A stretch of DNA of 64,000 bases from Eubacteriales bacterium (GTDB taxonomy: Bacteria; Bacillota; Clostridia; Oscillospirales; CAG-272), in contig JAZOLZ010000037.1 of assembly GCA_045653505.1 (NCBI GenBank), positions 25,263 through 89,262 of the forward strand, in the 5' to 3' direction. The notes below the pieces were generated by a model. That model searched no databases, had not been told where the DNA came from, and saw only the letters and a program-made list of their open reading frames with translations. The first letter of the stretch is position 1; each line of letters begins with the position of its first letter. This document shows, piece after piece, positions 1 through 64,000 of this stretch. The position numbers and the translations under genes were made by a program.

Positions 1-98
1 TGCCGTAGTTTTTTTGCTTTTTGCGAGAATTTATGCACGGAAAGAAAAAAAGCCGCAAAAACAGGTGTTTTTACGGCTGTTGGCTAAGTGAGTTTTAC

Positions 99-314
99 TT
101 ACAGATCATCTACGTCCTGCACGGGCTTTTCATTCGGGTCGCTCGGTACTCCCGTATAGGAGCCAAAGGGGTCTGTAACTATGCTCGCCATCTCTGCCAT
201 ACGCATTGGATTATCAGTTTTATCGATAAGTGAGGCGCGGCGGCTATAGTTTTCTACACTGTTGGTTGTGTTTTTTTGTGTGTTATTTGTATTTTTGTTT
301 TCACTTTTTTTCAT
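99..314 (-). CDS. Small hypothetical protein (71 aa) with C-terminal DPxGSYTGxP...PVQDxDDL motif
   Basis: GAGGTG RBS upstream of ATG; C-terminal motif resembles small uncharacterised clostridial proteins (recalled, not searched). Confidence 0.7.
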   Translation of the reverse strand: MKKSENKNTNNTQKNTTNSVENYSRRASLIDKTDNPMRMAEMASIVTDPFGSYTGVPSDPNEKPVQDVDDL

Positions 315-404
315 TTTTTCACCTCTTTTTTATATCCAAATATAGTTTTTGAACAAGAGCCAAAAAAATACCGAAAAAATCAAGAATTTTTTTACATTTT
401 TGTC

Positions 405-433
405 TTGAAAAGCCAAAAAAAGAGGTTTATAAT
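405..433 (+). promoter_or_regulatory. SigA-type promoter of lipase gene
   Basis: TTGAAA-17 nt-TATAAT. Confidence 0.65.
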
Positions 434-453
434 TGGATTAAAGAGGTGATGTT

Positions 454-1263
454 ATGGCAACCAAGTACCCAATAATTTTAGCACACGGTATTGCTATGAA
501 GGACTTTGCATTTATCAAGGCCTTTGGCAGAATAGAAAAACTGCTGAACGATAACGGCTATACTACCGTTACCTCAAAAACAGACAGCTTTGGTACTATC
601 GAAACGAATGCGGAGCAACTTAAAAAACATATTTTTGAACTGCTCGAGGAAACCGGAAAAGAAAAGGTAAATATTATCGCACACTCAAAGGGCGGTCTTG
701 ACACAAGATATATGCTCGACTTTCTTGATATGAAGGATAAGGTAGCATCGGTTACCTTTCTTTGCACGCCGCACAAGGGCTCTGTGGTAGCCACACATAT
801 ATATAAGCTACCAAAATGGTTAAAAAAGCCCCTTAGCGGTACACTGAATATCATTTATAAGGCTTTAGGAGATGAAAAGCCCAACTCACTTGAGGTCTGC
901 AGACAACTTGCACACGAACCGAAGGGCGTGCTTGAAACACTTAAGGACTATACTGCGATACATGAGGACGCAGAGCATTATAAGAATATATTCCTGCAAA
1001 GTTATTCGACGGTGTTACATAGCGGCAAGGACGACTTTTTGATGGGTATACCCTTAAAAATATCAAGATATTACGAGGATGATCACTCAGACGGTCTTGT
1101 ATCGGTTACCTCGGCAATGTTTGCAGAATATAAGGGACATTGTATTGACGGCTCTATATCCCATAGTGAAATAGTTGACTTTGGCGGTAAAAAGAGCAAC
1201 AAACAAAGAGTTTATGCGTTTTACAAAGCGCTGTGCGAGGATCTTGCGATAAGAGGATATTAA
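454..1263 (+). CDS. Alpha/beta-hydrolase, triacylglycerol lipase/esterase family
   Basis: YPIILAHG, AHSKGG nucleophile elbow, TPHxGS, DGLVS; GAGGTG RBS; no signal peptide seen. Confidence 0.85.
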   Translation: MATKYPIILAHGIAMKDFAFIKAFGRIEKLLNDNGYTTVTSKTDSFGTIETNAEQLKKHIFELLEETGKEKVNIIAHSKGGLDTRYMLDFLDMKDKVASVTFLCTPHKGSVVATHIYKLPKWLKKPLSGTLNIIYKALGDEKPNSLEVCRQLAHEPKGVLETLKDYTAIHEDAEHYKNIFLQSYSTVLHSGKDDFLMGIPLKISRYYEDDHSDGLVSVTSAMFAEYKGHCIDGSISHSEIVDFGGKKSNKQRVYAFYKALCEDLAIRGY

Positions 1264-1290
1264 AAAAAGCGGCATTTTGCCGCTTTTTTT
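1262..1290. terminator. Bidirectional intrinsic terminator between lipase and copA
   Basis: AAAAAAAGCGGCA-TTT-TGCCGCTTTTTTT between convergent genes. Confidence 0.85.
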
Positions 1291-3739
1291 ATATCTTTGC
1301 AGGATAGCCGGCCTTTACAACGGCATCAATGAGTGTGTCAGTATCAACGTTAGTTTCAAGTTCAACTATTGCAGTGCCTGACTTATGGCTGACAAGCGCA
1401 CTCTTTACGCCATCTATAGCCTCAAGAGTCTGCTTTACGCGCGCCTCGCAGTGCGGACACATCATACCCTCTATCTTAAGAGTTACTGTCATATTTTTAT
1501 CCTCTTTTTTATTTTCATATACTTTTAACTTAAAAAGATTTAATCTTAGTGCATTTGAAACAACGCAGATTGAAGAAAGGCTCATTGCCGCAGCAGATAT
1601 CATAGGAGTGATCTCTATGCCAAATGGGATAAGTACACCTGCTGCAAGGGGAATGCAAAGGCAGTTATAGAAGAAAGCAAAGAATAGATTTTCATAGATA
1701 TTCTTAAGCGCACTTCTGCCGAGTTTTATTGCATAAGCAACATCTTTTAAGTCGTTTTTTACAAGCACAATATCGGCTGAATCAATGGCTATATCAGTAC
1801 CTCTGCCAACGGCAACACCTACGTCTGCCTCGGTAAGAGCCAGAGAGTCATTAATGCCGTCGCCGACCATGATGCACCTACCGTTTGCCTTGTACTCGTT
1901 AATAACGCGCGCCTTATCAACAGGGAGCATCTCGGCATAAAGTTTATCTATACCGACCTCCCTTGCAACAGAAAGGGCTGTGCCGGTGTTATCACCTGTA
2001 AGCATAACCGGGGTAACACCGATGTTTTTAAGATAGGATACGGTATCCTTTGCATCATCCTTTATTTCATCCTGCAAGGCTATAATTCCAAGCAAAATAC
2101 CCTCTTTTGTAAACAATAGTGGGGTTTTGCCCTCGTTTGCAAGACTCTTTAGAGTATCAATATTTTCTTGAGATATAGCGGCGTGTTCTTTAATATAATC
2201 AAGCTTACCGCCGTATATCATCTCGCCATTTACTCTGCCACTGACACCGCTGCCGACTGCAGCATAAAAGTCCTTACACTCATAAAGTTTATCTTTATTT
2301 GCAGCACTTACAATTGCCTTTGCCAGAGGATGCTCACTGCCAGCCTCAAGAGATGCTGCTAAAGTAAGCACTTCATCTTTGCTAATATCACAGCACGGTA
2401 CTATATCGGTAACTCTGAGAGCGCCCTTTGTGATAGTGCCGGTTTTATCAAACAGTACGGTTTTTGCATTGCCTATAAGTTCTATCGCCTCGCCTGTTTT
2501 ATAGAGCACGCCGTGCTTTGCTCCAACACCGCTTGCAACCATTATGGCAACGGGAGTCGCAAGACCTAAGGCACACGGGCAGCTTATTACAAGTACCGCA
2601 ATCGCGTGTGAAAGCGATACGCCTATACTCTCTTTAAGCAAGAGCCACACGATAAAGGTTATAAGGGCTATGCAGATTACTGAGGGTACAAAGTATTTTG
2701 AAACGGTATCTGCTACCCTTGCTATCGGCGCTTTTTTTGCCGTAGCGTCGCTTACCATCTTTATTATTTTTGCTAATGCCGTTGCCTCGCTTTTTACAGT
2801 TGCTTGGCATTCAATATAGCCTGTAAGGTTTACAGTACCTGCATATACGACATCGTTTACACTCTTATCGGCCGGCACGCTCTCACCTGTCAGGGCAGAC
2901 TCGTCTATACTTGCGCTACCCTTTACAATTACGGCATCGGTTGCTATATTCTCACCTACTCTGACGGTAAAAATATCACCAATTTCAATCTCGGATACAG
3001 GGACGGTTATTTCCCCGCCCTCTCTTATTACAGACGCCGTTTTGGGGCTTAAATTAATAAGACCGTTAAGGGCGCTTGTGGTCTTACCCTTTGCGTAGGA
3101 TTCAAGCATTTTACCTACGGTAATCAGAGTAAGTATCATCGCGCTTGACTCAAAGTAAAGCGAGTGTAAAATTGCGTGCGTTTCTCCCGCATCACTCTTT
3201 GTAAGCATTATAAAATACATTACAAGGCTATATATAAAGGCAACGCCCGAGCCCATGGCGACCAACGTATCCATATTGGGTGAGCCGTGAAGTACCGCCT
3301 TAAAGCCGCTTACAAAGAATTTATTATTGATAATAATAATTGAGAGAGAAAGCACTATCTCGATAAGACCTATAAGAGCACTGCTATTTGCTAAAAAGTT
3401 TGGCATTGGGGCGCCGTACATAAGGTGCCCCATTGTCACGTACATAAGAGGTAAAAGCAATACAAGAGATAAAATAAGCCTCAGCCTTACCCTTTTTGTC
3501 TCGCTATTTGCCTTACTTTCAAGTTCGCTTTGCTCATCTACACTGTATGGCTTTGCATCATATCCTGCGCCTCTTACGGCATTTATTATTATATCATCAC
3601 CAAGAGTAGTAACTACACTCATTGTATTGGTGAGTAGGTTGACAGAGCAACTCTCTACTCCCGAAAGAGAAGAAACCGCGCTCTCAACCCTTAAAGAGCA
3701 GGCAGAGCAACTCATACCGTATACAGAATATTTTTTCAT
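1289..3739 (-). CDS. copA: Cu(I)-translocating P1B-type ATPase with N- and C-terminal HMA domains
   Basis: GMSCSAC and GMMCPHC metal-binding motifs, TGES, CPC, DKTGT, SEHPL, GDGIND, YN in TM7. Confidence 0.9.
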   Translation of the reverse strand: MKKYSVYGMSCSACSLRVESAVSSLSGVESCSVNLLTNTMSVVTTLGDDIIINAVRGAGYDAKPYSVDEQSELESKANSETKRVRLRLILSLVLLLPLMYVTMGHLMYGAPMPNFLANSSALIGLIEIVLSLSIIIINNKFFVSGFKAVLHGSPNMDTLVAMGSGVAFIYSLVMYFIMLTKSDAGETHAILHSLYFESSAMILTLITVGKMLESYAKGKTTSALNGLINLSPKTASVIREGGEITVPVSEIEIGDIFTVRVGENIATDAVIVKGSASIDESALTGESVPADKSVNDVVYAGTVNLTGYIECQATVKSEATALAKIIKMVSDATAKKAPIARVADTVSKYFVPSVICIALITFIVWLLLKESIGVSLSHAIAVLVISCPCALGLATPVAIMVASGVGAKHGVLYKTGEAIELIGNAKTVLFDKTGTITKGALRVTDIVPCCDISKDEVLTLAASLEAGSEHPLAKAIVSAANKDKLYECKDFYAAVGSGVSGRVNGEMIYGGKLDYIKEHAAISQENIDTLKSLANEGKTPLLFTKEGILLGIIALQDEIKDDAKDTVSYLKNIGVTPVMLTGDNTGTALSVAREVGIDKLYAEMLPVDKARVINEYKANGRCIMVGDGINDSLALTEADVGVAVGRGTDIAIDSADIVLVKNDLKDVAYAIKLGRSALKNIYENLFFAFFYNCLCIPLAAGVLIPFGIEITPMISAAAMSLSSICVVSNALRLNLFKLKVYENKKEDKNMTVTLKIEGMMCPHCEARVKQTLEAIDGVKSALVSHKSGTAIVELETNVDTDTLIDAVVKAGYPAKI

Positions 3740-3748
3740 TTATTTTCC

Positions 3749-6151
3749 TTATTTAACTACGATATTGATAATCTTGCCGGGAACAACGATTTCCTTTATT
3801 ACAGTCTTATCAGCAATAGCGGCTGCTACCTTTTCATCAGCCTTTACGAGAGCAAGCACCTCGTCCTTATCTGCCTTGGCGGGAACAGAAATAACGCTCC
3901 TTACCTTGCCGTTTATCTGTACGGGCATAGAAATTACGTTATCAACCGTCTTTGCCTCATCATACTTAGGCCACTCGGCTATAGATACAAGACCCTTGCC
4001 GCCCATAAGCTCGTAAACCTCCTCGGCAACGTGGGGTGCGAAGGGAGAAAGAACGGTTGCGAATATCTTAAGCTCGTCCTTAGTAATCTTGCCTACCTCA
4101 TAAATGGTGTTAAGAGTAGCCATCATGCTTGCGATAGCGGTATTGAACTTCATCTGATCAATATCACTCTCTACCTTTTTGATCATCTTGTTGATAGGAC
4201 CCTCAAGCTCCTTTGTAGTACCCTCACCGCTTGCAATATCTGCAAGGTTGAGGAATCTCTCAAGGAATCTCTTACAGCCCTTTATTGACTGAGGATTCCA
4301 GGGCGCTGCCTGCTCAAAGTCACCTATAAACATCTCGTAAAGACGCATAGTATCTGCGCCGTAATCACGGATAATATCATCGGGGTTAACTACGTTACCG
4401 CGGGATTTTGACATTTTCTCGCCGTTTTCACCAAGTATCATACCGTGGCTTGTTCTCTTGCTGTAGGGCTCCTTGTAAGGAAGAATGTCGATATCGTAAA
4501 GGAACTTTGCCCAGAAACGTGAGTAAAGAAGGTGGAGTGTGGTGTGCTCCATACCGCCGTTATACCAGTCAACGGGCATCCAATACTCAAGAGCCTCTTT
4601 TGATGCAAGCTCCTTATCGTTGTGAGGATCACAGTAACGTAAGAAGTACCATGAGGATCCTGCCCACTGAGGCATTGTATCGGTCTCACGAACTGCATCG
4701 CCGCCGCACTTAGGACACTTGCAGTTTACCCAATCCCTCATAAGAGCAAGAGGAGACTCACCCGTCTCGGTAGGCTCATAACTGTCAACGTCGGGCAGTT
4801 CAAGAGGAAGTTTTTCATAAGGAACGGCAACATAACCGCACTTATCGCAGCTTACGATAGGAATAGGCTCGCCCCAATATCTCTGACGTGAGAATACCCA
4901 GTCACGGAGTTTGAAGTTTACTCTCTCCTTACCGATGCCCTTTTCCTCAAGGAATTTAATCATACTTGCCTTTGCATCCTGTACCTCAAGGCCGTTAAGG
5001 AAGCCTGAGTTTACCATCTTACCTGTCTCGGTATCGGTAAATGCAGCCTCTTCCACGTTGCCGCCCGCAACTACCTCGATAATGGGAAGTCCAAACTTCT
5101 TTGCAAAATCAAAGTCACGCTCATCGTGTGCAGGTACTGCCATGATAGCACCTGTACCGTAGCCCGCAAGAACATAGTCGGATACGAAGATAGGAATTTC
5201 CTTACCTGTTGCGGGATTGATAGCGCTGATGCCCTCGAGCATAACGCCTGTCTTTTCCTTAACAAGTTCGGTTCTCTCAAAATCGCTCTTTCTTGATGCC
5301 AATTCCTTATACTCAAGAACAGCACTGTAATTTGAGATCTTGTCCTTATGATTTTCAACAAATATATGCTCGGGCGCAATTACCATATAGGTAGCGCCAA
5401 AGAGGGTGTCGCATCTTGTTGTATATACTCTGAGATTTTCACCTGCTGTGGTAGCAAACTCGATCTCAGCACCCTTAGACTTGCCTATCCAGTTGATCTG
5501 CTGAGTCTTTACTCTCTCTATGTAGTCAAGCCCGTCAAGGTCGCTTATAAGTCTGTCTGCACACTCGGTTATCTTAAGCATCCACTGGCCCATAACCTTT
5601 CTTATAACCGCGCTCTGACATCTCTCGCAAACACCGTTTACAACCTCCTCGTTAGCAAGAACTACCTTACATGAGGTGCAGAAGTTTACTGCCATCTCCT
5701 TTTTGTAAGCAAGTCCCTTCTCAAAGAGCTTTAAGAATATCCACTGTGTCCACTTGTAGTAGTCAGCACTTGTGGTATTGATCTCTCTGTCCCAGTCAAA
5801 GGAAAGACCAAGGGCGCGAAGCTGATTTTTAAATCTTGCAACATTGCGCTCGGTTACAAGCTTGGGATGGATCTTGTTCTTGATAGCAAAGTTCTCGGTA
5901 GGAAGACCGAAAGCGTCCCAACCCATAGGGAAAAGAACGTTGTAGCCCTGCATCCTCTTTTTACGGGATACAATATCAAGAGCAGTGTAAGGACGGGGGT
6001 GTCCTACGTGAAGACCCTGTCCTGAGGGATAGGGGAACTCTACAAGAGAGTAGAATTTGGGCAGAGTAAAGTCATTCTTTGCTCTGAAGGCGTTTGCCTC
6101 ATCCCACTTTTTTTGCCATTTGGCTTCAATTTTAGAATACTCGTAATTCAT
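3749..6151 (-). CDS. leuS: Leucine--tRNA ligase
   Basis: FPYPSGxGLHVGH, [19 protein letters not shown] editing motif. Confidence 0.97.
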
Positions 6152-6165
6152 CTTATCTATTTCCT

Positions 6166-6567
6166 TTAATTGTTATTACCGTATTTTTTATCTATCTCAT
6201 CATAACAGTCCTGTATATCCACAAGGCTATCGGGTGAGAAAAGTCTGTCAAGGTCGTAAAACTCTCGCGAGGGCTTATCAAAGATATTGACTATTATATC
6301 TCCAAAGTCGCAAAGTAGCCATGCTCCGCCGCTTTTACCCTCCATATGAAGTAGACTTTTACCAAGACGACAGAGTTTATCATCAACCTCATCCGCTAAG
6401 GACATAACGTGGGTTGAGGCTCTGCCGGTTGCGTTGATATAATAATCTGTCATAGGACTTTTCTCACTTACGTCATACATCTTAATATCAAGAGCTTTTC
6501 TCTCAATCAAGAGTTTAACCGCCTCTTTTGCAAACATAAGTGTACTGTTTTGTTGTTTTTTTGCCAT
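6166..6567 (-). CDS. rsfS: Ribosome silencing factor
   Basis: KAx[25 protein letters not shown]; nadD-yqeK context. Confidence 0.9.
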
Positions 6568-6570
6568 AGT

Positions 6571-7560
6571 TTACCTTCCTAGTATATGCATTTCCTTTAT
6601 ACTCTCCTCAGTGTACTCGGGATACTGCATATTTGGGTCATAATATATATTTTCAAATTTAATAATGCCTTTATTTACAAAAATGCCTTTACTGTCAAAG
6701 GGGCTGTGTTTAGTAAGGTATTTTGCTATCACCTCTTCAGTACCCTTTTTATTAAGACAGTAATATGAAAGTCCGGTATCATTTTCACACGCCTCGCCCG
6801 GCATGGTAATAAAGCGCTGAGTTATTGATTTGCGGTCAAGAAATATAGAAAAGAGCGATATAACCGTATCCATCTCTATATTTGTGGTTAATTTATCCTT
6901 TACCGAGCCTATCATACCTATCATATCCGAAGGTGTGCTCTCCTTGACTATGCTGTTAAAGATCGCAGACAAGAAAAGTTTTTGCGCATCAAGTCTGCCG
7001 AGATCACCCATGATATAAGACTTACGGAACCTTACAAAATGCTCTGCTATATCTCCGTTAAGGATATTCTCACCCTTATTAAGTTTGTAGGTGACGTCAC
7101 CGTCCTCGGTATATATAACTATATCCTTGGGCAGATATATCCTGATACCGCCAAGAGAGTTTACAATATCGCGAAAGGCCGATAGAGTTATGCCCATAAA
7201 GCCATCGATATTAATACCGAGATTTGCACTGAGAAGTTCTGCAAACGACTTCATAGCATCGTATTCGCTCATTCCGTCTGCACGCATAGATGCGTAATAC
7301 TGATTGATTTTATTCTGCAAAAAAGAGTGAGCCATAAAGGTATCTCTCGGTATCTGCACTACCGAAACAGCACTTTTGCCTAAATCTATATTAAGAAGAA
7401 AAATAACGTCTGTATTCTCTGCCGCATCGTCTATACCGCTGACTAAAAACGTATATTTTTTGTCCTCTGTCTTTTGAGTTTGCACATCCTCGAAAATACT
7501 GCAGGAAAAGAGGGTAAAAGACATAGCCGTTATCAATAAAAGAACAATTGCTTTTTTCAT
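6571..7560 (-). CDS. LytR-CpsA-Psr (LCP) family protein
   Basis: GID..TD, IPRDT, KINQYY, RFRK..GDLGR; N-terminal hydrophobic segment ending LFSC. Confidence 0.85.
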   Translation of the reverse strand: MKKAIVLLLITAMSFTLFSCSIFEDVQTQKTEDKKYTFLVSGIDDAAENTDVIFLLNIDLGKSAVSVVQIPRDTFMAHSFLQNKINQYYASMRADGMSEYDAMKSFAELLSANLGINIDGFMGITLSAFRDIVNSLGGIRIYLPKDIVIYTEDGDVTYKLNKGENILNGDIAEHFVRFRKSYIMGDLGRLDAQKLFLSAIFNSIVKESTPSDMIGMIGSVKDKLTTNIEMDTVISLFSIFLDRKSITQRFITMPGEACENDTGLSYYCLNKKGTEEVIAKYLTKHSPFDSKGIFVNKGIIKFENIYYDPNMQYPEYTEESIKEMHILGR

Positions 7561-7604
7561 AGAAAACCTCGCTTTTTTGCTTAGTTTTCTTTTAAAACGG
7601 CAGA

Positions 7605-8234
7605 TTAAACCTGTAACTTTTTTGACAAAAGGTCATTTTTTGCCACTAAAAGCCGACTGTTTAGCATCATATTTCTGTTATTAAGATATTCAATTGTAAA
7701 ATCGATGATTTTTAAAAGATACGTCCTTAAAACCTCATCTCTGTCTTCTTTTTCTGCATTTTCAAGAGCAGAATAAAGTTCCTTAGCGATTTGTTTACAA
7801 GCGGTGTATTCCCTGCCGTCTTCAATAAAATCGGCAATAAATATTATCGCATCAAAAATACTCATATCAGCCTTTGCCACTGTGTGGGCAAAAACAGATG
7901 AAAGTATTTTATCAGTAGCATATCCCGGAAAGAATTTTTGTAAAGCGCCGGGCGCGGCAAGCGAGTGGAGAACCGTAGGAGTTTTTATATCCTCGTCGGT
8001 AAGGATAATGCCACTTTGCCTTATTAAGGAAAGCTGTGTATCAGTATCCATCTCCTTTGCTATATCGTGAAGAAGTGCCGCACTTGAAAGTTCATATAAA
8101 TCATAGATATCAAAATATGAGCCGAGCCTTACTGCCGCCCTTTCTACCCCAAGGGTGTGCATATATCTCTTTGCGCCCATAAATTTTATGATATCATAGC
8201 GCAAAGCCTTAAGTTCGTTTTGATTATCAGTCAA
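7605..8234 (-). CDS. yqeK: HD-domain Ap4A hydrolase
   Basis: KRYxHTLGV, LLHDIAK, IFIADFIE; downstream of nadD. Confidence 0.88.
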   Translation of the reverse strand: MTDNQNELKALRYDIIKFMGAKRYMHTLGVERAAVRLGSYFDIYDLYELSSAALLHDIAKEMDTDTQLSLIRQSGIILTDEDIKTPTVLHSLAAPGALQKFFPGYATDKILSSVFAHTVAKADMSIFDAIIFIADFIEDGREYTACKQIAKELYSALENAEKEDRDEVLRTYLLKIIDFTIEYLNNRNMMLNSRLLVAKNDLLSKKLQV

Positions 8235-8841
8235 GATACAAGCCCTCTTTTCTTATATAATCGATAACGCCCTTGTCTAAAACGCCATTAAGAGGCTCAC
8301 CGTCCCTTATCATATCACGCACCCGGGTCGAAGAAAGTTCAAGCGGTGTGTAATCGATAAACTCAACCCTTATATCAAACAAAGTTTTGTACTCAGAAAG
8401 TTTTTGTTCAATAAGAAGTTCAGTTTCAGAATCATTTTCACGCCTGGCGAGGCATATTGTCGCAAGCGAGGCAATTACGTTTGGTTTATACCACCTATCA
8501 AAGGTTAAGAACATATCCGTGCCCATAAGAAAATAAAGTTCGTTATCGTCACACTTAAGTTCTGAAAGAGTATCTACGGTATAACTTTTGCCGCCTCTTT
8601 TTATCTCCATATCCGATATCTTGATGCCCGAAATACCGCCGAATGCTATAGAACACATATCAACACGCGCACTTGCATCAGCACCGCCGTCAATATCCTT
8701 GTGCGGGGGTGTAAAGGCAGGAATTATAAGAAGTTCATCAAGTTGTAGGGTCTTAAGAAAGGCCTCACAGGCGCGCTTATGACCAAGATGAGGCGGACTG
8801 AAGGTACCGCCGTATATGCCAATGCGCCTTTTTGCGCCCAT
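8227..8841 (-). CDS. nadD: Nicotinate-nucleotide adenylyltransferase
   Basis: GGTFSPPHLGH, PPHK, SYTVDTL, SSTRVR. Confidence 0.95.
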   Translation of the reverse strand: MGAKRRIGIYGGTFSPPHLGHKRACEAFLKTLQLDELLIIPAFTPPHKDIDGGADASARVDMCSIAFGGISGIKISDMEIKRGGKSYTVDTLSELKCDDNELYFLMGTDMFLTFDRWYKPNVIASLATICLARRENDSETELLIEQKLSEYKTLFDIRVEFIDYTPLELSSTRVRDMIRDGEPLNGVLDKGVIDYIRKEGLYLD

Positions 8842-9128
8842 TATATCTCTATCCTCGGCTTTTTCTCGCTTCTTTTAAAGAGAACGAATTTTGTACCGAC
8901 ACAGCTAACAACGTCAGCGCCCGTAGCCTCTGCGAGTTCGTTTGCCGCCTCTTTTGCCGTGTAGCCTGAATTTTCAAGCACTCTTGCCTTGATAAGCTCG
9001 CGTGCCTCTAGAGCGTTTGCGATCTGCTTAACAGTCTCCTCGCTTATACCGCCCTTGCCTATCTGGAAGATAGTATCGTATCCGTGCGCCATAGATCTGA
9101 GTGTGGCGCGCTGTTTACTTGTAAGCAT
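8841..9128 (-). CDS. yhbY: YhbY/CRM-domain RNA-binding protein
   Basis: LTSKQRAxLR, QIGKGG, RELIK. Confidence 0.93.
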   Translation of the reverse strand: MLTSKQRATLRSMAHGYDTIFQIGKGGISEETVKQIANALEARELIKARVLENSGYTAKEAANELAEATGADVVSCVGTKFVLFKRSEKKPRIEI

Positions 9129-9148
9129 ATTTTGTGTTTTACTCCTTT

Positions 9149-10054
9149 TTAGTCGAAAAGAGCCTTTGCAAATGCATCGGGGTCAAAGGGCTTCATATCA
9201 TCAATCTTTTCACCGACACCGATGAATTTAACCGGGATATCAAGTTCCTTTCTTATAGAAAATGCAATACCGCCCTTGGCAGTACCGTCAAGTTTGGTAA
9301 GCACAAGACCCGTAATATTTGCACTGCCCTTGAACTCCTTTGCCTGCATAACCGCATTCTGGCCTGTTGTTGCATCAAGCACAAGCAAGGTCTCGCGGTC
9401 TGCCCCGGGGAGTTCACGGTTAATTACTCTGTCAATTTTTGCAAGTTCATCCATAAGATTTTTCTTATTGTGAAGTCTGCCTGCCGTATCTACTATCAAA
9501 ACGTCGGCATTACGTGATTTTGCTGCGCTTATAGCATCAAACACAACCGATGCGGGGTCAGCGCCTGCAGCCTGCTTTATAATATCAACCCCTGCTCTCT
9601 CACACCACACGGTAAGCTGCTCTGCCGCCGCCGCTCTAAAGGTATCCGCTGCTGCAACAACAACCTTTTTACCGCTGTGCTTGAGTTCGCTTGCAATCTT
9701 ACCTATAGAGGTGGTCTTGCCAACGCCGTTTACACCGATAACAAGGATGACCGAGGGCTTGGTGCCGAGTTTAAGCGGCTCGCCCTCTCCTATAAGTTCT
9801 CTTAACTGCTTATAAAGTTCATCCTTTATAAGTTCTGCATCCTTTATGTTGTTTTCTTTTACGTAGTCACGCAGATAATCGAGGAGTTCCATAGTGGTGT
9901 TAACACCGATATCGGCCTCTATAAGAAGCTCCTCAAGTTCCTCAAAAAGTTCCTCATCTACCTTGCGGAAGTTTTTGAAAAAGTTATTTATTTTGCCAAA
10001 TACAGCGTCCTTGGTCTTTGCAAGTCCGCTTTTAAGTTTGTCAAAGAATCCCAT
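9149..10054 (-). CDS. ftsY: SRP receptor GTPase
   Basis: [31 protein letters not shown]; start placed at MGFFDKLK (10054). Confidence 0.96.
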
Positions 10055-13000
10055 CAAGTATCTCCTGCTGTTTTCCTTCAATTTCGTTTACGTTAAGTTC
10101 AATCGCCTGTGAAATACCGCGCTGAGGCATCGTTACACCGTAAAGACGGTTACCAACCTCCATAGTGCCGCGGCGGTGAGTGATAAGAATGAACTGAGTA
10201 CCGTCTGCAAGACGCTTGATATATTCACCGAATCTGAATACGTTAACCTCATCAAGCGCCGCCTCAATCTCGTCAAGAATACAGAAGGGCGTGGGGTTAA
10301 CCTTAAGAATAGCGAAAAGAAGCGCTATTGCAACAAATGACTGCTCACCACCCGAAAGGAGCGAGAGGTTTTTAATAATCTTACCGGGAGGCGCACACTT
10401 GATCTCAATACCCGATTCAAGCACGTTCTCAGGATCGGTAAGCGAAAGCTCTGCGTTACCGCCGCCAAAGAGTTCACGGAAGGTGATGCCGAAGTTCTTG
10501 TTAATTGCCTCAAATGCATCAACAAAGCTCACCTTCATCTCACTCTCAAGCCTTGCAATTATATCAATAAGTTCATCATAGGACTTGGTAAGGTCGGTAT
10601 ACTGACCGTTAAGTCCGTCATATCTTTCCTTGACCCTTGCATAATCGTCAATAGCACCGGGGTTATAGTTACCGAGGTTACGCAGACGGTTACGGCAAGA
10701 GGTCTGTATTGCTCCTATTTCCTCTCTGTTTTCAGCAGTAACGGGAGGATACTGCAGAGCAACGGCCTCCTCATAGGTAATCTCATACTCATCCCAAAGG
10801 GTCGAGCCGAGTTTATCCTGCTTTTCTGTCAATTCCTCAAGACGGTGGACGTTCTTTAAGTTAACCTCCTGAAGAGTTGCACGGGCATCGTATTTTTCCT
10901 TAAGCTGACGCTGGATAGAGGTGCTTTCCTTTTCATACTCCTCGCTGTCTGTATCAGCATCGGTACGTGCGATTTTGAGATTTTCGAGCTCATTTATAAG
11001 TTTTTCATACTCAGCACGGTTAGTATCGCGCACTGTGTCGATATTATCGCGTCTTTGCTCAAACTCACTGATCTTATTAATTTCTGTATTTCTTGCGTTG
11101 GTATGCTCGTTTATTCTCTCATCAACAGTTGCAATAAGCACGTCAACGTTTTCAATGTCCTTGCGTACTACGCTTATTTTTACAAAGCAATCGTTTGCCT
11201 TTTGAGAAAGCTCATCGCACTTTTCATCAATTACGCCAAGTTCTGCGCCAAGTTTTGTACGCATATCCTTGATAGCAACTATCCTCTCGCTTGTTGCGTT
11301 AAAATCGGCACCGAGAGAGATAAGTTCTTCTTCTGCCCTATCCTTTGAGCCAAGCAAAGCATCACGGTCAGCCTTAAGTCTTTCAATAAGTTTTAAGTTA
11401 GCCTCGTAGTTTGCATTAGCTGTATCGAGAGCCGAGAACTGACTTCTTGAAAGAGTAAGAAGCAACTGCTTGCCCTGATCTGCTTCCTTTAAAAGCTCCT
11501 GAGACTCACTGAGAGCCTTTTGTGTTTTTGCGTACTCGGAATTGAGTTTGTCAAGTTCCTTGGTGAGTTTATCGGCATTTGCAGTAAGCGCCTCAATCTC
11601 TGCCTGACGGGAGAGCACACCGCTATCACGCTTTGCACTACCACCGGTATATGAACCGCCCGCATTGATTATCTGACCGTCAAGAGTAACTATTTTAACA
11701 CGGAAGCGCAGTTTTTTAGCCGCCTCGTTTGCATTCTCAAGGTTATCAAAAACAAGTGTACGCAAAAGAAGATGCTCTACTACGTGGCGCATTTTTGCAT
11801 CAATGCCTGCCAAGGTATCGGCTCTGCCAATATAGCCTGTGAGCGACTTAGCGCTCCTTATCTCCTCTGTCTCACTAGGTACTGTGATTGTGGTAAGCGG
11901 ATAGAAGGTAAGACGGCCTGCGTTTGCCTCCTTAAGAGCGCGCATACCCCATTTTGCAGTCCTGTCGTCCTCAACAACGATGTTCTGCAGGCTTGCGCCA
12001 AGGGCTGTCTCTATAGCAGTTATGTATTTTTTATCAACCGAGATAAGCGAGGAAAGCGGGCCGTATACGGTACCCTCTGATCTGCCCTCGTTTACATGAC
12101 GCATTATGAACTTAACACTGCCGGTATAACCCTCAAACTGCTCGTTCATCCTTGAAAGGACGTCTGCTCTTTGCGCATTGGTATCCCTCTCAAGAGTTTT
12201 GTGAGCGATCTCACTCGCAAGAGTATCACGCAGTGCGCTGAGTTCTTCTATCTTAGCACTCTCGGCCTCGATTACAGCATCACGCTCGGCAATCTGCGCC
12301 TTAAAGCCTGAGGCAGCATCTTCGCATCTGTCTGCCTCTTCCTTAAGTTCCTTGCCCTTATTCTCATACTCAAGTATCTCGTTTTCAATACTGTCGGTCT
12401 TTACGTCATCTGAAAGTTGCGTCTTTTTAATAACGTCTATTCTTACCTTCAAATCGTTTGAAAGATTTTCTTCAACCGTAAGTTCATCAAGCAACTCGTT
12501 AAGTCTACTCTGCATCTGGTCCATCTTAAGAGAAAGCTCCTCATGCTCCTTAAGATAGTCAAATCTCTCATCCTGAATATTTGCAAGTATTTCCTCAAAG
12601 CCGGCTCTCTTCTTAAGTTTTTCTGCCTTATCGGCCTCGCACTGCGCAATACTTGAATCAAGTTGATCAATAACGATTTTTGATGCATCAATAAGGTCCT
12701 TGGAATGTAAAAACTCGTTCTCTGCAACAGAGAGGTTTTTATCAAGAGTTGCAATATCCTGGTTTGCTTTGATTATTCTGTTAATAATGGACTCGGAAAG
12801 GCTGCGTGACTCAAAGAGTTTATCATTAAGAGTCTCGCTCCTCTTATTAAGGTCGGAGATTATCTGGTCCATTATATCAAGTTCATTTTGTGAGAGTTTG
12901 CAGGAGTTCTCAGCCTCGGCAATATCATCTCTTATCTTCTTGGTATCGTAAAGCCATAAGGATACATCGGCACGCTTTTTCTCCTCATAGATAGCAAGAC

Positions 13001-13649
13001 CCTTACGCGCCTTTTCTGCCTCCTTTTCAAGAGGGCCTATCTGTGACTCAAGTTCAAGAAGAATATCCTTTACTCTGTCAAGGTTGTCCTGAGTGTGCTT
13101 GAGCTTACGCTCAGCCTCCTCTTTTCTGTGACGGAATTTGGATATACCTGCCGCCTCCTCGAAGATATTACGTCTTTCATCACTCTTTTTGGATATGATC
13201 TCGGCAATCTTACCCTGTCCTATGATAGAGTAACCCTCTCTGCCGACACCGGTATTCATAAAGAGTTCGTATATATCACGAAGTCTTTTTGGCTGGTTAT
13301 TGATAAGATATTCACTGTCGCCTGTACGGTAATAGCGACGTGTTACGGTTACCTCGTCAAACTCCGAGTCAAGCCTGTTCTCGGGATCAGAGTTATCGAA
13401 TGTTACCGATACCTGGGCAAAGCCCATAGGACGGCGGTCATCTGTACCGCCAAAGATAACGTCCTCCATTTTAGTACCGCGGATATTACGGCTGGAAAGC
13501 TCACCAAGTACCCAACGCATAGCGTCCGATATGTTGGACTTACCGCTCCCGTTAGGACCGACAATAACCGTAGCACCCCTCTCAAAGGTAAGAACGGTGC
13601 GGTTGGGGAATGATTTAAAGCCGTAAAGTTCTAGAGTTTTTAAATACAT
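10041..13649 (-). CDS. smc: Chromosome segregation protein SMC
   Basis: GPNGSGKSN, long coiled coils with hinge, LSGGE, LDEIEAALD. Confidence 0.97.
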   Translation of the reverse strand: MYLKTLELYGFKSFPNRTVLTFERGATVIVGPNGSGKSNISDAMRWVLGELSSRNIRGTKMEDVIFGGTDDRRPMGFAQVSVTFDNSDPENRLDSEFDEVTVTRRYYRTGDSEYLINNQPKRLRDIYELFMNTGVGREGYSIIGQGKIAEIISKKSDERRNIFEEAAGISKFRHRKEEAERKLKHTQDNLDRVKDILLELESQIGPLEKEAEKARKGLAIYEEKKRADVSLWLYDTKKIRDDIAEAENSCKLSQNELDIMDQIISDLNKRSETLNDKLFESRSLSESIINRIIKANQDIATLDKNLSVAENEFLHSKDLIDASKIVIDQLDSSIAQCEADKAEKLKKRAGFEEILANIQDERFDYLKEHEELSLKMDQMQSRLNELLDELTVEENLSNDLKVRIDVIKKTQLSDDVKTDSIENEILEYENKGKELKEEADRCEDAASGFKAQIAERDAVIEAESAKIEELSALRDTLASEIAHKTLERDTNAQRADVLSRMNEQFEGYTGSVKFIMRHVNEGRSEGTVYGPLSSLISVDKKYITAIETALGASLQNIVVEDDRTAKWGMRALKEANAGRLTFYPLTTITVPSETEEIRSAKSLTGYIGRADTLAGIDAKMRHVVEHLLLRTLVFDNLENANEAAKKLRFRVKIVTLDGQIINAGGSYTGGSAKRDSGVLSRQAEIEALTANADKLTKELDKLNSEYAKTQKALSESQELLKEADQGKQLLLTLSRSQFSALDTANANYEANLKLIERLKADRDALLGSKDRAEEELISLGADFNATSERIVAIKDMRTKLGAELGVIDEKCDELSQKANDCFVKISVVRKDIENVDVLIATVDERINEHTNARNTEINKISEFEQRRDNIDTVRDTNRAEYEKLINELENLKIARTDADTDSEEYEKESTSIQRQLKEKYDARATLQEVNLKNVHRLEELTEKQDKLGSTLWDEYEITYEEAVALQYPPVTAENREEIGAIQTSCRNRLRNLGNYNPGAIDDYARVKERYDGLNGQYTDLTKSYDELIDIIARLESEMKVSFVDAFEAINKNFGITFRELFGGGNAELSLTDPENVLESGIEIKCAPPGKIIKNLSLLSGGEQSFVAIALLFAILKVNPTPFCILDEIEAALDEVNVFRFGEYIKRLADGTQFILITHRRGTMEVGNRLYGVTMPQRGISQAIELNVNEIEGKQQEILDGIL

Positions 13650-14671
13650 TGTTTATCTCCGTCTTGTCTTATATTTATCCGGTACGCCCCAAGCGCATCA
13701 TCCTCTTTAAAGTAAAGGCGCTTAAGACGGTATTTTTCTTTAATTATCTGTTTGTTTACACCCTTTTGTCCGACTGCCTTTGACATACAGCCCTTTGGCA
13801 CAAGGACGGTAAGGGTGGTGTTTTGTATATCCTGTATTTCTGATATCTTTTCTTCAATAAGCCAAAGATATATCCTGTTCTCACAAAGTTCACCAAGAGC
13901 AGGATGGTTGGGGCCTGCAAAATAGGTTGATTTATCGGTCAAATTCTCACTTGCCTGAAGACCGATGCGTATTATATTCACACCGTTTTGTATGAATATT
14001 TTTGCAACCTTTGCCGATCTGTCGGTGGCGTCCTCAAGGCTTATGGGCTGATAGATGCCAAGCCTTGCCATATCGCAAAGCTCTGTATTTTGGAAAACTA
14101 CGGTGGGATATATCCTTGCACCCACAGCACCCATATTTACAATAAAGAGGGCTGTGTCAATTTCCTTTTTTAAATCCGACCCCGGCAGACCTATCATCAT
14201 CTGACCGACAAGGTCAAAGCCGTACTCTACTATCATACGGCATGCCTGCTCCTCATCTCTTTGCGTGTGTCCCCTTTTTGTAAGGGTAAGTACGCTGTCC
14301 GATACGGACTGCAGACCGAGTTCAATTGTTTTTACACCGTATTTTTTTAGCGTATCAAGTATTTTTGGACTTATGTAATCGGGGCGTGTAGAGCACCTGA
14401 TGCTCTTTACCCTGCCGCTTTCGACATAGCCATAGGCTATCTTTAAAAGTTCTTCCATAAGAGAAAAATCAATACCTGTAAATGAGCCGCCGAAAAATGC
14501 GATCTCACACTCATCCTCTGCCGATACGGTGGCAAGTGAGGTATCAATAGTATCTTTGACGGTGGAGATGTCAAACTCGCTTACTCCCGATATAGTGCGC
14601 TGATTACAGAACACGCAGGCGTTTGGGCAACCGAGATGCGGAATAAAAATTGGTATATTTACGTGCCGCAT
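13640..14671 (-). CDS. Radical SAM protein (Elp3/YhcC-like), function unknown
   Basis: CPNACVFC [4Fe-4S] motif, FFGGSFT, STRPD, ELGLQS; overlaps rnc and smc. Confidence 0.85.
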   Translation of the reverse strand: MRHVNIPIFIPHLGCPNACVFCNQRTISGVSEFDISTVKDTIDTSLATVSAEDECEIAFFGGSFTGIDFSLMEELLKIAYGYVESGRVKSIRCSTRPDYISPKILDTLKKYGVKTIELGLQSVSDSVLTLTKRGHTQRDEEQACRMIVEYGFDLVGQMMIGLPGSDLKKEIDTALFIVNMGAVGARIYPTVVFQNTELCDMARLGIYQPISLEDATDRSAKVAKIFIQNGVNIIRIGLQASENLTDKSTYFAGPNHPALGELCENRIYLWLIEEKISEIQDIQNTTLTVLVPKGCMSKAVGQKGVNKQIIKEKYRLKRLYFKEDDALGAYRINIRQDGDKQCI

Positions 14672-15384
14672 CAGATTACCCCAAAGAGCTTAAGAGCATC
14701 TTTTGCAGCATTCATCTGCGCCATTTTTTTACTCTTTGCAATGCCCTTACCCACAATATTGTTGTTAACCCTTGCCTCGACCGTAAAGGACTTATCATGC
14801 TCAGGGCCGCTCTCGTCGATTACGATATACTCAAGTATTGCCATACCGTCCTTTTCCACAATCTCCTGCAGCATTGTCTTAAAGTCGCCAAAGCGCTTAT
14901 CACTTGCATTCTTAAGCGCATCGTTAAACAACGTGCGTATGATATTTGAAAAGGTGTCTGAGTTATCCGTCTTAAGGTCAAGATATATTGCCCCAAGGAC
15001 AGCCTCAAGAGCATCGGCAAGCACCTTTGGTCTTTGGCGGAAGCCGACGTTCTCCTCTCCCCTGCCGACGTTGAGATAGTCGCCAAGAGATATCTTTTTT
15101 GCAATAGCAGAAAGAGTTTTTTCACAAACAAGGAACTGACGCATTCTTGTAAGCGCACCTTCGCTTGTATTGTCATATTCGTTATACAAAAGTTCGGATA
15201 TAGATATCTGTAAAACCGCGTCCCCTAAAAATTCAAGGCGCTCGTTTGATTTTATATTTATACCCTTTTGCTTTTTTTCGTTTGCATAGGAGGAGTGTGT
15301 AAGGGCGTTTTCAAGTAATGTTATATCACCAAAGTTATAGCCTATCTTTTCTTCAAAGCCGCTAAGGTCTCTGCCTATTGCCAT
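14671..15384 (-). CDS. rnc: Ribonuclease III
   Basis: NERLEFLGDAVL signature, C-terminal dsRBD. Confidence 0.97.
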   Translation of the reverse strand: MAIGRDLSGFEEKIGYNFGDITLLENALTHSSYANEKKQKGINIKSNERLEFLGDAVLQISISELLYNEYDNTSEGALTRMRQFLVCEKTLSAIAKKISLGDYLNVGRGEENVGFRQRPKVLADALEAVLGAIYLDLKTDNSDTFSNIIRTLFNDALKNASDKRFGDFKTMLQEIVEKDGMAILEYIVIDESGPEHDKSFTVEARVNNNIVGKGIAKSKKMAQMNAAKDALKLFGVI

Positions 15385-15420
15385 TAAACAATCCTCCTTT
15401 TTGTCTTTATTCTTTAGTCT

Positions 15421-16452
15421 TTAGATCTGACCGTAAAGTTTTTCAGCATCAGCCAAAAGTTTCTTTTCATCATAATCCTCTGCAAAATAGGTTATATCAC
15501 GGATAATGTCGCTCTTAACATAGTTAATAGCCTGTCTTACCGCATTCTTTATAGCGTTTGCATCGGATGAGCCGTGCGCCTTGATAACCGGCTTTGAAAT
15601 ACCGAGAATGGGCGCGCCGCCGTGCTCGGAGGCATCAAAGCGATGCTTGATATCTCTGAGTTTTTCTTTCATAGTAAGGGCGCTGACCTTTACTGCAAGG
15701 TTGCTTAAGAGCACCTCTTTAAGGATGCCCATAAGGAATTTACCCATACCCTCTACACTCTTTAAGAAGATGTTACCCGTATAGCCGTCTGTTACGAGAA
15801 CGTCACATACGCCAAAGGGCACCTCCTTGGACTCAACGTTACCGACAAAGTTAAGACCCGACTCCGTGAGAAGCTGGTAGGACTCTACCTGAAGCGCATT
15901 GCCCTTGTTGTACTCGGTACCGTTATTAAGCTGACCGACCTTGGGACGGTCTATGTTATATATCTTCTCCATATACTTTGCGCCCATATAACCGAACTGC
16001 ACGATATTATCGCTACTAACGGTAAGGTTAGCGCCTGAGTCCATAAGAAGAACGGGGGTTGCCATAGGAAGTACCGATGCGATAGCCGCACGGTTGATGC
16101 CGCGTATTCTACGGCAGATAAGGGTTGCACCCGTGATAAGCGCGCCTGTGTTACCCGCGCTTACAAATGCGTCGTATTCTCCACTTGCCACAAGTTTAAG
16201 ACCAACGCTCATTGAGGAATCCTTTTTCTCTCTGACTACGCAAAGAGGCTTATCCTCCATATCAATTACTGAATCTGCGTGAACAATATTTATACCTGTG
16301 AAATCAATGCCGTTTGTAACAAGAACGTCGGATATAACGTTTTCATCACCGACAACCGTGATCTCTTCGCCGTATTCCCTTGCAAGCGAGGCGCCCTTTA
16401 TAAGTTCAAGAGGCGCATTATCTCCGCTCATTACGTCAATAAGTATTTTCAT
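15421..16452 (-). CDS. plsX: Phosphate acyltransferase
   Basis: DVMSGDNAP, SAGNTGA, DSGAN, DGYTGN, KAHGSS. Confidence 0.95.
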   Translation of the reverse strand: MKILIDVMSGDNAPLELIKGASLAREYGEEITVVGDENVISDVLVTNGIDFTGINIVHADSVIDMEDKPLCVVREKKDSSMSVGLKLVASGEYDAFVSAGNTGALITGATLICRRIRGINRAAIASVLPMATPVLLMDSGANLTVSSDNIVQFGYMGAKYMEKIYNIDRPKVGQLNNGTEYNKGNALQVESYQLLTESGLNFVGNVESKEVPFGVCDVLVTDGYTGNIFLKSVEGMGKFLMGILKEVLLSNLAVKVSALTMKEKLRDIKHRFDASEHGGAPILGISKPVIKAHGSSDANAIKNAVRQAINYVKSDIIRDITYFAEDYDEKKLLADAEKLYGQI

Positions 16453-16465
16453 TGTCTTTCCTTTC

Positions 16466-17812
16466 TTAGACTTCCCTTTTCTCGGAAATCATTTTATCTA
16501 TAATTTCAAGGCTGCGTGCCGAATAGGCCTCGTTACGCACCTTTTTACCACCCTTGACCTTTTTATCAAAGGGTGCGATTATACCAAAATTAGCATTCAT
16601 CGGCTGGAAGGTCTTGCTCTGCCCACCAAGGCTGACATAGTGCGCAAGAGCGCCTATCTCGGTCTCTTTTGGAAAAACTAATTTTTCTTTGCCAAGAGCC
16701 AAAAGAGCCGCATTAACACCTGCGACAAAGCCGCTTGAGGCGCTCTCAACGTAGCCCTCAACACCCGTCATCTGGCCTGCAAAGAATACTTTGGGATTTG
16801 CCTTCATCGAATAAATCTCGCTAAGCATACCCGGAGAGTTAAGATAGGTGTTTCTATGCATAACGCCGTACCTGAAGAACTCTGCGTTCTCAAGACCCGG
16901 TATCATACTGAATACCCTCTTTTGCTCACCAAAGGTAAGATGCGTCTGGAAGCCGACGATATTATACATACTGCCCTCTTTGTTCTCGCGCCTCAGCTGT
17001 ACCGTAGCAAAGGCATCCTCACCCGTAGCGGGCAAAGGAAGTCCAACCGGCTTCATCGGTCCGAACCTTAAGGTATCAAAGCCGCGTGAGGCCATAACCT
17101 CAACAGGCATACAGCCCTCAAAAACGGTAAGATCCTCCTGAAGTTCCTTATCAAAGGCTTTAAGTGGCGCCGTCTTTGCCGTTACAAGAGCATCGTAAAA
17201 TGCACGGTACTGCTCCTCATCCATAGGACAGTTAAGATAATCGCTTGGGTCACCCTTGCCCCATCTTGAGGCAAAAAAGGCCTTGGTGTAATCTATACTG
17301 TCAGCATCGACTATAGGAGCCGCCGCATCAAAGAAATGCAGTCCCTCACTGCCCGTAAGAGCAGTTATTTTTTCTGCCAGCCCCTCTGAGGTAAGGGGGC
17401 CTGAGGCAATAACGGTTATCTCATCGGGGTCAATATTAAGAACCTCCTTATAATGCACCGTTATGTTTTCATTTTGCTTTATTTTCTCGGTTATATAGGC
17501 GCTGAACTCCTCACGGTTTACCGCAAGAGCGCTGCCTGCAGGCACAGCCGTTGCATACGCTGCCTCCATAATCAGCGAGCCGAGGCGCGAGAGCTCTGCC
17601 TTAAGCAGTCCTACCGCATTGTCAAGCTGATTTGAGCGCAGTGAGTTTGAGCAAACGAGCTCTGCAAAGCCATCGCTGTGATGGGCAGGGGTGAGTTTTT
17701 TTGGCTTCATCTCATAAAGCTCAACCTTAACACCCAACTTTGCCGCCTGATAGGCTGCCTCAGCACCCGCAAGACCTGCGCCGATAACCTTTATCTTTAT
17801 TTCGTTTTTCAT
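16466..17812 (-). CDS. trmFO: tRNA (uracil-5-)-methyltransferase TrmFO
   Basis: GAGLAGAEAA, ELVCSNS, RYGVMHRNTY, GVEGY. Confidence 0.96.
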   Translation of the reverse strand: MKNEIKIKVIGAGLAGAEAAYQAAKLGVKVELYEMKPKKLTPAHHSDGFAELVCSNSLRSNQLDNAVGLLKAELSRLGSLIMEAAYATAVPAGSALAVNREEFSAYITEKIKQNENITVHYKEVLNIDPDEITVIASGPLTSEGLAEKITALTGSEGLHFFDAAAPIVDADSIDYTKAFFASRWGKGDPSDYLNCPMDEEQYRAFYDALVTAKTAPLKAFDKELQEDLTVFEGCMPVEVMASRGFDTLRFGPMKPVGLPLPATGEDAFATVQLRRENKEGSMYNIVGFQTHLTFGEQKRVFSMIPGLENAEFFRYGVMHRNTYLNSPGMLSEIYSMKANPKVFFAGQMTGVEGYVESASSGFVAGVNAALLALGKEKLVFPKETEIGALAHYVSLGGQSKTFQPMNANFGIIAPFDKKVKGGKKVRNEAYSARSLEIIDKMISEKREV

Positions 17813-20070
17813 TCTATAACAGTCATTTCCTCTTCACGCTTATAAGTGCAGTCTTTTGCCTTACAGATGACCTGCTTGCGGTTGATACGGTAGTAAAGCA
17901 TATCACCGCACACAGGACATTTTTCCTTAAGCGGCATATCCCAGGTAGAGAAATCGCACTCGGGATAATTCTCACAACTGTAAAAGAGCATCTTGCCCTT
18001 GCCGTGACGGGCAAGTATTTTGCCGCCGCACTTAGGACATCCAACACCCGTATCAGAGGTCTTTTGCTTGGTGTGCTTACACTCAGGATAATTAATGCAG
18101 GCGTAGAATGCGCCAAACTTGCCCTCACGCACAACCATATCCGAGCCGCATACCTCACACTTGAAGCCTGCAAGTGTGGGAGCCTTTGGCTCCTCCTTTT
18201 CAAGCGGCTTGCCGGATTTATCAATCGCCTTTGTGTTCTTACACTCAGGGTAATTGGGACAGGCCAAAAATCTGCCGTATCTGCCGTTTTTATATACCAT
18301 AGGAGCGCCGCATCTGTCACAGATAACGTCACTTACCTCATCGGGGATATCAACCTTTTCTTCTTTGTGATTTTCACCCGCGTTTTTGAGTTCCTCCTCA
18401 AAGCGCTTGTAGAAGTCGCCTATTACGCCCACGATGGTGTTCTCGCGGTTCTCAATAGAGTCAAGCTGCTTTTCTATCTGCGCTGTAAACTCATAGTCAA
18501 CAATCTCGGGGAAATGCTCACGCATAAACTTTGTGGTTACCTCGCCTAAGGGCGTGGCAACAAGCATCTTACCCTCACGCCTTACGTAGTTACGTGAGAT
18601 GATTATCGATATAATGGGAGCATAGGTAGAGGGTCTGCCTATACCGTTTTCCTCAAGGAATTTAATAAGAGTTGCCTCTGTATATCTCTGAGGCGGCTCT
18701 GTAAATTTCTGCTCGGATTTTATATTTTCAAGAGTAAGGATATCATCCTTTTTAAGCGATGGCAAACGAACAAATCTTTCATCCTCAAGTCCCTCATCCT
18801 CAAGCGCCTCGTAAAGCACCATATATCCGCGTGATTTTACCGTGGATGATGAGGCCTTGAACATATAGCCGTTGCACTCAACGTCATAGGAGACCGTGTC
18901 AAGAAGCGCTGATGCCATCTGGCTTGCCACAAATCTCTCCCAGATAAGTTTATAAAGTCTGTACTGATCGTTTGTAAGCATCTTACGTACTTTTTTAGGT
19001 GTGACGTAGACGTTTGAGGGTCTGATTGCCTCGTGCGCATCCTGTGAATTTGCGCTTGATTTATATACTCTCTCGCTCCCCGGGAGCGCCTTTTCACCAA
19101 ACTCGCGCTCGATAAACTCCTTGCAAGATGCCCTTGCTGAGTCAGAAACACGTAATGAGTCGGTACGCATATAGGTGATAAGACCCTGCACACCGCCAAG
19201 CTCACTGCCTATATTAAGACCGTCGTAAAGCTCCTGCGCAACCTTCATTATCTTCTGTGTCTGGAAGCCGAGTTTACGCGATGCCTCCTGCTGAAGGGTT
19301 GAGGTGGTAAAGGGTGGCTGGGGTGCTTTTTGCTTTTTGGAATGCTTTGCCGCAGTTACCTTAAAGTTACCGTCCTTTATAGCATCCTCAACAAACCTTG
19401 CCTCCTCACCGTCCGCAATCCTGACCTTACCGTCTGCCCTGCTGGCAAGACGCAAGGTGATATCCTCACCGCTCTTTGTCTTAAGATCAACGTCAAGCGT
19501 CCAGTATTCACGCGGGATAAAGTTCCTTATTTCCTCTTCCCTTTCGGTAACTATCCTTGCCGCAACAGACTGTACTCTGCCGCCCGAAAGACCGCTGCGC
19601 ACACTCTTCCAGAGTATCTCGCTTAAACTAAAGCCGACTATTCTGTCAAGTATACGTCTTGCCTGCTGCGAATTAACAAGGTCAAGATTGATGCACCTTG
19701 GCTTTTTGATAGCCTCTTTAACCGCGCTCTTTGTTATCTCGTTAAAGGTAATACGGCACTCTTTATCCTCAGCAATACCGAGTTCTGTTGCGATATGCCA
19801 GGAGATTGCCTCACCCACACGGTCAGGGCCTGTCGCAAGGAATATTTTGTTTGCCTTTTTTGCCTCGCGCTTAAGCTCCTTTATAACATCACCCTTGCCG
19901 CGTATGTTGATATAGTGCGTCTCAAAATTGTTTTCAACGTCAATACCAAGCGTGCTCTTGGGCAGGTCGCGTATATGTCCCTTTGATGCTATAACCTTGT
20001 AGTTTGAGCCAAGATATGCTTTTATCGTATTTGCTTTTGCGGGTGACTCAACGATTACTAAATTTGCCAT
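17809..20070 (-). CDS. topA: DNA topoisomerase I (type IA) with four C-terminal Zn ribbons and an atypical TOPRIM motif
   Basis: VESPAK, GRVQS, ITYMRTDS (catalytic Tyr), AHEAIRP, GIGRPSTY; TOPRIM reads ATGPDRVGE. Confidence 0.93.
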   Translation of the reverse strand: MANLVIVESPAKANTIKAYLGSNYKVIASKGHIRDLPKSTLGIDVENNFETHYINIRGKGDVIKELKREAKKANKIFLATGPDRVGEAISWHIATELGIAEDKECRITFNEITKSAVKEAIKKPRCINLDLVNSQQARRILDRIVGFSLSEILWKSVRSGLSGGRVQSVAARIVTEREEEIRNFIPREYWTLDVDLKTKSGEDITLRLASRADGKVRIADGEEARFVEDAIKDGNFKVTAAKHSKKQKAPQPPFTTSTLQQEASRKLGFQTQKIMKVAQELYDGLNIGSELGGVQGLITYMRTDSLRVSDSARASCKEFIEREFGEKALPGSERVYKSSANSQDAHEAIRPSNVYVTPKKVRKMLTNDQYRLYKLIWERFVASQMASALLDTVSYDVECNGYMFKASSSTVKSRGYMVLYEALEDEGLEDERFVRLPSLKKDDILTLENIKSEQKFTEPPQRYTEATLIKFLEENGIGRPSTYAPIISIIISRNYVRREGKMLVATPLGEVTTKFMREHFPEIVDYEFTAQIEKQLDSIENRENTIVGVIGDFYKRFEEELKNAGENHKEEKVDIPDEVSDVICDRCGAPMVYKNGRYGRFLACPNYPECKNTKAIDKSGKPLEKEEPKAPTLAGFKCEVCGSDMVVREGKFGAFYACINYPECKHTKQKTSDTGVGCPKCGGKILARHGKGKMLFYSCENYPECDFSTWDMPLKEKCPVCGDMLYYRINRKQVICKAKDCTYKREEEMTVIE

Positions 20071-20101
20071 ACTGTAGCGGTTAACCGCTCCTTTCTATTA
20101 T

Positions 20102-20124
20102 CTCTTCACTCTTCACTCTTCACT
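20102..20124. repeat. Heptamer tandem repeat (CTCTTCA)x3
   Basis: ctcttca ctcttca ctcttca ct in the dprA-topA spacer. Confidence 0.8.
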
Positions 20125-20125
20125 T

Positions 20126-21397
20126 TTATCTCTTTACCCCTACTCTGCCCTGCGGTAAGCTCTCAAGATAACCCTTGAGTTCAAGTTTCAGCACCGCGCG
20201 CATGATAGTACGAATATCGAGATCGTCGCTGACAAGAGTGTCAAGCACTGCGCCGCCGTCGGGAATTCTTTTATAAACTTCAAGATATTCCTGCCCAAGG
20301 GCGCTTATTTCTGCTTCACTCCTTTTTCTGTCAAAAGAAACGGAGTTGTTTTCTGTCTTTATCTTTACTGTATCTTCTGTATTTACATCAGATTTCTTTT
20401 TTGACTTGCCTGGCTTGAAAAGTTTATCCGATGGAGTAAGCGCACAAACCTTATATTCGGTAAGAGCCGCTTCAATATCATATTCACTCCTCTTTGGCAG
20501 TTTGTGCGGATTTAATGCGCCGAACGAAGCATCTAAAAAATCACGTATAAGATCGTCTGCGCTCATTATTGTCCTTGCACCCTCACGCAAAAGTACGTTT
20601 GGTAAAAGACTGCTCACCGAGTCAACGTTGCCCGGGAGTGCATACACGACTTTACCCTGCTCCTTAGCATATCTTGCGCTGATAAGAGCGCCGCTACGCT
20701 CCTTGCCCTCAATTACCACAGTTGCGCTTGAGAGCGCGGTAACTATACGGTTACGCATCGGGAAAGTATAGCGCGTAGGCTCAGCACCCGGAGCAAATTC
20801 TGTTATTACACAGCCGCTTTTAACTATTGAACGCGCTAGGGTAAGATGCTCCTCTGGATAGCAGATATCAATACCCGAGCCAAGCACGGCAACGGTAATA
20901 CCACCTGCCTTAAGAGCTGCGGCGTGCGCAACACCGTCAACCCCTATTGCCATACCCGATACTATAACCGAGCCCGCTATGGCTAAGTCGTGTGAAATGG
21001 AAAATGCCATTTTCTTACCGTAATCACTGAGGCGGCGTGTACCTACAACCGAGGTGTAAAAGCCCGAGTTGAAGTCGGGTAAAATACCGCGGCAATAAAG
21101 AATTACCGGTGGATTTTTAATCTGCCTAAGTGAGCACGGATAGGCTGTATCATTATATTCTAAGAGTTTAACGCCCCTCTTTATGCAAAAAGAGTGAATA
21201 TCACTTGCTCTTGTAAGATCTTTATCAAGAAGTGCATCTATATCGCTGTTGCGTGAACCAAGTATACGCTTAAGCTCATATTCATCAAGCTCGTAAATCA
21301 CCCTTGGATTTTTATATTGATCAATAAGTTTTTTAAAGGTGGTCTTTGTCGGAGTACAGCAAAGGGATAGCCATATTGAATAAACCTGTCCGTCCAT
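20126..21397 (-). CDS. dprA: DNA-processing protein DprA
   Basis: VVGTR, VSGMAxGVD, FPMRNRI, SGALISA, C-terminal winged helix; upstream of topA. Confidence 0.95.
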   Translation of the reverse strand: MDGQVYSIWLSLCCTPTKTTFKKLIDQYKNPRVIYELDEYELKRILGSRNSDIDALLDKDLTRASDIHSFCIKRGVKLLEYNDTAYPCSLRQIKNPPVILYCRGILPDFNSGFYTSVVGTRRLSDYGKKMAFSISHDLAIAGSVIVSGMAIGVDGVAHAAALKAGGITVAVLGSGIDICYPEEHLTLARSIVKSGCVITEFAPGAEPTRYTFPMRNRIVTALSSATVVIEGKERSGALISARYAKEQGKVVYALPGNVDSVSSLLPNVLLREGARTIMSADDLIRDFLDASFGALNPHKLPKRSEYDIEAALTEYKVCALTPSDKLFKPGKSKKKSDVNTEDTVKIKTENNSVSFDRKRSEAEISALGQEYLEVYKRIPDGGAVLDTLVSDDLDIRTIMRAVLKLELKGYLESLPQGRVGVKR

Positions 21398-21415
21398 ATA
21401 AGACCTCCTAAAAAA

Positions 21416-22249
21416 TTAACGTTTTGACTGCTCGTAGATAAAAATAGAGGCCGCAACCGAGGCATTAAGCGACTCGGTACCCTCGCATATCGGTATATAA
21501 ATACTACCGTCGCAAAGAGATGAAAATATAGGATCTATACCGTGACCCTCGTTGCCTATGACAACTATATCGCCGGACTTAAGATCGGAGTCGGCAAGAC
21601 TTACTGCCCCCTCCCTGAGTTCTGCCGCATATACCCTGCGGCCGTTAGCGTGAGCGGCGCCGATAAGACTGCAAAAATCATCTGTCACAGTAGCCTTAAG
21701 CGAGAAAAGACCGCCCATAGCACTGCGAATGGTTTTTGGATTATAAAGGTCAGCACAGTCGGATGAAAGCAAAAGATGATTTACCCCAAAGGCAGCCGCG
21801 CTACGGATGATAGCGCCAAGATTACCCGGATCCCTTACCGACATAAGGGCAAGAAAACGTGAGGATACGTCATTTTCAAACTCTTCATTATTTATTATAT
21901 ACACCCTACGGAAAAAGTCAAGATATTTTGCTACCGTAACTATGCCCTGAGGCGCTTTTTCGGTGCTTATTTTTTCAAATGCCTCCTGCCCTAAAACAAT
22001 AATACGGCAACTTGAATAGGCTGTAGATGAAAGCGCATTTTTCACCTCATCCCCTTTGTCCTTATAGTAATCTTCGCTTACAAGGACATATTCAATTGGA
22101 ATATTTTTAGCAAGCATTTCAGAAAACAACTTTTCACCCTCTGCGATAAAAAGCCCGTTTTTTTCTCTGCCCTTTTTGTCCTTTAAGGATGCAAAAAGCT
22201 TTACAAGATCGTTTGCACGACTCCTTATTACGTCCTCTCTTACTATCAT
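21416..22249 (-). CDS. TrmH/SpoU family RNA 2'-O-methyltransferase
   Basis: DPGNLGAIIRSA, GNEGHG, ESLNAS; start at ATG 22249 after GAGGTG. Confidence 0.9.
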   Translation of the reverse strand: MIVREDVIRSRANDLVKLFASLKDKKGREKNGLFIAEGEKLFSEMLAKNIPIEYVLVSEDYYKDKGDEVKNALSSTAYSSCRIIVLGQEAFEKISTEKAPQGIVTVAKYLDFFRRVYIINNEEFENDVSSRFLALMSVRDPGNLGAIIRSAAAFGVNHLLLSSDCADLYNPKTIRSAMGGLFSLKATVTDDFCSLIGAAHANGRRVYAAELREGAVSLADSDLKSGDIVVIGNEGHGIDPIFSSLCDGSIYIPICEGTESLNASVAASIFIYEQSKR

Positions 22250-22279
22250 AAGCACCTCGATTTTTTTACATACATTGTT

Positions 22280-22308
22280 ATTTTAACAGAAATATAACAA
22301 AAAGTCTA
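22280..22308 (-). promoter_or_regulatory. SigA-type promoter of the trmH-dprA-topA operon
   Basis: TAGACT-17 nt-TAAAAT with TG extension on minus strand. Confidence 0.55.
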
Positions 22309-22478
22309 TACTTTTAAATAAAATTCTTTAAATAATATAAATAAATTTATTTTGCGAGCGCATAGCACTCACAGGCGCGAGGTAAAAAAACAAAAAAAGT
22401 CGGCACTTCCTTTTCAAAAAGAAACGCAGACTTTTTTTGTTTTTTAGAAAAATATTTTTTTGATTTTCAGAAGAAAAA

Positions 22479-22534
22479 ATAAAAAAACACGCATATATGC
22501 AAACCTGTAGTTTACATTTTGCGTGTTTTTTTAT
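22479..22534 (-). terminator. Terminator after rplT
   Basis: ATAAAAAAACACGCA...TGCGTGTTTTTTTAT inverted repeat just after the stop. Confidence 0.75.
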
Positions 22535-22544
22535 CCATTAGGCA

Positions 22545-22928
22545 TTAAACAGACTTTGCACCCTGAGTATCAACTGTAGCGCCGCCCATTACCTTCTCGC
22601 AGATAGCTGCAAACGCTGCCTTATCAGAAACTGCAAGTTCTGCAAGCATCTTACGGTTAAGGTCGATACCTGCAAGCTTAAGACCGTGCATAAGCTTGGA
22701 GTAGTTAATACCGTTAACCTTTGCCTGTGCTGAAATTCTTGTGATCCAAAGAGAACGGAAGTCTCTCTTCTTCATCTTTCTGCCGGCGAAAGCATAGTTA
22801 CCGCTCTTGAGAACGGCCTGCTTAGCCATCTTAAAATGCTTGGATTTTGCACCCCAGTAGCCCTTAGCTGCCTTGAGTATGCTCTTTCTTCTCTTGCGCG
22901 TCATTAAAGCGCCCTTTACTCTTGCCAT
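22545..22928 (-). CDS. rplT: 50S ribosomal protein L20
   Basis: [27 protein letters not shown]. Confidence 0.98.
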
Positions 22929-22959
22929 TTTATATTATCCTCCAATTTTCTCTTTTTAA

Positions 22960-23154
22960 TCACTTAGCGATAAGTGAGCGGTAGATGGGTGCGAAGCTCT
23001 CTGAGAGAATAGCGCCCTTGCGAAGATTTCTCTTGCGCTTTGAGGTCTTGTGACCAAGATTGTGACGGTGGTTGTTGTGGTTCATCTTTACTTTGCCGCT
23101 ACCTGTAAGAGAAAATCTCTTGGAAGCTGCCTTGTGTGTCTTGATTTTTCCCAT
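22960..23154 (-). CDS. rpmI: 50S ribosomal protein L35
   Basis: [19 protein letters not shown]; between infC and rplT. Confidence 0.97.
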
Positions 23155-23184
23155 TTTATTTCTCCTTTTGGGTTTAACCCATAT

Positions 23185-23739
23185 TTAATTTGCTTTTTTG
23201 TTTTCTGCCTTCTTATCCTGCTTTACAGGTGAAAGCACGATAGACATATATCTACCGTCAAGTACAGGCTTTTTCTCGGACGCGCCGATGCCTGCCAAGG
23301 ATTCCTGGAACTTTAAGATTACCTCTCTGCCAAGTTCCTGGTGAGACATTTCTCTACCCTTGAAGCGTACTACCGCTTTTACCTTGTTACCCTCTAAGAG
23401 GAACTTTTTAGCCTGGTTAACACGTGTGTCAAAGTCGTGCTGCTCGATACGGCAGGAAAGCTGAATTTCCTTTACCTTAACGATAACCTGCTTTTTCTTT
23501 GCCTCTTTTTCTTTCTTATCACGTTCGAAACAGAACTTACCGTAGTCGATAGCACGGCATACAGGGGGCTCTGCATTGGGAGCGATAAGAACAAGGTCAA
23601 CGCCCTGATTATAGGCGTACTGGCGAGCATCCTCAATCTTCATAATACCAAGCTGCTCGTTTGCGGAACCGATAACTCTGACCTCGCTGACTTTTATTGC
23701 CTCGTTAATAGGCAATTCCTTAGTGTTGTTTGCGCTAAT
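23185..23739 (-). CDS. infC: Translation initiation factor IF-3 (ATT start)
   Basis: INEAI..EVRVI, PPVC..DYGKF, FKGRE; GGAGGT RBS 8 nt before in-frame ATT at 23739. Confidence 0.95.
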   Translation of the reverse strand: MSANNTKELPINEAIKVSEVRVIGSANEQLGIMKIEDARQYAYNQGVDLVLIAPNAEPPVCRAIDYGKFCFERDKKEKEAKKKQVIVKVKEIQLSCRIEQHDFDTRVNQAKKFLLEGNKVKAVVRFKGREMSHQELGREVILKFQESLAGIGASEKKPVLDGRYMSIVLSPVKQDKKAENKKAN

Positions 23740-23756
23740 GGCTTTGTACCTCCAAA

Positions 23757-23876
23757 AAATAAAAAATGCATACAGAAAAATCCGTACGCATAACACTACC
23801 CCCATAAGATTGGGCATAAAGGCTATTAACCATAACGCACTCTTGTGGTATGGTGAGAACGGAAATTCTGCTTTGT
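23757..23876 (-). ncRNA. L20 leader (r-protein autoregulatory attenuator)
   Basis: AAGCAGAA..CCGTTCTCACC 5' motif, terminator ATGCGTACGGA-TTTT-TCTGTATGCAT + U-run, upstream of infC-rpmI-rplT. Confidence 0.8.
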
Positions 23877-23893
23877 TTTTTTAATCCTCGATG

Positions 23894-23922
23894 ATTATAA
23901 CAGACTTTTTCTGCTTTGTCAA
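23894..23922 (-). promoter_or_regulatory. SigA promoter of infC operon
   Basis: Perfect TTGACA-17 nt-TATAAT with TG extension. Confidence 0.9.
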
Positions 23923-24001
23923 TACCCTTTCGCAAAAAAAGATGAGTTTTTTCAAAATATGAGAAAAAGTGAATTTTATTTAAATATTTTTGTTTTATAT
24001 A

Positions 24002-24030
24002 TGGACTTTTAGATTGACTTATGCTATAAT
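24002..24030 (+). promoter_or_regulatory. Probable SigA promoter of lon operon
   Basis: TGGACT-17 nt-TATAAT with TGn extended -10. Confidence 0.55.
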
Positions 24031-24125
24031 GTATGATAATTGTGTTATTATGCCCTTTTTTATCTACTTTTAGTTAAGCTGACCACAAATGCGGTTGTCA
24101 CGGTATATAACGCAAAAACGCACCC

Positions 24126-24405
24126 TAGGCAAGAGAGAATAACACTAACTCGCTATAAAGGCCTGAATTTTCAGCGCTTTAGGCACTTATCTCTCTTGCA
24201 AAGTTTTTACTTGGCTGCGAGAGCCAAGCACCAAAATCATCTTAAAATTCACGGCTTTAGAGTTCTACGAATTTTAAAAAGAACAAATTTCTCATAAGAC
24301 AAGGTTAAAATTTGAAGTAATATGCGGATATTACAAGAATTTTTACCGCAGTATTATAAAAAAATTGTCTTTTAAAAACGGGTTCGTATTATTCTCTCTT
24401 GCCTA
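24126..24405. repeat. 280-bp element with terminal inverted repeats (MITE-like or structured leader RNA)
   Basis: TAGGCAAGAGAGAATAA (24126-24142) is the exact reverse complement of 24389-24405, extendable to 27 bp imperfect; CCC on both flanks; several internal hairpins. Confidence 0.7.
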
Positions 24406-24424
24406 CCCGAAAGGACCCCGAAAA

Positions 24425-26755
24425 ATGAGCGAAAATATTACCACATACACAGAGATGAGCCTGCCTCTTATTGCTTTAAGAGGTATTACAGCCTTCCCTG
24501 CCGTACAAATGAATATAGAAATAATGCGTCCTATCTCGCTTAAGGCCTTTACCGCCGCGGCAACAATGCACGACGCAAGAGTTTTTCTCACAACGCAAAA
24601 GGATATTGCCGTTGAAAGCCCTGCTGAAAAGGATCTTTACAAGGTTGGTGTTCTGGCACAGATAAAGCACGTTGTTAAAAACCCACACGGTAATCTTACG
24701 GTTGTATTTGAGGGTCTGGCAAGAGCAAAATTTGAAGAAATTTCAATGAATGATGGCTACTTTACAGCCAGCGCAAAAATAAAGCGTGAGGCGCAGAGCG
24801 TTAAGACAACGCCCGAGATCTCGGCGCTTATGTTTGACGTTAAGTCAATGCTCAAGGACCTTTCACAGATACACCCTACCTTTACGGATGAGATGAGAAT
24901 GTCCGCCGAGGCGATAAACGCCCCCGGCTATCTTGCCGATTTTGTTGCCTCAAGCGCAGTTATAGATTATAAGAACAAGCAGAGCGTACTTGAGGCCTTT
25001 ACAGCAAAGACAAGGCTCGAAAAGTTGCTTGTAGCACTCGCCGAGGAGGCTATGCTCTTAAATTGCGAGCAGGATATCCAGAAGCAGGTAAGAGAAAAGA
25101 TTGACAAAAGCCAGAAGGACTACTTCTTAAGAGAGCAAATAAGAGCCATGCAAGCCGAACTTGGCGAGGATGACGAGGACGAGATAAGCGAATATGAAAG
25201 AAGAATTAAGGAGGCATCCTTACCCGAAAGTGTAAGAGAAAAACTCTTTAAAGAACTTTCAAAGTTAGCTAAGACACCCTTTGGCGCGGCCGAGGGTACT
25301 GTTATCCGCTCATATCTTGATACCTGCCTCGACTTCCCCTTTGGCAAAAAAACTAAGGAAAAGGTAAGCGTCAAGGAGGCCAGAAAGGTACTTGACAAAG
25401 ACCACGACGGCCTTAAAAAGGTCAAGGAAAGAATACTTGAATTTGTTGCTGTAAAGCAATTCTCACCCGACGTTAAAAACCAGATTATATGCCTTGTCGG
25501 CCCTCCCGGTGTCGGTAAAACCTCTGTTGCGGCATCAATTGCCGCAGCGCTCAAGCGCAAGTACGCAAGAGTGTCTCTTGGCGGTATGCACGATGAGGCC
25601 GAGATAAGAGGCCACAGAAAGACATACGTAGGCGCTATGCCAGGCAGAATAGTTAACGCCCTTATCGGCGCTAAGGTTGAAAACCCCGTTATAGTGCTTG
25701 ACGAGATAGATAAGATGGCCAAGGACTTCCGCGGTGACCCTACAAGCGCGCTGCTTGAGGTGCTTGACCCTGAGCAGAACAAGTATTTCCGCGATAATTT
25801 TATGGAGATGCCTATCGACCTCTCCGACTGCTTCTTTATCGCAACGGCAAACGATTACAGCGGTATTCCCCTGCCCCTTATGGACCGTATGGAGATTATC
25901 GAGCTTTCAACCTATACCGATGCGGAAAAGCTTGCTATTGCAAAAAATCATCTTTTGCCTAAGCAACTGAAGAAAAACGGTATAAGCAAAAAACAGTTCA
26001 GAATAAGCGATGCAGCCATACTTATGCTCATTAAGGGATATACTAAGGAGGCCGGTGTAAGAAATCTTGAAAGAGAGATAGCATCACTTATAAGAAAGGC
26101 GGCCAAAAAACTCGCTGAGGAGGGTGGTAAATCCGTAAGCGTTACCGAGAAAAATCTCACAGATTTCCTCAGCAAGATAAAGATATTGCCCGAAAAACTC
26201 GATAAGTGCGACCCAATAGGCGTTGTAAACGGCCTTGCGTATACCCAAAGCGGCGGCGACCTTTTAAAGGTTGAGGTTGCGGTTATGGACGGCACCGGCA
26301 AAATAGAGCTCACAGGCTCACTTGGTGAGGTTATGAAGGAGTCGGCAAAGATTGCTCATTCCTACGTAAGAACGGTTGCCGAAAGATATGCTATAAGCTC
26401 TGATTTTTATAAGAGCAAAGACATACACATCCACTTCCCCGAGGGCGCTATTCCAAAGGATGGCCCAAGTGCCGGCGTAACGATGGTTACAGCTATAACA
26501 AGCGCGCTCGGAGGTTTGCCTGTAAAGCGCGACGTGGCTATGACGGGTGAGGTTACCTTAAGAGGCGAGGTATTGCCTATAGGAGGTCTTAAGGAAAAGA
26601 CGCTTGCGGCATACCGCGCAGGTATAAAGACGGTTATTATCCCTGAAGATAACTTAAGAGATCTTGATGATATTGATACAGAGGCAAGAGCGCATCTTAA
26701 CTTTATACCAGTCAAAAATGTAAATGAAGTTTTACATAATGCCCTTAATATCTAA
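24425..26755 (+). CDS. lon: ATP-dependent protease La
   Basis: LPLIALRG, GPPGVGKTS, LDEIDK, PKDGPSAG, IGGLKEK; start placed at ATG 24425. Confidence 0.96.
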   Translation: MSENITTYTEMSLPLIALRGITAFPAVQMNIEIMRPISLKAFTAAATMHDARVFLTTQKDIAVESPAEKDLYKVGVLAQIKHVVKNPHGNLTVVFEGLARAKFEEISMNDGYFTASAKIKREAQSVKTTPEISALMFDVKSMLKDLSQIHPTFTDEMRMSAEAINAPGYLADFVASSAVIDYKNKQSVLEAFTAKTRLEKLLVALAEEAMLLNCEQDIQKQVREKIDKSQKDYFLREQIRAMQAELGEDDEDEISEYERRIKEASLPESVREKLFKELSKLAKTPFGAAEGTVIRSYLDTCLDFPFGKKTKEKVSVKEARKVLDKDHDGLKKVKERILEFVAVKQFSPDVKNQIICLVGPPGVGKTSVAASIAAALKRKYARVSLGGMHDEAEIRGHRKTYVGAMPGRIVNALIGAKVENPVIVLDEIDKMAKDFRGDPTSALLEVLDPEQNKYFRDNFMEMPIDLSDCFFIATANDYSGIPLPLMDRMEIIELSTYTDAEKLAIAKNHLLPKQLKKNGISKKQFRISDAAILMLIKGYTKEAGVRNLEREIASLIRKAAKKLAEEGGKSVSVTEKNLTDFLSKIKILPEKLDKCDPIGVVNGLAYTQSGGDLLKVEVAVMDGTGKIELTGSLGEVMKESAKIAHSYVRTVAERYAISSDFYKSKDIHIHFPEGAIPKDGPSAGVTMVTAITSALGGLPVKRDVAMTGEVTLRGEVLPIGGLKEKTLAAYRAGIKTVIIPEDNLRDLDDIDTEARAHLNFIPVKNVNEVLHNALNI

Positions 26756-26770
26756 AAACAGGAGGCGTTT

Positions 26771-27373
26771 ATGAAATTCAATACCAATAATGCCGATATA
26801 GTTTTAAGCGTGGGCAATTCAAGGCAGTTCCCAAAAGAGGCAAGAGCTCAGATAGCGCTTTCCGGCCGCTCGAACGTAGGAAAAAGCTCACTTATAAACA
26901 CCCTGCTTAACAGAAAATCGCTTGCAAGAGTTTCTTCAACTCCGGGCAAGACTATTACGATAAATTATTATAATATCGACAAGAAGTTCTATCTTGTTGA
27001 CCTGCCCGGCTACGGCTATGCAAAAAGGGCGGGAGATAAGAAAATGTCGTTCAGCACTCTTACTGAGGAGTATTTTACAAAGAACCCCTCAAGCGATGCG
27101 CTCAAACTCGTTTTACAGCTTATCGACATAAGAACGGGCCCTACGGACGACGATATTATGATGATAAACTTCCTTATTGACAACGGCATACCTTTTAAGG
27201 TGGTTGCCACTAAGTGCGACAAGCTCTCAAAATCCCAACTTGATAAGGCTCTTAACGATATTTACGAGAACGTATTTAAGGGCACGGATATTGAGATAAT
27301 CCCCTTTTCTTCCGTAAGTAAGATGGGTAGAAACGAACTCCTTGCGCTTATAGAAAATAAGGTTTTTTGCTGA
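26771..27373 (+). CDS. engB: Ribosome biogenesis GTPase YsxC/EngB
   Basis: GRSNVGKSS, PGKT, DLPGYG, TKCDK; follows lon. Confidence 0.95.
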   Translation: MKFNTNNADIVLSVGNSRQFPKEARAQIALSGRSNVGKSSLINTLLNRKSLARVSSTPGKTITINYYNIDKKFYLVDLPGYGYAKRAGDKKMSFSTLTEEYFTKNPSSDALKLVLQLIDIRTGPTDDDIMMINFLIDNGIPFKVVATKCDKLSKSQLDKALNDIYENVFKGTDIEIIPFSSVSKMGRNELLALIENKVFC

Positions 27374-27392
27374 CGGCTTATAGGAGAGTATA

Positions 27393-28151
27393 ATGTTTGA
27401 TGATATAAATTCCCTTTTGCTATCTGCCCTTGCCGCACTGCTCTGCCTTACTGTGCATGAGTTTTGCCACGGGCTTGTAGCCGACAAACTCGGCGACCCG
27501 ACTGCGAGAAGTCTTGGAAGACTTAGTCTTAACCCCATTAAGCATCTTGACCTCTTTGGCACGCTTTCAATGATACTCTTCCGCTTTGGATGGGCAAAGC
27601 CGGTGCCTGTAAATACCAGGTATTTTAAAAAACCTAAACGCGATTTTGCCCTGGTTGCCCTTGCAGGTCCTTTATCAAATATACTTATGGGCTTTTTCAC
27701 AGTGCCGATTTTACTCGGCCTTCAAAACCTTTTTGCGCCCATTATTTTCTCATCAAGCAGTGAAGTCATCGGCAGTGTATGGTACAATTTCTGCATCAAT
27801 ACAATAATATTCCTTACCGTATTCCACGTGATGAATATAGGTCTTGGTATTTTCAATCTTATTCCCGTGCCACCCTTTGACGGCTCAAGACTTATAAACG
27901 TCATACTGCCCGAAAGGATTTACTTTAAGGTAATGGAGTACGAAAGATACATTTACTGGGGAGTTATCGGCTGGCTATTCATCGGCGATTACGTGACAAG
28001 CGCGCTGCTCAGCGTACCATTTATTGCGACAAACCCGGTGCTCTCGACTATTGCGTGCGTATTTTCACTCTCGGATATGCTACAGCTTGCGGCAGGCTAT
28101 CTCTCGAGTTTTATGATATGGCTCTGGCGCCTTATTCCCATATTTAACTAA
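27393..28151 (+). CDS. Site-2 protease family (M50) membrane metalloprotease
   Basis: HEFCH, GDPT, AGPLSN, NLIPVPPFDG. Confidence 0.9.
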   Translation: MFDDINSLLLSALAALLCLTVHEFCHGLVADKLGDPTARSLGRLSLNPIKHLDLFGTLSMILFRFGWAKPVPVNTRYFKKPKRDFALVALAGPLSNILMGFFTVPILLGLQNLFAPIIFSSSSEVIGSVWYNFCINTIIFLTVFHVMNIGLGIFNLIPVPPFDGSRLINVILPERIYFKVMEYERYIYWGVIGWLFIGDYVTSALLSVPFIATNPVLSTIACVFSLSDMLQLAAGYLSSFMIWLWRLIPIFN

Positions 28152-28173
28152 TTAACTTTACGAGGTTATTTTA

Positions 28174-29010
28174 ATGTCTGAACAGATTACCTACCGACTT
28201 GACGTCTTTGACGGTCCTCTTGATTTGCTCCTTGAGCTTATCAAGAAAAACAAGGTCTCTATTACCGATATTCCGATAGCGCTTATTTGCGACCAATATA
28301 TGGAATATATCGAGGCAGCACAGAAAATGGACCTTGAGGTTGCGACTGAATTTATTGTTATGGCGAGCGACCTTATGCTCATAAAATCAAAAATGATCCT
28401 GCCTCACGAAGAGGGTACTGAGAACGACCCCAGACGCGAGATACAGAATGCGCTGCTGCTCTATCAGCAGGCTAAGGAGGCCGCTAAGAATATGCAGCCG
28501 CTTTACGATGAATTTTCACAGCGCTTTATAAAGGATACAGACGAGGTTCCGCCCGAAAGAGGTCTGCCTATGAACCTTGATACCGAGCTTTTAATGAAGG
28601 CGCTTAACTCGGTTATGAAGCGAATGAAAATCGCAAACGAGGAGAAAAACCCCACTGAACTGGTTAACCCCCTTATCAAGCATAAGGTGGTATCGGTTGA
28701 GGAAAAGATAAACGAGATATGCGATTACCTTGAAAATAGCGGCGAACTGAGTCTATATGACTTGCTTGTTGTTGCAGACTCACGCCCCGAACTTATTGCA
28801 CGCTTTATGGGTGTGCTTGAACTTATTAAGCTGGGGCGTATTAAGATAACTACGGTAAAGTACGTTGAGGACATTATCGAGTATGAGGAAAGAGGCCTTG
28901 AGATGCGCTTTATCCTCAACCCCGATTACGTACCGCCTGAAGATGGCGCAGAAAGTGAATTTGATTCCAAACCCGAGGAAGAAAAGGAAGAGGACAGTAC
29001 AAATGAGTGA
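28174..29010 (+). CDS. scpA: Segregation and condensation protein A (kleisin)
   Basis: FDGPLDLLLELI, IKSKMILP, FMGVLELIK. Confidence 0.93.
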   Translation: MSEQITYRLDVFDGPLDLLLELIKKNKVSITDIPIALICDQYMEYIEAAQKMDLEVATEFIVMASDLMLIKSKMILPHEEGTENDPRREIQNALLLYQQAKEAAKNMQPLYDEFSQRFIKDTDEVPPERGLPMNLDTELLMKALNSVMKRMKIANEEKNPTELVNPLIKHKVVSVEEKINEICDYLENSGELSLYDLLVVADSRPELIARFMGVLELIKLGRIKITTVKYVEDIIEYEERGLEMRFILNPDYVPPEDGAESEFDSKPEEEKEEDSTNE

Positions 29011-29800
29011 AAATAACGAGATTTTGGAAACTAAAGTTGACGAAAACGAGGAATTAGAGCCTGCAAGAGAAATAGTTTTTGAGGAGGCGCTTGAGGCAAT
29101 TTTATTTGCCGCAGGCTATCCCGTATCCTATGCAACGCTTGCAAAGGTCTTTAATATGACGCCAACTCAGACAAAGAACAGAGTTATAGATTACGCAATA
29201 AAATACAATAATTCAAATGAGATTGTAAGAGGTGTAAACCTTTTACTCTACCCGGACTCCTGCCAACTCTCTACCAAGCAGTATTATCTGCCCGAGATAC
29301 GCGCGGCTCTGGGTGTAAAAAAGACCGGCTCTCTTTCTACCAGCGCTCTTGAGACGCTTGCTATTGTTGCATACAACCAGCCTACCACAAGAGCCTTTGT
29401 GGACGCACTGCGCCGCGTTGATTCATCCTACCAGATGACAAGCCTTGTAGACCGCGGACTTATCGAGTGCGTGGGCAGACTTGACGCGCCCGGCAGACCT
29501 ATGCTCTACGGCACAACATCTGCCTTTTTGCGTTGCTTTGGTCTTGCAGGTCTTGATGCACTGCCTGAGACAAGCGAGGAACTTATCGCCCTGTTTGAAA
29601 AGACCAAAAAGGAGCAAGAGGAAGAGATGATGCAGCAAGAGGCTGAACAGCTCTCTATTGACGACCTTATGGATGAGGGTATACATAGCGTAAACGTACC
29701 TGACGATGCTGAAAATGACACTGCGGCTGACAAGGCACAGGACAGCACTGAGCCCGAATACGATGAGGCAGGCGTTGAGGACGATATCAGTTATGAATAA
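29003..29800 (+). CDS. scpB: Segregation and condensation protein B
   Basis: EAILFAAG, ALETLAIVAYNQP, GRPMLYGTT..FL; start at ATG 29003. Confidence 0.93.
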   Translation: MSENNEILETKVDENEELEPAREIVFEEALEAILFAAGYPVSYATLAKVFNMTPTQTKNRVIDYAIKYNNSNEIVRGVNLLLYPDSCQLSTKQYYLPEIRAALGVKKTGSLSTSALETLAIVAYNQPTTRAFVDALRRVDSSYQMTSLVDRGLIECVGRLDAPGRPMLYGTTSAFLRCFGLAGLDALPETSEELIALFEKTKKEQEEEMMQQEAEQLSIDDLMDEGIHSVNVPDDAENDTAADKAQDSTEPEYDEAGVEDDISYE

Positions 29801-29818
29801 ATGATTTAAGGAGACACT

Positions 29819-30355
29819 ATGGCGGGGTTGGTTTATACCACTCTTATCATAATTCTCTTTGATATTTTACTTTTTGAAACAGTCAGTATCCAATTTCTTT
29901 ATAGCGATAATTCTCTTAAAATCAACATTAATTTTGTTTTTTTGGCAATAAATCTTACGCCGGGGGGCAAAAATAAGAAAAAGATTAAAGAGAAAAGGGC
30001 AAAAAAACGACCTTTACCCGTTAAAGAAATTATAGATAGTTTAGGTGCGCTTTTTAAAAAATCGAGCCTGACGGTAAACAAGTTTAAGATAAAGACACGT
30101 AGGGATGACTATTTTGATGCAGCCGGTGACTTTGGCAAAATGGCATTTATCCTATCACTTGTTTTGCCTATTTTAAAAAACGGGGTATATAAACTCGATA
30201 TTAAAAAGGATGCTATAGTCCTTGGGGAGGAAAACGAGGTCGACGTAGAGATACAGACGCTTTTGTGTTTACTGCTTTTTTCTCTTATAAAAATTGCCTT
30301 TGCCTTTTTACGGACAAGATTTAAAAATAGGAGAAAAGTTAGAGTTGGAAATTAA
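29819..30355 (+). CDS. Hypothetical membrane protein (YtfI/DUF2953-like by position)
   Basis: AGGAG RBS, hydrophobic termini, lies before gerW as ytfI does. Confidence 0.55.
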   Translation: MAGLVYTTLIIILFDILLFETVSIQFLYSDNSLKININFVFLAINLTPGGKNKKKIKEKRAKKRPLPVKEIIDSLGALFKKSSLTVNKFKIKTRRDDYFDAAGDFGKMAFILSLVLPILKNGVYKLDIKKDAIVLGEENEVDVEIQTLLCLLLFSLIKIAFAFLRTRFKNRRKVRVGN

Positions 30356-30722
30356 TGACTTTGATAAAAGTGGATTTAATTTAAGTGAGGGGATAAGATC
30401 CTTTGCTGAAATGAATACTGTTATAGGCGCGCCTATAACCACAGAAAACGGAGTTACGGTCATACCCATATCAAAGGTATCGGTAGGACAGATTGGCGCA
30501 AATATAGATATTTTTGGCAATAAGGGAGCAGATGAACCGAAGTTTGGCGGAGGAACAGGTATGGGTGCATCAATTACGCCTATTGCCTTTCTGACTGTCG
30601 GCAAGGATGCATCGATAAGCCTTTTGCCGATAGAAAATAAGGATGCGGGAATAGAAAGAATAGCATCACTTATTGAAAAATCACCTGAGATAATACAAAA
30701 GTTAAAGGGTGCTATTTTTTGA
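30345..30722 (+). CDS. gerW: GerW/YtfJ family sporulation protein
   Basis: NTVIGxPI, VIPISKVSVG, FGGGxGxG, ITPIAFL; TTG start uncertain. Confidence 0.8.
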   Translation: MEINDFDKSGFNLSEGIRSFAEMNTVIGAPITTENGVTVIPISKVSVGQIGANIDIFGNKGADEPKFGGGTGMGASITPIAFLTVGKDASISLLPIENKDAGIERIASLIEKSPEIIQKLKGAIF

Positions 30723-30784
30723 AATTTTTGCTTTAATATTCTCTTTTTAAGTAGACAAAATATCCAAAAGGAGAATGTTAATTT

Positions 30785-31651
30785 ATGCTTAAAGTCTTTA
30801 TTTTGTTAAGTTTAGTTGTCGTAATGCTCGTTAATAGTTCGATCGGCGTTATAGAAGAAGCAAAGGATATACGCGAAATACAATATTGTTCAAGCGAGAC
30901 CGAATGTGCCGCCAAAGCTCCAAGTGTAAGCGCAAAATCAGCCTGCCTTTACGATGCTTGCTTAAAGAGGGTGCTTTATGAGAAGAATGCAAGCGCGCCC
31001 TTGCCTATGGCAAGCACAACTAAGATTATGAGCGCACTTGTCGCTATTGAAAATGCGGATATAAATAAAACGGTAACTGTGAGTGATGAGGCAATTGGTA
31101 CAGAGGGCTCAAGCATATATTTAAAGAGTGGGGAGAGCTTTAAGCTTATTGACCTTATATACGCAATGCTCCTTTCAAGCGCGAATGACGCCTCGGTTGC
31201 GGTGGCAATAGAGGTAGGCGGAAGTGTAAATGGCTTTGCAGAACTTATGAACAAAAGAGCAAGAGAATTGGGGCTTAAGAATACGCATTTTGTAAATCCG
31301 CACGGTCTTGATGACCCAGAGCATTATACTACGGCGCTTGAACTTGCCATAATAACTGCAGAGGCGCTAAAAAACCCGATTTTTAAAGAGATAGCATCAA
31401 GTTATACAAAGGAAATTACCTCGCTTGAGGGTCAAAAAAGACTGCTTGTAAATCATAACAAACTCTTAAAGCAGATAGACGGCTGTATAGGCGTTAAAAC
31501 CGGCTTTACAAAGCGCAGCGGCAGATCCTTAGTTGGTGCTGTGGAGCGAGACGGACAGATGCTTATAAGCGTTACTATAAATGCTCCCGATGACTGGAGC
31601 GACCACAAAAGGCTTATTGATTACGGATATGAGATACTCAGCTATGAATAA
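30785..31651 (+). CDS. D-alanyl-D-alanine carboxypeptidase (S11, DacB-like)
   Basis: ASTTK, SAN, NPHGL, KTG; signal peptide. Confidence 0.9.
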   Translation: MLKVFILLSLVVVMLVNSSIGVIEEAKDIREIQYCSSETECAAKAPSVSAKSACLYDACLKRVLYEKNASAPLPMASTTKIMSALVAIENADINKTVTVSDEAIGTEGSSIYLKSGESFKLIDLIYAMLLSSANDASVAVAIEVGGSVNGFAELMNKRARELGLKNTHFVNPHGLDDPEHYTTALELAIITAEALKNPIFKEIASSYTKEITSLEGQKRLLVNHNKLLKQIDGCIGVKTGFTKRSGRSLVGAVERDGQMLISVTINAPDDWSDHKRLIDYGYEILSYE

Positions 31652-31721
31652 ATAAAAAAAGGTGCTTTTTTGCCCTTTTATATTGGTTTTAGATTGAAAA
31701 TAATTAATTTTAAGGATAGAT

Positions 31722-32462
31722 ATGGAAAAAATCAGACTGCAAAAGTTTATTGCCGACGCAGGTCTTATGTCAAGGCGCGCGGCTGAAAAGGAAATTGAAC
31801 TCGGTCACTTCAGTGTAAACGGACATCTTGCAGATATAGGCTGTAAGGTTGACCCCAAAAACGACCACGTTACCTACAAAGGCAAAAAGGTTGCTTATGA
31901 GTTTAAGGCTAAGCACACCTACATAATGATGAATAAGCCGAGAGGTTATCTGTGCTCAACAAGTGATGACAGAGGCAGAAAATGTGTGACAGACCTACTT
32001 GAGGACGTTGATGCAAGAGTTTACCCCGTTGGCAGACTTGACCTTATATCCGAGGGTATGCTGCTGCTTACCGATGACGGAGCACTTAAAAACAAACTGA
32101 CACACCCATCCACTTCCCTGCCTAAGGTGTATAGAGTTAAGGTAGATAAAAAGGTAAGCGAGGTACAGTATGAAATACTCACCTCACCCCTTGAAATTGA
32201 CGGATATACAATTAAGCCTGTAAGTGTCAGTGTAGGAGAGAGCGACGAGAGTGGCACGGTATTAAAAATGACGCTGCTTGAGGGTAGAAACAGACAGATA
32301 AGAAAGATGTGCGAGGCGGCAGATCTTGTGGTAAAAAGACTCTCAAGAGTATCTATTGGCAACCTTAAACTTGACGGTCTGCCCGTAGGTAAATGGAGAT
32401 ATCTTACCGATAGTGAGGTAGAATATCTTAAGAAGGCAACGGCGGTAAAAAAGCATGTTTAA
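31722..32462 (+). CDS. rluB: 23S rRNA pseudouridine synthase (RluB/RsuA family)
   Basis: S4 domain RLQKF..SRR, GRLD, EGRNRQIRKM. Confidence 0.88.
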   Translation: MEKIRLQKFIADAGLMSRRAAEKEIELGHFSVNGHLADIGCKVDPKNDHVTYKGKKVAYEFKAKHTYIMMNKPRGYLCSTSDDRGRKCVTDLLEDVDARVYPVGRLDLISEGMLLLTDDGALKNKLTHPSTSLPKVYRVKVDKKVSEVQYEILTSPLEIDGYTIKPVSVSVGESDESGTVLKMTLLEGRNRQIRKMCEAADLVVKRLSRVSIGNLKLDGLPVGKWRYLTDSEVEYLKKATAVKKHV

Positions 32463-32844
32463 GATTACACCTATCCAGGATGAGAAGACGCATATTTTAT
32501 ACGCAGAAAAATGCGGCGCGAAGTACGTAAAAAACGCCTTTGCATACGGTATGTCTGACGTGGAAAACGGCGAGATAATGGGCCTTGCTCAGTTTGAAAT
32601 AAACGGCATTGATGCGCGTGTTTTTGCCTTTAGCGAACCAAAAGATAAGAATGATTTTGAGGCTATGTTTATTTTAGCAAGGCAAACACTTAACTTTATT
32701 GATATGTGTGGTGCAGATACGGTGTACGCAAGTAAGGACGCGTGCGATGAAAGTTTTTTAAAGGCTGTAGGCTTTAAATGGGACGGCGAAGAATACAAAT
32801 GCATAACCACCGGTATGTTTGATGGCAACTGTGGAAACCATTAA
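32455..32844 (+). CDS. Hypothetical protein
   Basis: 129-aa ORF overlapping the rluB stop and followed by a terminator. Confidence 0.7.
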   Translation: MFKITPIQDEKTHILYAEKCGAKYVKNAFAYGMSDVENGEIMGLAQFEINGIDARVFAFSEPKDKNDFEAMFILARQTLNFIDMCGADTVYASKDACDESFLKAVGFKWDGEEYKCITTGMFDGNCGNH

Positions 32845-32872
32845 AATAATGCAATTTTGTAAATAAATATTA

Positions 32873-32920
32873 ACAAAAACGGCTGATATTGTCTATTTTG
32901 ACAGTATCAGCCGTTTTTGT
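32873..32920. terminator. Bidirectional terminator
   Basis: ACAAAAACGGCTGATATTGTC...GACAGTATCAGCCGTTTTTGT between convergent genes. Confidence 0.85.
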
Positions 32921-32971
32921 ATTGAGTTGTGATTTTATCTGCAGTAAAAACATCCCCTGATTTAAAATATA

Positions 32972-33481
32972 CTATCTTTCTATTTTACCGTGCGAGAAAA
33001 GGACGGTATTTTCTGAAAGCTGTAAAACTCCAAAACTGCGCATACCGTCTGAAATGCTGCCGGGATTAAAGAGGTAGAGTGGTTTTTGATTATCAATTTT
33101 TTCAGCCGGAAGATAGCACTCATACGGCAGGTGAGTATGACCGAAAAGGACAATGTCACTTTCCTTTTCTTTTGCAAGAGAAATAAGGCCGCCAAGACCA
33201 CTCTTTGCACCATAAAGATCACCGTGAGTAAGCGTTATTTTTTTATTTAAAAGAGTTATGCTCTCACACTTGTTTATCTGTTGACCCATGACAAATGAAC
33301 GAAAGTCACAGTTGCCCTTTACCATAAGAAAAAATATCCCCGGATATTCTTCCTTTAGCGACTGAATATCACTAAGACCGTCGCCTAAGAAAAACACAAC
33401 CTCAGTATCCTTATGCATCATAAGAGCACGACGCATATAATAGGGTGTGCCGTGGGAATCGGAAAATATAAGACACTTCAT
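32972..33481 (-). CDS. YfcE/MJ0936-type metallophosphoesterase
   Basis: SDSH, GD, GNCD, THG, GHTH, NPGS. Confidence 0.9.
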   Translation of the reverse strand: MKCLIFSDSHGTPYYMRRALMMHKDTEVVFFLGDGLSDIQSLKEEYPGIFFLMVKGNCDFRSFVMGQQINKCESITLLNKKITLTHGDLYGAKSGLGGLISLAKEKESDIVLFGHTHLPYECYLPAEKIDNQKPLYLFNPGSISDGMRSFGVLQLSENTVLFSHGKIER

Positions 33482-33568
33482 ATAAAAATCACCTTAACAA
33501 AAAGAAATTTATAACATATACTGTAAATAGAAAAAGGGTAATAGCCCAACTTTAAGGGGGAAAGGTAA

Positions 33569-33787
33569 ATGAATTTAAACCGTGAAAAATTAATACAGCT
33601 TACTCGCTTAAGCGATGATGAGTTGTGGAATTTTATTGTAAATCTTGCAAAGAATAACGGCATAACTCTGCCAAAGCAAACTCCACCCCACAGCGATATG
33701 GAGAAAATACGCAGTATTGCAAACGCAGACGGCAAAATTAACACTATGGAGGCAGCACGCCTGCTTAATAAATACAAGACGAGGTAA
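33569..33787 (+). CDS. Hypothetical protein (72 aa)
   Basis: AAGGT RBS; first of three ORFs separated by 2 nt. Confidence 0.7.
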   Translation: MNLNREKLIQLTRLSDDELWNFIVNLAKNNGITLPKQTPPHSDMEKIRSIANADGKINTMEAARLLNKYKTR

Positions 33788-33789
33788 AA

Positions 33790-34179
33790 ATGGCAGGAAA
33801 CGGAGTAGATTTAGAAAAAATAATCAAAGTCCTTAGCGAAAATCCCGAGCTTGTCGGCAGTATCCTCTCAAAGCTTGCGGAAAATCAAGAAAAGACAGAT
33901 GAGGTAAGCGCAAGCGCGGCGCAAGGTGATGAAGCCACTAAGGAGCAAGACGCGCAAAGTCTATTAAATACATCAGAGGCCCGCACAGTCTCTGCAAAGG
34001 TTGAAGAAAGCGCGCCGACATCAACATATCCGGGATTTAGCGGACATACACACAACGAAAGCGATAAACGCAAAAGGCTGATATCTGCCCTAAAGTGTTA
34101 CCTATCGCCGAAAAGACAAAAGAGCCTTGAAAGTATGCTTTTAATAAGCGAAATTATCGATATAGCGAAAGGGGGCTAA
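33790..34179 (+). CDS. Hypothetical protein
   Basis: GAGGT RBS; C-terminal LISALKxYLSxKRQ helix motif. Confidence 0.7.
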   Translation: MAGNGVDLEKIIKVLSENPELVGSILSKLAENQEKTDEVSASAAQGDEATKEQDAQSLLNTSEARTVSAKVEESAPTSTYPGFSGHTHNESDKRKRLISALKCYLSPKRQKSLESMLLISEIIDIAKGG

Positions 34180-34181
34180 GA

Positions 34182-34598
34182 TTGTACTCCCGTAATTATT
34201 ATAACCAAAGGAAGGAAATAATTCTGCCGGATAAATATGACGGAACCGCGCTTAGTGATAAAGAAGAGGAAAGCACATACACCGAGTCGAAAGAGGAAAC
34301 GAGCAGTAGCGACAGCAGGGAGAACAAAGAGACACCAAGTGGATTATTCGATTTTGGCAAAGGTGGGACAATGATAGAACAAAACAAAGAAAAACCCGAC
34401 AAAAATGGCGATTTTTCTGCACTTTTCTCTGCCCTGCCGCTAAAGGGGATACTTGGTGGATTTGGACTTGATAAGATCAAAATGCCATCCTTTGATGCAG
34501 AGGATCTGCTTGTACTTGGAATAGCACTTTATTTTCTTTTTTCAAAATCGGGAGATAAGCTCATTGCCATTATGCTCCTTATACTTTTATTTACCTGA
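34182..34598 (+). CDS. Hypothetical protein with hydrophobic C-terminus
   Basis: GGGGG RBS, TTG start; PxxYDG N-terminus and EDLLVLGI..FL C-terminus. Confidence 0.65.
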   Translation: MYSRNYYNQRKEIILPDKYDGTALSDKEEESTYTESKEETSSSDSRENKETPSGLFDFGKGGTMIEQNKEKPDKNGDFSALFSALPLKGILGGFGLDKIKMPSFDAEDLLVLGIALYFLFSKSGDKLIAIMLLILLFT

Positions 34599-34607
34599 AT
34601 ATTGTTT

Positions 34608-34632
34608 TGGGGCTGCGCTATGCACAGCCCCA
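34608..34632. terminator. Hairpin between convergent hypothetical gene and polC
   Basis: TGGGGCTG-9 nt-CAGCCCCA. Confidence 0.55.
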
Positions 34633-34667
34633 CTAAATTTGAAAAAGTCCCCAACGCCTCTTTATCA

Positions 34668-37600
34668 TCAGAACAGCGAGAACTGATTTGTCTCACTGAG
34701 ACCATCAAGAACGTGGTTACGGCGAAGAATATCTACAACCGTTTTGGATATACCCGTACGGTTGCGAAGTTCCTCGATCGAGAAGATATCGTACTTGTTT
34801 CTTGCCTCGATTATCTTCTCTGCCGCTGTATCGCCAAGACCTGTAAGCGAATTAAATGGCATACGGATCTTGCCATTCTCAGGCAGGAATGCGGTTGCAT
34901 CGGATTTTTTGAGGTCAACGTTTAAGAACTCAACTCCACGGGCAAGCGCCTCACGCACAAGTTGAAGGGTTGAGAGAAGTTCGTGATCCTTTTGCGTAGC
35001 CTCGTTGCCCTTGGCCTCAAGATCCTTTATTACAGCGCTTACCTTATTATAGCCGCCTGCAGCAATCTCGGCATCAAAGCCGCCCGGTGCTACCGTAAAG
35101 AATGCTGCATAGAACTCCATAGGATAGTATATCTTATACCAGCAAAGACGGATAGCACTCATTACGTATGCCGCCGCGTGTGCCTTAGGGAACATATACT
35201 TGATCTTTTTACAAGAGTTTATGTACCACTCGGGGACACCGTGCTCAAGCATAGCCTTTTCATACTCCGGCTTAAGTCCCTTACCCTTTCTTACGTCCTC
35301 CATGATTTTAAACGCCATAGAGTCATCAAGTTTATGACGCTGAAGGTAAAGCATAATACCGTCACGTGTACCCACAACCTCGGAAATCGTACAGGTGCCC
35401 GCTTTGATGAGGTCCTGCGCATTACCGAGCCATACGTCTGTACCGTGTGTAAGACCGGATATCTGCATAAGGTCGGCGAAGGTACGAGGCTGAGCATCCT
35501 CAAGCACCTGCTGAATAAATCTTGTACCCATCTCGGGAATACCGAAGGTACCGAGTTTTACACCGCCTATATCCTCAGGAGTAATCTTAAGAGGAGCTGT
35601 GCTGTAGAACAACTCATAAATGCTCTTATCGTTCATTTTAACGTCAAGAACACTTGTGTTTGTGTATCTCTCAAGTACTTTGTACTTGGTAGGCATATCG
35701 TGACCAAGCTCATCAAGTTTAAGTATAGTATCGTGCAGATACGAGAACTGGAAGTGCGTTGTTATAATATCCGAGGTCGGGTCATCTGCAGGGTGCTGAA
35801 CGGGAGTGAAATCATAGATTTCATATTCCTTTGGCACAACTATAATACCACCCGGATGCTGACCCGTAGTACGCTTGATACCAACGAGTTTTGTTACCAT
35901 ATGGCTTATCTCTGCCTTTGGTATCTTGACCTTTTTATCCTCAAGATATTTGTTTACGTATCCCCAGGCAGTCTTTGATGCTATAGTACCCGTAGTACCC
36001 GCACGGAAAACGTGACCCTCACCAAAGAGATCCTCAGTAAACTTATGTACCTTGCCTTGTACATCACCCGAGAAGTTAAGGTCGATATCGGGAGATTTGT
36101 CACCGTGGAAGCCAAGGAAGGTCTCAAAGGGAATATCCTGACCGTCTGCCACCAAAGGCTCACCGCATTTTGGACAGTTTTTATCGGGTAAATCAAAGCC
36201 CGAGCCGACACTGCCGTCTGTAAAGAATTCACTGTACCTGCACTTTGGACAACGGTAGTGCGGAGGCAGAGGGTTAACCTCTGAAATGCCCGAAACAGTA
36301 GCTACAAAGGACGAGCCTACCGAACCGCGCGAGCCTACTAAGTATCCGAGTTTTTCCGAATAATCAACAAGTTTTACCGCAATCATATAAAGAACGGCAA
36401 AACCGTTTTTAATGATAGAGTCAAGCTCCCTTTTAAGCCTGTTTTCAACAAGCGCAGGAAGGGGATCACCGTACCACTCATGGGCACGGTCCCAGCAGGA
36501 TTTTGTAAGATCCTCGTTAGCACCGGGAAGATTGGGGGTATACGTACCCTTTGGGATAGGCCTTATTTTGTCGCACATATCGGCTATAAGGTTAGTATTT
36601 GTTACTACAACCTCATACGCAGCCTCCTTGCCGAGATACTCAAACTCCTTTAGCATCTCATCGGTGGTGCGAAGATAGATAGGCATAGGCTTATCGGCAT
36701 CGCGGAACTTTTGTCCTGCCAAGAGTATGCGACGGTAAATCTCATCCTCTTTATCGACAAAGTGCGCATCACAAGTAGCGCATACGGGCTTGCCGAGTTT
36801 TTTGCCTAAATCATAAATGTATTTGTTTATTTCAATAAGTCGTTCCTCATTTGCGACCTCACCGTCATCAATAAGGAAGCGGTTATTATCAAGCGGCTGT
36901 ATCTCAAGATAATCGTAGAAGTCAGCAATTTCCTCGATATCAGCCTCACTGCGACCCTTTAGGATTGCCTGATAAAGCTCTCCCGACTCGCAGGCAGAAC
37001 CGATTATAAGACCCTCCCTGTGGTTTTCAAGAACACTCTTGGGAATACGGGGGGACTTTTTACGTCTGCCGCCGTAATACTTAAGATAGCTCATCGAAAT
37101 AAGCTTATAAAGATTTTTAAGACCCGCTAAATTCTTTGCAAATATTACCATATGATAAGCATCGAGCTTAAGAGGGTCTGTCTTTTCACTCATCGCCTCT
37201 ATCATCTCATCAAAATTGGTTATACCGTCACTGATAAGAAGAGATTGCATCTTAAAGAAGATGTGCGCAAGTATAGTTGCGTCATCCGAGGCTCTGTGAT
37301 GATGGAAATCGTCAAGCTCATAATGCTTTGCAATAGCGGCAAGATTGTGCTGCTTTAAATCCGAGTTTACAAACTTGGAAAGTCCCAGAGTATCAAGATA
37401 AGTATTATTAAACTCAAAGCCCTGCCTCTGACACGCAACACGGATAAAGCCACAGTCAAAGTTCGCATTATGCGCAATAAGTAAAGTATCCTTTGCAAAA
37501 TCAAGGAATTTTTCAAGCGCTTGCCTCTCGGTATATTGACCCTTAACCATCTCATCGGTTATCGATGTGAGTTTTGTTATCTCCTCGGGAATAGGACACT

Positions 37601-39086
37601 CGGGGTCAACAAAGATGTCCATAGTATCTATAATTTTGCCGCTTTTAATTTTAACGGCGCCGATCTCGATTATCTTGCAGGAGCGGTTATCAAAGCCGGT
37701 TGTCTCGATATCAAAAACGGTCATCTCATCTTCAAATGAGGGGTATTTGTTACCGAAAACGCACTTTGCAGTATCGTTTACATAGTATGCCTCCATACCG
37801 TAAAGAACCTTTAAATCACTGCCCTCTGCCTTTTCGAGCGCAAGCATTATCTCAGGGTAACTCTGTACGTTACCGTGGTCTGTAACGGCAATTGCCTTAT
37901 GTCCCCATCTGATTGCAGTAGAGATTACCTCCTTGGGGCTGATGATGGCATCCATCTGAGACATATTGGTATGTAAGTGGAGTTCAACGCGCTTTTCCTT
38001 GGCGTTATCCTCCCTCTGTAGCCTCTTTATCTTTTTAATGCCCTTAAAACTGACAAAGGCCTCATTGTCAAACTTATCGTACATTATCCTGCCGGATACG
38101 GCAACGTGCATACCTTCTTTAATTTTCTTTGACCAGTCTATCTTGTCGGGCTCAAAAACCTTTTTTAAATATATACCGCACGCACCGTCGGATATACCTA
38201 TTGTAATATTGAACTTCTCGCCGCGTCTTATATCCTTGGTAGTAACCTCAAAGACTGTACCTAAGAATATGCAACTACCCTTTATCTTATCGGCATTTGC
38301 TATGGCGTTTGGCTCAACTATATCAAAGTCATCACCGTAAATGAGTTCGGCATTTGAGATATCATAGGTAGCAGTGCCTATTTTGAATACGGTATCGCTT
38401 ACCATATCAAAGGTCTCTGCCTCCTTTAGCATACTGACCTTTTTATCAAAATCATAATGAGGGTCAGCCGCACGCGCCTCGGCCTCCTTTTGCGCTCTGG
38501 CCTCCTCACGCAGCTTTATTGCCTCGCTTGCGTTCCTCTCAGTAACCTGCTCTAGTACCTCTTTGCGGTGCTTTTCTATATTCCTTTTATATTCAAAGGT
38601 ATTATCGGCCTCTTCTATTGCAATCTTCCTTACAGTATTGTATCTTACAAACAAAATACGCGCAAGAATATCAGAGGTGCTGGATTTTTCAACAAACTCA
38701 ATACCGTGTCTGTCAAAGGGTATTTTTACGGTAATAGTCTCGCCGTCATCATAATAATTGGCATCAGAGAAAAATCCCCTTGTCACAGCGCCCGAAAGAA
38801 CGGCCTCTGCCGCTACCTCGGGAAAATACTCTATGCTGAAGCACTCCTTTGAAAAGCGGGGGATGATCTTTATTCTGTTGTACTCATATTTCTCGCACAC
38901 CTCAGCCTCTATCTCGTAGATAAGCTCAGGATCCTCGTGACGCTCAAAGGCAAGCTGAATCTCAAATATTTTGTTTTGAGAGTCGTGCTTATAGGTAATA
39001 ACCCTGGCGCCCTCAAGAGCCACCCTCTTCTCATCTGTGGGATTATAGCGCTTGAATATGTCAAAAAATCTCTTATCGGGATTCAT
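34668..39086 (-). CDS. polC: DNA polymerase III PolC-type
   Basis: ELHLHT PHP domain, FDIETTG exonuclease, GSRGSVGSS, PDIDLNF, YMFPKAHA. Confidence 0.97.
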   Translation of the reverse strand: MNPDKRFFDIFKRYNPTDEKRVALEGARVITYKHDSQNKIFEIQLAFERHEDPELIYEIEAEVCEKYEYNRIKIIPRFSKECFSIEYFPEVAAEAVLSGAVTRGFFSDANYYDDGETITVKIPFDRHGIEFVEKSSTSDILARILFVRYNTVRKIAIEEADNTFEYKRNIEKHRKEVLEQVTERNASEAIKLREEARAQKEAEARAADPHYDFDKKVSMLKEAETFDMVSDTVFKIGTATYDISNAELIYGDDFDIVEPNAIANADKIKGSCIFLGTVFEVTTKDIRRGEKFNITIGISDGACGIYLKKVFEPDKIDWSKKIKEGMHVAVSGRIMYDKFDNEAFVSFKGIKKIKRLQREDNAKEKRVELHLHTNMSQMDAIISPKEVISTAIRWGHKAIAVTDHGNVQSYPEIMLALEKAEGSDLKVLYGMEAYYVNDTAKCVFGNKYPSFEDEMTVFDIETTGFDNRSCKIIEIGAVKIKSGKIIDTMDIFVDPECPIPEEITKLTSITDEMVKGQYTERQALEKFLDFAKDTLLIAHNANFDCGFIRVACQRQGFEFNNTYLDTLGLSKFVNSDLKQHNLAAIAKHYELDDFHHHRASDDATILAHIFFKMQSLLISDGITNFDEMIEAMSEKTDPLKLDAYHMVIFAKNLAGLKNLYKLISMSYLKYYGGRRKKSPRIPKSVLENHREGLIIGSACESGELYQAILKGRSEADIEEIADFYDYLEIQPLDNNRFLIDDGEVANEERLIEINKYIYDLGKKLGKPVCATCDAHFVDKEDEIYRRILLAGQKFRDADKPMPIYLRTTDEMLKEFEYLGKEAAYEVVVTNTNLIADMCDKIRPIPKGTYTPNLPGANEDLTKSCWDRAHEWYGDPLPALVENRLKRELDSIIKNGFAVLYMIAVKLVDYSEKLGYLVGSRGSVGSSFVATVSGISEVNPLPPHYRCPKCRYSEFFTDGSVGSGFDLPDKNCPKCGEPLVADGQDIPFETFLGFHGDKSPDIDLNFSGDVQGKVHKFTEDLFGEGHVFRAGTTGTIASKTAWGYVNKYLEDKKVKIPKAEISHMVTKLVGIKRTTGQHPGGIIVVPKEYEIYDFTPVQHPADDPTSDIITTHFQFSYLHDTILKLDELGHDMPTKYKVLERYTNTSVLDVKMNDKSIYELFYSTAPLKITPEDIGGVKLGTFGIPEMGTRFIQQVLEDAQPRTFADLMQISGLTHGTDVWLGNAQDLIKAGTCTISEVVGTRDGIMLYLQRHKLDDSMAFKIMEDVRKGKGLKPEYEKAMLEHGVPEWYINSCKKIKYMFPKAHAAAYVMSAIRLCWYKIYYPMEFYAAFFTVAPGGFDAEIAAGGYNKVSAVIKDLEAKGNEATQKDHELLSTLQLVREALARGVEFLNVDLKKSDATAFLPENGKIRMPFNSLTGLGDTAAEKIIEARNKYDIFSIEELRNRTGISKTVVDILRRNHVLDGLSETNQFSLF

Positions 39087-39095
39087 TTTTCCCCC

Positions 39096-40190
39096 TTATA
39101 AAGCAGTCTTAATTTCGTTTATGAGTTCGTCTACCAAACTCTCTTCCTTTATTTTACGTATAATTTCACCCTTTTTAAAGAGCAGTGCCTCACCCTTGCC
39201 GCCTGCTATACCGATATCGGCCTGCATTGCCTCGCCCGGGCCGTTTACCGCACATCCCATAAAGGCTACGGTTATATTTCTTTTATCAAGACCAAGTGCC
39301 TTTGCCTTAGCCTCAAACTCCGAGAGCAGAGGAATAAGGTCAATGCTTGTCCTGCCGCAAGTTGGGCAAGATATTATATCCATTCCCCCATTGTTGCAAA
39401 GTTCAAGAGATGACAAAATCGCCCTTGCTGTCTCCACCTCATTCTCAGGCGCCTCGGTAAGAGATACCCTTACCGTATCACCGATACCCATAGACAAAAG
39501 CGAGCCTATGCCGATGCTGCTTTTTATACACGCCCTTGCGCCTGCTCCTGCCTCGGTAACGCCAAGATGCAGAGGATACTCTGTCATATCGGCAAGAATA
39601 CGGTTAGCCTCTATCATAGTGCGTACACTTGAGGATTTTACCGACAAAACGGTATTGTAAAAATCAAGTTCTTCAAGTATTTTTGCATGGTTGAGCGCAC
39701 TCTGTGCCAAAGCCTTGGCATTTGGTGAGCCGTACTTTTGCAAAAGAGATTTTTCAAGAGATCCCGAGTTTACTCCAATGCGTATCGGCACACCGTACTC
39801 GTTGCACTTTTTTACAACCTCGAGGGTATTTTGCCTTGAGCCGATATTACCCGGATTAATGCGTATCTTGTCAGCCCCTGCCATAATTGCCCCAATGGCT
39901 ATTTTATAATCAAAATGTACGTCTGCCACAAGGGGGATATTTATGCCCCTTTGCTTTAAGACGCTAAACGTCCTTGCCGCCTCTATATCCGGTACGGCAA
40001 GACGCACCATATCGCATCCATTTTCTACAAGCCTTTGTACCTGGCTGTAGGTTGCATCTATATCATGCGTATCGGTATTGGTCATCGACTGTATCAAGAT
40101 TGGCGAATTACCGCCTATTGTCACATTGCCGACCTTTACCGAAACACTTTTTCTTCTTTTTATGTCAGTATTCATATTTTTCTTACGCAA
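39096..40190 (-). CDS. ispG: HMBPP synthase
   Basis: QSMTNT, RINPGN, RIGVNSGS, CPTCGR, GCAVNGPGE. Confidence 0.96.
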   Translation of the reverse strand: MRKKNMNTDIKRRKSVSVKVGNVTIGGNSPILIQSMTNTDTHDIDATYSQVQRLVENGCDMVRLAVPDIEAARTFSVLKQRGINIPLVADVHFDYKIAIGAIMAGADKIRINPGNIGSRQNTLEVVKKCNEYGVPIRIGVNSGSLEKSLLQKYGSPNAKALAQSALNHAKILEELDFYNTVLSVKSSSVRTMIEANRILADMTEYPLHLGVTEAGAGARACIKSSIGIGSLLSMGIGDTVRVSLTEAPENEVETARAILSSLELCNNGGMDIISCPTCGRTSIDLIPLLSEFEAKAKALGLDKRNITVAFMGCAVNGPGEAMQADIGIAGGKGEALLFKKGEIIRKIKEESLVDELINEIKTAL

Positions 40191-41226
40191 AAAGTTGCCA
40201 GATATCCTTTACCATAATCAAAAGCGAAAGTCCCAAAAGCACTAAAAGGCCTATGCCGTTTATTGCCGCCTCTATGTTTTTGGGCAGTTTTTTTCTCGTA
40301 ACCATCTCAATAAGAATAGTGAGAAGTCTGCCGCCGTCAAGCGCGGGGATGGGCAAAAGGTTCATTACACCGAGGTTAATACTGATAAGGACCACGATGT
40401 ATAAAAGCGATGTGGGGCCTGCTGCCGCCGCCTCGCCTATAGTACTGCCTATACCGACAGGGCCAGAAACAGCCTCAAAGGTAAATCTGCCCGTTATAAG
40501 GTCAAAGAGCGACTCCCATACCATGCGCACAATAAGGCAGGAGCGGGTAAAGGAATAACTTATGGTAGTGAGAAAATCCTTTTCAATAGCATAAATCCTG
40601 AAATCCATACTACCCATAGTCTGACCCGACTCGGTCTGTTTGGGAAATACGATGTCGGTAAGCACCACCGTCTCGCCGTTACGTATAACGGTAAGGTCGA
40701 TAGGCTCGTGACCGTTGTGGAGTATCTCATAGGCAAGCTCATCTGCAATAGTAACTGTTCTGTCACCGACCTTTATTATCTTATCTCCCGCCATAAGTCC
40801 CTGCTCTGAGGTGGAGAGTACGCCCTGTTCGGGCTCCATAAAGTTTGCAACCGTAGTACCGCCGATAGTAATAAAGGCAGTGAGGATTATCATAGCCAAA
40901 AAGCCTGCTATAATATTTACGGATGCGCCTGCTATTGTAATTATAAATCTTTGCCAAGCAGGCTTTTTATCAAAGGAATTGGGATCATCACTCTCCTCAT
41001 CCTCGCCCGCCATGGCAACGTATCCGCCTATTGGGAGCATTGAAAGGCTGTATACGGTACCGTTCTTTTTGGACTCGTACCACATAAGCTTTGGTCCCAT
41101 ACCTATGGAGAACTCCTTTACCGTTACGCCGAATATTCTGGCAGTGATAAAGTGACCGAACTCGTGTATAAATATAAGAAAACCGAACACCAAAAGTGTT
41201 ATTACTATAGTACCAACTGTCTCCAA
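40183..41226 (-). CDS. rseP: RIP metalloprotease RseP/RasP with PDZ domain
   Basis: HEFGH, PIGGYV, NLLPIPALDGG; dxr-ispG context. Confidence 0.93.
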   Translation of the reverse strand: METVGTIVITLLVFGFLIFIHEFGHFITARIFGVTVKEFSIGMGPKLMWYESKKNGTVYSLSMLPIGGYVAMAGEDEESDDPNSFDKKPAWQRFIITIAGASVNIIAGFLAMIILTAFITIGGTTVANFMEPEQGVLSTSEQGLMAGDKIIKVGDRTVTIADELAYEILHNGHEPIDLTVIRNGETVVLTDIVFPKQTESGQTMGSMDFRIYAIEKDFLTTISYSFTRSCLIVRMVWESLFDLITGRFTFEAVSGPVGIGSTIGEAAAAGPTSLLYIVVLISINLGVMNLLPIPALDGGRLLTILIEMVTRKKLPKNIEAAINGIGLLVLLGLSLLIMVKDIWQLFA

Positions 41227-41229
41227 CGT

Positions 41230-42384
41230 TTACTCCTCTATAAAACTCTTACAGACTTTTCTTGCTAAGGCATCTATCTCTAAAAGTTCATTTACATTAG
41301 TTGTATTTTTTGCATCAAGCATTTTCTCAAACGTCTTTGTAACAACGTCGCTAAGGGCGTTAAAGGAAAGCCTGTTTTGTAAAAAGGCCTCCACCGCAAC
41401 CTCATCTGCGGCATTTATAACAGCGCCCATACCACCGCCAAGTGTAACAGCCTTTCTTGCTAAAGAAAGCAGTGGGAAGGTATCGTAATCGGGAGCCTTA
41501 AAACTCAAAGTGCCTATTCTAAATAAATCAAGTTTATCTATTATACCGACATTCCTCTTTGGATAATCAAGCGCATACTGTACGCAAGCGCGCATATCGG
41601 GTACGGACATCTCACCGATGACGGTATTATCAATATATTCAACGGCTGAGTGCAGTATACTCTCAGGATGAATAACCACCTCTATCTTATCGGGTGATAC
41701 GCCAAAAAGATGCACCGCCTCTATAAGCTCAAATCCCTTATTCATAAGAGTGGCTGAGTCAACGGTAATTTTTTTACCCATCTGCCAGGTGGGGTGCTTA
41801 AGAGCATCAAGGGCGCTTACCCCCTCAAGTTCTGCCCTGCTTTTGCCGTAAAACGGGCCACCTGAGGCGGTTAATATTATACGGCTTATCTCCTTTTGCC
41901 TGCCTGCCTTAAGCGACTGGAAGATGGCGGAATGCTCACTGTCAACGGGAATAATCTCGCACCCGTTTTCAAAGGCTGAATGCATTACTGCCTCACCTGC
42001 AATAACCAAGGATTCCTTATTTGCAAGACAAAGGCGCTTTTTTGTTTTTATTACCTCAAGGGTGGGTAAAAGACCGGCCATGCCCGAAATGGAGTTGACG
42101 ACAGCATCGCATCGAATGTCATTTATGCCCTCAAGGATACCCTCTTTGCCTATGTAAACGTGGATATCCGTATCCTTAAGCGACTGCTTTAATTCAAGAG
42201 CAGAGCGCTCGTCTGCCATAGCCACGGCCTTAACCCTGAATTTTCTCGCAATCTGCTCGGCACTCCTTACATTGGTGTTAGCAGTAATATAGGAAACCTC
42301 CATATCACGCGCTGCTGCTACGTCAAGTGCCTGCTTGCCTACAGAGCCGCAAGCGCCAAGGACTGCTATATTTTGTTTATTCAT
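41230..42384 (-). CDS. dxr: 1-deoxy-D-xylulose-5-phosphate reductoisomerase
   Basis: LANKES, PVDSEHSA, HPTWxMG, DSATLMNKG. Confidence 0.95.
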   Translation of the reverse strand: MNKQNIAVLGACGSVGKQALDVAAARDMEVSYITANTNVRSAEQIARKFRVKAVAMADERSALELKQSLKDTDIHVYIGKEGILEGINDIRCDAVVNSISGMAGLLPTLEVIKTKKRLCLANKESLVIAGEAVMHSAFENGCEIIPVDSEHSAIFQSLKAGRQKEISRIILTASGGPFYGKSRAELEGVSALDALKHPTWQMGKKITVDSATLMNKGFELIEAVHLFGVSPDKIEVVIHPESILHSAVEYIDNTVIGEMSVPDMRACVQYALDYPKRNVGIIDKLDLFRIGTLSFKAPDYDTFPLLSLARKAVTLGGGMGAVINAADEVAVEAFLQNRLSFNALSDVVTKTFEKMLDAKNTTNVNELLEIDALARKVCKSFIEE

Positions 42385-42431
42385 CTATACGGCTCCTTTC
42401 CTAGGCAAAAAAGGTTTTAGTATTTTAGTCT

Positions 42432-42465
42432 AAAAAGGCTTTCGTATTTTTCCGAAAGCCTTTTT
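42432..42465 (-). terminator. Terminator-like hairpin between cdsA and dxr
   Basis: AAAAAGGCTTTCG-8 nt-CGAAAGCCTTTTT. Confidence 0.7.
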
Positions 42466-42485
42466 GTTATATTGGAATAGTTTAA

Positions 42486-43355
42486 TCAAGAGAAGAACGG
42501 AGGTGCTATTGAGCAGATAATCATAAGTATAAGGGCAACGCTCATAACCGAGTCAAATCTGTCCATTACTCCGCCGTGACCGGGGAATATGTTGCCGTAG
42601 TCCTTTACACCGTGCTCTCTCTTGATAAGCGAAGCCAGAAGGTCGCCAAGCTGAGAGACTACCGAAAGAGTAAGACCCAAGAACGCAAGTACAAAATAAT
42701 TGGGCGTGCGAGGAGCAAGGAACGGAATAAAGTTGAACTGTATAACAAGGCCGTAAAGCATAGTTATGCCAATGGAGGATATGGTGCCGCCAATTGAGCC
42801 CTCAACCGTCTTTTTGGGGCTGACCTCGGGAATAAGCTTATGCTTGCCGAGGAAGGTGCCTGCAAAGTATGCGCCTGCATCAGATGCCCATGAAACGATG
42901 AACACGAGGGGAACGAAATAAAGACCGTCATCTGACATGTATCTTATAACGCTGAGTGCCGTAAAGGAAACGGCTACGTAGGTTGAGGCAGTAAATACCG
43001 CAGATACGTCAGAATACTTTATAGTACCCTTTGAAAAAATCGATACGCTGAAAAGGTATATCAGATAAACAAAGAGGAAATATGAAAGATACAGCAAAAA
43101 CTGTGTCTGCGAAGCAGTCTCACCCTTTTGGATATAGTAGTAAAGATATGAAACGATAGGGAAAGCTATCGCAATAAGATATGCGGGTATGCATATAACA
43201 GGCTTTTTGTGATAACCCAAAACGTTAAGTATTTCAAACATGGCTATACCTGCCAATATAGCAAGCACCACAGAATATACCACTAAATGAGAGCAAAAGA
43301 TAAGCGTTGCAAATACCGCAACGATTATTGCCGCTGTAATTAATCTAGATTTCAT
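42486..43355 (-). CDS. cdsA: Phosphatidate cytidylyltransferase
   Basis: SPKKTVEG, GDLLASLIKR, PGHGGVMDRFDS. Confidence 0.95.
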   Translation of the reverse strand: MKSRLITAAIIVAVFATLIFCSHLVVYSVVLAILAGIAMFEILNVLGYHKKPVICIPAYLIAIAFPIVSYLYYYIQKGETASQTQFLLYLSYFLFVYLIYLFSVSIFSKGTIKYSDVSAVFTASTYVAVSFTALSVIRYMSDDGLYFVPLVFIVSWASDAGAYFAGTFLGKHKLIPEVSPKKTVEGSIGGTISSIGITMLYGLVIQFNFIPFLAPRTPNYFVLAFLGLTLSVVSQLGDLLASLIKREHGVKDYGNIFPGHGGVMDRFDSVMSVALILMIICSIAPPFFS

Positions 43356-44088
43356 GATATTTTAAAGCATCTTCCTTATTAAGTCCACCAAATCTGCGCT
43401 GACGCCGGGTGAAAGTTTTTAATGAATATATAAAGTCCTCTTCCTTAAAATCAGGCCAGAGCGTATCAAGAACCACAAGCTCCGAATACGCGCACTGCCA
43501 GAGAAGAAAATTGGATAAACGGTTTTCTCCCCCCGTCCTTATGATAAGATCGGGATCGGGAATGTCCTTTGTATAGGTATAATCCGAAAGAATTTTTTCA
43601 CTGAATACAGTAACACCGTCACTAATAGCCGAGTTTACGGCATTTACTATCTCTGCCCTGCCCCCGTAGTTAAGGGCAACGTTGCAGATAAAGGACGGAG
43701 TATCTGCCATTTTTTCAATCTCAAGACATTTATCCTTAAGTTTTTTTGGCACACCCGAAAGATCGCCTATAAACCTTATAGCAAAGGATTTGTCCTTTTT
43801 AATAAGAGGTATTGCCACTGTATCAAGATATGAAAAAATGAGTTTCATTATAGCATCTACTTCCTCTTTGGGCCTTTTAAAGTTCTCGCTCGAAAAGGCG
43901 TAAAGAGTAACATAGCGCACACCGTATTTTTTAAAAATCTCAAGAGTAGGTCTTACAATTTTAGCCCCTGCAATATGGCCGCTTGTACGAGGCAAGCCCC
44001 GTCCCTTTGCCCATCTGCCGTTGCCGTCCATAATAACAGCCAACGACTGTACTGAACCAAAAAGTGTATCCCTACCCGATAAAGACAT
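43345..44088 (-). CDS. uppS: Undecaprenyl diphosphate synthase
   Basis: IMDGNGRWA, YAFSSEN, RTGGENRLSNFLLWQ. Confidence 0.95.
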   Translation of the reverse strand: MSLSGRDTLFGSVQSLAVIMDGNGRWAKGRGLPRTSGHIAGAKIVRPTLEIFKKYGVRYVTLYAFSSENFKRPKEEVDAIMKLIFSYLDTVAIPLIKKDKSFAIRFIGDLSGVPKKLKDKCLEIEKMADTPSFICNVALNYGGRAEIVNAVNSAISDGVTVFSEKILSDYTYTKDIPDPDLIIRTGGENRLSNFLLWQCAYSELVVLDTLWPDFKEEDFIYSLKTFTRRQRRFGGLNKEDALKYHEI

Positions 44089-44110
44089 AGTATCTCCTTT
44101 TTAAAGAGAT

Positions 44111-44665
44111 TTAAATTTCCATAACTTCCTTTGTCTTAGCAGCAGTTATGTTATCAACCTCTTTTATGTACTTATCGGTGATGTCCTGCACTGCCTTATC
44201 GGAAAGCTTTGCCTCATCCTCTGTCATCTCGGAATTCTTCTTCTGCGCCTTGATCTTATCGTTTGCATCACGGCGGATGTTACGTACTGCTACCTTAGCA
44301 TCCTCGCCCATTTTGGAAATCTGCTTTGAGAGTTCCTTTCTGCGCTCCTCTGTCATAGGAGGGAAAAGAAGACGGATGCACTGACCGTCGTTCTGAGGAT
44401 GAATACCGAGGTCGGATACGAGAATTGCCTTTTCAATATTCTTCATAGCGCTCTTATCCCACGCGGTAATAACGATAGTGCGCGCATCGGATACCTTAAC
44501 CTCTGCTATTGCGTTAATTGCTGTGGGTGAGCCGTAGTAATCAACTGTTATCTTTTTAAGAACGTCGGGGTTTGCTCTGCCTGCGCGGATGGATGAAAGG
44601 TTATCCGAATATGCGGCGAGAGTTTTTTTCATCTTTTCTTCAAATTCTCTTGTGTCAAGTTTCAT
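44111..44665 (-). CDS. frr: Ribosome recycling factor
   Basis: IRAGRANP, PPMTEERRKEL, AVRNIRRD. Confidence 0.97.
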   Translation of the reverse strand: MKLDTREFEEKMKKTLAAYSDNLSSIRAGRANPDVLKKITVDYYGSPTAINAIAEVKVSDARTIVITAWDKSAMKNIEKAILVSDLGIHPQNDGQCIRLLFPPMTEERRKELSKQISKMGEDAKVAVRNIRRDANDKIKAQKKNSEMTEDEAKLSDKAVQDITDKYIKEVDNITAAKTKEVMEI

Positions 44666-44694
44666 ATACTTTTCTCCTTTAAAATCTATGTATT

Positions 44695-45393
44695 TCAGTC
44701 AGCGGTAACGATTGTACCAATCGTCTCGCCCTTTATTGCCTTTGCTATATCAGACGCATTTTTAAGACCGAAGACGCGTATGGGCATACCGTTTGACATA
44801 CAGAATGCCGCTGCAGTTGCATCTATCGCCTTAAGATTAAGCGCCAAGAACTCAGAGCATTTAATACTCTCAAGTTTTTTTGCATTTTTGTCAATCGCCG
44901 GGTCGGCTGTGTAAATATAATCAATGTTCTTTGCCATAAGCATTGCGTCAGCACCAATCTCAGCCGCTCTTACAGCGCCTGCTGTGTCGGTAGAAAGGAA
45001 CGGCACACCAAGACCGCCGCCGAATACCACTACCCCGCCCCTCTCAAGAAGAGCGATAGCCGACTCCTTTGTATACTGCTTTGCAAACGGGTCAAGCGCA
45101 ATTGAGGACATAACCTCACACTCCACACCCGCTCTTTTAATCGCATCCTTTAGGCAGATGGAATTGATAACGGTGGCAAGCATACCCATCCTATCAGCAT
45201 CCTGACGGTCCATATCACCGCCCTGTCTGCCGCGCCAGATGTTACCTGCGCCTACCACAAGTGCTATCTCGTAGCCCTCTTTTACGCACGCCGCAATCTG
45301 AGTTGCAACCTCATCAACAAAGGCTACATTGTATATATCTGACGTATCCTTTGCAAGTGCCTCGCCCGAGAGCTTAAGTAAAACACGCTTCAT
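44695..45393 (-). CDS. pyrH: UMP kinase
   Basis: RVLLKLSGEAL, GNIWRG, MGMLAT, STDT. Confidence 0.95.
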   Translation of the reverse strand: MKRVLLKLSGEALAKDTSDIYNVAFVDEVATQIAACVKEGYEIALVVGAGNIWRGRQGGDMDRQDADRMGMLATVINSICLKDAIKRAGVECEVMSSIALDPFAKQYTKESAIALLERGGVVVFGGGLGVPFLSTDTAGAVRAAEIGADAMLMAKNIDYIYTADPAIDKNAKKLESIKCSEFLALNLKAIDATAAAFCMSNGMPIRVFGLKNASDIAKAIKGETIGTIVTAD

Positions 45394-45433
45394 ATAAATC
45401 TCCTATTCTAAAGAGTCTGGGTTTACTTATATT

Positions 45434-45462
45434 ATTTTAACTCATTATTCGCCTTTTGTAAA
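45434..45462 (-). promoter_or_regulatory. SigA-type promoter of pyrH operon
   Basis: TTTACA-17 nt-TAAAAT. Confidence 0.6.
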
Positions 45463-45554
45463 CACCTTTTTAAAATTTTAATAGATTTTTTTATTATATC
45501 TTATATTTTAGTATAAATTTATGGGCCCGCCTTACCGACGAGCCCACAAAAATC

Positions 45555-46502
45555 TTATTTTTTAAGTGAAATTGCTTTTTTAGCCATCTTTACAATATTT
45601 TCGCTTGTAAGACCGTATATCTCAAGAAGCGCGGGAACACTGCCGCTACGACCGTACTCATCGTTAACACCGACCTTAACTACGGGTACAGGACAGCCAA
45701 GACACACAGCATCGCATACTGCCGAGCCAAGACCTCCTATTACAGAGTGCTCCTCCGCAGTAACGACAGCACCGGTCTTTTTGGCTGAGTTAATGATAAT
45801 ATCGCTATCAAGCGGCTTTACTGTGTGGATATTGATTACCTCAGCATCAATACCCTCTGCCTTAAGCATCTCTTTAGCCTCAAGAGCAAGATGCACCATA
45901 TAGCCGGTGGCAACAATGGTTACGTCCTTACCGCAACAGAGCAGTCTGCCCTTGCCTAACTCAAATTTATAATCCGACTCCTCGGCGCTGAGATTGGGTA
46001 CTGCGTATCTGCCAAAGCGCAGATATACGGGGCCCTTATGATTTATTGCCGCCTCGACAGCCATAAACGCCTCGTTTGCATCGGAGGGGTTGATTATTGT
46101 CATACCCGGGATAGTGCGCATAAGAGCAATATCCTCGTTACACTGGTGAGTTGCACCGTCCTCGCCGACGGTTATGCCTGCGTGTGTTGCGCCTATCTTT
46201 ACGTTAAGGTGGGGATAACCGATAGAATTACGAACCTGCTCAAAGGCTCTGCCTGCCGCAAACATTGCAAACGAGGAGGCAAAAACCGTCTTGCCCGTTG
46301 TTGCAATACCTGCCGCAACGCTCATCATATTGCCCTCTGCTATACCGCAGTCAAAAAATCTATTCGGAAACTTCTTTTTGAAAACCGAAGTCTTTGTTGC
46401 CGCCGCAAGGTCAGCATCAAGAACAAGAAAATCGTACTTTTCACCAAGAGATGCAAGCGCTGCGCCGTAGGCCTCTCTGGTCGCCTTTTTTTCTGCCATC
46501 AC
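45555..46502 (-). CDS. Transketolase, C-terminal subunit
   Basis: GIAEGNM, GEDGATHQ, GPVYLRFGR, EEHSVIGGLG. Confidence 0.92.
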   Translation of the reverse strand: MMAEKKATREAYGAALASLGEKYDFLVLDADLAAATKTSVFKKKFPNRFFDCGIAEGNMMSVAAGIATTGKTVFASSFAMFAAGRAFEQVRNSIGYPHLNVKIGATHAGITVGEDGATHQCNEDIALMRTIPGMTIINPSDANEAFMAVEAAINHKGPVYLRFGRYAVPNLSAEESDYKFELGKGRLLCCGKDVTIVATGYMVHLALEAKEMLKAEGIDAEVINIHTVKPLDSDIIINSAKKTGAVVTAEEHSVIGGLGSAVCDAVCLGCPVPVVKVGVNDEYGRSGSVPALLEIYGLTSENIVKMAKKAISLKK

Positions 46503-46512
46503 ACACTCCTCC

Positions 46513-47352
46513 TTACTTTAAGGTCTCTCTGATTTTGTCAAGGTCGCTTATCGCAACATCGTAAAGTTCACCCTTAGGTGCCTGACCGTGCCACTCACAG
46601 GCGTTCTCCATATAGGACACGCCCTTGCCCTTTGTGGACTTAGCAATAATAACGGTAGGCTTGCCCTTTGTGTTCCTTGCTTCGTTAAACGCCGCCTCAA
46701 TTTCATCAAAATCATGAGCGTTAATAGTTATAACGTGCCAGCCGAATGCACGGAATTTTTCATCGTGCGGCGTGGGATTCATAACCTCGGTTATCGGGCC
46801 GTCTATCTGCAAACCGTTAAGGTCAAGGATGCAAACGAGATTGTCAAGTTTGTAGTGAGCGGCAAACATAGCAGCCTCCCATACCTGACCCTCCTCACTC
46901 TCACCGTCACCGATAACTGTGTAAACGCGGTTTTGCGCGCCATACACCTTAGCGCTGAGCGCCATACCGCAGGCGCAGGATATACCTAAACCGAGCGAGC
47001 CTGTAGACATATCGACACCCGGCACACCCTTCATCTCCGGGTGACCCTGAAGAATAGAGTCAACCTTGCGCAGTGTTTTTAAAAGACTTACATCAAAATA
47101 GCCGCGGTTTGCCAAGGTGGAATAAAGAGCAGGAGCCGTATGACCCTTTGAAAGAACAAATCTGTCTCTTTTTTCATCCTTAGGATTTTTGGGGTCGATA
47201 TTCATTTCCTCAAAATAAAGATACGCCATAATATCGGCTATTGAAAGCGAACCGCCCGGATGACCGCAGGCAGCAGAATAGACCGCCTCGATAATGCCGT
47301 AGCGTATATCAAGAGCCTTGTTTTGTAAAAAGAGTTTTTTAGATTGTTCCAT
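46513..47352 (-). CDS. Transketolase, N-terminal (ThDP-binding) subunit
   Basis: GHPGGSLS, RFVLSKGH, GDGE..EG, WHG. Confidence 0.92.
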   Translation of the reverse strand: MEQSKKLFLQNKALDIRYGIIEAVYSAACGHPGGSLSIADIMAYLYFEEMNIDPKNPKDEKRDRFVLSKGHTAPALYSTLANRGYFDVSLLKTLRKVDSILQGHPEMKGVPGVDMSTGSLGLGISCACGMALSAKVYGAQNRVYTVIGDGESEEGQVWEAAMFAAHYKLDNLVCILDLNGLQIDGPITEVMNPTPHDEKFRAFGWHVITINAHDFDEIEAAFNEARNTKGKPTVIIAKSTKGKGVSYMENACEWHGQAPKGELYDVAISDLDKIRETLK

Positions 47353-47381
47353 AAGGCTGTCTCCTTTGAATTTATGGGACT

Positions 47382-47410
47382 ATTTTACCCTAAAAATATA
47401 AAAAAGTCAA
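47382..47410 (-). promoter_or_regulatory. SigA-type promoter of transketolase genes
   Basis: TTGACT-17 nt-TAAAAT. Confidence 0.65.
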
Positions 47411-47437
47411 TAATATTACCGATAATAGAGAGAAAAA

Positions 47438-47475
47438 TAAAAAATCTCCGTCACCACGCGGTAAACGGAGATTTT
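47438..47475 (-). terminator. Terminator after membrane protein gene
   Basis: AAAATCTCCGT...ACGGAGATTTT. Confidence 0.7.
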
Positions 47476-47483
47476 AAAATCAA

Positions 47484-48152
47484 TTAATAACGCTTTCTTG
47501 TCTTTACCTGCACGATAAAGCCGATTACAGCAAGAATTGCAATAACTGCAATCTCAACAAGCATCTCGCTGCCGGGGAAAAGAAGGGTGAAATCAAACAC
47601 ACCGCTAACAATACCCAAGGATACAAGGTATGCACCGACAATTGCGGTAACGCCCATCTCGAAATACTTGAGAACTACGAATGCGATAAAAGCAACTGCT
47701 ACGCTGATAGCGATGCAGATAAGCATACCGTCATCATCAAGCTGACCGAGTTCTGCAATAGCGGCCTCTGAAACGAACATATAGGTAAGAAGGCCTGAGC
47801 CGCCGCCTATTGCCACTATATATATTACCTGACTGAGTACGCCGAATACCACGCCGACCGCTATGCCGACAACAGATGCGTCGGTAGGAAGAACGGTTGC
47901 TACCATAGGTGCTACGACAACAGCGCCAAGAACGTAACCTACAGCAAAGCAGGCGATAAATTTGAAAGCACCAAAGAATCTGCGACCCATAAAGAGTGTA
48001 ACTGCGCCAAGAACGATAAGAACTAAGGGAATGTAAGCCTCATAGGGAGCTATGCTTGCCCAAAGATCCTCCCACGCCGCAGCAACGTCAGCGTTGCCAA
48101 AAAAGTTTGTTATAATATCTGTACCTGAACCGGTACCTACTATATCTCCCAC
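47484..48152 (-). CDS. Multi-pass membrane protein (DUF4203/TMEM198-like)
   Basis: About 7 Gly-rich hydrophobic helices, TAIVGA, G..VQ C-terminus; GTG start after GAGG. Confidence 0.6.
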   Translation of the reverse strand: MGDIVGTGSGTDIITNFFGNADVAAAWEDLWASIAPYEAYIPLVLIVLGAVTLFMGRRFFGAFKFIACFAVGYVLGAVVVAPMVATVLPTDASVVGIAVGVVFGVLSQVIYIVAIGGGSGLLTYMFVSEAAIAELGQLDDDGMLICIAISVAVAFIAFVVLKYFEMGVTAIVGAYLVSLGIVSGVFDFTLLFPGSEMLVEIAVIAILAVIGFIVQVKTRKRY

Positions 48153-48227
48153 TTTTAACCTCTTTCTCGGATAAAACCGATGTATTTGTTTTTACCAAAG
48201 GGTAAAGTATTTTATCCAACTTCAATT

Positions 48228-48256
48228 ATTATAACATATAAATATTAAAAAATCAA
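48228..48256 (-). promoter_or_regulatory. SigA-type promoter
   Basis: TTGATT-17 nt-TATAAT with TG extension. Confidence 0.6.
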
Positions 48257-48326
48257 TAGCAAATTTGAGTAATCTTGAAATTTTTGGAAATAGGTGTAAA
48301 ACCCAAATAAAATGATTTATTAATGC

Positions 48327-48355
48327 TTGTATTCTCAAGAAAAACGTGATATTAT
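48327..48355 (+). promoter_or_regulatory. SigA-type promoter of the membrane protein/M20 operon
   Basis: TTGTAT-17 nt-TATTAT with TG extension. Confidence 0.55.
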
Positions 48356-48385
48356 GAAAATAACTCAAAAAAAGGAGACTAACCT

Positions 48386-49150
48386 ATGGAATTTTCTGCT
48401 AATCATCCGTTTATATTCGTTTTAGCGGGCATAGTTATCGCTATAGTGGTAGCGCAGTCTGTCTTTTTCCTCATCAAGTCCTACAAAAGAGGCCTTGAAA
48501 TAGGAATTGATAAGTCACTGCTCAACGCCACCATAAAACGCTCTGCCCTCTTTACAATCGCACCTGCTATCGCAGTGTTTATGGGCGTTATATCACTCGT
48601 AAATATGCTGGGCGTTGCCCTGCCCTGGCTGCGTCTGTCTATCATAGGTGCAGTTACCTACGAGTTGCCTGCGGCTACTCAGGCGCTTGCCGCTCTTGGC
48701 CTTACCGGTGAGGGTCTTTCTTACACAGACCTTACGGCTAAGGACTTTGCAACAATTGCATTCGTTATGACATTCGGTATCGCTTCAAGCCTTATACTTG
48801 CTCCTATTGCCTGCAAAAAAATCACAGGCGGTATGCTCAAGATTAAAGACAAGGACAAGAAGTGGATGGACTTACTTATGACAAGTATGTTTGTAGGTAT
48901 GCTCTCCACATTCTTAGGCTTTATCGTATGCAACCTCGGCTTTGTTGCCGGTGAAAACGGTATTGAGTTCCACTATCAACTCAAGTACTGGATACCCGTA
49001 TTTGTTATGGCAATATCCGGCGGCATTATGGCTATATGCGGTATTCTTATGAAAAAGCTCAACTGGAAATGGCTCAACGACTATGCACTGCCCATCTCAA
49101 TGCTCGGCAGTATGGCGCTGGCTATCCCAATTTCACTCCTCATAGGTTAA
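48386..49150 (+). CDS. Multi-pass membrane protein (DUF5058-like)
   Basis: PWLRLSIIGAVTYEL..A and WLNDYALPISML motifs (family recalled, not searched); AAGGAG RBS. Confidence 0.7.
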   Translation: MEFSANHPFIFVLAGIVIAIVVAQSVFFLIKSYKRGLEIGIDKSLLNATIKRSALFTIAPAIAVFMGVISLVNMLGVALPWLRLSIIGAVTYELPAATQALAALGLTGEGLSYTDLTAKDFATIAFVMTFGIASSLILAPIACKKITGGMLKIKDKDKKWMDLLMTSMFVGMLSTFLGFIVCNLGFVAGENGIEFHYQLKYWIPVFVMAISGGIMAICGILMKKLNWKWLNDYALPISMLGSMALAIPISLLIG

Positions 49151-49171
49151 GTATGGGTTAGGAGGTAAAAT

Positions 49172-49825
49172 ATGAACTACATTGATAAAATGCATAGATA
49201 CGGAAGAATCTGGGCGCTCATTACCTGCGGCGCTATTATAGCCTTCCCCTTTATTATTTCTATCGCCTTTGGCGCATGGCCCGATTTAGGCGAATTTGCA
49301 ACTGCCCTGTTTGCAGTTGCGGTAACCTTCTGGCCGGTTGGCGTTATCGAGGTGTTTACCTTTACTCCCATGCTCGGTGTCGGCGGTACCTATCTTGGCT
49401 TTGTTACGGGCAACCTCTCATCTCTTAAGGTGCCCTGCGCGCTTAATTCAATGGAAAAGGCCGAGGTTAAGGCAGACAGCGAGGAGGGTGAGGTTATCTC
49501 GACTATCTCAATTGCTACATCCTCAATCGTTACAGTGCTTATAATCGCTGTGGGCGTTATTTTCTTAGGCCTTTTACAGCCCGTGCTTTCAAGCCCTGTG
49601 CTTGCGCCTGCATTTGACAACGTTTTGCCCGCGCTCTTTGGCGGTCTTGGTGTTGTTTATATGTCAAAGTACTTTAAAATAGCGGTTTTACCCATCTGCG
49701 TTATGCTCGCGCTCTTTATATTCGTGCCCTGGCTCAACTCAGGTCTTGTAGGTATTATGACCCCTGTAAGCATGATTATAACCATCATTTTTGCAAGATA
49801 TCTTTACAAAAAGGGTAAGGTATAA
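49172..49825 (+). CDS. Uncharacterised multi-pass membrane protein
   Basis: YLGFVTGNLSSLKVPCA, EGEVIST, LPALFGGL; AGGAGG RBS. Confidence 0.75.
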   Translation: MNYIDKMHRYGRIWALITCGAIIAFPFIISIAFGAWPDLGEFATALFAVAVTFWPVGVIEVFTFTPMLGVGGTYLGFVTGNLSSLKVPCALNSMEKAEVKADSEEGEVISTISIATSSIVTVLIIAVGVIFLGLLQPVLSSPVLAPAFDNVLPALFGGLGVVYMSKYFKIAVLPICVMLALFIFVPWLNSGLVGIMTPVSMIITIIFARYLYKKGKV

Positions 49826-49828
49826 TAA

Positions 49829-51268
49829 ATGGAATACGTTTTACCGATTTTAGGAATTGCACTGATTGTGCTTGTTGCGGTGGTGATAATAAGGACGCTT
49901 ATGTTCAAGCCGCAGCCCAAAAAAGTACGTGAGGTAAAGGCTGTTACGGTCAACACAGAAAAGGCAGTAAACGATCTCGCAAAGATGATAAAATGCCGTA
50001 CGGTATCAAGTGTTGACAAGGCACTTGAGGACGAGGCTGAATTTGATAAATTTAAGAATACGCTGCCCAAACTCTTCCCAAATATTTACGAAAAGTGCGT
50101 ATTTGAGGAGGTGGGCGACAGAGGTCTGCTCTTTAAATATGAGGGCGAAAATCACGATGCGCCTACGGTGCTTATGTCACACTTTGACGTGGTAAGCGTC
50201 GAGGAGGATAAGTGGGAAAAACCACCCTTTGATGGGGTTTTTGAGGACGGATATCTCTGGGGACGCGGTACTCTTGACACCAAAGGAACACTCAATGCCG
50301 CGATGCACGCACTTGAGGAGCAGATTAAACTCGGCTTTAAGCCAAAGCAGGATATATATTTGGCATTTGGCGGCGACGAGGAGATAAACGGCCACGGCGC
50401 ACCTATGATAGTTGACCTTTTTGAACAAAGAAAGATTACCCCCGGCCTTGTGCTGGATGAGGGCGGCGCTGTGGTACAGGGCGTATTCCCCGGAGTTAAG
50501 GCTCCCTGCGCTGTTATAGGTATTGCCGAAAAGGGTATGCTTAATCTTGAATTCTCATACAGCGGTAACGGCGGCCACGCCTCGGCGCCAAAGCCTCATA
50601 CTCCCGTAGGAATTCTCAGTAAGGCCTGCTGCGATGTTGAAAATCATCCCTTTAAGTTCCGTATGACAAAGCCTGCTTTGGCTATGTTTGATACACTTGC
50701 AAGACACTCAAGTTTTCTTTACCGTATGATATTTGCCAATCTGTGGCTCTTTAGCGGTGTGCTAAACCTTATAGGCAAAATGAGTGGCGGTGAAATGAAC
50801 GCGCTGATGCGTACCACCTGTGCCTTTACGCAGATGGAGGGCTCAAAGGGTATGAACGTTATCCCGCCCTCGGCAAAAATGGTGGCAAACCTAAGACTTA
50901 TTGAGGGCGATACAGATGAAACCGCTATGGAATATATAAAAGGCGTTATCAAAAACGAGGATATCAAACTCACCAAGATAAGCGGTATGAACCCCTCTGT
51001 TATCTCAACACTCGAGTGCGAGGGATGGGAAAGAGTTAAAAATGCCGTAGGCGACACCTGGCAGGATGCTCTTGTATCTCCCTACCTCATGGTTGCCTGC
51101 AGTGACTCGCGCCACTGGGGCAGGATAAGCGATAAGGTCTACCGCTTCTCCGCTATGGCGCTTACAAAAGAGGAGCGTGGCTCTATCCACGGTAACAATG
51201 AAAAGATCGGCGTAGAGAATATTGAAAAATCAATTGAATTCTACACAAGACTGATACTTGAAAGTTAA
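49829..51268 (+). CDS. M20 family amidohydrolase/peptidase (carboxypeptidase S / PM20D1-like), membrane anchored
   Basis: SHFDVV, WGRGTLDTKG, DEE, LDEG, GGHAS, IHGNNE; N-terminal TM helix. Confidence 0.88.
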   Translation: MEYVLPILGIALIVLVAVVIIRTLMFKPQPKKVREVKAVTVNTEKAVNDLAKMIKCRTVSSVDKALEDEAEFDKFKNTLPKLFPNIYEKCVFEEVGDRGLLFKYEGENHDAPTVLMSHFDVVSVEEDKWEKPPFDGVFEDGYLWGRGTLDTKGTLNAAMHALEEQIKLGFKPKQDIYLAFGGDEEINGHGAPMIVDLFEQRKITPGLVLDEGGAVVQGVFPGVKAPCAVIGIAEKGMLNLEFSYSGNGGHASAPKPHTPVGILSKACCDVENHPFKFRMTKPALAMFDTLARHSSFLYRMIFANLWLFSGVLNLIGKMSGGEMNALMRTTCAFTQMEGSKGMNVIPPSAKMVANLRLIEGDTDETAMEYIKGVIKNEDIKLTKISGMNPSVISTLECEGWERVKNAVGDTWQDALVSPYLMVACSDSRHWGRISDKVYRFSAMALTKEERGSIHGNNEKIGVENIEKSIEFYTRLILES

Positions 51269-51274
51269 ATTTTT

Positions 51275-51314
51275 AATAATAAAAAGGGCGGAAAAATCCG
51301 CCCTTTTTATTATT
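51275..51314. terminator. Bidirectional terminator
   Basis: AATAATAAAAAGGGCGGA-AAAA-TCCGCCCTTTTTATTATT. Confidence 0.9.
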
Positions 51315-51340
51315 TTTGTTATCTTTTGTTTACAAAATAC

Positions 51341-51853
51341 CTATTTTTCGAGAGTTTCGTAAAGATTTATAATTTCTTTATTTTGCTCTTTCGCCATACG
51401 TACTGTCTGCATAGAACCGCTTTTTTCATTACCTACATAGGCTATCAGAAGTTCGCATACCGAGGCAAGCTCCTTGTTGCGGCGGCGCATACAGTCTAAG
51501 GTGTATTCATCGCTGACATAACGTATTTCACTTGCGTTTTTAAGGACATACTCATAGGCATCCCTTTGTGCCTCGTTCCATTTTTTATCCTGATTAATAC
51601 AGGGCAAAATGAGTACAAGACGCACGTCGGTGTGGGATAGAGAAAAGCGAATTACCTCTCTTGCCGCAAGCGTATCAAAGCCGACAGCGCCGCCAACGCA
51701 AAAGGTGCGATAGCCGTCAAGATAGGCATATTCTATTGACTTTTGCAAAAGCTCTGTAAGCCTTTTTGTATGCTCCTTTTTGATTATACGGTGTCCTGTA
51801 AAGGAGCACACTCTGTCATTTTCAAGGACACTCAACTGTCTTATACCCATCAC
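51341..51853 (-). CDS. SLOG superfamily protein (YpsA/DUF1273-like)
   Basis: SFTGHR, GGAVGFD, CMRRRN, SGSMQT. Confidence 0.8.
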   Translation of the reverse strand: MMGIRQLSVLENDRVCSFTGHRIIKKEHTKRLTELLQKSIEYAYLDGYRTFCVGGAVGFDTLAAREVIRFSLSHTDVRLVLILPCINQDKKWNEAQRDAYEYVLKNASEIRYVSDEYTLDCMRRRNKELASVCELLIAYVGNEKSGSMQTVRMAKEQNKEIINLYETLEK

Positions 51854-53805
51854 TCAAGCTCAAATGCGCCGGTATAGAGCTGATAGTAGGTGCCTTTTTC
51901 TGCAATAAGGGACTCGTGCGAGCCACGCTCAATAATTTTACCGTGGTCAAGCACCATTATTACGTCAGAGTTTTTAACTGTGGAAAGACGGTGCGCAATA
52001 ACAAATACCGTCCTGCCCTCCATAAGTTTATCCATACCCCTTGATACTATAGCCTCAGTACGTGTATCTATTGATGAGGTTGCCTCATCAAGTATCATTA
52101 CGGGTGGATCCGCAACTGCGCATCTTGCAATCGCAATAAGTTGTCTCTGTCCCTGAGAAAGGTTAGCGCCGTTATTTGCAAGGAGCGTATCATAGCCGTT
52201 TGGCAAACGGGTGATAAAATCATCAGCGCCTGCAAGCTTTGCCGCCTGGATACACTCTTCATCCGTAGCATTAAGTCTGCCATAGCGGATATTGTCCATT
52301 ACGGTACCCGTAAAGAGGTTTGTCTCCTGCAAAACGATACCGAGAGAACGACGCAAATCGTCCTTTTTTATCTTATTGATATTAATACCGTCATATCTTA
52401 TCTTGCCGTCTGCTATATCGTAGAAGCGATTGATAAGGTTTGTTACGGTTGTTTTACCCGCGCCTGTTGCGCCGACAAAGGCTACCTTTTGTCCGGGCTC
52501 TGCGTAAAGGGTGATATCTCTAAGGACGGGTTTGCCCTCCTCATAACAGAAGTCAACCTCATGCATTCTTACATCGCCCATAAGACGGGTGTTGGTAACT
52601 GTACCGTCGCCGTGCGGATGCTTCCACGCCCAGATGCCTGTGTGAGTATCGCTTTCCTTGATATTGCCATCTTCATCAACCGTAGCATCAACAAGAGTAA
52701 CGTAGCCGTCGTCAACCTCGGGTGTTTCATCCATGAGCTCAAGAATACGTTTTGTGCCCGCCATAGCCATAACTATGGAGTTTATCTGCTGAGAAAGTTG
52801 GTTGATATTACCGGTAAACTGCTTTGTCATGTTAAGAAAGGCTACTACAGCACCTATGGAGATGACCGATATGCCCGTAATTGTAAGGTTTGGAGCCTGA
52901 AGAAGAAGTAATATGCCGCCTACCGTTGCGAGAACAACGTACATTATATTACCTATATTCATGATAATGGGGCCAAGCATATTTGCGCAAGCGTTTGCCT
53001 TATAACTGCAGTTGAATAACTGATCGTTTATATTGTTGAAGTCTGAGATAACACGCTCTTCTCTTGAGAAGACCTTAACAACCTTTTGACCGTTAACCAT
53101 CTCCTGAATATAGCCCTCTGCCTGACCTACAGTGCGCTGAAGCCTTATAAAGAACTTTGCGCTGTTACCGCCTATGGTCTTTGAAACGAAGATCATAAGG
53201 CATACCGCAAGGAGTAAAAGCAGGGTAAGCCATACAGAGAATGATATCATAATTATGAATACTGTTATTACCGTTATGCTTGCCCTTATAAGTGTGGGAA
53301 GCGAACGGGAGATAAGTTCTCTTAAAGTATCAATATCATTGGTATAATAACTCATTATATCACCGTGTTTATGGGTATCAAAATACTTTATCGGAAGCTT
53401 TTGCATACCGTTAAACATCTTACTGCGCATCTTTGAAAGGAAGCCCTGGGTGATAAACGTGCTGAGCTGTGAGTCAAGTGTAAGAGAAATAATAGAGAGA
53501 ACATAAAGAGATGCAAGAATGATTACCTTAGGCAGTATCTCGTCATTAAAGATACTCATAGCGACTTCACTGTTCCACACTCCGCTTTCCTTTGCCGCTT
53601 TCGTAAATGCGGTGATAGAATTTATTATCTGCTCCATAAATACAGCAGGTATGCTGGATATGATAGCGGAGGCAACTATACAGCATATAGTTACCGGTAC
53701 AAGCACCGGGTAGAAGGAGAATAGCATTTTAATAATTCTGCCAAGACCGCCGCTTTTACCTATATTTTGTGAATTTTTATTTACATCTTTATGCATTTTT
53801 GCCAC
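51850..53805 (-). CDS. Heterodimeric ABC exporter subunit with canonical Walker B and H-switch
   Basis: TMD plus GATGAGKT, LSQGQRQ, LDEATS, AHRL. Confidence 0.92.
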   Translation of the reverse strand: MAKMHKDVNKNSQNIGKSGGLGRIIKMLFSFYPVLVPVTICCIVASAIISSIPAVFMEQIINSITAFTKAAKESGVWNSEVAMSIFNDEILPKVIILASLYVLSIISLTLDSQLSTFITQGFLSKMRSKMFNGMQKLPIKYFDTHKHGDIMSYYTNDIDTLRELISRSLPTLIRASITVITVFIIMISFSVWLTLLLLLAVCLMIFVSKTIGGNSAKFFIRLQRTVGQAEGYIQEMVNGQKVVKVFSREERVISDFNNINDQLFNCSYKANACANMLGPIIMNIGNIMYVVLATVGGILLLLQAPNLTITGISVISIGAVVAFLNMTKQFTGNINQLSQQINSIVMAMAGTKRILELMDETPEVDDGYVTLVDATVDEDGNIKESDTHTGIWAWKHPHGDGTVTNTRLMGDVRMHEVDFCYEEGKPVLRDITLYAEPGQKVAFVGATGAGKTTVTNLINRFYDIADGKIRYDGININKIKKDDLRRSLGIVLQETNLFTGTVMDNIRYGRLNATDEECIQAAKLAGADDFITRLPNGYDTLLANNGANLSQGQRQLIAIARCAVADPPVMILDEATSSIDTRTEAIVSRGMDKLMEGRTVFVIAHRLSTVKNSDVIMVLDHGKIIERGSHESLIAEKGTYYQLYTGAFELE

Positions 53806-55534
53806 CTCCTATAGTCTGCTGCTCATAAATCTCACGATAGATATCACAGCCGTCCATAAGCTCACTGTGGTTACCCTTTGCAATTATCTTGCCGCCGTCC
53901 ATAACTATGATAAGGTCAGAATCCATAACAGATGCAACACGCTGAGCGATAATGATTTTTGTAGTATCGGGAATGTAGGATTTAAAGCCCTGACGGATAA
54001 ATGCGTCGGTTTTTGTATCAACAGCGCTTGTTGAGTCGTCAAGGATAAGTATCTTTGGCCTTTTGATAAGCGCCCTTGCAATACAAAGTCTCTGCTTTTG
54101 TCCACCGGACACATTACTGCCACCCTGCTCTATCCAGGTATCATAACCGTCGGGAAAGCTGCTGACAAACTCGTGTGCCTGAGCAAGCGTTGCCGCCTCG
54201 ATAATCTCTTCGTCAGTTGCATTCTCGTTACCCCACTTGAGGTTATCACGGATAGTACCTGCAAAGAGCAGATTTTTTTGTAAAACAACTGCAACGGCAG
54301 ATCTTAAAGCCTCAATATCATATTCCCTTACATCCCTGCCGCCTACGTATACCGCGCCCTCGCTCGCATCATAAAGACGCGGAATCAACTGGATAAGAGT
54401 ACTTTTTGAAGAGCCTGTGCCACCAAGAATACCAACGGTCATACCGCTCTTTATCTCAAGATTTATCTCAGAAAGCGCGTTTTTCTTTGCATTTTTGCTA
54501 TATTTAAAGGAAACATCCTTAAATTCTATCGAACCGTCTTTTATTTCTTTTATCGCGTTTTCGGGACTTACTATATCAAGCTCCTCACACAGAACCTCAT
54601 CTATACGGCGCATAGATTCTACAGACATGGTAAGCATTACATATATCATCGAGAACATCATAAGTGACATAAGCACCTGGAAGCCGTAGGTCAGCATAGC
54701 CGACATATGTCCTACGTCAAGGGTACCCTCTATGCCCGATGAGAGAATTATGCTTGAACCAAGGGTGAGCACAAACACCATATTGAAATAGGTGCATACC
54801 TGCATAAGAGGAGATGTAAGAGCCACAATTCTCTCAGCAAAGGTGAAGTCCTTGCGTATCTCGTTGTTTGCCTTATCAAACTTTGCCTTTTCATATTCTT
54901 CTCTTGTAAAGCTCTTTACAACACGCATACCCCTTACGTTTTCCTCAACACTCTCGTTGAGTTTATCGTACTTTTTGAATACCGCGCGGAACTTTGGCAT
55001 AGCAATTCTCGATATTATAAGAAGGCCGGAAAACAAGACGGGAATAACTATTACGAAGGTAAAGGCAAGCTGACCACCCATAATGAATGCCATTGTTATG
55101 GAGAATATCATCATAAGGGGACTGCGCACCGCGGTGCGTATCAGCATCATAAATGACATCTGCACGTTGTTTACGTCGGTGGTAAGACGTGTAACAAGCG
55201 AGGTGGATGAAAACTTATCGGTATTGGCAAAGCTGTATGACTGTATCTTTGCAAAAACATCACTGCGTAAATTTCTTGCAAAGCCCGATGACGCTTTTGC
55301 TGAGGTAAAGCCCGCAGCACCGCCAAAGCAAAGCGATATGATTGCCATAAGCGCAAGTATAAGTCCTGTTACTATAACCTCGCCTATATCGGCGCCGTCC
55401 TTTATGCTGTTAACAAGTGATGCCGTTATAAACGGTATGGCACATTCAATTGCCGCCTCACCTATCATCAGAAAGAGCGTGATTAGAGCCGGCTTTTTGA
55501 ATTCTCTTAGAGACGAAAGAAGTCTTTTAATCAA
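53789..55534 (-). CDS. Heterodimeric ABC exporter subunit with degenerate Walker B and H-switch
   Basis: TMD plus GGTGSSKS, VSGGQKQ, LDDSTS, AQR (TM287/TM288-type asymmetry); TTG start. Confidence 0.92.
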   Translation of the reverse strand: MIKRLLSSLREFKKPALITLFLMIGEAAIECAIPFITASLVNSIKDGADIGEVIVTGLILALMAIISLCFGGAAGFTSAKASSGFARNLRSDVFAKIQSYSFANTDKFSSTSLVTRLTTDVNNVQMSFMMLIRTAVRSPLMMIFSITMAFIMGGQLAFTFVIVIPVLFSGLLIISRIAMPKFRAVFKKYDKLNESVEENVRGMRVVKSFTREEYEKAKFDKANNEIRKDFTFAERIVALTSPLMQVCTYFNMVFVLTLGSSIILSSGIEGTLDVGHMSAMLTYGFQVLMSLMMFSMIYVMLTMSVESMRRIDEVLCEELDIVSPENAIKEIKDGSIEFKDVSFKYSKNAKKNALSEINLEIKSGMTVGILGGTGSSKSTLIQLIPRLYDASEGAVYVGGRDVREYDIEALRSAVAVVLQKNLLFAGTIRDNLKWGNENATDEEIIEAATLAQAHEFVSSFPDGYDTWIEQGGSNVSGGQKQRLCIARALIKRPKILILDDSTSAVDTKTDAFIRQGFKSYIPDTTKIIIAQRVASVMDSDLIIVMDGGKIIAKGNHSELMDGCDIYREIYEQQTIGGGKNA

Positions 55535-55573
55535 TTTTCTTCTCCTTTATTTCTTTTTTTCTATCAAAGAGAT

Positions 55574-55602
55574 ATTTTACCATATCTGTATCTTTAAGTC
55601 AA
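55574..55602 (-). promoter_or_regulatory. SigA-type promoter of ABC exporter operon
   Basis: TTGACT-17 nt-TAAAAT with TG extension. Confidence 0.65.
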
Positions 55603-55674
55603 TAAAATGCGACCCATTTTTTGTGTTTAAGTTTTAAATATTTTGTTAATATATTATTTTATATATCCGACCTA

Positions 55675-55703
55675 TTGACATTTAGGATTTTTTGTGTTAT
55701 CAT
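55675..55703 (+). promoter_or_regulatory. SigA promoter of the CNNM-lgt operon
   Basis: TTGACA-17 nt-TATCAT with TG extension. Confidence 0.75.
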
Positions 55704-55752
55704 ATCTACAATCATTAATCGCCCGGGTGGGTGAAATTTTATGGAGGATATC

Positions 55753-55878
55753 ATGAACGACGGTACTGATGCAGACGGGAATTGTTGTCTCTGTACTAGA
55801 CTTTTATTTAAATATCTAGGCTTAGTCACGCCCAAAGAGAGCATGGCTACGCCTTTTTTTGCTTTCTTGCGCGAATAG
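55753..55878 (+). CDS. Putative leader peptide MNDGTDADGNCCLCTRLLFKYLGLVTPKESMATPFFAFLRE (41 aa)
   Basis: GGAGG 5 nt before ATG 55753; TAG at 55876-55878; below the ORF-track size cutoff. Confidence 0.55.
   Translation: MNDGTDADGNCCLCTRLLFKYLGLVTPKESMATPFFAFLRE
55818..55860 (+). terminator. Attenuator-type intrinsic terminator in the CNNM gene leader
   Basis: AGGC-T-TAGTCACGC-loop-GCATGGCTA-C-GCCT followed by a T run. Confidence 0.6.
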
Positions 55879-55965
55879 CTGCACACAAAAAACAAGACGA
55901 AATAACACACTTTTCTAAAGCATTTTAATTATTTTTAGAGCTTTGCTCGGAAGGAACTTTTTTAA

Positions 55966-57222
55966 ATGGAAATTACGATAATTGTTTTCTGTGTGATTAT
56001 GTCAGCATATTTTTCAGCCACAGAAACAGCGTTTTCAACATGCAACAAAATACGACTTAAAAACATAGCCGAAAAGGGCAACAAAAGTGCCACCCTCGCG
56101 CTACATTTAAGTGAAAATTACGACAAGCTGCTCTCTGCAATACTTGTCGGCAACAACATTGTAAACATTCTTGCAACATCGGTTGCAACAATATTCTTTA
56201 TCAGACTGCTTAATAACGACCAAAATCTCGGCTCGACTATTTCGACGGTAGTTATGACGGTGGCTGTGCTTATTTTTGGTGAAATATCGCCCAAGAGCAT
56301 TGCAAAGAAATATCCCGAGAAGTTTTCTATGTTCTCTGCTCCCATTATGAGAGCGATAATGTTTATCCTTACCCCAGTTACCTTTATCTTCGGTCTTTGG
56401 CAAAAACTGCTCTCCAAAATATTTAAGGAAGATGATGAGCAGGGTATTACCGAAGAGGAACTTATCTCAATTATCGAGGAGGCCGAGGAGGACGGCGGTA
56501 TAAATGAGGAAGAAAGCGAACTCATCAAGAACGCTATAGAATTCAACGACCTTGAGGTTGGCGATATCTTTACTCCCCGTATTGACGTTACCTCTGTACC
56601 CTCAAATATCTCAAAGGATGAACTTGCTAAGGTGTTTGCGGACACAGGCTTCTCACGTCTGCCCGTATATGAAAAGAGCCCTGATAATATAGTAGGTATC
56701 TTCTACCACAAGGACTTCTTTAACACGGCATTTACCACAAAAGTAAGTTTGAAATCGATTATTAAGCCGGTTATATTTGTAGCGATGAGCATGAATATAC
56801 GCGACCTTTTGAACGAACTGCAGGAAAAACAGTTGCACCTTGCCGTTGTGCTTGACGAATACGGCTCCTGCGCAGGTATAGTAACACTTGAGGATATCCT
56901 TGAAGAAATCGTTGGCGAAATATGGGATGAGCACGACGAGGTTGTCGAGGAAATCAAGAAAATTAACGACAAGGAATACATTGTATCGGGTAAGGCAAAC
57001 ATAGAAAAGGTGCTTGATATGTTTGATATCACCGAGGAGCCGGATTCCTTTACCACTAACGGCTGGGCTATGGATATGCTCGGACGTATGCCCGAGGAGG
57101 GTGACAGGTTTGAATACCTTGGCCTTGAGGTTGAGGTTATCAAGACCGACGGACGTATTGTTGAAAACCTCAGAATCGTTGACACAAGAGAAGACGAGGA
57201 TGAGGAAAAGGATAAGGACTGA
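55966..57222 (+). CDS. CNNM/CorB-CorC ('hemolysin family') Mg2+ transport protein: DUF21 + CBS pair + CorC_HlyC
   Basis: SAYFSATETAF, GNNIVN, FGEISPK, FSRLPVY, DEYG..GIVTLEDILEEIVGEIWDE. Confidence 0.92.
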   Translation: MEITIIVFCVIMSAYFSATETAFSTCNKIRLKNIAEKGNKSATLALHLSENYDKLLSAILVGNNIVNILATSVATIFFIRLLNNDQNLGSTISTVVMTVAVLIFGEISPKSIAKKYPEKFSMFSAPIMRAIMFILTPVTFIFGLWQKLLSKIFKEDDEQGITEEELISIIEEAEEDGGINEEESELIKNAIEFNDLEVGDIFTPRIDVTSVPSNISKDELAKVFADTGFSRLPVYEKSPDNIVGIFYHKDFFNTAFTTKVSLKSIIKPVIFVAMSMNIRDLLNELQEKQLHLAVVLDEYGSCAGIVTLEDILEEIVGEIWDEHDEVVEEIKKINDKEYIVSGKANIEKVLDMFDITEEPDSFTTNGWAMDMLGRMPEEGDRFEYLGLEVEVIKTDGRIVENLRIVDTREDEDEEKDKD

Positions 57223-57248
57223 TTTTTGTCCTAAACTAAGGAGGTTTT

Positions 57249-58031
57249 ATGTTACCTAATCCTATTTTTCTTAACGTACATATGTACGGAATTATGATTG
57301 CGGCAGGTCTGCTCTGCTGCTTTATAGTACTCTTTACCTACTCAAAAAAGATGGGTATTGACGAAAAATTCGTTGACTTTGTGTTTTACACCGGTGTTGC
57401 CGCTATAGTTATAGGCTTTGGCTCGGCAACCCTTTTCCAGACCTTCTACAACTTCCTTGAAAGCGGAGTGTGGCGCTGGGGCGGCATGACCTTCCTTGGC
57501 GGTCTTATAGGCGGCGTTATCAGTTTCCTTATCATCTACTCTATATTCAAGTTTGGTCTTAAGCGTGAGATGAAGCTGTACAGAATCCTCTCACTTGTAC
57601 CCTGCTGTATCCTTGTGGCGCACGGCTTTGGCAGAATAGGTTGCTTCTTTGCAGGCTGCTGCTACGGCATTGAGACAGACTCATTTTTAGGAGTTAAGTT
57701 CCCTGCCCTGCCCAACCCCGTACATCCCACAATGCTTTATGAGGCGGCATTCCTCTTTATTATGTTCGCCGTTTGCTCCTTCCTTGTACTCAAGATAGGC
57801 TTTAGACACAATCTCTCGCTCTATCTTCTTTCATACGGCATCTTCCGTTTCCTTATTGAGTATATAAGAGGCGATGAAAGAGGCGAATTCTTCCTTGAAA
57901 TATTCTCCCCCTCACAGGTACAGTCTATAATTATGATACTACTGTGCGTGCCCGTATTCCTACTTATTGAGTACCTTTATCATATCGACGGTGAAAAGTC
58001 GGTATTTGATAAAAAAATCTCTCAAGAATAA
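57249..58031 (+). CDS. lgt: Prolipoprotein diacylglyceryl transferase (Lgt family)
   Basis: YGIMI, GGMTFLGG, GRIGCFFAGCCYG, HPTMLYE, YGIFRFLIEYIR. Confidence 0.8.
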   Translation: MLPNPIFLNVHMYGIMIAAGLLCCFIVLFTYSKKMGIDEKFVDFVFYTGVAAIVIGFGSATLFQTFYNFLESGVWRWGGMTFLGGLIGGVISFLIIYSIFKFGLKREMKLYRILSLVPCCILVAHGFGRIGCFFAGCCYGIETDSFLGVKFPALPNPVHPTMLYEAAFLFIMFAVCSFLVLKIGFRHNLSLYLLSYGIFRFLIEYIRGDERGEFFLEIFSPSQVQSIIMILLCVPVFLLIEYLYHIDGEKSVFDKKISQE

Positions 58032-58046
58032 AAAGGAGAAAATATT

Positions 58047-59051
58047 ATGAAAATAAAGAACATTTTAAAACTCATTCTCATAGCATCTCTTGCATTATCT
58101 ATTCTGTTCCTCGGCAGTTGTCAGATCCTTGACAGCCTTAAAAAGCAGGACAAGAAAGAGGAAGAAGATAAAACAGTCCTTGCAGAGCAAAGAGGCAGCT
58201 TTGATGACATAACGGTTGCTTATTTTGGTGAGAGTAAGGAAAAGGTTATTGACCTTGACAGAAAGGTTAAGAAAAACGGCACCGAAGTAACATACGAAGT
58301 ATCCTCATCAAACAAGAGTATAGTAGGCGTAAGCGAAAAGGACGGTGAACTTACAGTAACCGTAAAGGGTGTCGGTAAGGCAACCGTTACAGTCGACGTC
58401 TTCTCTGATGAAAAAGAGGCCTTTAGCGCAGAATTTGAGGTTACCTCAAAAAAATACACCAAAATAGCCTGCATAGGCGACAGTCTGACCTATGGTCACA
58501 CATGGACAGATGAAGCATATCCCGTTTATTTAAGCGAACTTTTTGCTGAACTTGACAGTGATATTGAGGTAAAAAATTTTGGTGTGAACGGCGCGTCCCT
58601 TACAGGCATCAAGCCCCAGAACAGCGCTCTTACAAAATATGAGGACAGCGCTAAGTATGACGAGAGCATTGATTATAACCCCGATATCGTTGTTATCCTT
58701 TTAGGAACTAATGACGTTAACGGCTGGGAGCTTGGCGCAAAAGAGGTATTCGTTGACAGATACTACGATCTCATTGCTACTTATACAAACAAAAATCCCG
58801 ATGCTAAGGTAGTTGTTGTTACACCTCCCACAGTTGAAGAGGGCAACTCACTCAATAAGCACAAGGGTATGATAGATGAAGAAATTTATCCTGCAGTCTT
58901 AAGCGGCGCTATGGGTGACTACTGTGTTGACTTCCACGCATTTGTAGAGAGCTTCAGTGGTGAAAAATTCCGCGAGGACGGTGTACATCTCTCCGCTGCC
59001 CTTGCAAACGAACTTGCAAAGCTTGTATACGATGCAATAGTTAGTATTTGA
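58047..59051 (+). CDS. Lipoprotein with Ig-like domain and SGNH/GDSL hydrolase domain
   Basis: Lipobox LGSC; GDSLT, NFGVNG, GTND, DGVH. Confidence 0.85.
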   Translation: MKIKNILKLILIASLALSILFLGSCQILDSLKKQDKKEEEDKTVLAEQRGSFDDITVAYFGESKEKVIDLDRKVKKNGTEVTYEVSSSNKSIVGVSEKDGELTVTVKGVGKATVTVDVFSDEKEAFSAEFEVTSKKYTKIACIGDSLTYGHTWTDEAYPVYLSELFAELDSDIEVKNFGVNGASLTGIKPQNSALTKYEDSAKYDESIDYNPDIVVILLGTNDVNGWELGAKEVFVDRYYDLIATYTNKNPDAKVVVVTPPTVEEGNSLNKHKGMIDEEIYPAVLSGAMGDYCVDFHAFVESFSGEKFREDGVHLSAALANELAKLVYDAIVSI

Positions 59052-59082
59052 TTTTTTTCAAATCTTTGTTTACATTTTAATA

Positions 59083-59120
59083 GAAAAAGAGCCACGCTTT
59101 GCAGCGTGGCTCTAATTTTT
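59083..59120. terminator. Bidirectional terminator
   Basis: AGAGCCACGCT-TTGC-AGCGTGGCTCT with A and T runs on the flanks. Confidence 0.85.
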
Positions 59121-59130
59121 TAATTATGCT

Positions 59131-61809
59131 TTATTTTGCCTTTTTAGCATTTATTCTTGCTTCTACGAACTTCCAGATCTCCATTACAACGAAGGGAGCA
59201 AGAGCGAGAGCTGCAGCCACAAGATACTTCCACCAGTCAAGATATACAAGGTTGAATGCGCCCTGTACACCGGGAACAAATACTACGAACATTACAAGCA
59301 AAGCAGATGCTATACAAGCAAGGTTGAGGTTTTTGTTACCGAAGAAGCCGATCTTAAAGAGTGAGTGCTCAGAACGCATATTGAAGCTCTGCACAAGCTG
59401 AAGAAGTGCAAGAACCATAAATGCCAGCGTCTGACCCTGTGATGCGATCTGTGCGGTTTCAGGTGTGCCCCAAGCTGCAGTAAACATATCTGCAAATGAA
59501 AGACCTGTACCGATCCAGAATGCGAGGATCGAAATAAGACCGAACATAAGACCCTGTACAACTACCTTATAGCCAAGACCGTTTGCAAAGATGCCCTCAT
59601 CCTTAGGCTTGGGCTTTTGCTGCATAACGTCACTTTCAACTGCCTCCATACCGAGCGCAATAGCGGGAAGAGAGTCTGTTACAAGGTTGATCCAGAGAAG
59701 CTGCATTGATTCAAGAGGAGAAATACCCCAAAGAATTGTAGCAAGGAATACGGTTATGATCTCACCTACGTTTGTACCAAGAAGGAAGCCAACAACCTTT
59801 TTGATGTTAGCATAAATGCCTCTACCCTCTTTAACCGCATCAACAATTGTAGCAAAGTTGTCATCGGTAAGAGTCATATCAGCCGCGCCCTTAGCAACGT
59901 CTGTACCTGTAATACCCATAGCGCATCCGATATCAGCCGCCTTAAGAGCGGGAGCATCGTTAACACCGTCACCGGTCATAGAAACTACCTGACCCTTGCG
60001 CTGCCATGCCTTAACGATACGGATCTTGTTCTCGGGAGATACACGCGCGTAAACTGAAATTGTGGGAAGAACAGCATCAAGTTCTTCATCGCTCATAGCA
60101 TCAAGTTCTACACCCATTACAGACTTGTCACCCTCAACGAAGATGCCAAGCTCCTTAGCAATAGCGGTAGCGGTAACAACGTGGTCACCTGTGATCATAA
60201 TGGGCTTAATGCCTGCCTCACGGCAAACTGCAACTGCTGCCTTTGCCTCAGGACGGGGCGGGTCTATCATACCTACAAGGCCTAAGAAGGTAAGGCCGTT
60301 TTCGAGTGTCTCGGAGGTGATCTCAGCAGGGAGTTCGTCAATCTCCTTGTATGCAACCGCAAGAACACGAAGAGCGTCAGAGCTCATCTGCTCGTTCTTA
60401 GCCTTTGCTACTACGAAGTCACCGCATACACAGCGGCTCTCCATCATATCAACTGCACCCTTAACAATAACGATCTTCTTGCCGTCGATAACGTTAACCG
60501 TACTCATAAGCTTACGCTCGGAGTCGAAGGGGAGTTCTGCAATACGGGGATACTTATTATTAAGATCTTCCTTGGTCATACCGTTTTTGTATGCCGCAAC
60601 AACGATCGCTGTCTCTGTGGGGTCACCGATGTGTGTTTCCTTACCGTCCTCGGCAAAGGTTACAGAACCGTCACAGCAAAGGGTTGACCATGCAAGAAGC
60701 TGCTTTGCTTTATCTGTGTTTTCGTTACTTACTGTCTCAAGGTCCTCATCGCCTGCTACGTATACCTTAGTAAGGGTCATACGGTTCATAGTGAGCGTAC
60801 CTGTCTTATCCGAACAGATAACAGATGCACTACCAAGTGTCTCAACTGCAGGGAGTTTTCTTATAATCGCGTTCTTCTTTACCATTCTCTGTACGCCGAT
60901 GGAAAGCACGATAGTAACTATCGCAGGCAGACCCTCAGGGATAGCAGAAACTGCAAGGGATACCGCAATCATAAACATATGAAGGATATTGTGGTCATGG
61001 CCGAAAAGACCTACTACGAATACTATTGCACAAGCTGCAAGAGCTACTATACCGAGAATCTGACCGAGTTTTGCAAGCTTTTGCTGAAGAGGTGTATCAC
61101 CCTCCTCCTCACCTGCAAGAAGGTTAGCAATCTTACCCATCTCGGTGTCCATACCGGTGCCTGTAACAACTGCAAGCGCAGTACCGTAGGTTATTGTACA
61201 GCCGGAGAATACCATGTTGTGTCTGTCACCAACGGTTGCATCCTCTTTTACCTCTGCAAAAGCGTCCTTTTCACTGGGAACGGACTCACCTGTAAGAGCA
61301 GATTCCTCACTCTTAAGGGATACGCTCTTAAGAAGTCTTGCGTCAGCAGGAACAAAATCGCCTGCCTCAAGAAGGATAATATCGCCGGGAACAAGATCAG
61401 AGGCGTTAATGATCTTTTCCTCGCCGTCTCTTATAACTCTTGCGTGAGGAGCAGACATGTTTTTAAGCGCATCAAGCGCCTTCTCTGCCTTGCTCTCCTG
61501 TACTACGCCCATAATCGCGTTAAGTACAACGATAAGAAGTATAAGACCGGGCTCGAAAAGCTCGCCCCAATTCTGCTCATAGCAAATAACCACTGTGGAA
61601 ATTGCCGCAGCAATAAGAAGAATAATGATCATAACGTCCTTGAACTGCTCCAAGAAGCGCTCAAACATTGTCTTTTTCTTCTTTTCTTTGAGTTTGTTTT
61701 CACCGTATTTTTCGGTGCGCGCCGCTACCTCAGCACTGCTAAGACCCTTGACTTTGTCGGTTTCAAGTGCTTTGAGAACGTTTTCGGCGCTGTCGCTGTA
61801 AAAGTTCAT
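59131..61809 (-). CDS. P2A-type cation (Ca2+-like) transporting ATPase
   Basis: TGES, IPEGL, CSDKTGTLT, KGA, GDGVND, LWINLVTD. Confidence 0.92.
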   Translation of the reverse strand: MNFYSDSAENVLKALETDKVKGLSSAEVAARTEKYGENKLKEKKKKTMFERFLEQFKDVMIIILLIAAAISTVVICYEQNWGELFEPGLILLIVVLNAIMGVVQESKAEKALDALKNMSAPHARVIRDGEEKIINASDLVPGDIILLEAGDFVPADARLLKSVSLKSEESALTGESVPSEKDAFAEVKEDATVGDRHNMVFSGCTITYGTALAVVTGTGMDTEMGKIANLLAGEEEGDTPLQQKLAKLGQILGIVALAACAIVFVVGLFGHDHNILHMFMIAVSLAVSAIPEGLPAIVTIVLSIGVQRMVKKNAIIRKLPAVETLGSASVICSDKTGTLTMNRMTLTKVYVAGDEDLETVSNENTDKAKQLLAWSTLCCDGSVTFAEDGKETHIGDPTETAIVVAAYKNGMTKEDLNNKYPRIAELPFDSERKLMSTVNVIDGKKIVIVKGAVDMMESRCVCGDFVVAKAKNEQMSSDALRVLAVAYKEIDELPAEITSETLENGLTFLGLVGMIDPPRPEAKAAVAVCREAGIKPIMITGDHVVTATAIAKELGIFVEGDKSVMGVELDAMSDEELDAVLPTISVYARVSPENKIRIVKAWQRKGQVVSMTGDGVNDAPALKAADIGCAMGITGTDVAKGAADMTLTDDNFATIVDAVKEGRGIYANIKKVVGFLLGTNVGEIITVFLATILWGISPLESMQLLWINLVTDSLPAIALGMEAVESDVMQQKPKPKDEGIFANGLGYKVVVQGLMFGLISILAFWIGTGLSFADMFTAAWGTPETAQIASQGQTLAFMVLALLQLVQSFNMRSEHSLFKIGFFGNKNLNLACIASALLVMFVVFVPGVQGAFNLVYLDWWKYLVAAALALAPFVVMEIWKFVEARINAKKAK

Positions 61810-61980
61810 CTTTTTCTCCTTTTGAATTTATATTTATTTTTTGCGATTTTTGCGAAAATAATACCCCGAGTGTGGTTTTTAAGCATCGCTCAGGGTTAAA
61901 CAACACGGGAATAACTCGAGTGGGTATTATAAAATTACCTTAGTAAGTTGATCCTTTGTTAACAATTAAATATCAAGGTT

Positions 61981-62009
61981 ATTTTAGCACTTTATATTTT
62001 ATCTGTCAA
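61981..62009 (-). promoter_or_regulatory. SigA promoter of the P-type ATPase
   Basis: TTGACA-17 nt-TAAAAT with TG extension. Confidence 0.75.
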
Positions 62010-62182
62010 GAGTTTTAATAAAATTATCTATTGCGCGTGCGCGCGTGCGCAAGTAAAATTCAAAAAAAAGAAAAAACAACATTTTCAAAAGTGAACACAA
62101 TACTAAAAGCGAATTGTTCCAAAAACAACAATAGAATCGCTGAAAAGGTCAACTTTATTTTACATTTTTCGATAAAACAATA

Positions 62183-62237
62183 AAAAAACACCGATATTAC
62201 TGCAGTGAGTATAATTACTGCTTTATCGGTGTTTTTT
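62183..62237 (-). terminator. Terminator after fakA
   Basis: AAAAAACACCGATA...TATCGGTGTTTTTT. Confidence 0.75.
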
Positions 62238-62252
62238 GTTATTGTTACGTTT

Positions 62253-64000
62253 TTATTCTGCTACGCAAATGTAGGAATATATGTCTTGACCGCCCTCGGA
62301 GAAATACAGCTCTTTATCAGGATACGTCTCTCTTATATAGGCCTCAAGCGCCTCTGTTTCCTCTGCTATAGCGTCCTTACCTACGAATACGGTAAGCATA
62401 AACTTACCCTCTTCTGAGAGCATTTTTGTGACAAGCGCCCTTGCCGCATCCATCCTCTCCTTCTCTGAAACAACTATTTCCTTTTCAATAATACCTATGG
62501 TATCGCCGTTGTTTATATGGATACCGTTTATCTCGGCATCTCTTATAGAGGGTGAAAGATAGCCTGTTTTTACGTTAGCCATAACCTCGCTCATACCGTC
62601 AAGCACAGCATCAACGTCAGGATTGTCAAAATCAAGACTGCTGAGCGCTACGTAGCCTGTACCCATAAACTTTGATGGTACGATATGCACCTTTGCCTCA
62701 GTATAAAGTTCTGCTGCCTGTGTGGAGGCCATAAATATGTTTGAGTTATTAGGGAATACAAAGATATGCTCTGCGTTTATCTTACCAAACGCCTCAATAA
62801 AGTCCTGTGTTGAGGGGTTGTGGGTCTGACCGCCCTCAATAACTATATCAGTACCGAGATCCTTGTAAAGGGATACAAGGCCCTCACCGTTTGCAACGGC
62901 AACTACACCGTATCTCTTTTTTGGCTCATCCTTTTTATCTTCACTTTTTACCTCGGGGACGGCAAATGCTGAGGGAGTTGACTGCTCTGCCGCGCCCTTG
63001 GGCTCATCGGCGCTCTCGGTATGCTGCAGCGACATATTCTCAATCTTGACAGTGAGAAATTCACCGAAGTTTAAACAATGCGAAAGCACTGCGCCGGGGT
63101 TAAAGGTATGCACGTGTACCTTAACTATAGAATCGTTTTTGAAGGCAACTATAGAGTCACCCGCACCCTTAAGATAGTCTTTAAGTGCCTCAATGTCAAA
63201 TTCATCTATCTTGCACTTTGCATGAGTGAGTTGAAGTAAAAACTCTGTGCAGTAGCCGTATTCCATAACGCTATCGGCCGTAAAGGTACCCTGATGAGCG
63301 GGTGCGCCTGCGGGCTTTTTAGCACTTACCTTAGCGCCTGCGATCTTTTCGCCGTTAAGGGCACGGTTGAAGCCGTCCATAATGTAGAAAAGACCTGCTC
63401 CGCCGCTGTCTACAACGCCTGCCTCCTTAAGAACTGCAAGTATCTCGGGAGTACGGTCAACCGATGCGTGCATCTCATCAACAAGGTCTGCAAAGAAGGT
63501 GTTGATGGTGCTCTTGGGCGTAATTCTCTTTACCGCATATTCAACTGCCTCTCTGGCAACGGTAAGAATAGTACCCTCTGTAGGTGTCATAACCGAGGAA
63601 TATGCCTGCTTTACGCCTAGTTCAAGAGCCTTACCAAGCGTCTCGGGGTCTGCCTTTTTATTCGACTCAAGACCCTTTGATATTCCTGCAAAGAACTGAG
63701 AAAGGATAACACCTGAGTTACCTCTTGCGCCAAGGAGCATACCGTGAGAGAGCGCATTGGTAACCTTTGCAAGGTCGTTTGATTCAATGGCCTCCATCTC
63801 CTCAATACCGCTCTCGATAGTCATACGCATATTATCACCCGTATCACCGTCGGGAACAGGGAAAACGTTAAGTCTGTTTACCTCATCAGCCTTGTCACTG
63901 AGTTGATTTGAACCACCGATAGCCATCTTTTTAAAGAACCAACCGCTAAGGAACTTAAGACCGCCCTTTTCGCCGTCCTTTTTGTCCTTTTGCTTTGCAC
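62253..64000 (-). CDS. fakA: DAK2-domain fatty acid kinase subunit A; 5' end outside window
   Basis: LNVFPVPDGDTG, GARGNSGVILSQ, GVVDSGG, YGYCTE, VHVHT, GGQ; frame stays open to base 64000. Confidence 0.9.
   Translation of the reverse strand, partial: AKQKDKKDGEKGGLKFLSGWFFKKMAIGGSNQLSDKADEVNRLNVFPVPDGDTGDNMRMTIESGIEEMEAIESNDLAKVTNALSHGMLLGARGNSGVILSQFFAGISKGLESNKKADPETLGKALELGVKQAYSSVMTPTEGTILTVAREAVEYAVKRITPKSTINTFFADLVDEMHASVDRTPEILAVLKEAGVVDSGGAGLFYIMDGFNRALNGEKIAGAKVSAKKPAGAPAHQGTFTADSVMEYGYCTEFLLQLTHAKCKIDEFDIEALKDYLKGAGDSIVAFKNDSIVKVHVHTFNPGAVLSHCLNFGEFLTVKIENMSLQHTESADEPKGAAEQSTPSAFAVPEVKSEDKKDEPKKRYGVVAVANGEGLVSLYKDLGTDIVIEGGQTHNPSTQDFIEAFGKINAEHIFVFPNNSNIFMASTQAAELYTEAKVHIVPSKFMGTGYVALSSLDFDNPDVDAVLDGMSEVMANVKTGYLSPSIRDAEINGIHINNGDTIGIIEKEIVVSEKERMDAARALVTKMLSEEGKFMLTVFVGKDAIAEETEALEAYIRETYPDKELYFSEGGQDIYSYICVAE

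Follow-up and report, generated by a model that had tools for sequence, protein, structure and literature searches.

The question raised by this locus is how the synthesis of a putative magnesium exporter may be governed by a leader that carries both a short open reading frame and an intrinsic terminator. The locus lies in a window of 64,000 nucleotides (the whole stretch of DNA that was analysed), and all features described here are on the + strand. The gene at 55966-57222 encodes a CNNM/CorB-type transporter of 418 residues with a CNNM(DUF21) domain (PF01595, 9.2e-54), two CBS domains (PF00571, 3e-18) and a CorC_HlyC domain (PF03471, 3.7e-14). No other CNNM gene was found in the genome, which is 83% complete. 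The nearest solved relatives of the protein are MtCorB (7m1t) and TpCorC (7cff). The Mg2+ site of TpCorC includes Ser43, Ser47, Asn90, Gly129 and Glu130 (PMC7875539); these five residues align identically with S13, S17, N63, G105 and E106, together with P109 and K110. The first-pass annotation had called the gene CNNM, and both the domains and the retention of the complete set of five site residues bear this out. The protein does not reach the NCBIfam equivalog thresholds for PaeA (polyamine export; 182 versus 500) or for CorC (125 versus 379). On sequence grounds it is a probable magnesium-export gene, with Mg2+ as the candidate substrate. The gene lgt (prolipoprotein diacylglyceryl transferase, 57249-58031) begins 27 nt downstream and may be co-transcribed.

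Organisation of the leader

A sigma-70-type promoter is located at 55675-55703, with TTGACA (55675-55680) and TATCAT (55698-55703) separated by 17 nt and an extended -10 TG (55695-55696). Transcription should start at about 55710. The promoter scores 11/12 against the consensus. Such a match in a single sequence is weak evidence, since shuffled sequences give similar numbers of promoter-like sites (3.1 ± 1.8, with five found here). The promoter is kept upstream of the homologous leaders with a median score of 12/12, and the strong promoter proposed at first is thus confirmed. Near the expected transcript start, the RNA folds into a stem-loop (55719-55734) followed by a U-rich stretch. The homologues share a hairpin at this 5′ position with differing sequences (median z -2.0; 30 of the 41 scored leaders below -1.5), and its role is probably that of a stabilising 5′ hairpin. 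The full leader of the window has a folding energy no better than that of shuffled sequences (z -0.35); it is the conservation that stands above chance here, not the single-sequence fold.

The leader ORF (uORF) extends from 55753 to 55878 and comprises 41 codons and a stop, MNDGTDADGNCCLCTRLLFKYLGLVTPKESMATPFFAFLRE. Its translation begins MNDGTDADGNCCLC, and the stop codon is at 55876-55878. The ATG is located four nt downstream of a ribosome-binding site, GGAGGA (55743-55748), which is conserved, with a spacer to the ATG that varies in sequence and length. A longer form (55741-55878, 45 aa) is given by the ORF list, and the in-frame ATG at 55741 had been considered as an alternative start. 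This ATG overlaps the ribosome-binding site and is absent from every homologue, and it was discarded in favour of the ATG at 55753, which is common to all of them.

The uORF reads through an intrinsic terminator (55819-55860) made of a stem-loop (55819-55853, ΔG -12.7 kcal/mol) and a run of seven T (55854-55860), and its stop codon is positioned 18 nt beyond this run. A simple terminator scan missed the hairpin, which is seen in the minimum-energy fold; fold and ORF agree with the read-through at 55818-55860 described in the first-pass annotation. The spacer between the terminator and the CNNM gene (55861-55965) holds the uORF stop and the CNNM ribosome-binding site, GGAAGGAA (55950-55957), and its sequence is not conserved in the homologues.

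Conservation and distribution

A BLAST search with the leader DNA against 61 relatives gave short, weak matches, several of them just upstream of CNNM orthologues, and homologous leaders were then gathered by anchoring on the CNNM protein. Within the genus, promoter, hairpin, ribosome-binding site, uORF and terminator are present at 44/44 examined CNNM orthologues (at least 58% identity, the window's own gene counted; the set leaves out the N-terminal partials G101:C50 and G100:C15 and three C-terminal fragments), related genomes being non-independent samples. Conservation of the uORF upstream of orthologous genes, on which the original reading hinged, is therefore found throughout this set. 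The element is also present at three of the six examined orthologues of 45-50% identity, a set without G017 and G032 (45-47% identity). In all 47 genus-level leaders the promoter is followed, ahead of the structural gene, by a short ORF that has a ribosome-binding site of its own and an ATG at the aligned position (47/47).

A covariance model of the leader found 25 further real cases in other genera and families and in one other order; a case was counted as real if an intergenic leader held both an acidic uORF and a terminator. Real cases make up 13 of 23 matches in the family sample (151 genomes), 11 of 18 new matches in the order sample and one of five full-length new matches in the class sample, where a sixth, partial match was left out. 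CNNM genes of several paralogue groups (24-55% identity) follow 22 of the 25, and a P-type II cation ATPase follows the other three. Every leader found with the model and every genus-level leader thus precedes a CNNM or a P-type II ATPase gene.

The element is specific within genomes. A search of the whole 1.73-Mb genome returned four short ORFs of this kind, and the CNNM leader uORF is the only intergenic one. Of 20 regions upstream of CNNM paralogues in the genus that lack the leader, none contains an acidic uORF, and the mgtE leader of the same genome shows nothing notable. In a pattern scan of genome contigs, at least eight real leaders were seen among the 80 matches listed. These belong to MAGs labelled Clostridia, Eubacteriales or uncultured Ruminococcus, with no cultured carrier among the matches listed; the other matches listed are due to chance and lie mostly in high-GC coding DNA.

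Acidic N-terminus of the leader peptide

The proposed sensor consists of codons 2-11 (55756-55785), which encode Asp and small residues with Cys at the end. In the 71 leaders, residues 2-9 are 45% D/E, 47% G/A/S/T/C, 1% basic and 2% bulky; these figures are partly circular where the 24 extra leaders are concerned, as the covariance model was built from Asp-rich leaders and the start codons were chosen by at least two Asp/Glu in residues 2-9. Residues 10-17 of the 71 leaders are 5% acidic and 37% bulky. The acidic N-terminus noticed in the window is accordingly the conserved part of the peptide. Alignment gaps in the N-terminal part of the uORF are multiples of three, and the third position of four-fold codons is variable. 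Other genera have Glu in place of Asp (for example MESAEGDC and MDNAEEDEC) and encode a similar peptide with different codons (GAA, GAG, AGT, AGC, GCN). The pattern supports a conserved leader ORF that appears to be translated.

Terminator and stop codon

The terminator is the only consensus structure in the alignment (RNAalifold). Compensatory changes are seen in five of its eight pairs, one pair being GC in 21 sequences and AU in 17, and its median ΔG over the 71 leaders is -17.1 kcal/mol. The frame of the uORF is open up to the terminator in 71/71 leaders, compared with 23/71 and 14/71 for the other two frames. In no leader (0/71) does the stop codon end more than 11 nt upstream of the stem, as against 48/71 and 57/71 for frames +1 and +2 and 39.5% for shuffled spacers. 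The stop is placed between +11 and -30 nt of the first base of the stem, at or inside the 5′ arm or the loop, in 58/71 leaders. In the remaining 13 the uORF reads through the terminator, as in the window; the read-through first reported thus holds for the window's uORF and not as the general form. These comparisons support a tie between the end of the uORF and the position of the terminator.

Proposed mechanism

In E. coli, the translating ribosome can fall apart early (intrinsic ribosome destabilisation, IRD), and this is stronger at low Mg2+ (bioRxiv 10.1101/2021.02.02.429294). N-terminal Asp, Glu or Pro together with small residues provoke IRD, and bulky residues counteract it (bioRxiv 10.1101/2021.02.02.429294; PMC12421838). 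Residues 2-9 of the 71 leaders follow this composition rule within the first ten or so codons. At the E. coli terminator tR2, placing the stop codon 5 rather than 28 bp upstream lowered termination from about 90% to less than 10%, an effect that was lost once translation was removed; the same source reports efficient termination at sites within a coding region's first 100 bp (PMC4824070).

The reading that we favour, with a probability of about one half, is a ribosome-mediated transcription attenuator without an antiterminator, in which an acidic leader peptide and masking of the terminator turn the exporter on in cation excess. The strong promoter would produce a leader RNA encoding a short peptide whose first ten or so residues are Asp/Glu and small ones, and the acidic stretch would destabilise the translating ribosome (IRD), more so at low Mg2+. 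A first ribosome that passes this stretch and trails RNA polymerase to the end of the uORF would cover the 5′ arm of the terminator; with the hairpin blocked, transcription would continue into the CNNM gene (ON). With translation aborted or lagging behind, the hairpin would form and transcription would end at about 55860 (OFF). Because the terminator follows the ATG by only 83-133 nt, the first ribosome would have to trail the polymerase very closely. Since ON and OFF would depend on the ribosome surviving the acidic stretch, the signal is likely to be whatever stabilises the ribosome, namely Mg2+ in its free form and perhaps also polyamines or further divalent cations, and an excess of cations would induce the exporter. 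The exporter would then probably be made only when ribosomes complete an acidic peptide that is hard to translate.

The architecture is well supported by its anatomy, conservation, coding constraint, the link between stop and terminator, and the absence of alternative structure. Mg2+ as the signal is suggested by the composition of the peptide and by the published E. coli work. Translation of the uORF, its abortion and transcription-translation coupling are what we infer for this organism. Weak coupling has been reported in B. subtilis, and we know of no demonstration of IRD in Firmicutes. The first-pass annotation had proposed a Mg2+ attenuator with a terminator melted by the ribosome and the exporter ON at high Mg2+. 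The conservation of the leader, the tie of its stop to the terminator and the CNNM target fit that polarity; the additional hairpins and a general read-through do not form part of what is retained.

Nature of the signal

The same architecture could answer to a different signal. Candidates are the general capacity for translation, a factor that acts on acidic N-termini (EF-P, or an ABCF protein of the EttA/Uup type, and so the energy state), the supply of Asp-, Gly- or Cys-tRNA, or a rare GGG decoder. This is a possibility that we take seriously and nevertheless consider rather unlikely. The conservation, the coding constraint, the tie of the stop and the lack of an RNA switch fit any change in the speed or completeness of leader translation. 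EttA is linked to acidic N-termini. It also regulates ribosome pausing, as described in PMC11282234. Codon usage in the leaders is biased as compared with the CNNM genes: GGG, a rare codon, accounts for 42% of Gly codons (2% in the CNNM genes), GAC for 84% of Asp codons (62%) and TGT for 86% of Cys codons (36%), pointing to effects at the level of codons. As this nucleotide bias is greater than a pure peptide constraint would give, the RNA sequence or particular codons matter too. NGG codons at the 5′ end are suppressive through peptidyl-tRNA drop-off (PMC12204400). In addition, Cys is found at residues 5-12 in 60/71 leaders, for which the IRD model offers no explanation.

The targets argue for the cation reading. 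Every leader precedes a cation exporter, and no amino-acid, tRNA or translation gene is found downstream of any such leader. The spacing is also relevant. A median of 31 nt separates codon 11 from the stem, so that a ribosome stalling no later than codon 10 would fail to reach the terminator. Starvation would therefore shut the exporter off, for which there is no evident logic.

RNA structure and the reading frame

A second alternative is that the conserved G-rich stretch, from GACGACGG to GACGGGGA, acts as an RNA element, either an aptamer or a protein site with GAC repeats, and that the ORF is incidental. Nucleotide conservation within the genus is high even at third positions, GAC is near-invariant at codons 2-3, GAC triplets repeat at short intervals, and the over-use of GGG and TGT described above would also fit. 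The search for structure, however, speaks against it. Rfam 15, with all families including the M-box, yybP-ykoY and NiCo switches against which the attenuator idea was first set, gives no match in 55600-55970 at E values up to 1 (the permissive scan covered 50000-64000), and a search of the 83%-complete genome for the M-box (RF00380) was negative. Covariation beyond that of shuffles is likewise absent for hairpins inside the uORF, and pairing with the terminator arm does not exceed that of shuffles. The open frame, the gaps in multiples of three, the invariant ATG behind a spacer of variable length and the different codons in other genera are features of a coding sequence, and we regard the RNA-element explanation as improbable.

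The individual hairpins proposed in the first-pass annotation (55763-55796 and 55796-55819) are present in the fold of the window; they are not conserved and have no detectable role as alternative structures. For the ACGG/CCGT and GAC/GTC hairpins in the uORF, which include the one at 55763-55796, covariation is no higher than in shuffles, with 66.9%, 87.7% and 68.9% of cells pairing. An antiterminator formed with the 5′ arm of the terminator (CTAGA/TCTAG) was rejected as well, the upstream pairing having a mean z of +0.62 and falling below -2 in one of 71 leaders. No mutually exclusive antiterminator/terminator pair was found, either in the RNAalifold alignment or by comparing 5′-arm pairing with shuffles in the 71 leaders.

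Still less probable is a working micro-protein, such as one that binds metal or that assists or regulates the transporter, with the terminator as a leaky gene end. Asp and Cys are metal ligands, and in enterobacteria the small proteins MgtS and MgtR modulate Mg2+ transporters. The peptides themselves do not behave in this way, since conservation is confined to the first ten or so residues, their length is 13-47 residues and they do not align at their C-terminal ends. In the 13 read-through leaders the C-terminus is translated terminator; what is conserved is the position of the stop relative to the terminator and not the end of the peptide.

Complete translation of the leader favours termination in classical trp-type attenuators. 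Such opposite polarity is very unlikely here: it would need an antiterminator that the ribosome breaks up, of which the alignment and the pairing comparison gave no sign, and a ribosome that occupies the 5′ arm of the terminator itself can only impede hairpin formation (PMC4824070); a constitutive partial terminator without sensing, equally unlikely, would have no need for a conserved acidic ORF open up to the terminator.

Implications

The first-pass annotation had presented the polarity of the attenuator as undescribed. Chadani et al. put forward the same logic for the N-terminus of ybeX/corC (bioRxiv 10.1101/2021.02.02.429294), which is a precedent for the idea; in the CNNM leader the motif sits in an ORF of its own, joined to an intrinsic terminator. 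No description of an attenuator with an acidic leader and a terminator was found in the literature searched, including a look-up of terms in PMC2965389. Tentatively, we suggest that in gut Clostridia leader peptides rich in Asp and small residues may sense cation excess through ribosome stability: a ribosome that withstands the nascent chain would go on to mask the terminator and so switch on exporters of divalent cations, namely CNNM proteins of several paralogue groups and a P-type II ATPase. If this is true, the element would be the first natural attenuator that is ON at high Mg2+ and the first IRD-based sensor outside enterobacteria, and its targets would form a small 'ribosome-stability regulon' of the type speculated on by Chadani et al. 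The exporter would answer to what Mg2+ protects, the integrity of the translating ribosome, and IRD, an observation made in E. coli, would become a sensing principle conserved among Gram-positive bacteria. The element would also be a natural case of direct terminator-masking attenuation with the peptide sequence as sensor.

The induction of CNNM/CorB-type exporters is largely unexplained, and in Salmonella the regulation of corC and mgpA 'remains unclear' (PMC12421838). For a large group of gut anaerobes, the element supplies a specific mechanism that can be put to the test. At about 150 nt it would also be a compact part responding to an excess of cations, and unannotated ORFs of 13-47 codons would be real features for genome annotation.

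Comparison with known systems

The geometry of the CNNM leader resembles that of pyrBI in E. coli, where a leader ORF runs through an intrinsic terminator and a closely following ribosome prevents the hairpin from forming, with no antiterminator needed. The uORF of the window shares this read-through, and the uORFs of the 71 leaders abut or overlap the terminator. In pyrBI the signal is UTP-dependent pausing of the polymerase and the sequence of the peptide is irrelevant, whereas the conserved feature of the CNNM leader is its acidic N-terminus, which argues for another signal. A trp/his-type leader has runs of codons for the amino acid that its operon makes; in the CNNM leaders Asp codons are enriched, yet the downstream genes encode cation exporters and not enzymes of Asp biosynthesis. 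The M-box (ykoK) of Firmicutes puts an intrinsic terminator under Mg2+ control, in a leader that precedes a Mg2+ transporter gene; it differs in being an RNA aptamer with no ORF, and it turns importers off at high Mg2+.

MgtL, mgtA's leader peptide in Salmonella and E. coli, works through alternative stem-loops of the leader, in contrast to the CNNM leader, which has no alternative structure and where the ribosome is proposed to mask the terminator directly. Both have an acidic start (MEPDPT in MgtL), and in MgtL Mg2+-dependent abortive translation sets the transcription of a Mg2+ transporter gene (bioRxiv 10.1101/2021.02.02.429294). The mgtA product is an importer, on at low Mg2+, whereas the CNNM exporter is expected to be on at high Mg2+. 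Over the six residues MEPDPT the likeness is one of composition only, the two come from different phyla, and MgtL is treated as an analogue, not a homologue.

The N-terminus of YbeX/CorC in E. coli (MSDDNSHSSDT) is also rich in Asp and small residues and belongs to a CorC-family Mg2+ efflux protein, and the authors propose that more Mg2+ leads to less abortion and more expression (bioRxiv 10.1101/2021.02.02.429294; PMC12421838). There the motif is part of the structural protein and acts on its own translation; here it would act from a separate leader ORF with a terminator, and the output would be transcriptional. YoaL (mgpA/yoaE; Salmonella and E. coli) is another leader peptide upstream of a gene for a CorC-domain protein that protects against excess Mg2+, and loss of its start codon lowers the translation of MgpA (PMC12421838). 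YoaL overlaps the upstream region of the gene and acts on translation, and the passages on YoaL in that paper mention neither a terminator nor an acidic N-terminus. The tR2 test system is an engineered E. coli system and not a natural sensor; in it, a stop codon a few bp upstream nearly abolishes termination, provided that the ORF is translated (PMC4824070). The same rule of distance between stop codon and terminator holds in 71/71 leaders.

Anatomy of the leader

The leader is located on the forward strand and starts from a promoter at 55675–55703 (TTGACA-17-TATCAT with an extended −10 TG, score 11/12), followed by a small stem–loop (55719–55734), a GGAGGA ribosome-binding site (55743–55748) and a uORF of 41 codons, MNDGTDADGNCCLCTRLLFKYLGLVTPKESMATPFFAFLRE, with its ATG at 55753 and its stop codon at 55876–55878. 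The uORF frame passes through a terminator hairpin (55819–55853) followed by seven T (55854–55860); the hairpin was missed by a simple terminator scan. The next gene on the same strand (55966–57222) encodes CNNM (DUF21), two CBS and CorC_HlyC domains, with lgt directly after it. The first-pass annotation had described the promoter, the GGAGG site, the uORF and its course through the terminator, and re-reading the sequence bears these out. The fold of the whole leader in the window is no better than that of shuffled sequences (z −0.35).

A divergent promoter-like site on the minus strand (55574–55602; TTGACT-17-TAAAAT with TG, 10/12) faces a minus-strand pair of ABC-transporter genes (51850–55534). 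Weak Rfam matches on both strands cluster at 51174–51342, centred on a GC-rich hairpin with an A run on one side and a T run on the other; this element resembles an intrinsic terminator acting in both directions more than it does an sRNA.

Conservation within the genus

The CNNM gene was found by protein search in 79 of 81 genomes of the genus. Upstream DNA was inspected for 43 orthologues at 58–67% identity and for the window's own gene, leaving out two N-terminal partial matches, three C-terminal fragments and two additional distant orthologues. The order of the leader parts is identical in all 43 and in the window: a near-consensus promoter (median 12/12), a 5′ hairpin of species-variable sequence (median z −2.0), a ribosome-binding site whose spacer differs in length, an ATG that is invariant, a uORF beginning M-D-D-(G/A/D)-x-D-(G/A)-(D/E/N)-(T/N/S)-C, an AT-rich stretch, and the terminator, its arms AGGCTTAGCC...GGTTATGCC followed by a T run. 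At 45–50% identity, the leader precedes three of six orthologues, with the peptide MD(A/G)DSS(D/E)(T/D)D(Y)C, and is absent upstream of the other three. The conserved uORF sought upstream of CNNM orthologues is present.

The genus leaders were pooled with those from outside the genus, giving 71. Residues 2–9 consist of Asp/Glu (45%) and Gly/Ala/Ser/Thr/Cys (47%), with 1% basic and 2% bulky residues, and residues 10–17 are 5% acidic and 37% bulky, a composition that is partly circular for the 24 from outside the genus, since Asp-rich sequences are favoured by the model and by how the start codon was chosen. The uORFs encode 13–47 residues with unalignable C-terminal parts; a Cys lies within residues 5–12, after the acidic run, in 60 of the 71. 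The ATG is 49–94 nt (median 61) from the start of the terminator stem and 83–133 nt from the start of the T run. In 27 leaders the end of the stop codon is 0–11 nt ahead of the stem; in 31 it falls within the 5′ arm or the loop, where the stop is often the TAG of conserved GGCTTAGCC; and in 13, the window included, it is past the terminator. As the stop lies beyond the terminator in only 13/71, reading through it holds for the window but not as the general form, and is a minority variant of one design.

Both strands of the 1.73-Mb genome were scanned for short ORFs combining a ribosome-binding site, a suitably placed terminator, at least three Asp/Glu and at most one bulky or basic residue at positions 2–9. 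Four passed: three are C-terminal tails of long genes and the fourth is this leader. None of 20 regions upstream of leaderless CNNM paralogues of the genus passes the same criteria. CNNM paralogues that lack a leader (loci L251, L258, L266 and L075/L080) have short 5′ UTRs, and several of the proteins begin MDPSS, MDPSG or MGSDS; such an Asp/Pro and small-residue N-terminus recalls, by sequence, the intrinsic ribosome destabilisation (IRD) sequence inside E. coli YbeX.

Translated peptide or RNA element

On the pattern of sequence variation, we favour the uORF as a translated peptide. In the leader alignment, the ATG is fixed, with a spacer behind the ribosome-binding site that differs in both sequence and length; N-terminal gaps in the uORF come in multiples of three; and third positions vary in four-fold degenerate codons. 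Other genera encode the same kind of peptide with different codons and with Glu for Asp (MESAEGDC, MDNAEEDEC, MDSDSSDEEN). In the uORF frame, the stop codon never ends further than 11 nt upstream of the stem (0/71); frames +1 and +2 close that early in 48/71 and 57/71, and shuffled spacers do so in 39.5% of leaders.

RNAalifold recovers only the terminator, with compensatory changes in five of eight pairs. Two explicit hairpin models within the uORF show no covariation beyond shuffles, their pairing going through conserved bases, and the terminator 5′ arm pairs with upstream RNA no better than with shuffled sequence (mean z +0.62; 1/71 below −2). Nothing here thus points to an aptamer or antiterminator, and the upstream hairpin overlapping the 5′ arm, named in the first-pass annotation, is not upheld as an alternative structure. 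Codon use differs between uORFs and CNNM genes for Asp (GAC, 84% versus 62%), Gly (GGG, 42% versus 2%, mostly as GAC-GGG-GAY) and Cys (TGT, 86% versus 36%). This bias exceeds what peptide constraint alone predicts, and a further constraint on codons or RNA sequence remains outside the peptide model, which accounts for neither the GGG excess nor the Cys after the acidic run, features that lie at 55756–55785 in the window and at the homologous codons elsewhere.

Distribution beyond the genus

A covariance model built from 47 leaders was run over samples of 151 genomes each at family, order and class level. The family sample gave 23 matches besides the window, 13 of them acidic uORF and terminator leaders from other genera; the order sample gave 18 new matches, 11 real and in other families; the class sample gave six, and of five full-length ones inspected, one is real and in another order. 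The other matches were rejected as gene-end terminators or as lying inside coding DNA; those at L101, L240 and L242 fall on a conserved gyrB coding motif (..IMADADVDG..), a predictable false positive of any Asp-codon-rich model.

Real matches precede CNNM genes 24–55% identical to that of the window in 22 of 25 cases. In the remaining three, from three different families, a leader MDD(A/G)D..RSN.. stands in front of a P-type II ATPase of 900 aa (L096; L226/L271, with the uORF near L226:1517–1576 and the ATPase at L271:345–3047; L238), whose best NCBIfam matches, to PMR1- and SERCA-type Ca2+ ATPases, do not reach cut-off. Leaders of this class therefore occur ahead of genes other than CNNM as well. 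Among the 80 matches listed from a pattern scan of named genomes, at least eight are real leaders, all in MAGs bearing the labels Clostridia, Eubacteriales or uncultured Ruminococcus; sheep or roe-deer gut labels appear in some isolate names.

Proposed mechanism

Direct masking of the terminator by the ribosome is the simplest model that fits. A ribosome close behind the polymerase, at the end of the uORF, would cover the terminator 5′ arm and transcription would go on; were translation aborted or lagging, the hairpin would form. For E. coli tR2, placing the stop codon 5 rather than 28 bp upstream is reported to cut termination from ~90% to <10%, an effect abolished without translation; the hairpin is estimated to fold only when 10–15 nt of RNA lie free between it and the A site (PMC4824070). 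The same report describes terminators as efficient when they lie no more than 100 bp into a coding region, which makes the outcome of the race at these leaders uncertain. An uncertain race suits a sensor, yet tight coupling is required. We put the probability of a translation-gated terminator at about 0.8; for the full statement, including sensing of Mg2+ or another cation by ribosome destabilisation, the odds are roughly even.

Signal and target

IRD sequences are described as rich in Asp/Glu/Pro and small residues within the first ten or so codons, where the exit tunnel is still empty; they are counteracted by bulky residues and enhanced by low Mg2+ and loss of bL31, an example being the ybeX/corC N-terminus MSDDNSHSSDT (bioRxiv 10.1101/2021.02.02.429294). 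The conserved uORF N-terminus matches this description. The same preprint proposes that more Mg2+ gives a stabler ribosome, higher ybeX expression and more Mg2+ efflux, an idea repeated in a Salmonella CorC/MgpA paper, which otherwise calls corC and mgpA regulation unclear (PMC12421838). The window's CNNM keeps all five Mg2+-coordinating residues listed for TpCorC (S13, S17, N63, G105 and E106; PMC7875539). Given the IRD-like N-terminus, the ybeX precedent and these residues, the most coherent reading is that the putative exporter would be switched on at high Mg2+, the polarity first proposed. The real signal could instead be polyamines or other divalent cations: the window's CNNM is similar to the model for the polyamine exporter PaeA, though under its cut-off, and three leaders precede a Ca2+-ATPase-like pump.

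The 83%-complete genome contains one CNNM gene and one mgtE, and neither corA nor an M-box was found in it. The only mgtE found (contig G000:C16, L250:330–540) has a leader of ~100 nt without M-box or uORF.

Relation to known systems

A known riboswitch is rejected: no Rfam family, M-box, NiCo and yybP included, gives a hit in the leader at E ≤ 1. In our literature search, no description turned up of CNNM or P-type ATPase genes preceded by an Asp-rich leader peptide coupled to a terminator. As it lacks an antiterminator, the element is not a trp-type attenuator; its sensor logic resembles that of MgtL and of the YbeX N-terminus, and its output logic that of the pyrBI attenuator.
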